A stretch of DNA of 62,619 nt, counting the filler, from Globobulimina sp. (taxonomy: Eukaryota), in assembly GCA_003354225.1 (NCBI GenBank). It is 18 parts of 18 records of this genome, joined end to end, with 100 filler letters (N's around TTAATTAATTAA, not from the genome) between each part and the next. Parts side by side here need not be neighbours in the genome. Positions count along the whole stretch, not along the records: positions 6,977 to 10,363 come from PIVH01002930.1; 17 more parts are not named here. One strand, written 5' to 3'. Below the pieces are notes generated by a model. It made no database searches and was not told the DNA's origin. It saw only the letters and a list, made by a program, of their open reading frames with translations. Each line of letters opens with the position of its first letter. Position 1 is the stretch's first letter. The position numbers were made by a program, and so were the translations under genes. Positions 1-62,619 of this stretch are shown piece after piece.

Positions 1-219
1 GAAATTACAATCATTCCAGAATTTAAGGATCATGGAGAGGATGTTGGTTTTAAAATAACTGTTCACAAAAAAACCAAAACTGCACATTTATCATTTTTAG
101 AATTGACTGTTAACTGCCACATTAAAGATAATAAACTTCATTTATATATTGGTGATAGAGGCTTAGAAGAATATATCTGGCTTTATTTTGCTCAATTTTT
201 TGGTTGCTACTCACCTATA

Positions 220-585
220 ATTCAAATATATTTAATTGGTGGTAGAGATACTTTTAATGGTGCTCCATCTGTTTATATTCAAATATATGATATTGCTTCC
301 AATGCTGCTGAAGTTATTACCTCGTATCCATTAAATGCTGGAAGATCCTCACCAGCTGCTATTATGGTGAATAATCGAATATATGTATTTGGTGGAACAA
401 CTGGGACTGCTGACGCTGCTCGTTTGAGTTCGTGGGAATATTCCAATATTTTAACTAACACTCCAACTAATTCTCCAACTGCAACAACAGAGTCACCAAC
501 GGATACTCCAACTAATAATCCAACTGATACACCAACGCCGCGTATAACTAATAATCCAACAGGTCTATATCCACTGCATCAGTAA
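220..585 (+). CDS. Exon of a Kelch/beta-propeller protein followed by a PT-rich (PTxxPT) linker, partial
   Basis: Kelch-like 'IYLIGG' and 'RIYVFGG' motifs followed by TPTNSPT/TPTNNPT repeats. Confidence 0.6.
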   Translation: MQIYLIGGRDTFNGAPSVYIQIYDIASNAAEVITSYPLNAGRSSPAAIMVNNRIYVFGGTTGTADAARLSSWEYSNILTNTPTNSPTATTESPTDTPTNNPTDTPTPRITNNPTGLYPLHQ

Positions 586-1013
586 TGTTTCTCTTTTCTA
601 CCCTGGCTTTACATACAAAAATGCGAAAATATTAGATATTTTTATCATTAGTCTGTAAGTATGGGGTGGAAATTGCTTTTGATTTAAACATTTTATGTTT
701 TTAAGAAACTAACTCAGTTCAATACAATCGTAAAATAACAGCTAGGATTTTCACCTCATAAAAGACAATTTTTTATAAGGATTGTGTCCTAATAAATAAT
801 AAATGAGGCAACTATCATAACTGAAAGTGTTTCTGTTGTACATAATAAGATGGCACTTTTTCTAAAGTTGATGAACTGGAAAGAAAAGATTAACCGTCAG
901 ATCTCCATTAGTCTTTCTTTATTTTTATGGTCATTTTTGTATAAGTGGCTATCCACAAACCAGTTACCTCAACCCTCAAATGTGAATAAAGAAAATCTAA
1001 CATATCACCTTTT

Positions 1014-3306
1014 TTGTATACAGTTTGTATGGATTATATGGATAGCGATATTTCATATATTTCGAATGATGGAGCTGATAATATCTCAACCACATTAAAC
1101 TCGCAAATCAATAGCACATTGCATGGAATTACTTCATTTAATGGCTCTGTTATGCTTTACAACGATCCATCAGTTATTAACAACACATTAATATTACCAT
1201 ATTTTGGATCCATAATTAATTGCAACAAAGACCTTTCTGAAATCTGTGTCATTGAATGTATTGAATATCTCTCATGTTATTCAATGCAGATGTTACCAAC
1301 AACACATTATACCAAACAAATATTACTTAGATGCTCTACTAAAAATGCGTGTGATTCGGTTGTGGTTAATTATACGCAATCAATTGCACCCAATGTAGAA
1401 GCAATAATCATTGTCTGTTCCCATTCCGTGTCATGTGTTGATTTAGCTGTCAATTTATTAAATTCGCAATTAACTTTAACTGTATACTGTTTGGATGCAT
1501 TGTCATGCGTTAATTTAGCAATAACTAACGAAAGAACATCAATTGTAGACAATGATAATAATAATAAAGTTGTAATTTATTGTGTTAAAGCCAATAGTTG
1601 CAAACTATTACATATTTCAAGTAATAATATCAATTTATATTTATATCAATTCAGCGAACAAATCAATATTGAAACACTTAAATATGAATCGGTTAATATT
1701 CTATGTGGCAATGGCAATGATCGAAGATATTTACGATATGAGGCAAATAATTTATTGAATGACGAAGAATTTCTATTGAAAGCAAGAAAAGAGTATATTT
1801 GCGGTCGTTTACCCTGCGAAGATGTGGAGGTAATATGTCGAACGAGAGTTGATAACAAATTATATGATCGACAATGTACAATGCGGTACGAATTAATTAA
1901 TTTTGATATACAAAGTATTATCGCTTCCAAAGATATACATTCATGCTATTGGTTAGATATTGGCTTATTATTCGAGCCATATTGCGATGGTGAGTGTAGC
2001 TCACAAAATATAACAATTTATAATTATTTTATAGAGATTCCTTTGGAATTAAAATTAGGACTCGATGGAAATGACGAAACTGCGGCAGACCGGGTTTTTG
2101 ATGTTGGAATTGCACTTTGTAGAGAATATTTTGTTGATAGTAATGCAACGTCTGACACGTTATCAGATATTGATGTCATTGTTGGTGCGGCATTATTATT
2201 ATTTAGCGAAGGCGGTCAAAATGCATTAATTCATGGAATTGGCAAGACACCAAACACTTTTTTATCATACAATAAAACCTTTATAAATTGCACCCAATTT
2301 GATATTGAAACTGACTCCATTTCGATAACTTGCATATTCAGCATAGAATCGGTAGACGTGGACAGAGGAAATGTGGATAGTTTATTTAAAGCAGATTCAG
2401 TATTTTATAATGAAGTAAACAGATTATTGGCAGAATATTTTGGGGAAGGTACAATTTCGATGTTTCCAGCAACCATTCCTGGAAAAGATATTGGCTTTGT
2501 GTTTGGTTTGAAATGGTTGTTATTAATAATAATCTCTATAATAATTTTTATATCATTTCTGATGTCAATCTGTGCATATTTTCATAATAAAGGTTCATTG
2601 CCGTGTTCTATCCCAGGTTCACATATAACTGATAATGGCATATGGTTAGCTGCCACTATTTATATGTTGCAAATTGCCGACCTATTCTCGGATGTTCGTC
2701 TGAGGTATAAAATGAGTTCAATATATAATACATTATAACGAAACTTTGTGTATCAAATATAACAAATTTCGTTCATGTTTGGAATACACAAATTTTCGGC
2801 ACCTCATAAAACTTTGAATTGAATTATTTAACTCATTTAATACCTTAATTAAGCATTGAAATATCGACACATCAACAATTTGGAACAAATCGTGTAATTC
2901 AATTATGTGCTATGTCGTCTTTCGCATTTATTATATTGCCGTATGCAGTGAATATGTTTTATGCCGTCGGAATCAAACATTATGTGAAAAATAATAAATT
3001 TGCATGTGATTGGTTTGAAAGCAATTCAATAATTTTTATGACATTCGTAGGTTTATCAGGTATATAAGTCCGTTTTTATTATTGTATAAAAGCATGCATA
3101 TTTACATAGGAGGATGTCATCCATCTTTGGTGATTGTATCATCCTCAATGTTCGGGTTTAATGTATTTAATTCTGGATTGACCAAATATGAACTCCGACA
3201 ATTAAATAAATTCAAAATTATCGGTACTGTATGCTTTGAAAATCTACCGCAAATACTCGTGGTTTTATTGACAATTATCGATGTGGATAAAATAATATTA
3301 ATTTAA
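1014..3306 (+). CDS. Large Cys-rich extracellular protein with C-terminal multi-pass membrane region (multi-exon, partial); probably continues the Kelch/PT gene
   Basis: 574-aa ORF with repeated C-x5-C motifs and a TM helix (WLLLIIISIIIFISFLMSICAYF). Further hydrophobic exons near 2900-3060 and 3110-3260. Confidence 0.5.
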
Positions 3307-3388
3307 ATTCAATTAAATATACTTTATAATACATATTAACAATAGCCAATAATATTAAACCTATTCCAATCTCTGGGTAGGGTGGGTG

Positions 3389-3488
3389 NNNNNNNNNNNN
3401 NNNNNNNNNNNNNNNNNNNNNNNNNNNNNNNNTTAATTAATTAANNNNNNNNNNNNNNNNNNNNNNNNNNNNNNNNNNNNNNNNNNNN
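3389..3488. other. Artificial contig spacer (44 N + TTAATTAATTAA + 44 N). The same spacer lies at 6877, 10364, 13851, 17337, 20823, 24309, 27795, 31281, 34766, 38250, 41733, 45216, 48699, 52181, 55661 and 59141
   Basis: Identical 100-bp block with stops in all six frames. The intervening pieces decrease steadily in length (3388 to about 3380 bp), as expected for size-sorted contigs. Confidence 0.98.
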
Positions 3489-3583
3489 CAATATCCTTAA
3501 TAAAGATCGTACTGTATTATAAATAAGGATTAGACGAACATTTACTTAAGCTTTTTCTCTAACAATTCACAAATGATTAAAAA

Positions 3584-3683
3584 AAGTTGATCATGAGCAA
3601 ATTCAAGGTCAAATAGGAAAACTCTATTTACTTAGCTTTTTAAGTTGAACATGAGCAAAATCAAGGTCAAATAGGAAAACTCT
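3584..3683 (+). repeat. Imperfect 42-bp direct repeat, two copies (3584-3625 and 3642-3683)
   Basis: aagttga(t/a)catgagcaaa(t/a)tcaaggtcaaataggaaaactct occurs twice, 58 bp apart. Confidence 0.85.
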
Positions 3684-3797
3684 CATGAGTGATGAACCCA
3701 AGATCAAAGTAAATGTTCTATATGTAGTTGCATGAAAAATAAAAATATTTTTTAGAGTAAAATATCTTTAATTTAATAATAAAACCATTTTGATAGC

Positions 3798-5525
3798 ATG
3801 GCACTGAATGCATTTGAAAAACTAAACAAAACATTAGGAGAATACTACCAATCACAACGCGTTTCAACCTATTACGACGAGCAGACTCCAAACGGCAAAT
3901 TCTTAGCTTACTGTGTTTGTCATTTTATGCATATAAATCCCATCACAAACACTAAAACCACAACACACAAAAACAGGAAGAGAATGGATTCGAGCTTGAA
4001 GACATTGATGACGAATTGCAAAATGACGCAGCAGATTGCATGTATTGTGATTTCGATGAGAACTTCCCCATCGACAAAAGCCAAAACATACGCAACCGCT
4101 ACGCTCGAATCGAAGCAATATTTAATGTCATCAAACATTGCTATGCTCGCGGCGTAGCGCCCAAATACTTCAGCACATTAAATCTAGAGTTGAGCTGTAA
4201 CGCCGACGACCTAAAAACAGCAGAGGCCAAATATACAGTGCAATGCCCCAAAATCTATAAACAGGAAAACACATTGAAAGAAGTCTTCGCCATTGGATTA
4301 AAAAACGACTTTCCATTCATCAGCTATTTGGTAGACGCGTATCAAAGGGATCGAATGTTATCAGACGGCCAAGATCTTGACACAGCGACCTGGGCCAAAC
4401 ACAGTCCGTATATCAAGAAAATCTGCGCCAAATCCAAGCAGAAAGCGACTACGATCCAGTCTGCGATAGAAACGTATCTAAAGCGAGTGGTGCCGCGCTT
4501 CCATTGGAAGGCTATGAATAAGATACAGGACGACATCCAGCCGGTGATTGAGTATTTTGTGGCCGCGGCCAAATTCGTAGAAGCCCTATTGGGCAAAGGA
4601 CAGACGCCGCCGTTTGGATACGATGTTGTCATCGTCGTGAAAAAAGCAATTAGGTACTTCTAAATTGTGCGACCTGTACTTGTACAGTCGGACATTGCCA
4701 ACTTGTGTGACCACAATATGTAGCACTTCGATAATGGTCAAGCCAGACTTTGGCAGTGATGACGATGACGACGAGTCAGAGGAGAATGAGTCTAAAAGTG
4801 GTGGGGCAGAGGAGGAGCATAAGGATAATAGCAAGTATTTGGATGATATTGAGGGGAAATTGAAAGACAATGATTGTACTTATATTGGTAAAGAATTGGC
4901 CGCCGGCGAGCGGGGCGTTAGATTTTTGATGACTGCATTTGAGGAATTTAGTAAGAAATTGGGTGACAAATACAAGAAGAAAGGGAAGAATCTGGATGGA
5001 TATCCGCGTAAAAAAAGGTTTTGTACAATGATTGATCGGCGCGGTGATAATAAAAATAAAGATTGGATGACAATGTTTGAGCCGCCGGATGATAGTAACA
5101 CTGTGCCGGATAAACATGTGCCGGATTGGTACTTTAATGCGGGCAAAACCTGCATTGTGCCCTCCAAAGGATATAATAATGGCAATGTGTATAATGGAGG
5201 CGGTGGTGGTGGGAATGGAGGGGTCGATTTGCAGGATATATTGTGTGTGGATCATGCGTATAAAGGACAAGTAATTACTATCTCATTCCATGTCGATTCA
5301 TCTGCTTCGGTGAGGTGTTATTTGTTTTGGAATGGTTGTTATATTCGTGTTATATATCCAGAGGATTTAAAAATTATTTTAACTGCAATATTTGATGTGG
5401 AATATAAAGGAAATAAACAATATTTAAATTCGAAGCAATCTACGGATGATATCGCGAAATTAAACGTTGTTCATGATAGTACGTTTAATGCCTTTTATAA
5501 AGATGTTAAAATGAATAAGATATGA
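3798..5525 (+). CDS. Hypothetical protein with three exons (introns 3915-3976 and 4654-4687)
   Basis: GT-AG introns join the ORFs at 3798, 4016 and 4665 in frame (…FLAYC|EENGFE… and …KAIS|RTLP…). Confidence 0.7.
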
Positions 5526-5780
5526 TTTTAGTGCGTGTGTCAGAAATGAGTCATTAATTATAATTATCTTTTGTTACTAATAATGGTTTCCAATCAATTT
5601 TTGATTGAATGTTTGAGCCATTCCTTGTATATCACAGTTCTGAAGGTCCAATACCTATATATTGTAATATTTGAATCCTGAACAATGTTTGATTCACAAT
5701 GTTATGTTTATTGGGTTCCGTCATTTGTTGCATGTAGTTTCAAAAAGTTTTTTGAAGTGATCTAGTCATCAGTTGAAGTG

Positions 5781-6335
5781 ATGGAAAGCAAAGAACAAAA
5801 AAATGAGTCAAATGATAACCATATACTACCAAAATGGGATTTGTCAGTAAATAATGGATATATTGAATATTCCAATAATTATTATATAGCAAAATTGAAA
5901 CAAGTCAAACAACAGAAAGACATAACGATAAGAGGACCATTTTGGAAATCAGGACGACATATTGTGCATTTTAAATTGCATAAAGTAGGCTGTGTTGGAG
6001 TTGGTATTATCAACAAATCATTTAACATATCACCAGGACAATACCTAGGATGCGATGATAAATCATACGGTGCATGGGATGTTTCAGCACAACTTTCTGT
6101 TGCATATTATAAAGGAAACGCCTTGCCGGTTGAGCGCAAAATAAATATCAAACAAGGTGACATTGTTACAGTTGATATCAATTTGAATGACTATACATTG
6201 AATTGGGCAATAAATGGGGTTTTTTTATCTGATGGAGATACTGCAACAGGCATATCCAAACAAATTGCTTTTGCTGCAACATTATGTCGTGATGGCGATT
6301 GTATTGAAATCATAGGTTATTCGTATTCAAAATAG
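5781..6335 (+). CDS. SPRY/B30.2-domain protein
   Basis: 'SGRHIVHFKL…VGVGII…YLGCDDKSYG…GDIVTVDINLNDYTLNWAING' follows the SPRY pattern. Confidence 0.75.
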   Translation: MESKEQKNESNDNHILPKWDLSVNNGYIEYSNNYYIAKLKQVKQQKDITIRGPFWKSGRHIVHFKLHKVGCVGVGIINKSFNISPGQYLGCDDKSYGAWDVSAQLSVAYYKGNALPVERKINIKQGDIVTVDINLNDYTLNWAINGVFLSDGDTATGISKQIAFAATLCRDGDCIEIIGYSYSK

Positions 6336-6561
6336 TTGAGACAGATTGAATTAAAGAATGAACAATTAAATAGTTGGTTGATCGAGGTCTAATTATGATT
6401 TCCTTTTAAAAAATATTGAACTGAGATATTGTTGATGTTCCAATTTATTTTCCTTTTCCCACTATATATCGAAAGTTGTACACGTTTTCAAAGCTTTTGC
6501 GACTCACATCTTTAAATTTCACAGTTTTTAAAACAAACGCATATATAACTTTAGTTGACTA

Positions 6562-6876
6562 ATGGAGGGTGTCCAAACAGATCAATTAGGTCAATTTTTA
6601 TCATCATGTTTAAAACAAGCCAAACATGTCTCAGATGCGCGAGCAAAATTAGACGAAGAGGGTATTGATTACGATACAGTATTTGAATTAGGTGAGGAAG
6701 ATTTACGTTCAACATTATTGGATTTGGATATTAAAAAATACCAAGTTGGCTTAATTGTAAATAAATTACGCAAAATGCAGGGTTCAGGAGTCTCATTATA
6801 TCCATTATCAGCAACAACATCAACATTTGTCGTATTAACCACGGAACAAAATAATTATATATTGCAGCTATCAAAA
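6562..6876 (+). CDS. Protein with N-terminal SAM-like domain, truncated at contig end
   Basis: 'KLDEEGIDYDTVFELGEEDLRSTLLDLDI' resembles a SAM helix pattern. Confidence 0.45.
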
Positions 6877-7274
6877 NNNNNNNNNNNNNNNNNNNNNNNN
6901 NNNNNNNNNNNNNNNNNNNNTTAATTAATTAANNNNNNNNNNNNNNNNNNNNNNNNNNNNNNNNNNNNNNNNNNNNAAACTTAATGTGCTACAAAATATG
7001 TAAGTAATTGTTTATTATGTCCTTTTACATATAAATACGTTGATATAATTCAGTATTTATTCGTTTAGTCTGTTAAATATTGATTGTAGACGGATTTACT
7101 TTCTTTTCACTTAAATGCACTAACTCTAAGTGCTACTGTCTAACTATATAACTATTTCTGATACATTTAAAAAATAATCACACATGATCGCGTTGTATCA
7201 TTTTACCATTTTTTAATGGTTGACATGCAAATAAACTGTTTTTTGAAGTTTTTTTTTTTAATTAAGTGAGTCCA

Positions 7275-8354
7275 ATGGCGTCAAAACAGATAATACAAAT
7301 GAAAAAATCAGTGTATAAAACATTATTAAAATTACAAACGATGAACGTAAATGTAAGTGACTATTTAGATGAATTGCGCCCAAAATTTGAAAAGCCAGAA
7401 AAGAAACAAAATAAAATTAAACGCAAGAAAATATCATTGTTGGTTGAAGATAAAATTGGTTGGGGTTGGTGTGACAAAGGCCATCAAGTATTCCATGCCC
7501 GGGGCACCCGATGGAAAAGCAAAAAATGTGCAGGATGCGGTACAAATAAAACACCAAAAGTGTATAAGTGTTTTTCCTGCAACGATTACGATAAAAATTA
7601 CAATAAAAAGAAATTTGACCAAACTGGCAAGAAATATTTATGGTGCGATAAATGTGTAAAAAAAACGAATCCAAAAAACGTGAGAGCGCAAATTAAAGCA
7701 AATAGCAATGATAAAAACCAGATCATTCAAACATTAACAAACGACACAAAGAATGGAGTTGATATATTAACCGGTTTAAACAAGAAAAATGCTTTGAAAT
7801 ATTTGCTAAATGAAATATGTTTAAATCAAAATAAACGTAAGTTTGCGTTGTATTTATTTGAAATTGATGAGATATTCAACAAAGTGAACGAGAAACGTTT
7901 GACATATATTGGTCAAATATTAACCAGCTTTGAGCAGAAAAGTGAGCAAAACTGGAGAGAGGAAGGCGTGCCGCTGCAACGAGTCTGGAGTTTCCGTGTT
8001 GGCGGTGATAAGTTTGCCATTGTCACACAAACAAGACATGAAATATCGCAGCAGGAAGCATTTTACTTGGCGCTCGATGAAGAGATTAAAGAGTTAGACA
8101 TTTGTATATCGGCCGGTGTTTGTTGTCTTGGACTTGAAAGCACCTCATTTATGCCAGGCGGTCAATATAATGATCAGTCGCAAACGCATTCATTTTTCGA
8201 ACATCCATTGCAATCTTCACACATTAAAAAAGCAGCACATTGGTTGTTATTTGCAGGTAAAGCATTAAATGACGCGAAGCATGACGGCGGAGATTGTTAT
8301 CGAATCTATGATGACTCGCAAGTGCAAGTTGTTAAACAGTTTATTGACTGTTAA
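7275..8354 (+). CDS. Zn-finger plus GGDEF (diguanylate cyclase-like) domain protein, degenerate active site (GGDKF)
   Basis: Motifs DILTGL, FALYLFEIDEIFNKVN, FRVGGDKFAIV, ISAGV and AGKALNDAKHDGGDCY occur in GGDEF order. The N-terminus has a C-x3-H…CxxC…CxxC…CxxC module. Confidence 0.8.
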   Translation: MASKQIIQMKKSVYKTLLKLQTMNVNVSDYLDELRPKFEKPEKKQNKIKRKKISLLVEDKIGWGWCDKGHQVFHARGTRWKSKKCAGCGTNKTPKVYKCFSCNDYDKNYNKKKFDQTGKKYLWCDKCVKKTNPKNVRAQIKANSNDKNQIIQTLTNDTKNGVDILTGLNKKNALKYLLNEICLNQNKRKFALYLFEIDEIFNKVNEKRLTYIGQILTSFEQKSEQNWREEGVPLQRVWSFRVGGDKFAIVTQTRHEISQQEAFYLALDEEIKELDICISAGVCCLGLESTSFMPGGQYNDQSQTHSFFEHPLQSSHIKKAAHWLLFAGKALNDAKHDGGDCYRIYDDSQVQVVKQFIDC

Positions 8355-8686
8355 TATAAATTGAATAGAACCGAGAACACAAACAAATTGAAATAAACTA
8401 GTTGCATTTTTATATATTGTATGATTTAATTAATTTAACTTATTTTTTCTTCTAATTTATTTTTTAATCCTTATATTTTAAATTCCAAGAATGTATTTGA
8501 GTGTTTATAGAAATCATTTGCATTCTTGCCGAGCTTATCGATGTAACATTTTGTTCATTGTATAAATCCGATAAAATGGGCAGCTTCAAAATGCAAATCA
8601 CAAACGTTAACGGCAATATTTTTGATACACTGAACAGAATTAAGAAGTTTCTGTTGAATCGAAAATGAATTGAAGTGATTTTTTGT

Positions 8687-10092
8687 TTATTGCGACTTCG
8701 ACACAAGAGTCAATTTAGTATTCCAATGTCCTAAATATACCCCTTTGATAGTAGCACCATGCAATTGCGATGCAACCTCTTCGTTGATGCGAAATGGTTT
8801 ATTAACAACATCCCCATTATCTGCAATACATTCCTTATATTTATTCGTTCCCCATAAATAATGCGCATCATTCTCGCTTTTGGCATAAAAATGCGAAGCA
8901 CCACATTTGATTTCAATAATATTCACAGAACAATTAAAATCAACCAACTGTGGTTCATAATCATTGCCATCCTTAAAAGCATTCACATCGCGACTACCAT
9001 CATAACTCCCCCAACAATATACTTTTCCATTATCATCCAGCACCAAATTAGTGTCCAATCCACATTTCATATCCACCACAAAAATCTTATTGTTAACAAA
9101 ATATGGTATTGGCTGTTGAAAAGAAGGCACACTGCGACGATATCCAAAGCCAAGCTGTCCGAACATATTAGCACCAACACTCCATAATATGCCGTTTCTT
9201 TCCAACCACAGAGTGTGATGCGCGGCACATTCAACTCTAATAACTTCATTCTTGAATACATTTATCTTTCTCCACCGTTTTACTGTTGCACCGCCATGCC
9301 CATTGGCACCAATACCCGTTGAATATAACTCGTAGAAACCGCAAAATGTTGCAATTATGTTGGAAATATCAGCAGGTATATCCAGCATCACTTTGTTGCA
9401 CCATACTAGCACCACAGTGATAGCACGCATTTTATTGTTACAAATGGCAACGCAATGATGAGGACACGATTTTATATCAATTACATTATACAATGCAGGT
9501 ATATGCTGCGGCAAAGATTGATTTCTTGAATGACCTTATTATTAACGATCCAGTGCATATGTATAATTTAGGAAAACTGCTAATGGATCGTACCTAAACC
9601 TAATTGATAGAATTCGTTGATTCCATTTCCATACACTTGGCCATCGCGTGTGATCCAAAATATATTGGAACTGACGCAGTTTGCACATATCTGTCGAATT
9701 CGAATGTTGTTGCATTTGAAATATGTAATTTCTGTCAATCTGTGCGCTGCATCTTTTCCTGTGCCACATTGGCCCACCGCATTGTATCCAGCGGCCCAAA
9801 ACTCATTTTTCTGTGTTTGATAGACAGAAAAATGTCGTCCGGAATGAATTCTTGTGATTGGCTCATTCACTTTAAAATGTGTGTTGCGAGTCAAATCAAA
9901 TTGTTTGGTTGCATTGTAGCCAATGGCGTAGACCATATGATCTGATTTAGATTTTGATGCTATATATTTTGTCAATGGGGTACTATGCGTGCGCGTATTG
10001 CTCATTTGATATCGAGCACCAGTTAGAGACCAACGTGGTAGGTTATTATATAGAGATGATGGATATACATCAGTTGATTTTTTGTTACCCAT
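8687..10092 (-). CDS. RCC1/BLIP-II repeat protein (intron 9535-9593)
   Basis: Repeated 'G.N..GQ.G.G', 'IKCGASHF' and 'VYCWG' motifs. The intron joins …QLGLG|HSRNQSLP…. Confidence 0.85.
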
Positions 10093-10463
10093 TTATTGCG
10101 GACTGAAAAACATCAATTCAAAACTAAAAAATAGGGATTAATTAATTTAGACTAATTAAAAAGCGATTACTTGGAACATTTATATTTGATCAAATAATGA
10201 GGAACGGCATTATACTTTGCTCAGTTCAGCAAACATCACATTGCTATCTTTAATTGAAATGCCCTCAAATGAGTCAGCAAAGTCCTCTCCATTTCGACAT
10301 AAAACAAAATCAGCTCCACTCAGCGTCGAAGCTTTAATCCCAGAAATAAACTTATTTTTGCTANNNNNNNNNNNNNNNNNNNNNNNNNNNNNNNNNNNNN
10401 NNNNNNNTTAATTAATTAANNNNNNNNNNNNNNNNNNNNNNNNNNNNNNNNNNNNNNNNNNNN

Positions 10464-11605
10464 GATGGTGGCATTGACTACAGTCTCTATGTCGGCACTG
10501 GCATGTACGACATGGAAATTTTTACCGCCAGTCTCGCCGATAATACGTGGATACGATTTATAATTGCCAATATTCGTTCCAATGGTCTTCCAAATGTCTC
10601 TAAACACAGAGGTTGAACCTGTGAAATTTACGGCTGCCAAATCGCGATGTTTTACTGCATACTCACTGATAGCCTGTAAAGTGAAAATGTCTCATTCATG
10701 ATTTTTAAGCACAGTGGAAAAAAAAACTTTAGTGGGCTTTGACTAATAAATCATGGCAGACTTTAGGAAAACTAAACTGAGCCTTGCGATGGTATAAAAT
10801 TGATAACACCGTCCGGTAAGCCAGCTTCTTGTAATATTTTATAGGTGACATAATTTGCTAACACACTCGTCGAGGATGGTTTCCATATTCCCACATTTCC
10901 CAACATTGCAGGGGTGGCACATAAATTGCCCCCAATTGCAGTAAAATTAAATGGCGAGATTGCCAAACAAAAGCCTTCCAATGCTCTGTATTCTAATCTA
11001 TTCCATATGCCATCATCATGGAGTAATCGGTCTTGATTATTATACATTTCTTCCACAAATTTTGCGCCAAATCGCCAAAAATCAATTAATTCCGCGGCCG
11101 CATCAATCTCGGCTTGCCACACTGTCTTACCTTGTCCTAACATGGTGGCTGCATTTAATTCATAGCGATACACTTTGCTTAATAACCATGATGCTTTTGT
11201 GAATATTGCTAATCTGTCTTCCAATGGTAAGGCTTCGTATCGCTTTTTGGAGGCCATGGCGCCATCAATTGCGTCAGTAATGACTTGGGGTGTGGCCCGA
11301 TGATATGTACAGACGGCGTGTTGCTTATTGGATGGCATATATTGCGATATAACATCACCTGTACGGATCTCTTTGCCATTTATAATGCACGGAATATCCG
11401 GACATTGTGATCGAGTTTTTTTTAATGCTTCCGTTATTGCAATGCGCTCAGGGGAACCTGGGGCATATTGTTGCATAGGTTCGTTTTTTACAGGCGGCAA
11501 TTTAACCCCGGCAAACTCACTGAATTGACGGGAGGTAGTAAGTGCAGAGTAGATGCATGATGATTTGGAGATTGATTGAAGTGATGGACAGAGTCTTTGC
11601 AACAT
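10464..11605 (-). CDS. ALDH4A1: Delta-1-pyrroline-5-carboxylate dehydrogenase, mitochondrial (3'-partial; intron 10674-10777)
   Basis: Motifs NEP..YAPGSPER, GQGKTVWQAEIDAAAELIDFWRF, ISPFNFTAIGGNL, FTGST and GETGGKNFH, plus an N-terminal transit-peptide-like sequence. Confidence 0.95.
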
Positions 11606-12504
11606 GATGATTACGGTAAAAGATTCAAAAACAGCGGTGAAAACTTTTGTAGTGGATCACTGCATTATCCATAAATTAAAGTTTGTGTAATTATTTTCCC
11701 GATTGAGTATTTAATTTATTGACAAAACAAATACAGTTTCGAGTCAGAGGAATCCTGCAATTATGACAATTATGATTTATGAAGTAGGAGTATGAAACAA
11801 CTCATAATATATCATATTGCAATTTATAATTGATATGTTATTATGAGTTGACACATACCACAGTGATTGAAACCATTGATAACAATGAGTGTAGCTCCGA
11901 GATATGCACAGAAACACACGAACGGTCACATGTTGCAAAGATCACCAACTCCAATTCCGAATCTCCAAAGAAATAGATATCACAAAACACCACAATTTAT
12001 ATATCGTTGCGCAAATCGCCATCATCAATTAACACATACATCAAAAGAAACGTATACAAGCAATGATGCGGACTTATCCGCTCAGTTTGCAAAGCTCAAA
12101 ACATAAATTACCAATTGGTTTACTAATTATTCATACATCAGCTTGACCGCTTATGTATTATTCATAGGTAATTTGACGTGTTAATATTTATTGCATTTAT
12201 CAGACTATATTTTAGTTTGCTAACATATAATATAACATATTTACAAATTTATTGAGTATACTTACTTTTATTTAAAGTAAATCTCGAACTAGCTATATAC
12301 GCATTTAATCGGATTGAAAACGTTCACTTTTTTTATTTGCTCTTTCTTTATTTATATATTTCTCTATGTTTATTTATTTATATTGTTAAACTATTGTTGT
12401 CGTGCCAGTTAAATTTATGAATCTAGGATATGCATTTGCAGATATGCCTAGGCAATGTTTTGTTGTACTGAAACTTTTTTACTGTTTTTTTTACTACATC
12501 AACA

Positions 12505-13797
12505 ATGGTGAATTACTGCAAAGCTACGAACGCTTGTTGTTGTTTAAAATATGTAATGTGTTTTCTCCAATTTATATTAACTTTGTTATACTTTGTAATT
12601 GAAAACGTTCTCACAATTATCACCTATACTTTATCATTATCATGTTTTTATTATAAATTACGCTGGAGACTATACACTAGTTTACAAATATTAGATTCAT
12701 CAAATCCCATACAACATAAAATAAAAACAAAAGCCCCACCGAAATCTGACACAAATGATAACAACACATTAAAAACAAGGTACAGCAATTCTGTTCCTGA
12801 AAATGATGCCGATGAAGAGAAAGGATATGAAATACAATATGATGATGAAGATACGACAGAAGCCAAAAACTACAAAACCATAAACATATTGACGCAAAAC
12901 TTATGGGTTCATTATTTAGCACCATCCCCTTGCAAAACACAACGGATTTCTGCATTTATTCGTTTTTTAAGAACAGCAGAAACGAGCTATGATATATTAA
13001 TCATTCAAGAAATATTTGCATTACGTTTTTTTGCGTGGGTCCGATGCAATGATTTAGAATATTTAGTATGTGAACTATATAAAATCGGTTACATTCATTG
13101 CACGAAACCATCGGGAAAGTTGCCATATTTTGGTCAGAATGGCGGCGTTCTGTTATTCTCAAAATATCCCTTAATATATGATGATATATTTACCTTTAAT
13201 AAATCGGATGAAATTATGCTCCGTAAAGGCTTTGCCATTGCAATCGCGAAGATACCTATTACGCCGTCACAATATTATCATATTTGTATTGGAACTTGTC
13301 ACTGCGATCCATATCGACCAAACGTTATCTTATCGCAAATACAGCACTTTTCAGAAGAGATTGCCTCTCAAAATAAGGAGCATGGATTTGATATTGTAGT
13401 TGGTGGAGATTTTAATACAAGGAATAAAGCACTAACCAAAGGATTAAAAGAGTATTTTGAAAATATTTTGAATATGTACAATGTGTGGAGCATTGAGATA
13501 AATGATGCGAATGAATGGAATAATGCCTTTGTAACCTATCGAGGTTCGTATCTCTCAAAATGTAGGGTGTGGCTCGCTATTTTAAGTTGTGGTTTGTATC
13601 GGTTACCGAGCTTGAATTTGAATGAGATGCGTGGACAGAGCAAACAATATAAGAATGGATATTGCTTAGACCATTTATTAACAAATATCGATAAAACAAT
13701 GGTTCAGAATATATCGGTGGTTGACACACGACATAAAAATGTATTTGTTTCCGACCATTTAGGCGTTCAACTTATTATCAGAGTGCCAATAAAATAA
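12505..13797 (+). CDS. Endonuclease/exonuclease/phosphatase family protein, neutral sphingomyelinase-like, with N-terminal TM segment
   Basis: Motifs ILTQNLW, DILIIQEIF, GGVLLFSKYP, KGF, VGGDFN, LDHLL and SDHLGV. Confidence 0.85.
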   Translation: MVNYCKATNACCCLKYVMCFLQFILTLLYFVIENVLTIITYTLSLSCFYYKLRWRLYTSLQILDSSNPIQHKIKTKAPPKSDTNDNNTLKTRYSNSVPENDADEEKGYEIQYDDEDTTEAKNYKTINILTQNLWVHYLAPSPCKTQRISAFIRFLRTAETSYDILIIQEIFALRFFAWVRCNDLEYLVCELYKIGYIHCTKPSGKLPYFGQNGGVLLFSKYPLIYDDIFTFNKSDEIMLRKGFAIAIAKIPITPSQYYHICIGTCHCDPYRPNVILSQIQHFSEEIASQNKEHGFDIVVGGDFNTRNKALTKGLKEYFENILNMYNVWSIEINDANEWNNAFVTYRGSYLSKCRVWLAILSCGLYRLPSLNLNEMRGQSKQYKNGYCLDHLLTNIDKTMVQNISVVDTRHKNVFVSDHLGVQLIIRVPIK

Positions 13798-14340
13798 ATT
13801 GATTTGAATTTATGTAAGTAAACTTTACGTATATTAATATTTATATTCTTNNNNNNNNNNNNNNNNNNNNNNNNNNNNNNNNNNNNNNNNNNNNTTAATT
13901 AATTAANNNNNNNNNNNNNNNNNNNNNNNNNNNNNNNNNNNNNNNNNNNNTAGAAACACGTTACACAGTCAAGATACCAACTGAATATGGGTACAATATT
14001 TTTCCCAAAAAAAGACCCTACAGTGAAATAATATGATCATGTACATATTTATAATTTCAGAGATATTGATTTGTTTCATGGGACATAAAAAATAACAAAA
14101 CACAAAACAAAACAAAACAGATAAAATAGATCCTGAATGCAATAGATCCATAATATAACATTAAAATAACTTTTTGAATATATCGTTAAGTTTTTAAAGC
14201 CCTTTGCAGTTTGCACCTATAGGCTGCAATGCCGGCCGCTCGCTGCATCATTTTCAGTTATACTTTTATATGCAGAAACGAGCCAAGACAGGATTTGAGA
14301 ACTCTCAGTGGCACAATTAACATATATAATTAAATGTTTA

Positions 14341-15102
14341 TTAGTGAGAAAATTTAAACTTAGGAAACCAAAATCCAGTTTTTTCCATGTATTCCTTATA
14401 CATATCTCCATATTTAAGTAACAAATCTTTTTCTTCCACTTTACACCACCAATACCAAACTGGCATATAAATCACTGTTGAAAATATAAACATTGCGGGA
14501 GAATCCAAATACAATGCTGTAACCCAATAAAATGGAAACTCGCCAACAGCCTGAGGATGCCGAATATAATCATATATGCCGCCATACATTTTAGTATCCT
14601 TTGACGGTCTCAACGACTCAGATCCTGCATTGTATAATCCCCAAAGCTCAATGATAATGCTCGGAATCGCAATTAACAATGATAACATATTTCGCCTTTC
14701 TTTTGAAAATGAAAATGTTGAAGGAATTCCAAATGACGTTTCCATTCTTTTTAAACGATTGGATGGATATTTCCAAAAATGATAAAATGACATAAACATC
14801 ATCGCAAACGATGTGTGTCGAATCCATGTGGCATATTTAAATGATAACTTCTCTCCATAATGTTTCTTAAATTGAACAGGTGAAACTGATCTTGCCTGCA
14901 ATTAAATGCATGGTCAAACATATGAATGATATGATAGCAATTGCAGAAAATATAGAAAAATATATATAAATAAACTGACATATAAATATGCAAATAAAAC
15001 CGAAGATGACACCAAACATGAAAAATTAATATACGCCATCCTTTGAGTATTCTGTGGCGTTTTATATCTATGAATCCAATCTGCTTTTTGTAACAACCGC
15101 AT
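14341..15102 (-). CDS. Isoprenylcysteine carboxyl methyltransferase / PEMT-like membrane methyltransferase (intron 14896-14979)
   Basis: 'GGIYDYIRHPQ', 'EEKDLLLKYGDMYKEYMEKTGFWFP' and several TM helices. Confidence 0.85.
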
Positions 15103-15212
15103 CATTCAGTTTTAGCTGATGTTGAGTTGAAAAGTTTTTATGTTTTGCTTTGTTACACTGACTGTCGGATACGGAAAAAAAATACAATTAATCATAAAAC
15201 GCACATATGCCA

Positions 15213-17280
15213 TTAAACATTATATATAACATCATCATCAAATATATCATCATTGATTAGTTGCTCAATTTTTTGCATCATTTTCCTTCTCACTCTCATC
15301 CTATTCATTGTTACATATTCCATTGCAATTAAGGCGTGTTTCTTATTTTTATTATTTTCTTTTGCATCAAACATTGAATCAAAAAACAATGTAACTATCC
15401 ATTTGCGGTTCTTCCTTGACTTTGTGATCGCTTTTGCAATTTTCTCATGCGGACACAATGCCGATTTAATAGTTAAGCGTATAATGCGCGGATCATATTT
15501 ATCCATCATACACTCGACGTTATGTATCGGCACTGCCAGATCTATGACACAGAAGCCTTTGCTATTTGATATGCGATTAAATAATAACAGCCAGTTCGCT
15601 TCGCGCGTACTGAACAATACACGTTCTCGCGAACCGTCATCGTATAATATCAATGTATTCAAACATCCGCTGGCTAGCCGCAATAATGGTACTTGTAAAC
15701 GGTTGTAATATTTGCGATCTCTCCTTGCAATAAATGGCAAATTCAATGCGGTGCCTAACAATTCTCGCTTTATTTGGGAAAAATATAGAAAATGTTTTAT
15801 TGATTCACGAATTAAATCCAATTTGTTTCTTAAGGTAGTGAGTGGTGCATGACATTGGTACATCAAATGAGATCGATATGTGTCACACATCTTTTTCAGA
15901 AACGCCATTTATTATAAAACGTTTCTCAAAAAGATGTATAATGTCAGACCAAAACTACCTCAGTTGCTGTGTGTAATTATTTTGCTCTCTCTTTTGGTCA
16001 GCACCATATGCATCGATATCGCCATCGGGCACGGAGAGTAATATGCGATTAGGATTTGATAGTAATGCCGCAATTTCTTTTTCTTTTCCTTCCTGTTGAA
16101 TGAGCCATTGCTGCTCAAAAGTATCCAATAAATAGGTTTTCATGGATTCGTCGTTACATACAAACATCATACAATATTGCGATAAATCATTGGTAACACA
16201 CTGCCATATCTTCTGCAACAAATCCTTGTTTTTAGCACTTAGATTGTCCCCAAAATCAATCAATAACTGAATCAATATACGCATTGTGAAGACCTTTAAA
16301 GTGGCATATTGTTCACTTAATATATTGATAATACATTGGATAAAAGTGGATGCAAACAATTCTTTTTGAATTGATAAGGAATCATCTCTGATGGCAATGA
16401 ATATAAAGGAGGCAATGCATGCAATCAATTGTTGATTTGGATCGGTAAACAATATATTTATTATATTATAACGATTTATGTCTTGTGGTAATACATTTTG
16501 GTCATTGATAATATCAATCTTTGTAATTGATAATATTTCTGATCTTTTTATCTTGTCATTTTCATCATTATTTAATATATGTTGCATTGTTTCTGATCGG
16601 TTCTGCATTGAATTGGATTGTTTCTGATTGTTTACAATCTTATTTTCAATTTTTGTAAATGATAGCAAATAATGAATGGGTATTTTCGTTTCAATCGCAT
16701 GTTTTGGTGGCGATGATATGATTTCATTCACAAATTGCGGCGGATGCGGATATATTACACTTACAATTATGGCATGTTTTAATTGTTTGTCTCCGAAAAT
16801 GACTAAAATTTGTGTCAGTAAAAAAATTGCCAGATGTTTACTGATTTTATTGTGCGAATTGTCGCATTTTTCATCATCATTATTGATGGACAAACTGCCA
16901 ACAAAAACAGGTAAAATTAAATGTGCAAAGAATTGATTTATTAATTTATGAGATAACAAATGTATATTAAATGATAATATGTCTTGTAAATAATAATAAT
17001 AATCGATATGTGCACGGACTTTATTTCCCAAGTTTGAAATGCGAGAAGTTATCAATTTATTGAGTTGAATGCAGTCGTTTTTAATGAATAATATTAAGTT
17101 TAAAAAGTATGATAAAGCCGATTGATGCAAAATAAATTGTTTTAATTCATTACATTTGGTACATACTTTGAATATATTTAAAATTATTTGCATTACTTTT
17201 GTACGAACCGTTTGGTTTTCGTTTGAGAACAATTTTAAGGCTGAAACATATAGCGGAAAATCATTAGTTTTGGAGTTGAA
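15213..17280 (-). CDS. CLEC16A/TT9-like FPL-domain protein (multi-exon, 5'-partial)
   Basis: 'FPLYVSALKLFSNENQTVRTKVMQIILNIFKV' matches the FPL motif. The ORFs 15955-17232 and 15213-15908 are separated by a short intron. Confidence 0.7.
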
Positions 17281-17436
17281 AAAAAAAATGGATCACATTC
17301 TCATCTATAGCTAATTTGGAGGATATTTGGCGTAGCNNNNNNNNNNNNNNNNNNNNNNNNNNNNNNNNNNNNNNNNNNNNTTAATTAATTAANNNNNNNN
17401 NNNNNNNNNNNNNNNNNNNNNNNNNNNNNNNNNNNN

Positions 17437-17555
17437 TTTCGGATAATATACCAAACGACTGGGCTTCAGCGGGAACTAGCCGTGAATGAAGCCACCTCTA
17501 TCTCCTATCCCAGCGCCCTCTGCGCTATAAAAAACCGTCTCGGCTGCATGGCGCC
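17437..17555. repeat. 119-bp terminal direct repeat, copy 1 (identical to 20704-20822)
   Basis: tttcggataatatacc…ggctgcatggcgcc is present at both contig ends. Confidence 0.97.
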
Positions 17556-17727
17556 TACGCGATACATTAAGCATGAGAATCCGCCGACCGGATACAGTAC
17601 ACCTCACCCCAAACACACAAAGAACCGAATTGCTATAATTACAATTATTTACTTACGCCAGCGACCGTAAATAATCTCATTTATAACATACGTTTATTTA
17701 TGTAGTACACGGATATAGTATGAAAGG

Positions 17728-19926
17728 TTAAAGAGCGGGATTGTCAGAGAAAGCAAGTCGGACAGCTAAAAGTGCACCAGTAAAATTAGTAGGAGACAAA
17801 ACACTGTTGTATTGAGAACCTGGCAACAAGTAAGGGGCCCCTGGAGAAAAGAACTGAAATTCTCGCACAAATGGAGCCGGTCTACCAGAATCTGGAAAAA
17901 TAAGGGGCCAAAAGGGTGCTGATGACCAGGCTGGGACAACGAGAGTACCGTCTGCGTGACATGTAGCCATATGTCGTAAAACTTTTGAGACCAAGGAAGG
18001 TGGGGGAACAACCCAATTAATGTCAGATGGATCCCAAGGAAAACTAAGGGCATCTACACCGGAGGTGCCTGGATTCCAATATCTGGAATTAAATTTTTTC
18101 AGTTTCGTATTATGTGCATTGGCAAAACGGTCTACTGTGTGTGGACCCCACATGTTGTCCAAAAAAGAAAAGAATGCAGGCGTAACAGCCCAATCATCAT
18201 AGTCAAATATGCGACTCAGTGCATCAGCTTTATCATTTTCTGTGCGGGGTATCCATTGCACTCTAAGATCTATATGAGCACGACTACAAGTATGATAAAT
18301 AGAAAGGGCTAGAGCATTAAGGGGAGGCCGCATACTGCCCTTGGAGACAATAGATTCGACTGCTTGGTTATCAGTAAACCATTTCACACAGAGACCCGAT
18401 AGTTGAGATTCCAAAGAAAGTAAGCCATAATCGAGCATCTTAAGCTCTCGCCAAGTAGAAGAAAGTTTTACTTCATCAGCAGTCCACATTTTATGTGCCA
18501 CCACAGTAGTATTTTCAATGTAAACTGCACCACCTGTGCAACTCGCATCAGAGTAAACTAAACTGTGAGGAAAGAATGCTCTAAGAATAGGAGAATTTGC
18601 CAGAGACAGCAAATTGTCTCGCCAAAAACGCAATTCGAACTGAACTCTAGCAGAAATTTCAATGAAAGAATCCCAACGATGGGTATCAAAAACAGAGGCT
18701 ATACTTTCATATATATTTTTCGTCATAAGTAAGGTAACAGAACCTAGCGCCATTCGCAGGCAAACAATGCGCCCAGCAGCGCGTGCTAACTGTCTAGCAG
18801 TGGCCGCCGAACGACCCAACAGAAACAACACATCAGCTTTGGCCTTCAGCCGTTTTTCTTCCGGAGCTGCGATCTCAAATCGCGACAAGTCTATATCTAG
18901 ACCAAGCCAACGCAACTGTTGCGTAGGAGCCCAATGGCTCTTTTCCTCATTAACAGAGAAGCCACAAGCAGCCAGATCATGCCGCACACGGCGAACATGG
19001 CTAATCAGCACATCACGCGTGCTAGCAGTTATCAAACCATCATCTAGATATAAAACAATACGAATACCTAGACCTCTCCAGGTTTTGACCAGTGGTTTTA
19101 ACAATTTAGTAAACATATAAGGCGCCGGGGCCAAACCAAAAGGTAAAACAGTAAAACAGAAATAGCGTGTCACACCCTGAAAAACCCAACTGAATCCTAA
19201 ATAAGTCTGGTGGGGCCCAAAAATATCCCAATGATAATAACCTTGCGTCAAATCGAAATTAGCTAGAAAGCCACCTGGCTCAAAATAAGAAAGAGCAGTA
19301 GAAATATCTTCAAGTTTAAACTTTTCTTTCCACAAATGTGAATTAACATAACGCAAGTCAAGTATTAACCGGAGCTTACCATTTGCTTGGGTCGCAACAG
19401 AAAGAGGACTAACAACATGGGGTGATGTGGGCAACTCATCTACACAACCGTTTTTTAATAATTTAAGAATAGCCGTAGATACAAAGTCAGCATGTTGAGA
19501 AGCAGAAAGATTATTTTTAAACTGAGCTGCAGGTGGCGTGTGATAAAAAGGCAATTTGTATCCATGCTCAATGACAGAAAGAATATCGGCAGGGGCTTTA
19601 ACATAATTTTGCCAAAAACTTGCACAAGCTTTAACAGACCCTTTAATATTAGAACTGTCTAAACTCGAGAGCTCGCCTCTCAGTACATAACTAAGACTGG
19701 GATAATCAGGCACCGAGCCAGATACTGCCTCAGAGGCTAACTGGGCTTTAAGAACCCTTTGAGATGGCGAAACACTTTTAGACTTACATTTTTGTACAGA
19801 AGCTTGCACATTATTAGGTGGACGTTTAAGTATGAGCTTGGGTTGAAGGACCCGGGAACTGGAAGCTTTTGCCAGGGCAGTCTTCCCGGAAATGTCCTTT
19901 GTTTCCGCAACCGAAACAGGTGTCAT
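17728..19926 (-). CDS. DIRS-type pol: reverse transcriptase, RNase H and C-terminal N6-adenine methyltransferase-like domain
   Basis: RT: RLILDLRYVN, DLTQGYYH, LPFGLAPAPYMFTK, YLDDG. RNase H: YSDASCTGG, SSTWREL, WFTDNQAV, WIPRTENDKADALSR. MT-like: WGPHTVDRFA…FNSRYWNPGTSGVDA…W…NWVVPP. Confidence 0.95.
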   Translation of the reverse strand: MTPVSVAETKDISGKTALAKASSSRVLQPKLILKRPPNNVQASVQKCKSKSVSPSQRVLKAQLASEAVSGSVPDYPSLSYVLRGELSSLDSSNIKGSVKACASFWQNYVKAPADILSVIEHGYKLPFYHTPPAAQFKNNLSASQHADFVSTAILKLLKNGCVDELPTSPHVVSPLSVATQANGKLRLILDLRYVNSHLWKEKFKLEDISTALSYFEPGGFLANFDLTQGYYHWDIFGPHQTYLGFSWVFQGVTRYFCFTVLPFGLAPAPYMFTKLLKPLVKTWRGLGIRIVLYLDDGLITASTRDVLISHVRRVRHDLAACGFSVNEEKSHWAPTQQLRWLGLDIDLSRFEIAAPEEKRLKAKADVLFLLGRSAATARQLARAAGRIVCLRMALGSVTLLMTKNIYESIASVFDTHRWDSFIEISARVQFELRFWRDNLLSLANSPILRAFFPHSLVYSDASCTGGAVYIENTTVVAHKMWTADEVKLSSTWRELKMLDYGLLSLESQLSGLCVKWFTDNQAVESIVSKGSMRPPLNALALSIYHTCSRAHIDLRVQWIPRTENDKADALSRIFDYDDWAVTPAFFSFLDNMWGPHTVDRFANAHNTKLKKFNSRYWNPGTSGVDALSFPWDPSDINWVVPPPSLVSKVLRHMATCHADGTLVVPAWSSAPFWPLIFPDSGRPAPFVREFQFFSPGAPYLLPGSQYNSVLSPTNFTGALLAVRLAFSDNPAL

Positions 19927-20659
19927 TTGGGGTTGCTCGGCGACGGACCTTAGGAGGGGCGCCGCCTCCTTGACGAAAGGGCGGACGGTATGCTGATGCA
20001 GATGTACTGGATGTCATGGCACGGTCAGAGCCAAAAGCGTGATTGAAAGAGCGTTTTCGTTTGCTCTCCTGTTGTTTTCGTAAAGCACGCATTTCAGCAG
20101 CTCGCAATTGCTTGCCATCTTCTTCATCCTGAGCCAACTCATCGCGAACATATTCCTCCACAGTGGACCAGCCTGCAGGTGAACGGTCAGCAATACGAAT
20201 TAATTTCTGTCTTTCTTCAACTAATTTGGCAGCCGACTTAAGAGCTTCCTCGCCCTTGACTTGATTTGCTGGATCTGTGTCATTCAATAAAGTTTGAGCT
20301 TTCATGATTTGGTCGTAAATCTTTTCATTTACTTCATATTGCTTTTGGTTTCCTTTTTTCGCAAATGTAATATCACTAGAAGCACGAAAGGAACGAACTG
20401 GAGCTGCAACTTTATCGGCAGTTAATTGGCTACGGATACGGTCCATATGTTGAGAAAGGGCAGCATCAAGAAATGTCATCAATCTACGGGAATCGACAGG
20501 ATCGGATGCCGATTGAGAAACTGGCTGTTGTTTGCCGTCTCCAGACGAAAAAGCTGGATTGAAATGAATGGAAGTAGAAGGCTGTCCTTCATTAGTAGGT
20601 TGAACGTCGCCCAAAATTGCTTCTTCATTGAGATCATTAGTATCACTTTCGTTTGACAT
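19826..20659 (-). CDS. Gag-like ORF1 with CCHC zinc knuckle; overlaps pol by 101 nt
   Basis: 'RQKLIRIADRSPAGWSTVEEY…LAQDEED.K.LR.AE' and CFGCGNKGHFREDC. Confidence 0.9.
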   Translation of the reverse strand: MSNESDTNDLNEEAILGDVQPTNEGQPSTSIHFNPAFSSGDGKQQPVSQSASDPVDSRRLMTFLDAALSQHMDRIRSQLTADKVAAPVRSFRASSDITFAKKGNQKQYEVNEKIYDQIMKAQTLLNDTDPANQVKGEEALKSAAKLVEERQKLIRIADRSPAGWSTVEEYVRDELAQDEEDGKQLRAAEMRALRKQQESKRKRSFNHAFGSDRAMTSSTSASAYRPPFRQGGGAPPKVRRRATPNDTCFGCGNKGHFREDCPGKSFQFPGPSTQAHT

Positions 20660-20703
20660 AGTAAAAATGCTAACAATTAAAAGAAACAGACGATTCGAAC
20701 AAA

Positions 20704-20822
20704 TTTCGGATAATATACCAAACGACTGGGCTTCAGCGGGAACTAGCCGTGAATGAAGCCACCTCTATCTCCTATCCCAGCGCCCTCTGCGCTATAAAAA
20801 ACCGTCTCGGCTGCATGGCGCC
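20704..20822. repeat. 119-bp terminal direct repeat, copy 2
   Basis: Identical to 17437-17555. Confidence 0.97.
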
Positions 20823-20922
20823 NNNNNNNNNNNNNNNNNNNNNNNNNNNNNNNNNNNNNNNNNNNNTTAATTAATTAANNNNNNNNNNNNNNNNNNNNNN
20901 NNNNNNNNNNNNNNNNNNNNNN

Positions 20923-21697
20923 CTATGAGAGTAACTCAATGGATTTGCGTTAACGTTGTGAACCGTGCCAAAAGATGATGGCTCGTTAGTTATTACAGAC
21001 TTGGACAGTACTTCAGTAGTAATCTTATTGTTTTTTTGTTTTTTGATGCTTTGATAATGACAGAACCAATTCACCGCCGACGATGCAATGACAACAATGC
21101 AACACATACATAGTAATATAATAAAAGCCGTTGGGTTTGCTGTTTTTTTTGTTATTATCCGATATGAATAATATTAAAAGAAACCTATTACAAACCTGTT
21201 ACATTAGATATGATCCATGAAGTTTCTGTCTGTGGTATTTTATGAATGACAGTTGATGAATATGATAAATTTACGCAGCTATTAAATCCATCGCATTTTA
21301 ATCGACAATCTCCCGTTCCACATATTATATCCATGCTATTTGTACATGAACTTTCTGAATAACAAATGACAGTGACATCGGTTGCATTATTTGCGTTGAT
21401 TATTGTATTAGAACAAGATTCCTTTCCATGGCATCTAATTTCACATAAATCACCATTTCTGCAATTTAATATCCTTTCTTTACAGATATTTGCCGCTCCA
21501 CAGCTGAATGTATGTATATTAATTATTAGAATGTACTATATTATTTAGAAAACATACTCCAATATACAACTTTCTCCCGATGTTAATGTTGAAGGACAAT
21601 AACAACTTGCATTGTTGCAATTTACTAACTGTCCATTTATGTTACTAATGATAGTTGAAAGCAAAATAAAGCATTTCAGCAGTGCATGAAGTGCCAT
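20923..21697 (-). CDS. Cys-rich secreted or single-pass membrane protein (multi-exon, 3'-partial)
   Basis: Signal peptide MALHALLKCFILL…, an exon with C-x5-C repeats (about 21200-21505), then a TM segment. Confidence 0.55.
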
Positions 21698-21878
21698 TGT
21701 TAAAACTAACTGTGAGAAAATGTTACTCTGACAGTACAAAAATCTTTTCGAATAATCACTGGATTTGGTTGAATGGAAAGCCTAAACCCATGGCCCAGTA
21801 ACTAATTAATCTAATTTTATATGCTTGGTAGTACATTGTAACACAAAAACAAGTTGAAGTTATACAAATATTATGTAT

Positions 21879-23478
21879 TTACAACTCTTGTTTATCATTA
21901 TGATCCTCAACATGTTTATTTTTCGGTGGATAATAAAGCGGCGCCTTTGTATATCTAACATTTTGCGTATGTCTATTAACATTACTCCTTGCATTTGTAT
22001 CATGTTTGGCTTTGGCCCAGGTTCCATCCGCAGGCACAAAATGACAAAACGCGCCAACATGCACCAAATCATCACCAGGTAAAGGATATGGACGGCCATG
22101 TACAAATTTAGCCGATTCATACAATACAATAGTTCCAGGTTCGTGCGAATATCGAACATTATTTCCTTTCCAATCAATTCCTTCCAATGGCCATGTCCCT
22201 TTATATTCATCCGGCCATGAATCCAAAAATGAAGCATCAAACGACTCTGTCTCATTTTTACGAATATGTAATATGGAGGAGGTCGCAGATATAACCAACA
22301 CATCAATCCTATCGATGTGATTTCGTAACCATGAGCCTGAATAATATTCGCGTTCGCCATAATGTGAGGTCAATTGCAGTGGAAAACCAACCCATTCTTC
22401 CAATAAAGGTTGAATATATTGAGTAGCAATGCGATCTCGTAACCGATAGTCCTTATCTAATGAGGTCATATATGGTGCTACTTCATGCCCATTCACTTGT
22501 GTTTGTCCATTTGAGTTCCAATTTTCATCCTGTTTCGTGTTACGATGTCGAATATAAAAATTTACATATTCCCGGAGTAATCCTTCCGGCATTTTGACTG
22601 CTTTGAATCCGGACTCTGAGAAGGCTGGCAATGAGGCCGCAGCCCAATTATTCCTTTATGTATGTTGTTTAATCACTAAAAATGCACCAAAAACGAATTT
22701 CGTACATCTGCATAATAACACACCTTAATTGAGTTCTTGTCGTTGTCTGATCCCTAGCTTTGATCCAATTTTCTTGTTCCTTTAACGAACCAAATGAATG
22801 CCCAGGACGTGACCCGCCAACTTGCGGCAATGTTGTATTATATGTAATTAAATCATTCACCCAATTCATCCAATTATCAGATCCATCAAACTCGCCATCA
22901 TATATAATCCAATCAGAACATTGTTCAGTAAAATCATCACAGCCTAAATACTGCACATTTTCAAATGTTTCTCGAACACACCAATCTGTTCTGCCACTAC
23001 ATTTTGATGGCACCCATACCAATGATGGACATGAGGTCACACCAAATCTTTGCACTAAATCACGTTCAGGTATCCATTTGTACCATGTTCGTAGTGGAGC
23101 AGCATTGATGTCATATTTAGCAGCATATAGAAAGCCTCGTGATGGTAATTTGTATTGTACCGAATCAATATAATCCATTGAATTATATTTTGATAAACAT
23201 TCATTGTCAGTTGGATCATAAAATAATACAATGGCTGGCGGTCTCATTTTATCGGGTGTATCTTGTAAGATATTATCAAAATGTTCACCATTCATTAAAT
23301 CCATTACGCGGCCACCAATATATAATGGTGAGGTTAATTTGGAATAATCGTCGGATCTGAATGAAGATAATGGCTCATGTTGGATGTATTGTGTTGATTC
23401 ACCAACTAATGCTCCATTTGTTAATAATGGAAATATAACGTATGATAAAAAACAGATCATATCTGTTATGTAAACCAC
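21879..23478 (-). CDS. Secreted protein with thioredoxin-like N-terminal region and C-terminal 2OG-Fe(II) oxygenase (prolyl-hydroxylase-like) domain (intron 22654-22723)
   Basis: 'YGEREYYSGSWLRNHIDR…VISA' (HxD), 'EPGTIVLYESAKFVHGRPYPL', 'RFGVTSCPSLVWV' and a C-terminal KQEL. The intron joins the two ORFs in frame. Confidence 0.7.
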
Positions 23479-23518
23479 GCAAGTTTTTTTTTGTTTTGAA
23501 GCAAGCTAGTCTTTGATC

Positions 23519-24022
23519 ATGTCACTTTTGTTTAGCTTTTCTGTGGTAATATGCGTTTATATTTCAATAGTAAAATCAACAGTTGATATGTATGCCGAAT
23601 ATTACCCCTGTAAACCACCGACGCAATCAACATTAATTCATGGAATACCACCAACAGTAAGTAATGAATTGTCAATGAGTATTAATGACATGACATTGTC
23701 AGATTTTAATATAAATTCTGGATACCAACAAAATACAACATATGAAATTAAAATTGAAGCATATGGAAATCAAATGTATTATATTTGGGCATACAACGGT
23801 ACAGTTAATGGGGCAAAAGACATTCAATGTGACGGCAAGAATTTATTGGAATATTTTGTGAAAGATCTTATTTTTAATTGGAAAGCTCCAAAACAAACAA
23901 CGCAAAATAAGGATTGTGAAATATTAATTATGTACACCACGCACCACACGGCCTTAAATCTCCAATCATTTACCATCGAACCATCAATCAAACATAATTA
24001 TGATCATTACTATGAATTATAA
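23519..24022 (+). CDS. Small secreted protein, possibly Reeler-like
   Basis: Signal peptide, 'C.PP…HG' and 'FNWKAP' motifs. Confidence 0.4.
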   Translation: MSLLFSFSVVICVYISIVKSTVDMYAEYYPCKPPTQSTLIHGIPPTVSNELSMSINDMTLSDFNINSGYQQNTTYEIKIEAYGNQMYYIWAYNGTVNGAKDIQCDGKNLLEYFVKDLIFNWKAPKQTTQNKDCEILIMYTTHHTALNLQSFTIEPSIKHNYDHYYEL

Positions 24023-24649
24023 CGAGATATAATACTTTTATTCTATTTTGTTGTGCATTCCAAATGTTTAATTATATTTTTTTTCAATCTCTCTAATTTT
24101 CTGTTGCTTTTTGTATCTTTAATTTCATTTTGGTTTCTTGTTTTCTTCTGAAATTAAATGACACGTATTCAATACGACTAAGTCAAGATGAATCCACATG
24201 ACAGTGTTATGATTTTATAATACGCGAATTTACTATCCCATGAACGCTTATTTGTCTAACAGCGTTGCTGTTACGCTGTATTTATTTATTTGTTGTTCGG
24301 AGCCTGTCNNNNNNNNNNNNNNNNNNNNNNNNNNNNNNNNNNNNNNNNNNNNTTAATTAATTAANNNNNNNNNNNNNNNNNNNNNNNNNNNNNNNNNNNN
24401 NNNNNNNNGGTATATTTCACAAAAAATGTATTAAAAATAGATGAATGGAAAATAAATAAAAAGATTTATAAAATTAATAATAATACGTCAAAATTAATTA
24501 TATGTCAAATAATCGCAATTAATACGCGAAGACCAAACAAATGCATCAAGAATATCAATGCAATTAAAGATAATTCATTACGTGAACTAATCCCACACCA
24601 TCCAAAATTTAATGAAAAACCAGTAATATTTAGTCAAGAATTAATCGAT

Positions 24650-25621
24650 ATGATGAACCCAATGAAAATATTAAGTAATAACGATACCATCAACGCTGAC
24701 AAATTTAATTTTAGTTATAAGACAAACACAAAACTATCCCAATCTAACTTAGAGAAATTAAATCAAGAAAGAAACCAGGAATTAAGACAACAACTAAATC
24801 CATGGTCAATGTATCGTATTGTTATGAAACTTGCATTTCCTTTTTGCAACGATGACGAACCACCAAAATTCCCAATATACTATGACCAAAAACAGGTACA
24901 ATTAATATTAAATAAATCGCCATCAATTAAAGTATTAAATCCAATCATTAGAAAGCAAATTACAGATTATAATCATGGATCAAATGATGTGACAGAAACA
25001 AAGTGGGCGTGCCTCCATTTCCACGTTGACTCAGGTAATTGTGGACCAATAATTCGATCGCAAGCAATATGTGGCAATGTATCATTTGGTCACAACTGCA
25101 ATGCATTTATTGAAAAGAAAATGATTATGCGTGAAACAAACAAAACACAGAAAAAAAGCATGCAAGGTAGCTGCAATTGCGCCAAATATGGCATACCATG
25201 CATAATAAAAATACCTGAACAAATCAATCAGAAATTAATTAATGTGAATGATATGTATGTTGGATTAGCAATAGCTGTACATAACAATATATTGCCTCTA
25301 TGTATTAGCATATATGAGCTCAATGAACACATTAAAAATAATTTTGAAACATTTAATTATGCATTTAAGCCAACAAAAGACCAATCCGATGAAATTGATC
25401 GAAATATTCAAATATTGGATGAAATGAGATGCAGAATTGGCAGAGGCATAGATAAACAATTAATTATGAGGGAACTGATCAATATATTAGAAACAGGTAA
25501 ACCAATCGATGATTATAACACAATTTGCAGCGAATACAATATTGAGTACGATGCTGTTGCCCCAAAAATGAAAGCAATAAATTATTCGATTATGGGTTCA
25601 GAAATAAAAGCAATGAATTAA
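24650..25621 (+). CDS. Hypothetical Cys/His-containing protein, probably part of a decayed mobile element
   Basis: Intronless, A-rich 323-aa ORF whose frame is broken upstream and downstream; no recognised domain. Confidence 0.35.
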   Translation: MMNPMKILSNNDTINADKFNFSYKTNTKLSQSNLEKLNQERNQELRQQLNPWSMYRIVMKLAFPFCNDDEPPKFPIYYDQKQVQLILNKSPSIKVLNPIIRKQITDYNHGSNDVTETKWACLHFHVDSGNCGPIIRSQAICGNVSFGHNCNAFIEKKMIMRETNKTQKKSMQGSCNCAKYGIPCIIKIPEQINQKLINVNDMYVGLAIAVHNNILPLCISIYELNEHIKNNFETFNYAFKPTKDQSDEIDRNIQILDEMRCRIGRGIDKQLIMRELINILETGKPIDDYNTICSEYNIEYDAVAPKMKAINYSIMGSEIKAMN

Positions 25622-25719
25622 AAGAATTCGAAGAGTGCGATGACAAATTAGTAATAAACGAAACAATCAACGAAACAGTCATAGACGAAGCAAATAAGGG
25701 AGGAGCAGAAAATTATGAC

Positions 25720-26630
25720 ATGAGCATATATTATAAAACACAATGGCAACAAGAAAGAAATGAAAAAGAAGCACTAAAAAAAGAAAAGGAAGCTCTAATT
25801 GACCAATATAAATTGCAACAATTGAAATTAGATGAAAAAGAGCGCTAAAATGGATTTGAAAAATTGAAATTTAAACAAGAAATTGAACAATTGAAGAGAA
25901 ATAATTATGATATGAAGCTACAAATGGATCAATTTCGACAACAATTGTTGTCAAAGAACCTCGCAATTGAATTGAAAATGGCTGAATTAAAGCAAATGGA
26001 AGAAGCACACCGCCAACAAGAACAAATGCAAAAGAAATGGCAGAATCAAAAAATACATAGTCAACCGTATTCAGTGTATCTGTACCAAATCAACCGTATT
26101 CAGATAATAGTGACGATGAATACGAATATGATGATACAAATAATCAACAAAACCAACAAAATCAACAAAATAATTACCAGCAAAGACAACAAAATCAACA
26201 AAATCAGCAAAAACAACGTAATTTCGATCCAACAGAGATGTTATTTGAATTGAAAGAGAAATACATTAAATTAGAGAAAAGATTTGAAATCGATGAATTT
26301 GAAAATAAACAAAGAAGAAAAGCCAATTACGGACAAAGAAAATGTTACAGCTGCGGTGATACAGGACATGAGGCAAAGAATAAAAAGGACATGAGGCCAA
26401 GAATTGCCATAATAAACAAAAACAACATTATCATCAATTTCAACAATATCAGCCACCATATCAATATCAACAACAACAACAACAAATGCAACCGCCACGA
26501 AATCAACAACAACAACAAATGCAACCGGTACAAAACCAACAACAAATGCAACCGCCACAAAATCAGCAACGACAACGAATCCCATCGCAACAATTCATAA
26601 ATAATCAAATAAGAGATATATCAACAAATG
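25720..26630 (+). pseudogene. Decayed gag-like ORF: coiled coil, truncated zinc knuckle (CYSCGDTGH) and Q/P-rich tail
   Basis: Fragments lie in alternating frames with stops. CX2CX4H at 26343-26369 lacks the fourth Cys. MQPPRNQQQQ-type repeats follow. Confidence 0.55.
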
Positions 26631-26631
26631 A

Positions 26632-27562
26632 TTTAATATCAATCCGAAGGAGTGGGAGCAGGCAAAAAAATGGTTGAAAAATTATAAGGAAGGAAAGACA
26701 GTGAAAAAGCGACCAGCTTTTTTACCGGAAGACACAAAGCGATTTTTGTGTGATATATGAAAACGTGAAAGTAGCGTTTCTTACAGGCACTTATGGCTGT
26801 TTTAGAGCGATTGATTATACCTCGCTTTATCACAACAAAGCGCATAATATCAAAATCGATGTATATGACCGACGTTAAGTGTTTTTGTTTATGTTTTATA
26901 TTTTTTGTCTGTGTTTTTGTATTAAAATAAACAGATTATAAGGATCATTTTTATAAGAATTTTATGATTACAAATCAGAGATCGGTGAAGAGGATAATTC
27001 GATATATGGCAAAGACAAAGAAATATTGGAGCAATAAAAAGCATATCTATGGCTCAAGATTTTTATGGCAAAAGCGATTAAAAAGAACAACAAATAAATG
27101 GAATTTCCATCCGCAGCCATTAGGAATTGGTTATTTTTATAAATATCCAAAGAAGATGGCGAAATGGCTTGGTTTGGCGGAGTGGTGGCGATATTCAGGA
27201 CATTGTATTCGAATTACCTCCGCATCATTATTTTGCGAGGGTGATGTATGTGTATTTTGTATCTGTTTTTGTTTGTTTTTATACACATAAATATATATAA
27301 ACAGGTTACATTATTACAGTTAAAGAAATTTGGCTGTTGGAAAAGTGATGCAGTGGCGGAGTCTTATTATGATAATTCCATTAGGAATAAAGAGAAAGAC
27401 GCAAATATTATTAATGAACAGATTGGATTTGATGAGAAAGAAGAAAAAGAAGCGATATCAATGGATATCAATATTAAAGGGAATAAAGCGATATCAATGG
27501 CTGGCAAAAGATTTGTGAATTGCACATTTTCAAATTGCTCTTTTTCAAATTGTAATTTATAA
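26632..27562 (+). mobile_element. CryptonI-like tyrosine recombinase gene, 5'-truncated, with one frameshift/stop at 26758-26761 and introns at 26874-26934 and 27246-27304
   Basis: Spliced translation: WLKNYKEGKTVKKRPAF…FL / KVAFLTGTYGCFRAID…HYKDH…PLGIGYFYKYPKKMAKWLGL…YSGHCIRITSASLF…LLQLKKFGCWKSDAVAESYYDNS…FSNCSFSNC. This contains the R, K, HxxR, W and Y catalytic set. Confidence 0.85.
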
Positions 27563-28059
27563 ATTATTTCGTTTTTTAGTTTGTGCCCCCTCGACTTTTA
27601 AGGTTTTTTCGTTCTTAATCTATTTTACAACACGTACAAAAAGTGTTATTCGTTTCTATTTTACTACAACTAGGCGGTTTGCAAGCTTAGGTTTGTTGTA
27701 AATAAAACAGTTTTACTGGCGTTTTTTTTGGTAAACATACAAAAGAGCCACGATATATGGACACCCACAGAAAACACTGTTTCTTGTCGAAGTCNNNNNN
27801 NNNNNNNNNNNNNNNNNNNNNNNNNNNNNNNNNNNNNNTTAATTAATTAANNNNNNNNNNNNNNNNNNNNNNNNNNNNNNNNNNNNNNNNNNNNTTTTTG
27901 GGTTGCTTTAATGATGATATAATAACCATGCACAAAAAATTATATTATTATAACACAACAAAAAATAGACACGAGTCACACGACTGACAAACAAAAAGCA
28001 AAAAAAAACGAAAAGAACAACAAAAAATGTATATTAATTTATATAATTGAATACAGAAT

Positions 28060-29775
28060 CTATGCTTTTGCCACAAGCTGACTATATTGCAATGTATTAA
28101 TTGTTTGTTTTGCATAACTTTGGCTCGATCCAATATTTGAAATCATGATTGCTTTCGAATCCTTGCCACTTAAATACTTTTTCAAATACATTGTTAATTT
28201 GCTATTCCTATATCCAATATGCCCCGCATTATTATGCAAGCCACGAATACATTCTTTCAACGCCAATAAACTTTTATTAATCTCATTTCTTTCCCTCTCT
28301 TCCTGGACATCTTTATTTTTGACATCTCTCCCATACTCATTCCCGGCTAAATCAACAAAAACGACCGTTCCTCCAATAAACGGCCGATTTGAATCATTAC
28401 ATAACGTATCCAACTTATCCACCACATTTGCTTGATCCTTCAGAAAGCGCGCCTTTTCTTTTTCCAATTCTTTATAACCGCGCCCATTACGCAGCCCTTC
28501 CACCATTTCAATCATCTTCAACTTTGCGGCGGGTATCGCCTGTCCGCGTTGCGTATATTTTTTCTCCGCGAGTTTGCGTGCACCGACTGAGTCCATAATC
28601 ATCTCAATTGCCAACAACTCTGCTTCTAATTCCACCAATTCCTTCCTTCCATTTATCAGTTTCGTACATACCAATTCCAGCTCTAAAAAAGCATGCGACC
28701 GCGAGGACTGTCACAGTGCAGCAATCAACAAAGTATATATTATGCTTAGTCAACAAAACTAGCATACCTTATCATGCAATGTCGAACTACCTACGTTTCT
28801 CGACGCAATTCCATCAGATATGACATTTAATAATTCATCCTCTGTTTGTATGTGCATATTACCGATGGGATATGCCCTTATTTTGCCATCATCACATTTT
28901 ACAGGCTCTGCGCGAATATGCACCACACCGTTGATATCCTCACGCACAAAACATTCCCGTTTGTCTTTGCTTAATAAATCGTATACTTTGCCTTGATATA
29001 ACTCACAAAAACGCACTTCGATAAATATATCATTTGCAGACTGCGTGACCGAACTAAATAAGTGGCGGGCAAATAACTGATACATTCCAGGCTCTTTTTT
29101 ATAACCAAATATCGTATGCGTTTTACCGGAGCCTGTATGGCCGTATGCGAAAATGCAAACATTTTCACCCGCAAATACATACGGAACGGCTGTTGGTAAT
29201 AAACTTTTATTAAATGTCTGTATATTATCGTATTTTGGTAATATTATGCCTTGGAAACCAGTGTATTTTTTGTCTCGTTCATTGTTTCGGCCATATACGT
29301 TTTTTAATGTTAACGATTCTGTCTGTTTTTTTTTAAGTTTTTTAACATTATATTTGAGAGATTCATGCTTGTCACGAATTTCTAAGCCAACCAATGGCCG
29401 CATTCTTACGAATGCTTGGACGGGAAAATTGAGTAATTCCTCTTTTGTCTCTTCTTTTTTCTCTTCTTTTTTCTCCTCCGTAATCTTCTTTTTTTCATTT
29501 TTCTTCTCTTCCGATACGGAATAAGTGCCATAAACCCCAGATGAATGAGATGGTTTGTACGAGACTGGCATGACTCGCTTCAAATTGTCTGGTTTGATGG
29601 CTAATTTCTCCTTGTCATCATAAAGTTGAATTGGCCACCTTTTAGTATCTATTAAATATGGACCGACAACCTCTGCTAATTTGCCGTTGTATTTTTCGGT
29701 TTGTAGGTCGATGATTTGGACTGTATCACCAATATGAAATAGGTTATGAACTGATTCATCTGTTGACTCTGTCAT
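28060..29775 (-). CDS. Kinesin motor protein, kinesin-13-like (intron 28708-28767)
   Basis: FAYGHTGSGKTHT (P-loop), SSRSHA (restored by splicing), FVDLAGNE, EINKSLLALKECIR and YRNSKLT. Confidence 0.92.
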
Positions 29776-29880
29776 TGTGGCAAGTTCTGTACGGAGTGTT
29801 TTTGCTTTTCTTGGTTCGACAAGAATAACCACATCAGAGTCATGCAGTTTCAGGCAAATTCAACAGTATCTACGTTAAAT

Positions 29881-31280
29881 ATGGAGGAAACCAAAGAAGA
29901 GTTCATTACTGTTCCAAAGGAAGAGTATGAGAGAATTGTGAGGGAAAATAACAGATTAAGATTTCAATTAGATACAGCAAACGATATTATATTGCAACTT
30001 CAACGAAGAACTGTGAATAATTTATCTGCAAATATTGATCAATCGACAATAATGAATGATCACAAACAAACAGAAAATACTGGAATGATCACTGAAGCCA
30101 CCTACAAACAAAAAATCAGCCGGATATTCAAAAAATCCTTCTTTTTCTCTTTCCCACAAATAAATACTGTGAGTATTGCTGAGCCAGATCAGAATGATGA
30201 TGATGATGATGAGCCAGATCAGAATTTAGAATTTTTAGATGAAATTTACGAATTACATGATCAATATTCAACGGAGGAATATTACCAATATGCACTCCCA
30301 TATTACCACAATTGCAATATTTATGTATGATTATCTTTATCCACTTTAAATGTACTTTTTATATTTCAAAAACATATATATTTATATATGAACTGAACAG
30401 AGCAAAGGAAACATGATTGATGATAAAGCTGATGCTGATTTTTATGAAGTTCAGTCCACTCTTTCTAGTGTGTTTAATATTTGTTTTGTATATTCTAATA
30501 AACAATAATTGAATTAAGGATAATTACAATGAAGCAACTCCGTTGGTTGTATTGTCTCTAATCTATGACATGGATATATCCAATATGCGATACATTAATA
30601 TATCCCAACAATATGATTATTTATTATCACAAAATAAAGCACAATTAAGTAAAGTATTTCTTTTTATGGAATATCACAAAGACACTCAACTCAGTCAAAA
30701 AACTGAAATTTCAAATTGGAATGAAAACGATATTATGTTATCATTTATATCCTATGTCCTGCGTTTCTCAAAGAATAACGTTTCTCAAAGTAATAAAATC
30801 TGGGAATTTGCAAGTTATTTATGGTCAAATATTAATGCAGAGATAAATACTGTGTCACAGTTTTTTAAATTGAATGAACTCCAACAAAAAGAAAGGGGAT
30901 TAAGTATTATTAATTGGGTTTGTAATAAATTTGAATTACAAACCAGTCCGTTTGCCAACAGTAACGTTAAGCAGATCTGTGGTGGATGGAGTGATGAATT
31001 ATATGTTCAATTAAATGGTATGATCACTGATGATCAGAAAATAATGACAGGTATAAATGTTTATATTTCATAATAGAAAATTATGCAATTTTTTTTTAAA
31101 AAAGTTTTGAAAGCCGTTGATAAATTTGCCAGTACAAATGAGTCGATTGATGATGAAATCCGCATTATGACAATTCCTAAAGAAAAATGTACAGAACTTG
31201 TGATTAAGCACAGATATATTTACCAGGACTTTAAAGACAAAAAACGTTTGTTTCGTTATTTATTTTGGAGAATAAAAATG
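29881..31280 (+). CDS. Hypothetical multi-exon protein, 3'-partial
   Basis: ORFs at 29842, 30543 and 31083 are separated by AT-rich GT-AG-like gaps. Confidence 0.45.
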
Positions 31281-31982
31281 NNNNNNNNNNNNNNNNNNNN
31301 NNNNNNNNNNNNNNNNNNNNNNNNTTAATTAATTAANNNNNNNNNNNNNNNNNNNNNNNNNNNNNNNNNNNNNNNNNNNNGTGACTGAAATTAAACATTT
31401 GAGAGAGAAGAGGTAAAAAGTTTTTGTTTTGGAAAGAATTGTATTATTACAACCCGTTAATCCATGGGAAGGTCGAGCATGGAGTATTTATAATGAATAT
31501 TTTCAATGGATGCCACCTAAAAATCAAACTAGCCAATAACATGCATGTCGTATGGAATGAGGGGAGAACGGGTACCAATTGGAATTATTATTAAATATTA
31601 TCAAATCGACATATTTTACATGTTTATTGTGTAGATTATGGTGGAACAAAATGAGAAATTAATTCGGAATATAATGAAAAAATAAGTGGAATTCCATTGG
31701 GAATCGATTATATTAACAAAAACAGGAATGAATATTTAATCAATATGTAAACATAGAAAGAATTATTTTGTGTGTGGCTTCAAATTATGGTGATGTTTCT
31801 ATTCCGAACCATGGTGAATAAAACAATTTGTATTTGGATCCATTTTAAAAAAAAACAAAGAACAAAAAAAAACGAACGAACGAAAAAGTCATTTTGATTC
31901 TCAGCCAGTTCTGGGCTCTTCAAATCACTCTCCTGTAGTCGCTCTTGACATTCATAATGTCGTCAGAAAAGCACTCTAAATA

Positions 31983-32057
31983 GACCCCCAACCCCCACCC
32001 ACCACCACAACCACAACCCACACACCCACACAGCCACCCACCCCCGCACCCACCCCT
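31983..32057. repeat. C/A-rich low-complexity tract
   Basis: Runs of ccca/cca units. Confidence 0.7.
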
Positions 32058-32086
32058 GTGATATTCCAAATAATAATCCAGAAATT

Positions 32087-32380
32087 ATGCAAAATTCAGA
32101 CAATAATGAGTATAAAGTTCGAATTACATTCAATTCGAGAACTAATGAAATAATTTTGAATGTATCCAATGAGATATTAAATAAAAAATGGATAAAAACA
32201 CTTGAAAAAAAAGAATTGAGTGATTTGGGTGTGGCCGAAGCAATTATGGCATATAATAAAATGAGAGATATTATGGGTAATGGAAGTGTAAAATGTATGG
32301 AAATCGATGATGTATTTTGTCGAGTAAATCTATTAAAAAATGATCAAATATTTGAGTTTGTTGTTGCTGAACATCGCTGA
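32087..32380 (+). CDS. Small hypothetical protein
   Basis: 97-aa ORF with ordinary composition. Confidence 0.4.
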   Translation: MQNSDNNEYKVRITFNSRTNEIILNVSNEILNKKWIKTLEKKELSDLGVAEAIMAYNKMRDIMGNGSVKCMEIDDVFCRVNLLKNDQIFEFVVAEHR

Positions 32381-32801
32381 TTTGTTTGTGTATATGTTTC
32401 AATATTTGTTGTTCGAGAACCGATATAAACGCATTGTATTATCATAACATTTTGTGTTGTAATAAGTATTATTTTGTGCATGTTGTTATTTCCTATTTTT
32501 TGTTCCATTATTTCGTCGTTACGACGTTACCACAGTTTATATATACATTATTTTTCATAGTTTAATATTTAGACGTTTTAGTTGCGTCATTTTTTCGATG
32601 TATTTAACATCCACGAAATTGCACACCATCATATTTTAAATTACTGGAACTGCACTGTACATATTTATACAAATTCGCAACATTTGGAAACGATAATTAT
32701 TCCCCACGTACTAGCAAAAAACCACTTAAATACATACAAACATGCAAGAACAAAATGTTTTTATCTCGGGAATTCAAAACAAAATATAAAGTCAAACAAA
32801 A

Positions 32802-34765
32802 TCAATTAATATAACTAATCTCCATATCATCGCCATCATCCTCGTCCTCCTCCTCCTCCTTATCGGCAACATTATCACTTTCCAATTGCAACTGCATCAT
32901 TCCATGATTACTATTTTTCTGCTTGCCACCTTTGGCAAAGTTAAGCTGATACACTCGAATCTGTTGCAATATCTTATTCGCGGTCTCTTTCCCTTTCTGC
33001 CCATACTTAATAATCCTCTGCGCGAACTTGACCGCCTCACCAAACTCATTCTCATTCAACGCAATCTCAGACAACTTAATAAATGCTTCAATCTCATTGT
33101 CCGTCAACAACTTATTGGGCGACGCTATAAACGCCACATATTTCTTATACATTTTCTTGGCTTTGCTCACTTGTTTGGTGATATTGTACAATTTGGCCAA
33201 CTCCAACACCACATTCTTATTTCCCTCGTTATTGTTATGCGCGATGTGCTTGGCCCTCTCATACGATTTGATGCTCATCGATACGTTCCCCAACGACTTG
33301 TAACAGCTCGCCAATGCCATCCACATCCTATGGTCGTACGGCCGCAGTTTGCACACTTTGTTGTAATAAAAGATGGAGTAAGTGTACATTTGCAGCAATT
33401 CGTACGTTTGCCCCAAACCATACCAGCCGCGGTAATCCCGGCAGTTCAAATCGATGCTTTTGCGGTAACACTGAATGGCCGCCGTCTCGTTACGCATTTC
33501 AATGTATTCGTGGCCCATCAGCACGTACGAAGAGATAAAGTTGTTGTTCAATGATAAGGAGCGCTCGAAGTACAGGATGGCCTTTTCGTGCATACCGTAC
33601 ATCGCATAGTAATTCCCCACAACGCAGCAGGTCTCGGCCCGGTATTTGTTGTTCGCCATACATCGATGCGCTAAGTACGATAATTGCTTCTTCTCCTCGC
33701 GGACATATAAGATGTTGCTGTACACATCCAATAGCTCGATGTGATGCGCGTCGATGCCTAAGATCTCGGAGAATATCAACATACACTCTTCGTACTTGCG
33801 TAAGTTGTATAATATCAACGCCTTTTGACCCAAAATATGCGTATTCTGTACACGTACAAGTAAGTAATGTGTGAGTTGTGTGCCAGGATATGGATGGAAA
33901 AGGGGCGTTAACTTCGGCTAATTTGTTGGATAAGTTGTTGAAATATTGGATGACTTCGCAGGGGTTATAAAACTCAGTGGTTTCCACCATAACTTCGGCG
34001 ACGAAGATGCTGCAAATCCAATGGTTGAATAGCTTGGACTTGACGGAGATGAATATTTTCTCATTTATCACCAATTCGGATAAGGAACGCCATGCACTCC
34101 AATTGTATGGGAAGATGTTGACAGATTTGATTAAGGATTGGATGGCTTCGGCGTCGCGATTTAATTCCCGCAAACAAACGCCTTTGATGTAATAATGGAA
34201 GCCGTCTAAATTATTATTGTTGAGCTCTCGTTTGTTGATTTTAGCGATAATTTGGGTCAGATTCTGGTTAATGACTTGGGTTTTGTCCAATTGGTTGTTG
34301 GATTGCAAGATTTCCTCTTCCTTTGTTTTCTCGCCTAATAAATATAATGCATACGCCGACAGGAAAAATGCATAATTGTTGGTGTTGAAGTCCTCGTTTT
34401 TCAATGTGTCAATGACGCGGTTATAATCTTTTAAGTCGAAGTAACTTTTTGCTAACATGCACATATCGGATAATTGCGTCATGGAACGGATATATTGGCC
34501 GTTTTTATTGCTTTTGTGGTCTTTCATTTCGTGGGAGTGGTCATGGTCAGTGTCGTCGTTGTGTTGTTTGGTTTGGTTTGCGATTTGTTTGTTGATTGAG
34601 ATTAATAATTCTGAAGCCCATTTGGTTGCAAATGGCAAACAGTGGGTGGATAAAATTCCAATACAAAAACGAACTTCTTTTTGCATGCATTGTAACTCAG
34701 ATATTGAGTATTGTTTCTTCGTATTTTGTAGTGATTGTTTCGAATTTAAAGCAAACCAAGTGTCC
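32802..34765 (-). CDS. CDC23: Anaphase-promoting complex subunit 8 (TPR protein; intron 33846-33912; start at or near the contig edge)
   Basis: Motifs KWASELL, LAKSYFDLKDY, PYNWSAW, KYRAETCCVVGNYY, LMGHEYIEMRN, DYRGWYGLGQTYELL and LRPYDHRMW. Confidence 0.95.
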
Positions 34766-35241
34766 NNNNNNNNNNNNNNNNNNNNNNNNNNNNNNNNNNN
34801 NNNNNNNNNTTAATTAATTAANNNNNNNNNNNNNNNNNNNNNNNNNNNNNNNNNNNNNNNNNNNNTTGCTAATGGCTGGTGTGGAACATTTTAAATTTGA
34901 GATATTAAATGATGCGGATAATAAACAAGAGATTGAAAAGGAACTGATCCAGTACATTGATTGGGCATTGTTGCAATTTAAGAAATATAATTTGAATTTA
35001 ACAAAGTATCAAAATGACAGATTGGCCCATAAATTGAGTCAAATTATTTAGATTTCGATGATGATATAATTGATATTGTATTCATCATATTTTCCATTGC
35101 AAATTGCGAAGGATGGTGAATTTTGAATTATACATCGAGTAATTTGCAATGACAACATGTTGGATTTACATTTGTTGATATGCATTGTATGAATTATGAA
35201 ATTCCTAACTTTTCCCGTTTGCGTTCAAAAAAATAAATATT

Positions 35242-35315
35242 TACCCACTGCGAGACTCGAACTCGCGACCCTCTGCGTGTGGAGCAGATGTCATAACCAA
35301 CTAGACCAAGTGGGC
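35242..35315 (-). tRNA. tRNA-Val(CAC)
   Basis: Cloverleaf GCCCACT…TCTGC-TCCACAC-GCAGA…GTTCGAGTC…AGTGGGT-A, followed by an oligo-T Pol III terminator. Confidence 0.9.
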
Positions 35316-35631
35316 AATTTCTTCCTTTCCTTATTCATATTATCGTATTCATCATCAAAATTGTACTTATGATGAGTGAATGTAACAATTTTTGTTTTGT
35401 GGGAGAAACGAGTCAATTCAAAACAATCAAGTACGACCAGGGAGACACCTCTGTCGAGCCATAATACATGCACCAAATCCAGCTAACACATTAGAATTAC
35501 AATGTGATTTGAGTCAGGTGATCTTCACACTTTTTCCAAAAATTGAGTTTTGCAAAATAAGAAATTTCGAATTTATAACTCCTTCTTCTTCTTCTTCAAA
35601 ACAATATAAGTAGAAAAATTGTAAACATATA

Positions 35632-36339
35632 TTAAAATATGTCATACGTCAATCGTTGCCCATACATTTTTGGTGATATTTGAGCAATTCTCAATTCACA
35701 TCCTACAGTACATTCATCCGAAGCATTTTGATAAAAATTAAAATATGGAACCCAACCACCGAATAAGTTTGTTTTTTGTATTCGAGAAAATTTTATTTCA
35801 TGCTTTTCACACAAACCAACGTTAACCACTGCAATATTTAGTGTTTGTTTATCCAAATCCAACAACATATCAACATCCAAATTCTTTTTATAAAAATGAC
35901 AATTGTTTCTATATTTAAATGTTTTTGGATAAAAACAGCCTTTGTATGAAACACCATATATATCAGAGGCCACATAATCCCTTATTTTATCATTTGGTGG
36001 ACTTATACCATAAACAACAGATCCTCCGTCTCGTCTGTGTTTGGTACTTATTCTCCAACAATGAATACCTGCACTAACTGGCCGTATATCCGCCAATATC
36101 CATCTATAAGATGCAGTCGCTGAGCTTCCAACTTTACATCTTTTAACACACTTTTTTTTATCCATCAAAAGCAGGCCAAATTTGCTTTTGAATTTCGTGC
36201 TAAATTTCAATATTCGACATATATCAATATATTGCATCATTATTTCTGCAATACCTTCAATATCAATCGAAGATCCATTCATTATCGTTCGGAACCAATA
36301 TCTCCATATTGCCATTGCTTCTTTTACTTCCTCAGACAT
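35632..36339 (-). CDS. SPRY-like domain protein with lineage-type N-terminal motif
   Basis: 'PVSAGIHCWRI', 'VVYGIS', 'DMLLDLDKQTLNI' and 'GWVPYFNF'. Confidence 0.6.
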   Translation of the reverse strand: MSEEVKEAMAIWRYWFRTIMNGSSIDIEGIAEIMMQYIDICRILKFSTKFKSKFGLLLMDKKKCVKRCKVGSSATASYRWILADIRPVSAGIHCWRISTKHRRDGGSVVYGISPPNDKIRDYVASDIYGVSYKGCFYPKTFKYRNNCHFYKKNLDVDMLLDLDKQTLNIAVVNVGLCEKHEIKFSRIQKTNLFGGWVPYFNFYQNASDECTVGCELRIAQISPKMYGQRLTYDIF

Positions 36340-36412
36340 TACAGATTATTATGCATTTATTTAGTAGGTTGAACTGAAGTAAAGACGCAGATATAAACAC
36401 AGATGTTTACTT

Positions 36413-37798
36413 TCACAAATCATCTCCAGCCAAAGCTTGAAATTTGTAATTATCCATTTGTTTCTTTCTAGAATGAGAATAAGTGAATATTATCAACAAT
36501 CCAACCAAGAAAACAGCAAACATACTGCCTAACACAATCCCAATGGTCTTCAGATCATCGTTTCCATCACTTTCATCATGCACAGTATACATCATATACG
36601 AGGATGCTCCAACAAACACTTTAATCACTCTCATATTTGTTCCTTGAGCACCACTCCAATCCATATTACCTAAAAAATATCGATGTAACCTATTGGTTGT
36701 AAAATATAAATAGCCATTGTTATCCCATCCAAATGTGTCAATCCATTGTAAACTCACATTATTATTTAATATCGACACTGCATGTTTTTGTGTATAATTA
36801 TTCCTCTCAACTTCATCAATCTCAAATTCATATTTCATTGAATGTATTGCCGTTTCATGCAACGATCCAAAATATAATACAGATTCATTACTAAATGTCA
36901 TTCCATCCATATTCGATGTCCTATTCCCAATAAATTGTATTTGTTGCATACAATCATTTGTATATACTCGCACATCATATGTAGGCACACGATATAAACG
37001 ATAACTTGACAGAGGACAAAAATATAACCAATTTAAATCAGGCGACAATGCAATACCATCATTGCCCGATGCAACAGAAACTGTGTGTCGATTAATAGTG
37101 ATATTCCGTGCTGGACTCTTCTGGCCGTCATAATTCATCACAGGATCACTAAATCGATGCGAACGATCATTGAGAAAATCATACACAATGATACCACCAT
37201 TATGTGGCTCACCAAATACATCGGAAATATATGCAAATTTATTCACGACATCAACTACGATATCATTCAAAAATGAATTGTTATGTTTTGCTACAGAATC
37301 TGGAAAAACATGTGTTTTTACAATTGTATCAGTCATTATATCATAAATTATAAGTTTTGGTGGACATTGATTGTCTGTGATATGATAGATATCAAAGAAA
37401 TATTTTCTGCCAACATCCAAGATCCACATTTTTCCATCGGAATCGATTTCCATTGATTGGATATTTTGCAACATATTGCAATCATTGATATTTTGCATTG
37501 ACCAGGATGGATACGGCGATAATACGGGTTTGTTGTTTTTGGTAATCACTTTATTGAGTGTTGATGGGATACCTTTTCTCCATCGAGGTACACTCACAAA
37601 TATTGTATCTTTACTATACACTTTAATTCCTGTAATGATATTATTCTCCATAATATATGATCCGTTTGTTATTGATTTGTTTCTGGTGATATCGTCCCAA
37701 TCATATTCCACCTGGACCCATTCATAAACTACAGTGTATCATATGGCTATTATGGGGCGGAGACAAGTTAGTAATACAAGTATCTCCAGCAAAGCCAT
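36413..37798 (-). CDS. Yellow / major royal jelly protein (MRJP) family with signal peptide and C-terminal TM; one in-frame TGA at 37739-37741
   Basis: Motifs IFVSVPRWRKGIPSTL, LSPYPSWSMQ, MWILDVGR, PKLIIYD, FLNDIVVD, AYISD, DGIALSPD, LYFCPLSS and WIDTF. Confidence 0.88.
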
Positions 37799-37879
37799 GT
37801 TTTTTTTTTATCGAAAACTTGTCTGTAGGGAAAAACTTCATTGCCAGTGTAAAAAATTGTATAGTTTTGTGTACCACAA

Positions 37880-38058
37880 GGGGTTGTTCTTATATTGCGC
37901 AATAACAATTGGACCTAGGACCTACGCCATCATTAATTGCAATAGACTAGTTTTAATAAAGGAGCTTAGTGGTCGCATGTCTAGGCATCCTTAATTGCAA
38001 TATCATGGTACCTAGGTCCTAGGTCTCAATTTGTATTGCGCAATATAAGAACAACCCC
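37880..38058. mobile_element. MITE (179 bp) with 25-bp perfect TIR (GGGGTTGTTCTTATATTGCGCAATA) and 3-bp TSD CAA; PIF/Harbinger-like
   Basis: caa|GGGG…CCCC|caa; the TIRs extend imperfectly inward. Confidence 0.8.
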
Positions 38059-38349
38059 CAACATCACCAACACAATCGGTTCCAACCACACCGTCTCAGG
38101 GATATTATAATTATAATCGTAGCCACTGCAGTCGCAACTATTGAGCTAATTTTCATTGTGGTGATCGGACTTCAATATGTATTAAGTAAAGTAAAGTAAG
38201 GTAAAGTGTTTTTTTGAGTTGGTTAATAAATAATAATTACTTGAATGCANNNNNNNNNNNNNNNNNNNNNNNNNNNNNNNNNNNNNNNNNNNNTTAATTA
38301 ATTAANNNNNNNNNNNNNNNNNNNNNNNNNNNNNNNNNNNNNNNNNNNN

Positions 38350-41300
38350 CGGCATAAAAACGTATCCATCAAATCTCGCTTTTGGACTGTTTTGGGTGAC
38401 AAAATTGGTGACATATTATTGTGAGCCAGGTCAATGTTGACATGTTGCCGTAATTCATCATCATTCATGGCGTTCACTGCCGTATCATCCAGATTATCAA
38501 AAATGATATCATTCCGAGCTGCGATGTCTAAAATATTGTTCTTGAATAATGTAAAATCCTCTCTCTGCGATGTTGGGATGTTATCAAAACAAACAGAATT
38601 GGTCATTTCGGGAACGATGGCAATCCGGTTTTGATCATATGAGGGAATCTCTTCGTGTGGCATCTGGTTCCGGTCAACCATATCGAGCCACAAATTCTGA
38701 CAATAAATACTACGTTCAATGAAGCCATCGTAAGGATGTGGTGAGGCTACATTGGTGTCAGTATCATTGTGATGTACCGAGTGTGTATCAATTGGTGATA
38801 GCATCAATCGGTAAATATTACTAACATCAGCGTCGACATTGTTTGGTATAAAGTCATCATTAATAAACGCATACGATTCGTTTGTATGCAGTGAGACATT
38901 ATCAATATCGAACGGGTCCAGGACATCGAGGCCAGCATCGAATAAATGAGCAGACTCATTGGGCGGTGGTGACAAATTAATATCTAATACATTGGCAATA
39001 TTATTTGACAAATTATACAAAGCAGCGTCACTCTGAGGATCAAAGTGTAACTGTCCCTGCAAAGTAGGTGTTGGTGTTTCAAATATATTCGGCAGCGATA
39101 CTTGATTGAATAATAAAAACTGTTGCAATTTCATCAAATTCTGATTATAATTCAATAATGCATTGGTTTCTGCATTAATCATTCTTTGATTAACTTTATA
39201 TTTAAAATCTGATGTGAATGTGTCGATTTTCTTAAAATCAGTTAAACCATTCAGCCCCTTAATAATCGAACACATCTGTCCTTGATAATATTTTTCGAAT
39301 TCGCATAGTTTTGCTTCACATTGAGATCGAGTAATTTCATTAAATTGTCTCAATGCAAAGATACGATAATGTTTCAACGGATCGCCATTATTAAATTCAT
39401 AGCAACGGGTCCCATCCAAGCCGGTGAAGTGCAAGATCTCGCGGGTATAATTTTGCTTCATTATGGTGGCGATAATACCTTTAAGAATGACGGAATTGTT
39501 TTGCGTAATAATCCCGTTTTCATCATAAAATGAATGTGCTCGCAATTCCTTAGTAACATTCAATAAATTCTTCGTATGTTCATTATTACGGTCCCGTAAA
39601 CAACGATTGCCATTGACGCCGGCACCATTTTTCCCGACATAGAAATCACTGCAACGGTCGCAATAGATAACATATATAACATTGCGAGAGAAGCACGATA
39701 ATTTTTGACCAATTTTAAATAATTCATTTGTGTTTCTGCAATTCCATGTTTTCCTTTGTGAATATAAATTGGTTGAATTGCACCTACATTTTTTGGTGAC
39801 ATTCTTGACGATGCCGTGTTTCCGTAAAATAGTGCATGGTATGAATCCTTTCCACGCCGTCAACAAATCTCGTTTGCATAGTTTCCCATCAATGGTTACG
39901 AAAACATCGTCGTTAATGCGTATGTCCATAATAAATTGTTTACAATTAAATGTTTTATAATCAATGAGAGAGAGTTTGAGGCGATTAAAATAATCCAGAT
40001 CGCGGGCAATGGCCAGTTTATGGTTAGGATCCATGAATCTGTTCGGTGTGAGGCTCTCCTTAAGGTTCGGTCCCTCTCTTTGCCATGTTTCTGAAAAATA
40101 TGATAGAGGGAACAACGTAGTCAATATGGCATCGCCTGCAATGTATTTATGCCAGTTTCGTTTCAAAGTCTCATTGAATAAACCTTCGAGTAATGGGTGA
40201 TATTTGTGTATGAACCTAGCGCAAGGTTTGAATTCCTCGATCTCCTCAAAATCGTCATCATCATTGTCATTCTTGCGCAGAACATTCTTTTTGACGAACT
40301 TCTTGAATCGATTGATTTTAATAATTTCATTATTCATCGGATTCCAGCGTTGCAATGCTGCCTCTTTTGTCATCGAAGAATACATATTGAAGATGGTGTT
40401 GGTTACCAATGGATCGTAACCTCTGGCTATCAAATAACATTTATATTTATAGGTTTCCTCATCAAGGAAACAATCATCAGTCGTTGAGCGAATACGTAAT
40501 GCAACGCCAGTTATTGTGCCTGTAAATGTTGAGCCCGGATGACATGAATGTGTATCCAAATAAGCGTGCGGGTCTGTCTTCTTTGGTGAGACCCGGCTGA
40601 CGAGTTTGTGTTGAATCAAATCATAAATCAAACGTACTTCTAATATCTGGATAGAGAGTGGAGAAAAGGTATCAATGTCGGTGGTAAATTGAATGTTCGT
40701 GACATCGTTACGATTTGTACCTAATTCGAAATCATATGCATCAAAGGTTTCATTGATAGGGTGGTCGTGCATAGTATTAAAATCAAATAAGTGATTCAAT
40801 CCTTCACGTAATAAATATACGTCATCCAACTCTCCTGATCCAATCACCAGATAATCGTCGCGATAGCGACCAGAATATATCAGTTGAATATTACATATTT
40901 GTTTTACCCATTCTTTATTTTGCAATAATAAATCAAAGATAATCATGACAAAATCGCAAACTTGAGCTGCGAAGTCGACTCCTTGTCCAATGCCGATATT
41001 TTGGATGAATGCCTCACCATTAAAGTCAGAGACATTATTGCGTAATATGAAGAACATTAATTCGCGTATACAGGCAGGAGATGGATGTGCATATTGGAGA
41101 TCGCCATAATTATCATATACATAAGCCATCATTAATAAACTTAACCTGTGCAGTATGGATGGATACATACCAATAACATCCATAGAGAAGATTAACAAAT
41201 CGCCATTATCTGCAGCTGAGTGTAATGCCGGGTTCTTGTTGAGATCAATGACAGTAAACATTAATGCTTTGGTATCTTTAATTTGATAATTGAGCTTGGT

Positions 41301-41590
41301 CCATTGTGGTAATATATGATACAGAATCATTTGCATTGTGGGCTTGAAGAATGTGCCACAAGATGAGCTAATGGCTAGTTGCGAGCGTGGATCCGGTTTG
41401 TGATCCTTGTATTGACAATAAATGTTTGATGCTTTATAATAATAATTGAAAGGATATCGAGCTTTCACTGCTTCAATCCATTCAAACGCCAGCTCTCCTT
41501 TTTCAAACCAATGCAGTAAAAGTTTGTTAAATTTCATCGCTAATGTCGGCAAATCAAATTGGTCCAAAGGGACCATATTCTGCTTTGATA
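38350..41590 (-). mobile_element. Penelope-like retroelement ORF: RT plus GIY-YIG endonuclease and about 300-aa C-terminal extension (5'-truncated, runs off contig at 3' end)
   Basis: RT: SMDVIGMYPSI, QNIGIGQGVDFAAQVCDFVM, RYRDDYL. Thumb: KKTDPHAYLDTHSCHP. GIY-YIG: NVIYVIYCDRCSDFYVGKN…LRDRNNEH…EKYYQ…KGLN. Confidence 0.92.
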
Positions 41591-41832
41591 AAATTGCCGC
41601 TCATGCGAATTTTAATCAATTATCGGTGGAGGAACAAGATAAAGAAAAACAAAAATATCTCCTCGAAGTAAACCGCTTCGATACCTTCAAAACATTTATC
41701 TTATCCATATTTACCATCACCGCCGCTCATACNNNNNNNNNNNNNNNNNNNNNNNNNNNNNNNNNNNNNNNNNNNNTTAATTAATTAANNNNNNNNNNNN
41801 NNNNNNNNNNNNNNNNNNNNNNNNNNNNNNNN

Positions 41833-42349
41833 GGCCTTGTTGTAGCTTATTATCGCACTCAAACGAGTAACTCATCCGCATGCCATACTGGCTCCGTTCC
41901 TACGGTTTAAAGGTCATTGCGCTGCGGCACCTTCTGGACATAGAATACCTAAATTCATTTTGTGTTTGTTGGCAATACAGCACAAAATAAATATGCAAAG
42001 CTTTCATTTGTTGAGGATATTTAATTCAATACTTTTAGATATAACTGAATGTATCCAAGCTCCCCAACATATTCACCATTTGGAAATCAATGAATATATA
42101 TAATTGAAATTCAACATTTTTGATCTTAAATATTGGCCCGTTTATTGCTTTTGCAAATTCGTATGATATGAACTCATCGTATTTATTGTCTGTTATTTGC
42201 CAATAATATACATCATCATATATTAAAGATAGACAAAATTTTATAATATCTGATGGAATGTACAATAAACGGAATTGTTGACGAATATATCCATATACCA
42301 AACATTCACGCTCTTCTTTGTAAAGTAATCTGCTGAACAAAGAGCGCAT
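41833..42349 (-). CDS. Hypothetical protein with 'LVYGYIR…IPSDII..C' N-terminal motif followed by a MATH-like region, partial
   Basis: 'YWQI…GPIFKIKNVEFQLYIF' follows the motif. Confidence 0.45.
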
Positions 42350-42409
42350 GGTTTGCAATATATTGCAGTTTTCAGTCACAGTTTTTACATGTTACTCTTC
42401 TAAAACATC

Positions 42410-44710
42410 ATGTCTTCTTTAACTACTCTATCACTTGCTATTATATTTCTCATTCCATTTAATATCCACATTACTCAAACTACACTGTCACCGCCATGCA
42501 AATCAATTTACGTCAACATAGAAGCTTTCGGTCAAAGCACATTAGATGTCAATAATTGGAATGGTGTATATTCAATGGATGACAACAAAAAATCATTTAA
42601 TGCATCAATATGGAGAAGAAGTTTAACCGACAATAAATGGTTAAAATATATCGAAACACATTGGGTATTATCTGGGCAGAACAACGAATTACTAATCTAT
42701 GAAAGTAACACATTATTCCCACCAATAAATAGAACAACAACATGGATACATGAATTCTATACAGATTCTGTCCAAATCCGCTTAGATTGTAGCTCTACTT
42801 TGTCGCCTACATCTGCACCAACACCATCACCCACAACCTATACCGTTACGTATACCTTCAGTTCAAGGATAAACCCAATGCAAAACACACCCACAGACCA
42901 ACAGTCCGACCCTCAGCCAATGCGATGTGTTAATAGTCTCAGACTCAAACAACAATACCATTGACAACCACACATATTTTAGTGATTGGAAATATTATCG
43001 TTTGCCAACAAACGATTATAATAAGCGACCGATTTGGCAATATGTATACAATAATATTGAATCATATGTACAGTTCTTGTCTTCTGATGGCTGGATTGTA
43101 TTATTAAACGATGGAAGCGCTATCACTACGTATTCCGCAGGCAACTTATTCGCTAATTATCCACCATTAAATGAAGCAATATTATTCAATAAAACTACAA
43201 ATAACGGATTAATACGAATATTCACATTCATTTGTCTGCGTACTGATACACCGACAAATACGCCATCAATATCGCCCACAACTATACCATCATTGGCACC
43301 GCTGAGCGACCCATCCATTGCGCCAACGGGCAATCCGATTGAAGCAGCTCTACCGTCACCAACTTATTTGCCAAGTCAAGTGCCGACAGTCGCACCATCC
43401 GTAGATTGTGATGTATTGAAAATAAATATTCCTCGCGATTTAAAAATTGACAACAACCCAAGTTGTGATATTGATTTGGGCGAAGTATTTAGTTCGTATT
43501 GGCTGAAACAGATATCGCGCTCAAACCGACCGTCGTGGACATTGGACTGTGATGATGCAAATGAGCAATATACGCTAGCATGTCGCGATGGTTATAGGTA
43601 TGCAGTATACTGCTCAGTTCGGCTCAGCTTTGATGACCTTGCCATGCTAAATCAGGCAGTTCCGCAAATAGAGGATAACGTTTCTGTTGTTTTGTAGTAT
43701 GTACTGTAGATGTTCACTCATGGCGTATTTTGATAACATTCCGGATATCTAATCCATAGAAACGGTATATCCAATATTTGCGGAGCATACAATAATATGT
43801 CAATTTGTTTTTTTTTATATTTTATATTTAGTGGTTCTGTGTTTTTTGTGTCTTCTCAGTGGGAGATACAAGTACATAGTAAAAAGGATGACTGTTTTGA
43901 AAGATTTATTGTTGAGAATACAGGTTCTTTTTCCATACCGGATGGATATTGGATGGATGCATCGACTTTGAATACCTATTCATTTACAATTGTGTGCGCA
44001 GATAAAATATTTGCATCTACACCACAAGCCACAGGTAAATACATTAACATATATCCATTTGTTTTTTTTTATGGTACGTTGAAATATATTCATTTGTAGG
44101 AGACACATTTGTGAGTAAGAAGACAGTGTATATTTATGATGAAGTATGGTTTTGGATTGCTTTTATGTTAATATTTTTGATATGTTGTTTATTAGGTTTT
44201 GCTGCATATTATTGGAATAAACAAAGAAAGCCAGAGGTTGTGTATCAAGCAAAAGCAGTCCAATCAGTGTCACATTTTGGGCGACAACAGTTAGAATTGC
44301 AAGATATCCCAAAACAAGCATATATTGATGATGATGCTGCAGCTGCACACGTACAAGCTCTTGCTGATGATGATGACGATGACATTTATTATGATGGGAT
44401 AGCGAATACAAATGCAAATACAACTATTGGTTCAACTTTAAGTGATCCGAATATAAATCCAAATTTAAAGAATGTAAATGTTACGGTTGCGGCCGGTGGG
44501 TCGAATAGGAATATTGGAGAATTAAAGGCAAATATTAGTGTTAGCAATGAAGATATTGAAGATTTGTATGATAATCCAGATGTTGCAAAGCCAGGGCTCA
44601 GTGATAAAGCATTGGAAATGATTGCTGGCAGTAGAAAAACTACCGGGTATTCTGCACAAAATAATGATGATGTTGTTCCAAATGATTTGGATGAAATTTT
44701 TAATGTGTAA
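42410..44710 (+). CDS. Type-I membrane protein with PT-rich linkers and repeated extracellular modules (multi-exon)
   Basis: Signal peptide, SPTSAPT/TPTNTPS repeats, TM segment WFWIAFMLIFLICCLLGFAAYYW and an acidic cytoplasmic tail. Confidence 0.6.
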
Positions 44711-44829
44711 TTGTTATAAATGTTGCGTATCTTATTTTACTTACTACTTTTTTGATTGATGGAAATTCGGACCAAAAAGTTTTTTACTAGCGTCGCCCGC
44801 GACATCTGCAGTTTAATATTACGCAGATA

Positions 44830-45215
44830 ATGGCTGGATCTTTACGCGTGTGTGATTTATTAGTATTTGGATATGTGAGACTTTATTGTCGGTTAAATGA
44901 TGTTATTCCACTAGAACTTGTTGATTTATGTATCAAATTCCATCACAATAAATTTCGAATAGAGGATAAAAAGCCACCAATTATCATCCAAAATGGATCA
45001 TATATGATGCAGTTCGGTTTTGCGGGGCATGGGGAAATGGGTCAATTCCGAACAATGTGTGGTCGTTTTAAATTTAAGCATCAACGCTTTTTGCTTCCTT
45101 CTTTGATGAGACTCAATTATGTGGGAGATACTGCTGCTCAAAGACGAGGAATATTAAATCTCAGTTATCCAATACAAAGTGGCTCCATCATTGATTTTAA
45201 CGATATGGTAAAACT
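44830..45215 (+). CDS. Divergent actin-like protein with an N-terminal 'LLVFGYVR…IPLELVDLC' module, 3'-partial
   Basis: 'PIIIQNGSYMMQFGFAG' and 'YVGDTAAQRRGILNLSYPIQSGSIIDFNDM' correspond to the actin N-terminal region. Confidence 0.8.
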
Positions 45216-45315
45216 NNNNNNNNNNNNNNNNNNNNNNNNNNNNNNNNNNNNNNNNNNNNTTAATTAATTAANNNNNNNNNNNNNNNNNNNNNNNNNNNNN
45301 NNNNNNNNNNNNNNN

Positions 45316-48300
45316 GCAAGTTGATAAGTTTAAGCAAGAAATGGCCGAAATAAAAATAAAAGTCGGCGAGTTAGAAGCGGAAAATGTGCAGTTGGAAGCC
45401 GGTGGCGGTCGAGATATTAATTTAGAGATCCAATTGGATTTTGAGAATGATTTTAGTATCTTTAAAAAAGATGAATTTGAATATCCACACAATTTAAGTC
45501 GAAATCAATTAATTTTATGGTGCCAACATTTTAAGGTATTAATCAAGGAAATCAATGACGAGCTATGTCTGGAAATTAATAACTTATCCCAACGGAATCA
45601 AATATTGGAAGATTATATTGAATTAAAAGGCTTACACTTCCCGGAAGATGATTATACGCATAATCCTCTGCATAATAACCCCATGGCCAATAATCAGAAT
45701 GCTTTACCGCATCCATTGCCATCTATGACCTTCCATGAAGACTTAGACTCTTATAATCCAACCAAGAAACAACTAAAAGATTATATTGATTTAATGTTTA
45801 GTGAGTGGAAAAGAGATGAGATTGATAGTAATCAGATGGTGATTGCTGGCATGGAGCCAGATATTTTATTATTAAATGAGTTGGAAAACTATAAACCGGC
45901 AACAGACGAAGACAAAGACAAAGCAGAAGAAAAGAAGGATGGCAGAAAAGACTCTGAGAAAGAAGAGAGATTAAAACAACAGTTAGAAGCCGCCTATTTA
46001 AAACAAGAAGAAGTTGCCTTGGAATTGAATAAGAAAATCGATGGTTTAAAAGAATCAAATGATCAATTAACTAAACAATTACGTATGGTACAACAGAAAA
46101 ATAAAGTGCCCAAACACGAATCTGAACGAAGTGGGTCGTTAGCAAAAGAACAACAGGAACACGAAAACGAAAACGAAAACAAAAACCAAAACCAAGACGA
46201 AAATGCAAACGAAGCCAATCAAGCAATGGAATTTGGCGAAGAAGATGAAGAAGAGAGGCTATTAAGGAATCGACTGAATGACACTGAAGAATATGTAAAA
46301 GAGCTGCAAGATGCGATGAAACAGTTAGAATTTGAGACTGCTCAACAAAAGCAAGCCTTAGAGCGGGAATACAAATATCAGATTGAATTAATCAATATCG
46401 ACTTACAAGAGTCTCGCAATCAATGCGAAGATTTGAGTCGGCAGATTGGCAGCGATGACTTGAATGAGTTGGCGAGCGAGTTTCGAAATGAACTATGGGA
46501 CGCCAGGGCAGATAATAATACCTTAAAAAAGAAACACATCGAAGAGATCCGGCAGTTGGAAAGAGACCGAGATGAATTATTGCGAGAGATTAATTTATTG
46601 CGCATCAAAACGGATCGAATGGACCAGAATAGCGGACAGGTTGTGGGAAAGTTGCAATTGGAGTTAGAAAAGAAAGAGGCTGAATTACAACACATTTTTG
46701 CGGTGAATAGTAATTTATCGAATATTAAGGAGAAGATGGATGAGATGCGCGTAGAGAGAGACTCATTGCAGGACAAATATGGCGAATTAAAAGAGAGATA
46801 CGAAGGGGAAAAGTCTTTATATCAACAAGATATCCAACAATTGAATATAGAAAAGAAGAAACTAATTATTCGAATTAAAACTGCTGAACAAGACATTAAA
46901 TCACTTAAACAATCGGCCGGCATTGACTCCGATGCCATTATTACCAAAACCGAATTAGTTAAAATTAAACAAGAAATGGATGATTTACGCATGAAAAGAG
47001 CAGAGGCGGTCAAATCGAAAATAAGATTGTTACAAACTTCGAGTTTAGAGATTGAACGGATGAGAGATGAGATCCGATTATTAACGGGCGATAGGAAGGT
47101 ATCGATGAGAGATTTTAAACCGGGAAGGTATGATAGTTCAGCTTTTAATAATAATAATAATGGCAGATATAGTGTGTCGTCATTGGGTAGTAATATTCCT
47201 ATGGCGGGAGCAGCACATCAACAAATATTATCTGCGCACGACAATACAAGTGGTACATACATGGACAGTGCATGGAGTTATACGGTTGGTATGTTAGCCT
47301 CTATAGGCTCCGCATTTAAAGGTGGTGATAACAGAGAGGAAGCAGCACATTCACATCACCCATCGCAATTTGAATATGATGACGAAGCGTATGATATTCA
47401 TAGTGATTATCAATATGATAATACAAGCAGGAGATCGTCCATATCGAATGGGATGAATAATAATAATAATAATAATATCTATGGCAATGCCAATATAGTG
47501 GAGCATGAGAGAGGATTATCACATCGAAGTGTTTCGCATGGATATCATCAAAAGAAGCCTAGTCGGCATAGGAATAAATTACATCAACATCAGCCACAAC
47601 AAGCACATAATCGTTATCCATCACAAGCGTCATTATATCGAGAGAATGATAGGGGACATAGTCGAGGGTTGTCATCATCTGCATTGAGAGCAAAGAAAAA
47701 GAAAATGCGTGCACGGCAAGTGAGAGATCGAGATCGAGAGCGAGAGCGAGAGCGAGACAGAGATCAATATAATACTAATAATCGGCATGACCGGGCGTAT
47801 TCATCAATGTCTAACCAATCAAAGAGGCATCGTAGTAAACAAGGATCAAAACAGGAGGTTCTGTTAGATGCCGAGGAGAATGATAATATTCGTGATTCAA
47901 TGGCTAAAATATTCGATGCATTTGATAAAGCAGAAGATAATGTAAATCGAGGATCGCTCGATATATCAGGCGTTGGTGATGATGGCTTAGGACTGTTCAG
48001 TTTGGATGATATGGTTAATAATGATATTCATGATCCACAAGAGACGCACACAGAAATTAATGAAATTGAGCAACAAGCTATGAATATGAATAATATCGGA
48101 CATAAACATCAACGTAAATCATCAACATATCATAGTGATTATATGAGGAAGCCGTTAACAGAAATGAACGAGGAAGAGGATAATAGTCATAACAATAATA
48201 ATATTGATATTAATATGATGACTGATGAATATTTTGATAATATATTAAATAATTCTGCCGGGGTTGGTGATGATGATGATAATGATTTTGATGATAATAT

Positions 48301-48352
48301 ACCATATTCTGATGATGATCAGTTTGCAATTACAAACATGGACTATAATTAA
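45316..48352 (+). CDS. Long coiled-coil protein with low-complexity C-terminus, 5'-partial
   Basis: Open frame of more than 1000 aa with E/K/Q-rich heptads. Confidence 0.75.
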
Positions 48353-48469
48353 CGAGACATTTTTTTTTTTTAGCCCTTTTACACTTTTTTTTGTGTGTTA
48401 CATTGTTGTACTATCTACTTATAATTAGATCTTATGCTTCTTTTTTTGTTGAATTTACATGTGACAATA

Positions 48470-48665
48470 CAATTAACTTTTTTGGCTTAGTTTCGTTTCG
48501 TTTCATTTCAACGATTAGAAAAGTTTTTGGGTTAGCTAGAGTGGTTTTCAACTTCGAATACTAGGTCAACTTCGAATACTAGGTTGAAAACCACTATAGC
48601 TAACCCAAAAACTTTGCCAATCGATGAAATGAAACGAAACGAAACTAAGCCAAAAAAGTTAACTG
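48470..48665. mobile_element. Fold-back MITE (196 bp) with about 80-bp TIRs and TA TSD; Tc1/mariner-like
   Basis: ta|CAATTAACTTTT…AAAAGTTAACTG|ta. The centre contains an 18-bp tandem duplication (tcaacttcgaatactagg x2). Confidence 0.8.
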
Positions 48666-48798
48666 TAATAAAACATTGATACCAATATACACAAAAGANN
48701 NNNNNNNNNNNNNNNNNNNNNNNNNNNNNNNNNNNNNNNNNNTTAATTAATTAANNNNNNNNNNNNNNNNNNNNNNNNNNNNNNNNNNNNNNNNNNNN

Positions 48799-50943
48799 TC
48801 CAACGGCATTGCAACCATAAGGAATTTTAATGGCAACTTTAAATTTAGCGCCAAAACGGATGGCTTTATTGTTAGGTTTTGCGCCTCGACGGTATACACT
48901 TTATTTGCTTCCAAGAATATTATGGCTTCCTTCAACATTCCACAGTCTCAACCATTAAAAAAATACATTCAATCCAAATCCTTTGCCAATGCCTACAAAA
49001 TTGCCTGTTTAGGTGTGACCGAATTTGAGTGGAAAAATTTAGGATTGAAAGCAATCGAATCGATGAGGTTTGATATCGCCAGAAAAGCATTCACAAACTT
49101 AAAGTGTATAAAAGAGATTATAAAATATACAGAGTTTGTAAATTTCCTTCAAATGAAATATGAAAATAATAAGAAAGATCAACATAAACATAATTTATTG
49201 CTGGCGGATATTTTAGCATTTCAAGGACAGTTTGATAAAGCCGCTAAAATATATTGCAACAATAATAAATACGAAAGAGGCATTGAAATGTATTTAGATT
49301 TAAGAGATTGGCGCAGCGCAAAAGAATTAATTCAAAGATATTCAAATAACAATAACAACAATGATAAACTGTTATATTCAATGAATGATTTGTTATTAAA
49401 ACAGGCCAAATGGTTACAATCGCAAGGCGATAAAATATCCGCTGCGGAAATGTATTGGGCAGCAAAACAATATAAATCCGGATTTGATATCTTATTCGAA
49501 ACAAAACAATATGACATTATTAAACCAAAAATATTATCCTTGTTATCACAAAACATGCAACAAAAGAATGAGCAATTAACTGTTTTTTATGAATATATTG
49601 CAGGCAAATTCAAGAAATTGAATGATATTTCATTTGTGAAAGAGATATATATCGCCACCAAGAACTATTCCAAATTGATTGAGATTTATATTGAAAGAGA
49701 AGAGTGGGACGAAGCCTTTATAATTATTAAGGAACACAAGGAAATGAAGAAAGATATATTATTGCCCTATGCGCGATGGTTGGCACTGAATGACAAATTC
49801 GATCAAGCTTCGAAAGCATTTCATGAAGCTGGCTTTCCAGAAAACGCCATTAAGATTTTAAACAACTTAACAAGGAATTGTTTGATACAAAAGAAATATA
49901 ACGACACTGCTTATTATTACTGGTTATTAGCAATCGAACATTTAAAATTTGGACATATGGATAAATTCCAATTATTTAAACACAAATCGCTGTTATATTA
50001 TGCATATAATATTATTAATCAATACATTGAATCGCCGTTTACTTCATATACAGCGGAGACTTTGTTCCATTCCGCCCTGTTTGCATTAAGTTGCTGCGAT
50101 GGTGAGGACGGTCACGGTGTTGATAGTCAGATATCCACAGTTTCATTGTTATATATTTTATGCAAACAGTGTATTATTTTGGGTGCCTATAAATTTGGGC
50201 GAAGTATTATTTGCAAGGTAATTACATTACGAATGCCGCCGGAATGGAGAGAGAAAATAGAATTGGATTCATTGATAATTAGAACACGGCCATTTAGTGA
50301 TCCACCGCATTTATCGTCATATGTTTGTGCCAGATGTTCCACCACAAATTATAATAATAACAATACCCAAAACTGTAGGCATTGTAGGCATACATTTATT
50401 CGATGTATGATATCTTTCCAGACATTGCCTTTGGTTGAATTCAAAATTGTTGATTCTTTATCGCATGATGAGGCTATCCAGCTCATACAAAGAGAACCAG
50501 CAAGAAAACATAATAAAGCATTGATCAATGAGAGTTTTGATGGTGAACAGAATGATGAAAACCAAGACGTAAATGTTATGACATTGGACGATATGAATGA
50601 GGATGCGGAAGAGGATGATAATGATGTATTTTATCAACAGTTGATGGATTTTGACAGTGCAGATCATGATGGCGGAAATATTGACGATGAATTTAAGAAA
50701 TCGTGCATCATTTTGGATGGCATAGCATTGGAAAAAATAAATCCATGCGAGATTTTTGTGATTGATTATAGAAAATATTTCAAAGATATGATACCGAAAT
50801 ATTACCGGTGTATTGTACCAGAGGAATGCTATGATATTATAAAATGTCTGAACTGTCAATTTTTATTTCTTGGCGAAGAATATGAAGTTGCATTGATTAA
50901 TAATGGTCATTTGTGCCCATTTTGTAGGTACAAGTTTTCTTGA
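48799..50943 (+). CDS. IFT122: Intraflagellar transport protein 122 (IFT-A), C-terminal portion
   Basis: AYKIACLGVT..EW..LG, FDIARKAF, LLADILAFQGQFDKAAK, PYARWLA..DKFD.A..AFH.AG, AYYYWLLA, and a C-terminal Zn region ending CPFCR. Confidence 0.93.
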   Translation, partial: SNGIATIRNFNGNFKFSAKTDGFIVRFCASTVYTLFASKNIMASFNIPQSQPLKKYIQSKSFANAYKIACLGVTEFEWKNLGLKAIESMRFDIARKAFTNLKCIKEIIKYTEFVNFLQMKYENNKKDQHKHNLLLADILAFQGQFDKAAKIYCNNNKYERGIEMYLDLRDWRSAKELIQRYSNNNNNNDKLLYSMNDLLLKQAKWLQSQGDKISAAEMYWAAKQYKSGFDILFETKQYDIIKPKILSLLSQNMQQKNEQLTVFYEYIAGKFKKLNDISFVKEIYIATKNYSKLIEIYIEREEWDEAFIIIKEHKEMKKDILLPYARWLALNDKFDQASKAFHEAGFPENAIKILNNLTRNCLIQKKYNDTAYYYWLLAIEHLKFGHMDKFQLFKHKSLLYYAYNIINQYIESPFTSYTAETLFHSALFALSCCDGEDGHGVDSQISTVSLLYILCKQCIILGAYKFGRSIICKVITLRMPPEWREKIELDSLIIRTRPFSDPPHLSSYVCARCSTTNYNNNNTQNCRHCRHTFIRCMISFQTLPLVEFKIVDSLSHDEAIQLIQREPARKHNKALINESFDGEQNDENQDVNVMTLDDMNEDAEEDDNDVFYQQLMDFDSADHDGGNIDDEFKKSCIILDGIALEKINPCEIFVIDYRKYFKDMIPKYYRCIVPEECYDIIKCLNCQFLFLGEEYEVALINNGHLCPFCRYKFS

Positions 50944-51055
50944 CAAATGCGGTTTTATTTAATTTAGTTAGTTTTTCATGCATATGTTCATTCATACAAT
51001 TAAAAATCACCACAACAAAAGCAAACAACAATAGTGATATGATCAAGATCGTTTT

Positions 51056-52180
51056 TCACAGTATGTCTTTGTTTATTTTTCTTTTTCTGTAATATAAAAT
51101 ATATGCATTTGATGATACCAATGCATCAATAGCTACTTTTGCTGTAATAATATCATCAAAACAGTACCATTGCGAATTATCCAAATTTTTAGTGTATGCA
51201 AAATACACTTTATCCCCACGATTATAATTAGCGGTATGATTTGTGATTGCATATAAATCATAAAGTGCATCATCATTACATAGTAAATAAGATGATAAAT
51301 CCAACCCTGTCAACGGAAATTGGACCAATGTATTTATGCGATCTCTATAATTAAATCTTTCTAAACGTATAATTAATATATTTGGTGAAGTTGATAAATT
51401 AATTTGCTTTGTTGGACATTTTAAATCTTTACATTGTGGGCATTTCCATGCAGTATCCGCTAATTTAGTTTCTTCACAAAATGACTCAATACATTGCATT
51501 AAGTTGACGGACTTAATAATGTTTTGTTTTGCATCCAATGCTGGTGCTGATACATCACGTATTCTATTCACTGTATCATACAATGCCGATTTATATTGAT
51601 TTCTATCTTTCCAATGAATCACAAACTTTAACTCTCTTTTCTGTAAATCAAATATTTCATCATCGTCATAAACTAATCTGTGAATACTGTTCCTTGCCAT
51701 CATTGGCCATGCTGCCCAGAATTCAAATGGCAAAATGTCGATATCATCTGTTTGATTAAATTCATTTTTAAAAAACGGTTCAATTATTTTCCATAAACTA
51801 GTATATATTTGCTTGACTGTCACAGGTGTTTGCTTTGAGAATCTAACTAATAATGGAAAGCCAATCGGTTCATCCTCATATCTGTCGGGTGGATCATCCA
51901 TAAACAGCCGCCGAGCTATCATTCTGCATTGATTATTGACTACAAATGTGGTGGTATTTGCTGCTGGCCCCGGTACGTGATATATAAAAATATCATCAGC
52001 CTTTCTGTTAATGTCAGACACCTGATCATGTCTTCTTAATTCACGATGAATTCGACTTTTCCATATATCACAAACAAACAGATCTGCAGCATACACAACT
52101 GGATGAATAAATACATACAACTCACAAAATAGTTGTATGATACCATGAGGGATTACCCGCCTAAACAGGTTTTCGCATTT
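51056..52180 (-). CDS. Ubiquitin-specific protease (C19) C-terminal-half homologue with degenerate His box, 5'-partial
   Basis: LMQCIESFCEETKL…WKCPQCK…PNILIIRLERF…VQFPLTGLDLS…YDLYAITNH…WYCFDD…AYILYYRKR. Confidence 0.85.
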   Translation of the reverse strand, partial: KCENLFRRVIPHGIIQLFCELYVFIHPVVYAADLFVCDIWKSRIHRELRRHDQVSDINRKADDIFIYHVPGPAANTTTFVVNNQCRMIARRLFMDDPPDRYEDEPIGFPLLVRFSKQTPVTVKQIYTSLWKIIEPFFKNEFNQTDDIDILPFEFWAAWPMMARNSIHRLVYDDDEIFDLQKRELKFVIHWKDRNQYKSALYDTVNRIRDVSAPALDAKQNIIKSVNLMQCIESFCEETKLADTAWKCPQCKDLKCPTKQINLSTSPNILIIRLERFNYRDRINTLVQFPLTGLDLSSYLLCNDDALYDLYAITNHTANYNRGDKVYFAYTKNLDNSQWYCFDDIITAKVAIDALVSSNAYILYYRKRKINKDIL

Positions 52181-53298
52181 NNNNNNNNNNNNNNNNNNNN
52201 NNNNNNNNNNNNNNNNNNNNNNNNTTAATTAATTAANNNNNNNNNNNNNNNNNNNNNNNNNNNNNNNNNNNNNNNNNNNNGATGAAAAAAGAACAGTATA
52301 TAAAGTTGTATGGTACAATATGGATTTTTATGTATTAATCTTTGAAAATGCGAAATCGAAACATAAAACTAAGGTATAGTAGTGGGAACACATTCGGCTT
52401 AAAATATAAATAACAAACAGTTACAATATTAAAAACAAATGCGAGATTGGTTGCTTCAAACATACAAACATGCCAACAATGTATATTAACATCCCGATCT
52501 CCCTCTGCGTTGGAAGAGGACCTTAATCAAACTGGTGCAGATTCTAACACGAAGCCGCTTTCCAATGAGCAAAATAATGATGTATGCCACACCATATACC
52601 AATACATCTTTTACACCAGTTTTAATGCGGCATTTTAACGGGCATAGCACTATAAATAACCCTAAATTCCATTGACTTCACAAAACTTCAGTGCAAGGAT
52701 AACACATCTCATTCAATTAGAAAAGATTTCTAAAGAAGAGAGTATCCGAGCAGAGTGATGAATAAACACCACACAATTCCTTAACAGCTCCAAACAAACA
52801 ACCAACACCAACCATAACTGAACAGGAAAATATCGCTGCTCAAATCACAATTGGAAAATCTAAAAAAAGCCATAGCCAATAACAAAACCATGGAGTGTCT
52901 CTCCAGCTGCAATCATCCATCATCGCGGTACTAATGGACGAAGGGATAAAATAATAGCAGAGAGGTGGCGTGTTGTCTGCCACCTAATGTTTGATTCAAT
53001 GTCCCAATCACAGTGTAAATTAGTTACAATTGCATTGGGCGTGCATTTTCGGTCTCAAAATTATACACGCCATATAATATCTCACGTGAACAGCTGCCTA
53101 AAATCCAACGGGCTTACTCAGCAACAACAGTTGTGCAGTTATGATCTGCCTGCAACGTACAGAGCAGAGCCTAAAAGTGATGATCCAAGGGATCTTTACA
53201 CGTGACGGATTCCCGGTCACATGGTGGAGAAAGATGAGAGCGGAGTGGAAGTGAAGTTTTCGAGCAGAACATGTCATAATTTTGCTGAATTTTAAACA

Positions 53299-54759
53299 AT
53301 GCACCCTCGTTACGCACCATTTAAAGCAGATTCCTCAGCAAATACAAATGTGAATGATCACACAAAGACAGATTACTGGCAATATAAAGGTGGTAACATT
53401 AAATTGGACAAAGCTAAACTAACAGCAACGAAATCAAAAGCTAAATATGGATACAACTCAGCATTTGGATCAATCTCAGTGTCGCATGGCAAACATATTT
53501 GGAAGATAGAAATTGTGCGTTTGACAAAGAAAATTTGTGTTGGAATATCATCCTCAATAAAAACAACGGAGATAAACTTCCATAAACAAGCAACATATCC
53601 ACATTATGCATACACTTCGCGAGCAACCAAAATATCGCAAAACACACAGTATGAAGAATATGGAATGAATATGAAATGTGGCCAAATCATAACAATCATT
53701 TTAGATTTAAATAATGGATATATTTCGTTTATGAATAATTGTCATGATTTAGGCATTGCTTTTAAACAAATTGATGTTGGAAAGAATATAAGTTATCGTT
53801 TAGCGGCAAGTATTTTGGACAAAAATGATTGCATAAAAATCATTGGATATGGACAGTTATTTGATGATGGCGATGATGGCGACGATGGCTTTGATGATGA
53901 AAAGGAATTCGAGTTCAAACAAGAAAATGAGAAAATAAAACCATTATTAATTCAAAGTATAAGAGAGGAAATCAGTAAATATAAAGAATGTATTTTTTCA
54001 TTAAAAGCAGAAATAGTGTCAAAATCAGGGGGGTTTGAAGAGGAAATGAATAATTTCGATATTTCATTTAAACGGCAATTACATGAACAAGAAAATGAAA
54101 ATCAAGCAAAAATCAATCGATTTAAAATTGAAAATGAAAAGTTGTTGACTCTGAAAACTGAGTGTAATGCAAAAATTGATTGGTTGACAAATGAAAATAA
54201 AAAATATAGCAAAAATATTCAATTGTTAACCAAACAAAACGAAAAACAAACAAACGAATTATTGCAAAATATATCTGGAATGCAAGAAACGTTAAGAAAT
54301 AAAGAAAATAAATGTGAATCTGATAAAAATGAATTAAGAGAAGAAAATATCAAATTGATAGAAAACGAGAAATGTATTCAAATGGAATTAGGAGAGCAAA
54401 GGAAAGAAATTGAGAGATTAACACAGCAAAACAAACAAATGAAAGAAAAGCAACAATTATTAGATAAATATAAGGCATTGACAGAAAAATATAAATCTGT
54501 CGAAAACGAAAAGAATGAGTTGCAACGGAAAAATGAAGAATTAATTACAGATAAAAATAAATTAAAAATTGAATCCAAAAAAATAAAACAAAAATTGATG
54601 AAATCGTTAGGAAATCAGAAATCTGTCAAAATGGAATTACTAAACAATTTGAGAAAAAAACTAAAAAAAATAGAAACATTTATATTCCCAGATATAGATA
54701 TTGGACATGAACAGGCTAAAAAAATGATATATATTCCCGGCTACAGATATTCAATCTGA
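53299..54759 (+). CDS. SPRY-like domain plus coiled-coil protein
   Basis: 'HGKHIWKIEI…ICVGI…GQIITIILDLNNGYISF…DLGIAF…YRLAASI' followed by an E/K/N-rich coil. Confidence 0.75.
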   Translation: MHPRYAPFKADSSANTNVNDHTKTDYWQYKGGNIKLDKAKLTATKSKAKYGYNSAFGSISVSHGKHIWKIEIVRLTKKICVGISSSIKTTEINFHKQATYPHYAYTSRATKISQNTQYEEYGMNMKCGQIITIILDLNNGYISFMNNCHDLGIAFKQIDVGKNISYRLAASILDKNDCIKIIGYGQLFDDGDDGDDGFDDEKEFEFKQENEKIKPLLIQSIREEISKYKECIFSLKAEIVSKSGGFEEEMNNFDISFKRQLHEQENENQAKINRFKIENEKLLTLKTECNAKIDWLTNENKKYSKNIQLLTKQNEKQTNELLQNISGMQETLRNKENKCESDKNELREENIKLIENEKCIQMELGEQRKEIERLTQQNKQMKEKQQLLDKYKALTEKYKSVENEKNELQRKNEELITDKNKLKIESKKIKQKLMKSLGNQKSVKMELLNNLRKKLKKIETFIFPDIDIGHEQAKKMIYIPGYRYSI

Positions 54760-55172
54760 TAACAAAAGCGTTTCTGTATATTTCTACAAAATAATTATTA
54801 ACGATTTTAAGACTTTGTACATGTCCTTTAAAGAAAGCGCTGCGTAGTAAACAATATTAGAAACTGACAATTAATCCTTGCACAGAATGAGAATGAGTCA
54901 TTGCAAGGCATGCATTCTGATTATATTTGCTTTAATTTGCGCCGGAATTTTGGTTTATGAATTAAGAATGTCAAGAGCAATACATCCATTTCTTCAATTT
55001 GTGCTCCATCCGCATAACCTCGCAATTCATCAAAATACTGTGGCCAAATCGCTCTGTTATATGCAACTAAATCGCGGAAATCAACCGAACATTCTGTCAA
55101 TAAACAACGTCGAAGATTGCTTAAAGTGGGATATGCTAGAAATCAACTTTTTTTAATCATTTGCGAATTGTT

Positions 55173-55383
55173 GGAAGGAAAATAGGTTAATAATAAAATG
55201 TTAAAGGTAACATTTAACTTTTTGCTTTTCAGTTTGAAATTACTGTTTTTTACTGTAAACTCTTTGAATTTACAGTTTTTTACAAATTATTCAAAATAAA
55301 ACATTGAAAGTCAAAATTGAATTGTTAAAGGTTGTGTTTCATCGGGAACCATTAACATTTTATTATTAACCTATTTTCCTTCC
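55173..55383. mobile_element. MITE (211 bp) with 32-bp perfect TIR (GGAAGGAAAATAGGTTAATAATAAAATGTTAA) and 8-bp TSD GAATTGTT; Merlin-like termini
   Basis: gaattgtt|GGAAGG…CCTTCC|gaattgtt. Confidence 0.88.
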
Positions 55384-55423
55384 GAATTGTTAGAGAAAAA
55401 CATGAATTCATAGATCGACAGAT

Positions 55424-55535
55424 CATGATCTCACTGTGATCTATATGCTCTATGATCTGACTATGATCTGACTGTGATCTGACTATGATCTGTGATCTTA
55501 CTATGATCGCACTGTGATCTTACTGTGATCTAACT
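55424..55535. repeat. Minisatellite with approximately 11-bp unit TGATCT(G/T)ACT(A/G)
   Basis: About ten degenerate tandem copies. Confidence 0.85.
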
Positions 55536-55760
55536 ATAACTATAAATAATATTATTAAATAATAAAAAGATACATATCTAACTATTTTCAAGGTCAAATT
55601 TGTAGCACATTTGAGCCAATGTATCTTCATCAACTTTCATGGCTTTAGAAGCCTCTTTAANNNNNNNNNNNNNNNNNNNNNNNNNNNNNNNNNNNNNNNN
55701 NNNNTTAATTAATTAANNNNNNNNNNNNNNNNNNNNNNNNNNNNNNNNNNNNNNNNNNNN

Positions 55761-56134
55761 AAAAAACCGGCGGCATCCAATCCACTCTGTATCGAAAACC
55801 ATGCCAATATACATCCAATAAATAAAAATGTATCCGATGCAATAAATAATGAATATCCTGCTTTCACGTTATCTTCATTTTGTGCTCGATGGTGTCGATG
55901 GTCGATAGAATTTGCGGTTAATTCTGCTATGACAAATATAAAATAAGCAATGATCCAACGAGACAATCGATCTTCTCTATTGTTTAAATCTAATGATAAT
56001 GGATCGCCCATAGGTCTAGTATTGATATTAAATAATCCATCATTGGTTTTTGATTTTCTTGATAAAGACTCTAAAGAATCATATTGTAGATTACTAGGCA
56101 GAGAACTGTCTGTGATTGAGGTAGTATCCGACAT
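55761..56134 (-). CDS. Hypothetical membrane protein, 3'-partial
   Basis: Two hydrophobic segments. Confidence 0.5.
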
Positions 56135-56323
56135 GTTACAAACACAGGAAAAACTAAAATTTATACCTCAAAATGTGGAATCGGACTTTGTTCTGTCGAT
56201 TGGTTTGATAACAAATACATCATTAATTAATATCAATTCGTAAGAAATAGCAAGTCTTTATGGCAAAAACACAACATACACATTACACACTCAAATACCA
56301 ATATCACACATTTACAGACACAT

Positions 56324-58500
56324 TCAATCGACATATATTAACAAATGATCAGGAAAGTCAATCTCTGAATCACTTTCATCATCAACAGTTTCATCAATCT
56401 CGTCAATGACATGAATCATTGGTTTAGCAATTTTATTATAACTACAATTAGAATTGTTATTTATTATTGTTTTTGCAATTGGTTTAAGAATAACTGTGGA
56501 TTCATTCAAATTTGTAATAGAATTTTCGTTCCTTTTATTATCAATTTGAATTTGTGGCACATTCACACGGAAACTTGATAAACGTCTCCCAAATGCACTA
56601 ATTGAGGATAACTGAATAATCCCCGAATGCATTGGATCTAATTCTTCAACAATACCATCCACGTTAATTGCATCCATCTTCGCGGCTAAAACAAAAGCAA
56701 AAACACAAAATCAAAATCGAAAAAACCAATCTGTTTGGCATATTACATACGTTTGCTCATTATTTTCCTAAACATAACCACAGAAATCGAAGACCTATGT
56801 CCCTCATTTGGACTCAACGAACCTGTCACAGAATCATTGCTTGAATATCCAATCGGTGATTGTATGCATGGTATTTGTATACCTGCCGGCATTGACAACG
56901 GTGATCCCGCAGTTCCTACTTGTTGCTGTTTCTGTTTTTGTAAATCTGTTTTTTTTTCTTGTTCACCGTCACTATTACTATCAATCTGAAAGTCATAATC
57001 TTCAAAATCAACTTCAATTTCGTCCATTAAATCTTCCAACAATATATCTGTCTGTTTCTCGTTATTACTGTCATCGTTCTTTGCCTCTGCAGTCAGCGAA
57101 CGCATCCTTGTATGTATCAAATCATTTCGAATCACAGAATCTTGTATTAAACTCATTGCAATTTTCATTTCTAATAAAATATCTTCAGATCTCTTACGTA
57201 TATGTTCATTTTTGTTGGAACAGGGATTATAATCAATATCTTTCATATAACAATTCAACTGATTCTGTAATATATATATCATAATATCTTCTTCATCCAC
57301 AAATCCATCCTTATTGCTGTCCAATTCTTGAATTCCTTGGATTAATATCGCCTTTTCTTTATCATTCATTTCAGATAAAATCGAATTTATTAATATCCCT
57401 TGCAACTGACTTTTAAAATTAAAATTGTATAATGTTTCCATTAATGTTTGACCCAAGTTTTGATTATTTTTGTTGCCAGTGATCCATCGATGATTCAACG
57501 CATCGCTGGCAAGGAAACGTTTGGTTGGATCGGGGTCTAATAAATGCAAAATAAATTCTTTGCAGTCATCACTTAAGTTTACATTTTTGGGCCAGTCAAA
57601 TGTCCCTTTTTTAATATTTTTTATAATTTCTTTTTGTGAGTTACCAAAAAAAGGTAGTTTCCCTGACAATATTAAATAGGAAACAATGCCAACACTCCAC
57701 ACATCGCCTTTCTTCAACTCCCACCCTTTGCGGCCATTTTCATTGAATATTTCCGGTGGGAAATAATGCAAACTGCCATGGATCTGCTGATAAATATAAC
57801 TTTCATTTTTTATTTCTTCACTCAGGCCGAAGTCTATGATTTTCAAAACTTGTTTTTTGTCTTTTTTGTCTGTATTAAAAACAATATTATTTAGTTTTAG
57901 GTCGAGATGAGCGATATGGAGTCGATGCATAAATTCTACTGTTTCTAATATGTTTTTTATGTAATTGGCTGCGATTTGTTCACTGAAATGAGTATCGGAG
58001 ATAATGCGTTCTAACATTGTTCCACCGCTACAATATTCTAAACAAATATAGAAATTACAAGTATCCATATAAACATTATGTAGTTGTACGATATTCTGAT
58101 GTTTAATCTTTCGTAGTATACAAACTTCTGAATAAAATAACGATGCATTCTTCGCAACGGAACGTGTCATTTCTTTGAGTGCAAACAATTTGTTGTCTTT
58201 TCTATGTTCAACTAACAATACCCGACATGATGCACCTTTCCCTAACTGCTTTTTATAACGAAATGTGGATGAAATGGAACAGCAATGGTTTTGTTTTGGA
58301 ATTAGTGATATTGCTTTTAATTCAACATATGACAATGTGTCATCGTCATCAATATTGTAATGCAAATCCGATGCTGACTGTTGAGTATATTGTGTAGAAA
58401 GAGTGTGCGATGAATGCGTGGTTTGGCAATCATTAGCTTCGTCCGTTATTGATATCATAGTAAGCCCATTTTCATGGAGGTTTGTGGTGCTGTTACCCAT
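56324..58500 (-). CDS. Ca2+-dependent (CDPK/CAMK-like) Ser/Thr kinase with EF-hands and probable N-myristoylation (intron 56686-56750)
   Basis: MGNSTT, LGKGASCRV, FALKEM, HLDLKLNN, IIDFGLS, DVWSVG, and EF-hand ELDSNKDGFVDEED. A second degenerate EF-hand (ELDPMHSGIIQ) is in exon 2. Confidence 0.9.
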
Positions 58501-58670
58501 TGTGACTAAGTAGTAAGTTCAGAAAAAAAACAAAGTTCAGAAATACTTCAGAAGTGTAGTGGTACAAAAAGGACGTTAGATTCACAAAGGAATTAAAATG
58601 GTTTTCTATTAAATAACATTAAAAAAAAACAAACAAAAAAGGAAAATTCAATTTTAAGCACAGTAATAAT

Positions 58671-59140
58671 TTAATATTCATTTTCAGAAATATTGACAGT
58701 GACCGATTGTTGGACGGATGTATTGATTGATTGCCTTGTTGATAATTTTGCGCTTTTTGACATTTGCGTTAAATGATGCATGATTCCACTTTTCTTTGTT
58801 GGATATCTTTTTAATAATTCAGTGATCTTCCACAATAAAACAGCATTGCTTATTAAAAATATAATAAATACAACACCGCCGGAATACAAATTGATTTCAA
58901 CGGTTGCTTCGTCAAACATAACCACTAAAATCTGCGCTAAAATATGTAACACCAATAATAACTTTGCGACATGAAAGAAATAATCCAATATCGTCGCATA
59001 TGGTGTCGGAGGCAGAGACTCCGAGATTGTAATCTTAAAAGTAAATAAACACAGTAATAAGGTGGCAATCACCGATAATCTCTTTGCCAATGGATGTGGC
59101 GCACAAAAATAAATGGAAAATGCAAATATCTCAATCAATA
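58671..59140 (-). CDS. Pentameric ligand-gated ion channel (Cys-loop family) transmembrane region, 5'-partial
   Basis: 'RLSVIATLLLCLFTFKITISESLPPTPYATILDYFF' matches the M2-M3 signature. Confidence 0.8.
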
Positions 59141-59284
59141 NNNNNNNNNNNNNNNNNNNNNNNNNNNNNNNNNNNNNNNNNNNNTTAATTAATTAANNNN
59201 NNNNNNNNNNNNNNNNNNNNNNNNNNNNNNNNNNNNNNNNAACAGCCCGAATTACGGTGGCTGCACCGCTAACCAGGTCGCCAC

Positions 59285-59991
59285 CGGCCAGATAGACCGA
59301 GCCGGTACAACACAACCCCTCGCTCTCACGAAGGCCCTGTCGGGCTCTTGCCACGGCCTCCGCCGCGTCCTCGACCCGCTCGATTTCGAGCCGCGGAGCC
59401 AGCGAGCGGATTCGATCGCTCAATAGCCCGGGGTCGAGGGAGCGCATGGCGTCGGCTCGCGTGCACCAGACCCTGTGCACGTGGGGAAGCAGAGCGCGGA
59501 GAATCGGGTCCAGGTCCTTGTCGCTCGAGACTGAGAGCACCAGGTGCATTGCCTTGCCATCGAAGCGCTCGAGCTCTCTGCCAAGGGAGAGCGCCGAAGC
59601 CTCGGTATGAGCCGAGTCCACCAGCACGAAGGGCCGCTGCCCGATGCGCTCCAGGCGACCCGGTAGATGTGCCGAGGGCAGACCCTCGCGAGCGGCTTCG
59701 GCCAGCCCAGTGGCATCGATCCCGTCGAGCTGCTCCACGGCCGCAATCGCCAGCGCCGCGTTGTCGAGCTGATGGCGACCGAGCACATTCAGCTCGAACT
59801 CCAGCTCACGACCCGCCGACGTGCGATAGCACGCCACGCGTACCCCCGCGCCAGCGTCAGCGCGCACCTCGACCTCGAAGTCGACACCCAGGCGCAGCAG
59901 GGGCGCCGCCCGCTCAGCGGCCCGCTGCACGATCACGCTCTCGGCCTCGGGCCCCACTCGCCCCACCACACAGGGCACTCCTGGCTTGATG
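59285..59991 (-). CDS. folC: Fragment of bacterial bifunctional folylpolyglutamate synthase/dihydrofolate synthase, GC-rich
   Basis: IKPGVPCVVG, LGRHQLDNAALA, LPGRLE, VLVDSAHT, DKD and CTGSVYLAG. GC content is sharply higher than the rest of the contig. Confidence 0.9.
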
Positions 59992-60116
59992 TGAGTGTTT
60001 TTTCGTTGAGAAAATACTTTAATTTGCGATTTTGCAAATTTAAAATTCAAACAACTTTGAAAAAGTGGAGTAGTTTGAATTGTTTGTGATTCTAATGTTT
60101 CACTCATTCAATTCAA

Positions 60117-61553
60117 TTAAACCTCTGTGTCATATTCAGTCTCTTTTGTGTCACCTTCAAGCTCTTTCTGATTACCAGAAAAACGTAAATACATAGCACA
60201 GCAACTCGCCATGAATAGCAATACTCCCAGTAAAATAAACTTATTCTCACCCATTCTTTCATCGAATAATAAACCAAGTATAACAACAAAATTCAACGGT
60301 ATTCTAAATAAATTCATAACTGTTGCTCTAACATGATCGGCAATATATCTTTCTCTTAATCTACCAACAATGGGCCAATACATTCCAACACAAATCTCAA
60401 ATATAATAAACCCGCACAAATTCAACTCATAACTTCCATAAACATACTTTTGAAACACCATAACATAACCTGCTATCAAACAAAATACGGCAGATATACC
60501 TTCAGCTTTAAAGTTTGTTAAACATCCATTCAACACAGTACCCATCAAACAACTCATCATAAATACAGTGAAAATCATTCCTTCATTCACCTTTATCGTG
60601 CCACTTTTCTTCAATGTTGGAGTCCATGCAAATACAAATAAGTACATAGCGCCCTCGAAACATGCACTAAAACATCCAACCGTAAGCGCCTTATAATCAC
60701 CACTCTTAAACAAAAACTTCATTGTATTCTGTAAACTGCGCCATATTTTAACCTCAGAATTGCCATAATTTTCATTTTTCCAAAACACCAAAATCATAAT
60801 AAATGTTAAACCTTAATAATTGTGAAATAAAAAAAATACAACAAATTATGCAATATTTCGCGTTGTTGGTAGAAAAAACATAGTTAACAAACCTAAAGCA
60901 AATACACTGACATCGAACGGACCAATCTCAGCTGGTTCAATATGATAATGGTCATACACATAATGTGCTGCATGACTTATTGGACCGGCAATGATCGCAA
61001 CAATGCTATTTAACCCCCAAACGAGTTGAAAAGTACTTCCTAATAAATTCGAATCAAAGCCAAGATTATGATGCTCCGAAATCATCCATGACTCAAAACA
61101 TGAAAATAAAATTGAAGTGGATAACCCACCAAAAAATCTTGCCATCATCAATACTTTATAATTGTTGACATGCTTAACCAGTGCGCAAATTGCGTATGTT
61201 ACACAAAATAATAAACACATTTTTTTCCTGCCAAATTTGTCAGCAACAGACCCAATAAATGTACTCACAAATGCTGATGATGCAAATCCAACCATGTACA
61301 AAAACGCGATCTGAGGTGAATTTTTGCCCAAATAAGTTTCGTACAATGTGTACAAAAATGCGCCAGTCATCCAGTCTGCAAACATTGCTGTGAGGAATAC
61401 GATGGTGAACTTTATTTGAAATCTCTTGAATCCTGGAATTATGTTTGATTTTTGATTTGTATCATTTGATGCCTCATTATTGTAAAACTGAATTAGTTTT
61501 AATGAGATTATTATCGCGCCAAGTACTATCGCCCAGATGTAATAAGACTGCAT
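60117..61553 (-). CDS. MFSD5: Molybdate-anion transporter (MOT2/MFSD5-like MFS protein; intron 60812-60892)
   Basis: ADWMTGAFLYTLYETY, GSVADKFGRKK, STSILFSCFESWMISEH, FEGAMYLFVFAWTPTL and RATVMNLFRIPLN. Confidence 0.9.
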
Positions 61554-61785
61554 GAGTGCTATCGCCCAGGTGTAATACACAATTTATTTACTTTTGAAGG
61601 GTTGCTTCTGATGATGGTGAAAGCAAAAATACTAAGAATAAAAACAGCTTAAAAAAACATTTTTAACATTCCAGTCATTCATTTCCTATTTTTTTTTGAT
61701 ATTTGTCTCAGATCAATAAAATTAATGGTGCTACCCGCAAAAAACACAGTTTAAGTACACGATTAATATTAATATTTAATATAAG

Positions 61786-62577
61786 TTATCTGGTTGATCT
61801 TTGAAATTGTTGTAAAAAATAATCGCCATTTTTTCTCGTTTGTGTGACTATTGCATGTTTTTCTTGTTTTTGTACATTTAATTTGTTTCTAATTTGTGTT
61901 TTACGCATTTCAGCTAAATTATTATTTCTTTCCTGTTGCAACCTTTGAACATTTCTTAATTGTAACAATGCTTTACGCGAATAACCTTGTTGTTGCTTAT
62001 AATATTTTTGATCCTGTTGTTTCATCATTTGTTTATAATTCATATTTTCCTCGATTTGTTCCTTTTGCTTATTTAAGATTTGTTGTTTTTGATTTTGTGA
62101 GAAACCTTTAAAATTATATGGAATAAATCTATGTTTATTATTATTACGAACGGTCGCATCCCATGTTTCATTTAAAAATGTCGATTCAAGCATAGTTGTA
62201 ATCTCTTTTTCCGATTTATCCGCATCAATTTGTTTGCATTGTTGCTCTCTGTTTTGTTTATTTTCTCTTTGTAAAATAACAGCATTCGCGCAACTTACCG
62301 ATCTTTCTTTTGCTTGCTCATTTTTTCCTTTTTCTACAGTTTGCAAAAAATTTAAATATTCATTTCTTTGTTTAATATATGTCAAAGTGGATTCTTTTTC
62401 TTTTTTAATGTTTATCTTTTTTTCATTCACAATTTCATCGCACCATTTTGTAAGTTGTTTTTGTTGTTTTTTGATTCGATGATTAATTTTTAAATCTTCG
62501 CCATTAAATTTCTGCAATGAACACGATGGAATTAATTGATTGTCAGTCATTCGTGGCGGTTTATCTTTTGTTGTCAT
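61786..62577 (-). CDS. RIB43A-like axonemal microtubule inner protein, probably 5'-partial
   Basis: Coiled coil with 'STFLNE', 'RFIPYNFKGFSQNQ' and C-terminal 'YFLQQFQRSTR'. Confidence 0.7.
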   Translation of the reverse strand: MTTKDKPPRMTDNQLIPSCSLQKFNGEDLKINHRIKKQQKQLTKWCDEIVNEKKINIKKEKESTLTYIKQRNEYLNFLQTVEKGKNEQAKERSVSCANAVILQRENKQNREQQCKQIDADKSEKEITTMLESTFLNETWDATVRNNNKHRFIPYNFKGFSQNQKQQILNKQKEQIEENMNYKQMMKQQDQKYYKQQQGYSRKALLQLRNVQRLQQERNNNLAEMRKTQIRNKLNVQKQEKHAIVTQTRKNGDYFLQQFQRSTR

Positions 62578-62619
62578 TTGTGGGTCATTTAAATTCCAGG
62601 TATCACAATTTTCGATATT

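Follow-up and report, generated by a model that had tools for sequence, protein, structure and literature searches.

The open reading frame at positions 7275–8354 of the window, that is, of the whole 62,619-nucleotide stretch of Globobulimina sp. DNA analysed here, is a real gene from the nucleus of a foraminifer-like protist. It encodes a zinc-finger protein, P0001, with a bacterial-type GGDEF domain. Judged by its residues, P0001 is a conserved pseudoenzyme, dead yet kept, and the domesticated zinc-finger-GGDEF family to which it belongs is as good as certainly real. To our knowledge, c-di-GMP is known almost only from bacteria. The best reading, of moderate confidence, is that P0001 is a pseudoenzyme and a putative regulator of its paralogues, within a family of diguanylate cyclases that is domesticated and probably active. 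Since it is a dead member, it matters mainly as a pointer to the family and as a candidate regulator.

The gene, its contig and its host

The window consists of 18 unrelated contigs, each about 3.4 kb long, with N44-12 bases-N44 spacers between them, and adjacency across these spacers is meaningless. P0001 is encoded on the third contig (6977–10363, G000:C2930) together with an RCC1 gene (Table 1). The first-pass annotation had placed it on the same contig as an intron-bearing RCC1 gene, and this holds, the intron being skipped in three of four runs (X2, X6 and X8, from three studies) and retained in X1. The frame of P0001 is free of stops and an intron is unnecessary for its translation. The ordered GGDEF motifs read earlier from the DNA were all confirmed in position, with D-I-L-T-G starting at 7761, FEIDE at 7857–7871 and GGDKF at 8001–8015, and the N-terminal C-x3-H/CxxC/CxxC/CxxC series was likewise found, as C66-x3-H70, C85xxC88, C99xxC102 and C124xxC127. 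An Rfam scan of the contig gave no match.

Table 1. Features on the contig that carries P0001 (positions along the window)
Feature	Position	Strand	Content or evidence
P0001, single-exon ORF, 359 aa	7275..8354	+	Hairpin and Cys/His module, then the long helix and the degenerate GGDEF domain
Two N-terminal helices, residues 2-22 and 27-38	7278..7388	+	Model pLDDT about 80-96; family-wide in alignments
Cys/His module: C66, H70, C85, C88, C99, C102, C124, C127	7470..7655	+	Family alignment; Pfam ZZ, E 0.024
Long helix, residues 125-156, running into the DxLT motif	7647..7742	+	AlphaFold model
GGDEF-fold domain, residues 163-353	7761..8333	+	Foldseek, VIA-align
Degenerate first motif: E196 for D327, N202 for K332, N205 kept, 8-residue deletion	7857..7901	+	
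RVGGDKF, K246 replacing metal ligand E370, no upstream RxxD	7995..8015	+	
Low-confidence part of the ~20-25-residue insert common to P0001 and orthologue P0004	8151..8204	+	
C-terminal motif: G328 for D of ADxAL, K335 kept (K442), G339 for R446	8256..8312	+	
RCC1-repeat gene; GT-AG intron of 59 bases at 9535-9593	8687..10092	-	Pfam RCC1; run joints
Dispersed host repeat upstream of P0001	6977..7128	.	At least 46 assembly matches, with 40 of 93 candidates scored

Contigs of the runs in which the RCC1 intron is skipped cover the reading frame from 7264 to about 8330, but since none of these runs is registered as RNA in the record annotation, transcription of P0001 is graded as probable. The same runs have no coverage at 8446–8558, where X1 continues. 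At the 5′ side, the X2 and X6 contigs match the window from 7264 onward, a point preceded by a T-rich tract and adjacent to an AG, and their loose 5′ letters are foreign to the window; a short motif resembling these letters occurs at three other places in the assembly with two mismatches. The break at 7264 is possibly an off-contig 5′ exon or a strain difference. A spliced leader was also considered as the source of the loose ends and was unsupported by the run contigs and the motif searches.

A host origin follows from several lines of evidence, namely, in C20767, a paralogue with an intact GGDEF domain, DIDGFK and TLNEKLGHDGAD are separated by a GT-AG intron of 209 bases, the GC3 of P0001 is 0.34 as compared with 0.31–0.43 in six host genes, a host repeat lies upstream, all the 16 relatives for which a species is named are foraminifera, and family members are fused to eukaryotic domains. 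A Bolivina protein, P0003, reads straight across the intron site of C20767. From the named relatives alone, the host appears to be foraminifer-like. Contamination by bacteria is present in the assembly, which includes bacterial GGDEF, EAL and PilZ pieces and two apparently chimeric contigs (C613 and C1737), and no single contig listed from the four runs bridges the span from the reading frame to RCC1, all of which would suit a bacterial contaminant or a chimeric contig; yet it is no explanation for P0001, given the intron-bearing paralogue, the foraminifera-only named relatives, the host-like GC3 and the upstream repeat, and the bacterial-looking GGDEF sequences of C613 and C37254 are not part of the family branch. 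This explanation is largely refuted and its probability is negligible.

As side observations, C613 (L001) and C1737 (L019) each have host-like genes towards one end and a bacterial-type GGDEF or EAL sequence at the opposite end, and are probable chimeras. Elsewhere in the window there are a reverse transcriptase (17731–20013, minus strand) on a GC-richer contig, which also matches Dam methyltransferase weakly (E 7e-4) and is likely a retroelement, a gene of the major royal jelly protein/yellow family (36416–37738, minus strand; E 1.9e-42) and a Mur ligase C-terminal domain (59196–60107, minus strand) on another GC-richer contig, perhaps bacterial.

GGDEF fold and catalytic residues

The C-terminal domain of P0001 is, by the fold of its model, a GGDEF domain. 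This identity is firm because the family profile and the fold agree, although the match of the single sequence is weak alone: against Pfam GGDEF (PF00990), the check proposed with the first-pass annotation, P0001 scores above chance (E 0.0012) and falls short of the gathering cut-off (19 versus 23.8 bits), and against NCBIfam PRK09894 it gives E 5e-7, far below the cut-off of that model. A single-sequence search of solved structures returned one match (E 0.66), which was dismissed as chance. With the family profile, 48 solved sequences were matched, nearly all of them named cyclase or GGDEF proteins, including DosC at E 9.5e-19. The AlphaFold model of P0001, made from a 46-row alignment (pLDDT 86, pTM 0.80), consists of helices 2–22 and 27–38, the Cys/His module at about 60–130, a helix at 125–156 and an alpha/beta domain at 162–353, with low confidence at insert residues 293–310. 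The top Foldseek match is WspR (3bre, E 1.6e-7), and VIA-align superposes P0001 on DgcZ (4h54) with Z 15.7, rmsd 2.5 and 150 aligned residues, ranking about 30 GGDEF entries above Cas10/Cmr2 and class III cyclases, whereas adenylyl and guanylyl cyclases reach Z 8–10 only. The DgcZ superposition and the DosC match together bear out the GGDEF identity first read from the motifs. In addition, the long helix lies where bacterial cyclases have their coiled coil and aligns in the family profile with the pre-GGDEF helix of 9p6j, and the N-terminal helical hairpin may serve as a dimerisation element; a homodimer prediction for P0001, made without use of the alignment and with the fold uncertain, scored 0.00 and speaks neither for nor against pairing.

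The catalytic state was scored at seven PleD positions (D327, K332, N335, D344, E370, K442 and R446), with K or R accepted at 332 and 446; the list is taken from the available text of PMC6629876, where position 370 is written Asp370. P0001 retains two of the seven (N205 for N335 and K335 for K442), while D327 reads E196, K332 reads N202, D344 is deleted, E370 reads K246 and R446 reads G339. The losses thus comprise the two metal ligands, the catalytic Lys, the Asp that binds guanine and the residue at R446. R241 and the GG turn are retained together with N205 and K335. The loss of D344 lies in an 8-residue deletion after R208, seen against the orthologue P0004 and the paralogue P0017, which takes away the GH..D344 segment. 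An "ND..GH..GD" segment had been described as missing, which is right for the eight residues but not for the Asn itself, retained as N205. An assembly error does not account for the deletion, because none of the four runs has an insertion at this place and contigs of X1, X2 and X6 cross it. In runs X6 and X8 and in protein P0006 the signature is GGNKF instead of GGDKF. Furthermore, no RxxD I-site occurs five residues ahead of the signature in P0001 or in the other 33 of the 34 family rows listed. With two of the seven positions left and no I-site, P0001 itself is almost certainly not a cyclase, and the earlier description of a nucleotide-binding or cyclase domain with possibly altered catalysis was too generous for it.

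Nevertheless, P0001 is not junk, because a degenerate foraminiferal orthologue is 61% identical to it and most of the variants seen in related runs are synonymous. This orthologue, P0004, is listed for Bolivina argentea and clusters with a Nonionella stella protein, keeps four of the seven PleD positions with the signature NGDTF, and groups with P0001 at 100/99 in the tree; between the two, the N-terminal half is as well conserved as the GGDEF half, and the insert of about 20–25 residues that they have in common is absent from the intact paralogues in the alignment. Among the 40 of 123 variant rows that were available, X2 shows 12 synonymous and 2 non-synonymous changes in P0001 (three minor-depth rows excluded) and X6 shows 19 synonymous and 11 non-synonymous changes, the sites available for change being 204 synonymous and 873 non-synonymous.

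The zinc-finger-GGDEF family

The Cys/His module is a family character, each of its eight ligands being kept in 28–37 of the 33–38 family rows covering it. These ligands are enough for two zinc ions, and their spacing suggests a ZZ/C1-like cross-brace. The Pfam ZZ match (Table 1) reaches 14.9 bits against a cut-off of 21.4; the N-terminal model gave a best Z of 4.3 against the PDB, with recurring C1-like rows at Z 3.0–4.1, within noise, and no Foldseek match under E 1. An ESM Atlas search with residues 1–160 yielded no usable match and was uninformative.

The count of paralogues, a point raised by the first-pass annotation, comes to ten family loci in the assembly by searches with three proteins (C2930, C13972, C20767, C1681, C5429, C1686, C12930, C5448, C28734 and C39124). 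Several of them are cut by contig ends or apparently broken, the apparent lesions being a TAG in C13972, a TGA in C39124 and a frameshift in C12930 and C5448. The last two (L009 on C12930, L008 and L018 on C5448) are near-identical pieces with the same apparent frameshift ahead of the signature, and one of them may carry an intron within the GG codons.

When 1.84 billion representatives were searched with the profile, family members took ranks 1–28, and 57 family proteins were recognised among those fetched, by their N-terminal score and by eye. Taxonomy was sampled for 22 family proteins besides P0001 and for one cluster mate; seven have no species name, and the 16 named comprise 12 from Bolivina argentea, three from Nonionella stella and one from Elphidium margaritaceum, all of which we take to be rotaliid foraminifera. 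Some family proteins are fused with other domains, such as PH and SPRY (P0019), ankyrin (P0025) and a ubiquitin-conjugating domain (P0030), in transcript assemblies that may include chimeras. The paralogues clear the Pfam GGDEF gathering score with 34–79 bits, and 39 of 46 alignment members match this model at E 0.01. Of 47 aligned domains, 27 family rows span all seven catalytic columns and 18 of these keep all seven PleD positions, the last two columns being possibly misaligned in P0044; C20767 scores six only because its first Asp sits in the other exon. Scans with a pattern from the family alignment, sensitive to close relatives only, confirmed none of 25 candidates in prokaryote genomes and none of 207 in metagenome contigs.

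In a tree of the GGDEF domain alone (LG+G4), all 38 family rows fall on one branch against 50 others with support 98/89, or 100/97 with P0066, labelled "rest" in this tree, included; the bootstrap was unsettled (0.942). This tree, the second one made, left out three unrelated GGDEF rows of the same genome, eight family rows, most of them partial, and 59 of 108 outgroup rows. It speaks to the single branch, its outgroup rows being taken irrespective of taxonomy and Dictyostelium DgcA lying outside its sampling. The intact paralogues are the nearest tree neighbours of P0001, the C20767/P0003 type being the closest of them, and otherwise have the same architecture. The intron-bearing paralogue, the foraminifera-only named relatives and the single branch uphold the earlier proposal of a domesticated GGDEF domain. 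In a quicker, earlier tree with 158 rows, the long-branch row C17480 had been drawn into the family. Degenerate GGDEF domains in host-like genes were also seen at C3594 (L004), C3753 (L005), C17480 (L006), C28909 (L012) and C14454 (L013), which fall outside the zinc-finger family or place unstably and whose architectures, by eye, include a membrane protein, a SAM-like part, a Gly-rich tail and an ankyrin-like tail.

Proposed role, alternatives and known systems

Bacterial diguanylate cyclases work in dimeric form: a coiled coil joins two GGDEF half-sites, each of which carries GTP and metal. By their residues, the intact paralogues, such as P0017, P0018 and P0021, probably make c-di-GMP, because the catalytic residues and the long helix in the coiled-coil position are present. 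A bacterial-type diguanylate cyclase domain would have been acquired and then expanded in foraminifera; the intact paralogues would pair via the N-terminal hairpin together with the long helix, and this pairing would join two GTP-loaded half-sites to give c-di-GMP without I-site feedback, the zinc module being the putative input or docking site. P0001 retains the hairpin, the zinc module and the long helix but is predicted to be unable to hold GTP and metal. Because its pairing and zinc parts are kept and the GTP/metal site is lost, it would most likely be a non-catalytic regulator, damping or placing the active paralogues through pairing. That it acts on the paralogues is a tentative suggestion, with somewhat less than even chances.

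The main rival to the regulator reading is that P0001 is a scaffold or adaptor apart from cyclase control, in which the dead GGDEF domain and its insert bind a protein while the zinc module works. The equal conservation of the two halves, the insert specific to the dead pair P0001/P0004 and the degenerate GGDEF proteins of unrelated architecture elsewhere in the assembly would all suit it; however, P0001 gained no new interaction domain and in architecture otherwise matches the intact paralogues, its closest tree neighbours, and the scaffold is rather unlikely. Degenerate bacterial GGDEF domains can bind GTP or c-di-GMP without turnover, and a nucleotide sensor or effector of this kind would be in line with the retained R241, GG turn, N205 and K335. 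This is still less probable, since P0001 has lost the segment with the guanine-binding Asp, neither metal ligand is unchanged, D245 reads N in close relatives of P0001 and the RxxD I-site is absent from P0001 and from the family rows listed.

The signature variants GGDKF, GGNKF and NGDTF indicate that the site is still eroding, and this erosion, together with several broken paralogues, also fits the birth and death of copies. A young duplicate that decays slowly, its function gone, would be consistent with these broken paralogues and with lesions private to the P0001 lineage, such as the 8-residue deletion, but hardly with an intact frame, a strong synonymous excess and the occurrence in two other genera of an orthologue that is 61% identical and just as degenerate, so it is very improbable. 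An active enzyme with another product or substrate, e.g., a hybrid cyclic dinucleotide, is more improbable again: the fold is intact and the specificity positions differ, but the metal ligands and the catalytic Lys are also changed, and differently between the orthologues.

Partners for cyclic-dinucleotide signalling, which the first-pass annotation had proposed to look for, were not met with among host genes: searches of the assembly found no host EAL, HD-GYP or PilZ. The domains that did match (one EAL, three PilZ and one HD_5) sit in gene-dense, intron-free, bacterial-type reading frames as judged by eye, and STING gave no match with an equally blank control. Consequently, the rest of the pathway is missing or unrecognised. 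The hint of cyclic-dinucleotide signalling holds, and its source is the paralogues with complete catalytic residues rather than P0001. There is an even chance that foraminifera run their own c-di-GMP signalling, in which a large zinc-finger cyclase family fused to eukaryotic modules would be tuned by conserved dead paralogues such as P0001 and served by receptors and degraders other than EAL, HD-GYP, PilZ and STING. Should the paralogues prove active, a receptor and a phosphodiesterase, both missing so far, would be obvious targets to look for.

Among known systems, the module of P0001 resembles the ZZ and C1/DC1 zinc fingers in its CxxC spacing, in the stretch YKCxxCxDYD and in repeated weak C1 matches, whereas it begins with C-x3-H, has a 21-residue loop and stays below the Pfam cut-off. 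Like the degenerate bacterial LapD and FimX (VIA-align Z 13.8–14.1), P0001 retains the fold with catalysis apparently lost, but it has no EAL partner domain, membrane anchor or I-site. With the bacterial GGDEF cyclases (PleD, WspR, DgcZ, DosC and SiaD; PF00990) the family shares the fold, the motif order, the long helix before DxLT and, in most full-span paralogues, all seven PleD residues; it differs from them in its eukaryotic host, its introns, the hairpin and Cys/His module in place of REC, PAS, GAF or HAMP, the lack of an I-site in the rows listed and, in P0001, the two residues left of seven. Literature on diguanylate cyclases or GGDEF in foraminifera, Rhizaria and Reticulomyxa, with supplements and most subscription journals outside the scope, contained no report of the family. 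Dictyostelium DgcA is described in the available text of PMC10559540 and PMC4686194 as the first eukaryotic diguanylate cyclase, obtained by horizontal transfer, and in that of PMC4686194 as a single gene per dictyostelid genome whose function has been shown. Compared by description and not by sequence, the two cases are alike in having a prokaryote-type cyclase domain inside a eukaryote, whereas the foraminiferal family is large, includes dead copies and belongs to another supergroup. If active, it would be a second, much larger eukaryotic use of the cyclase domain after that of the dictyostelids.
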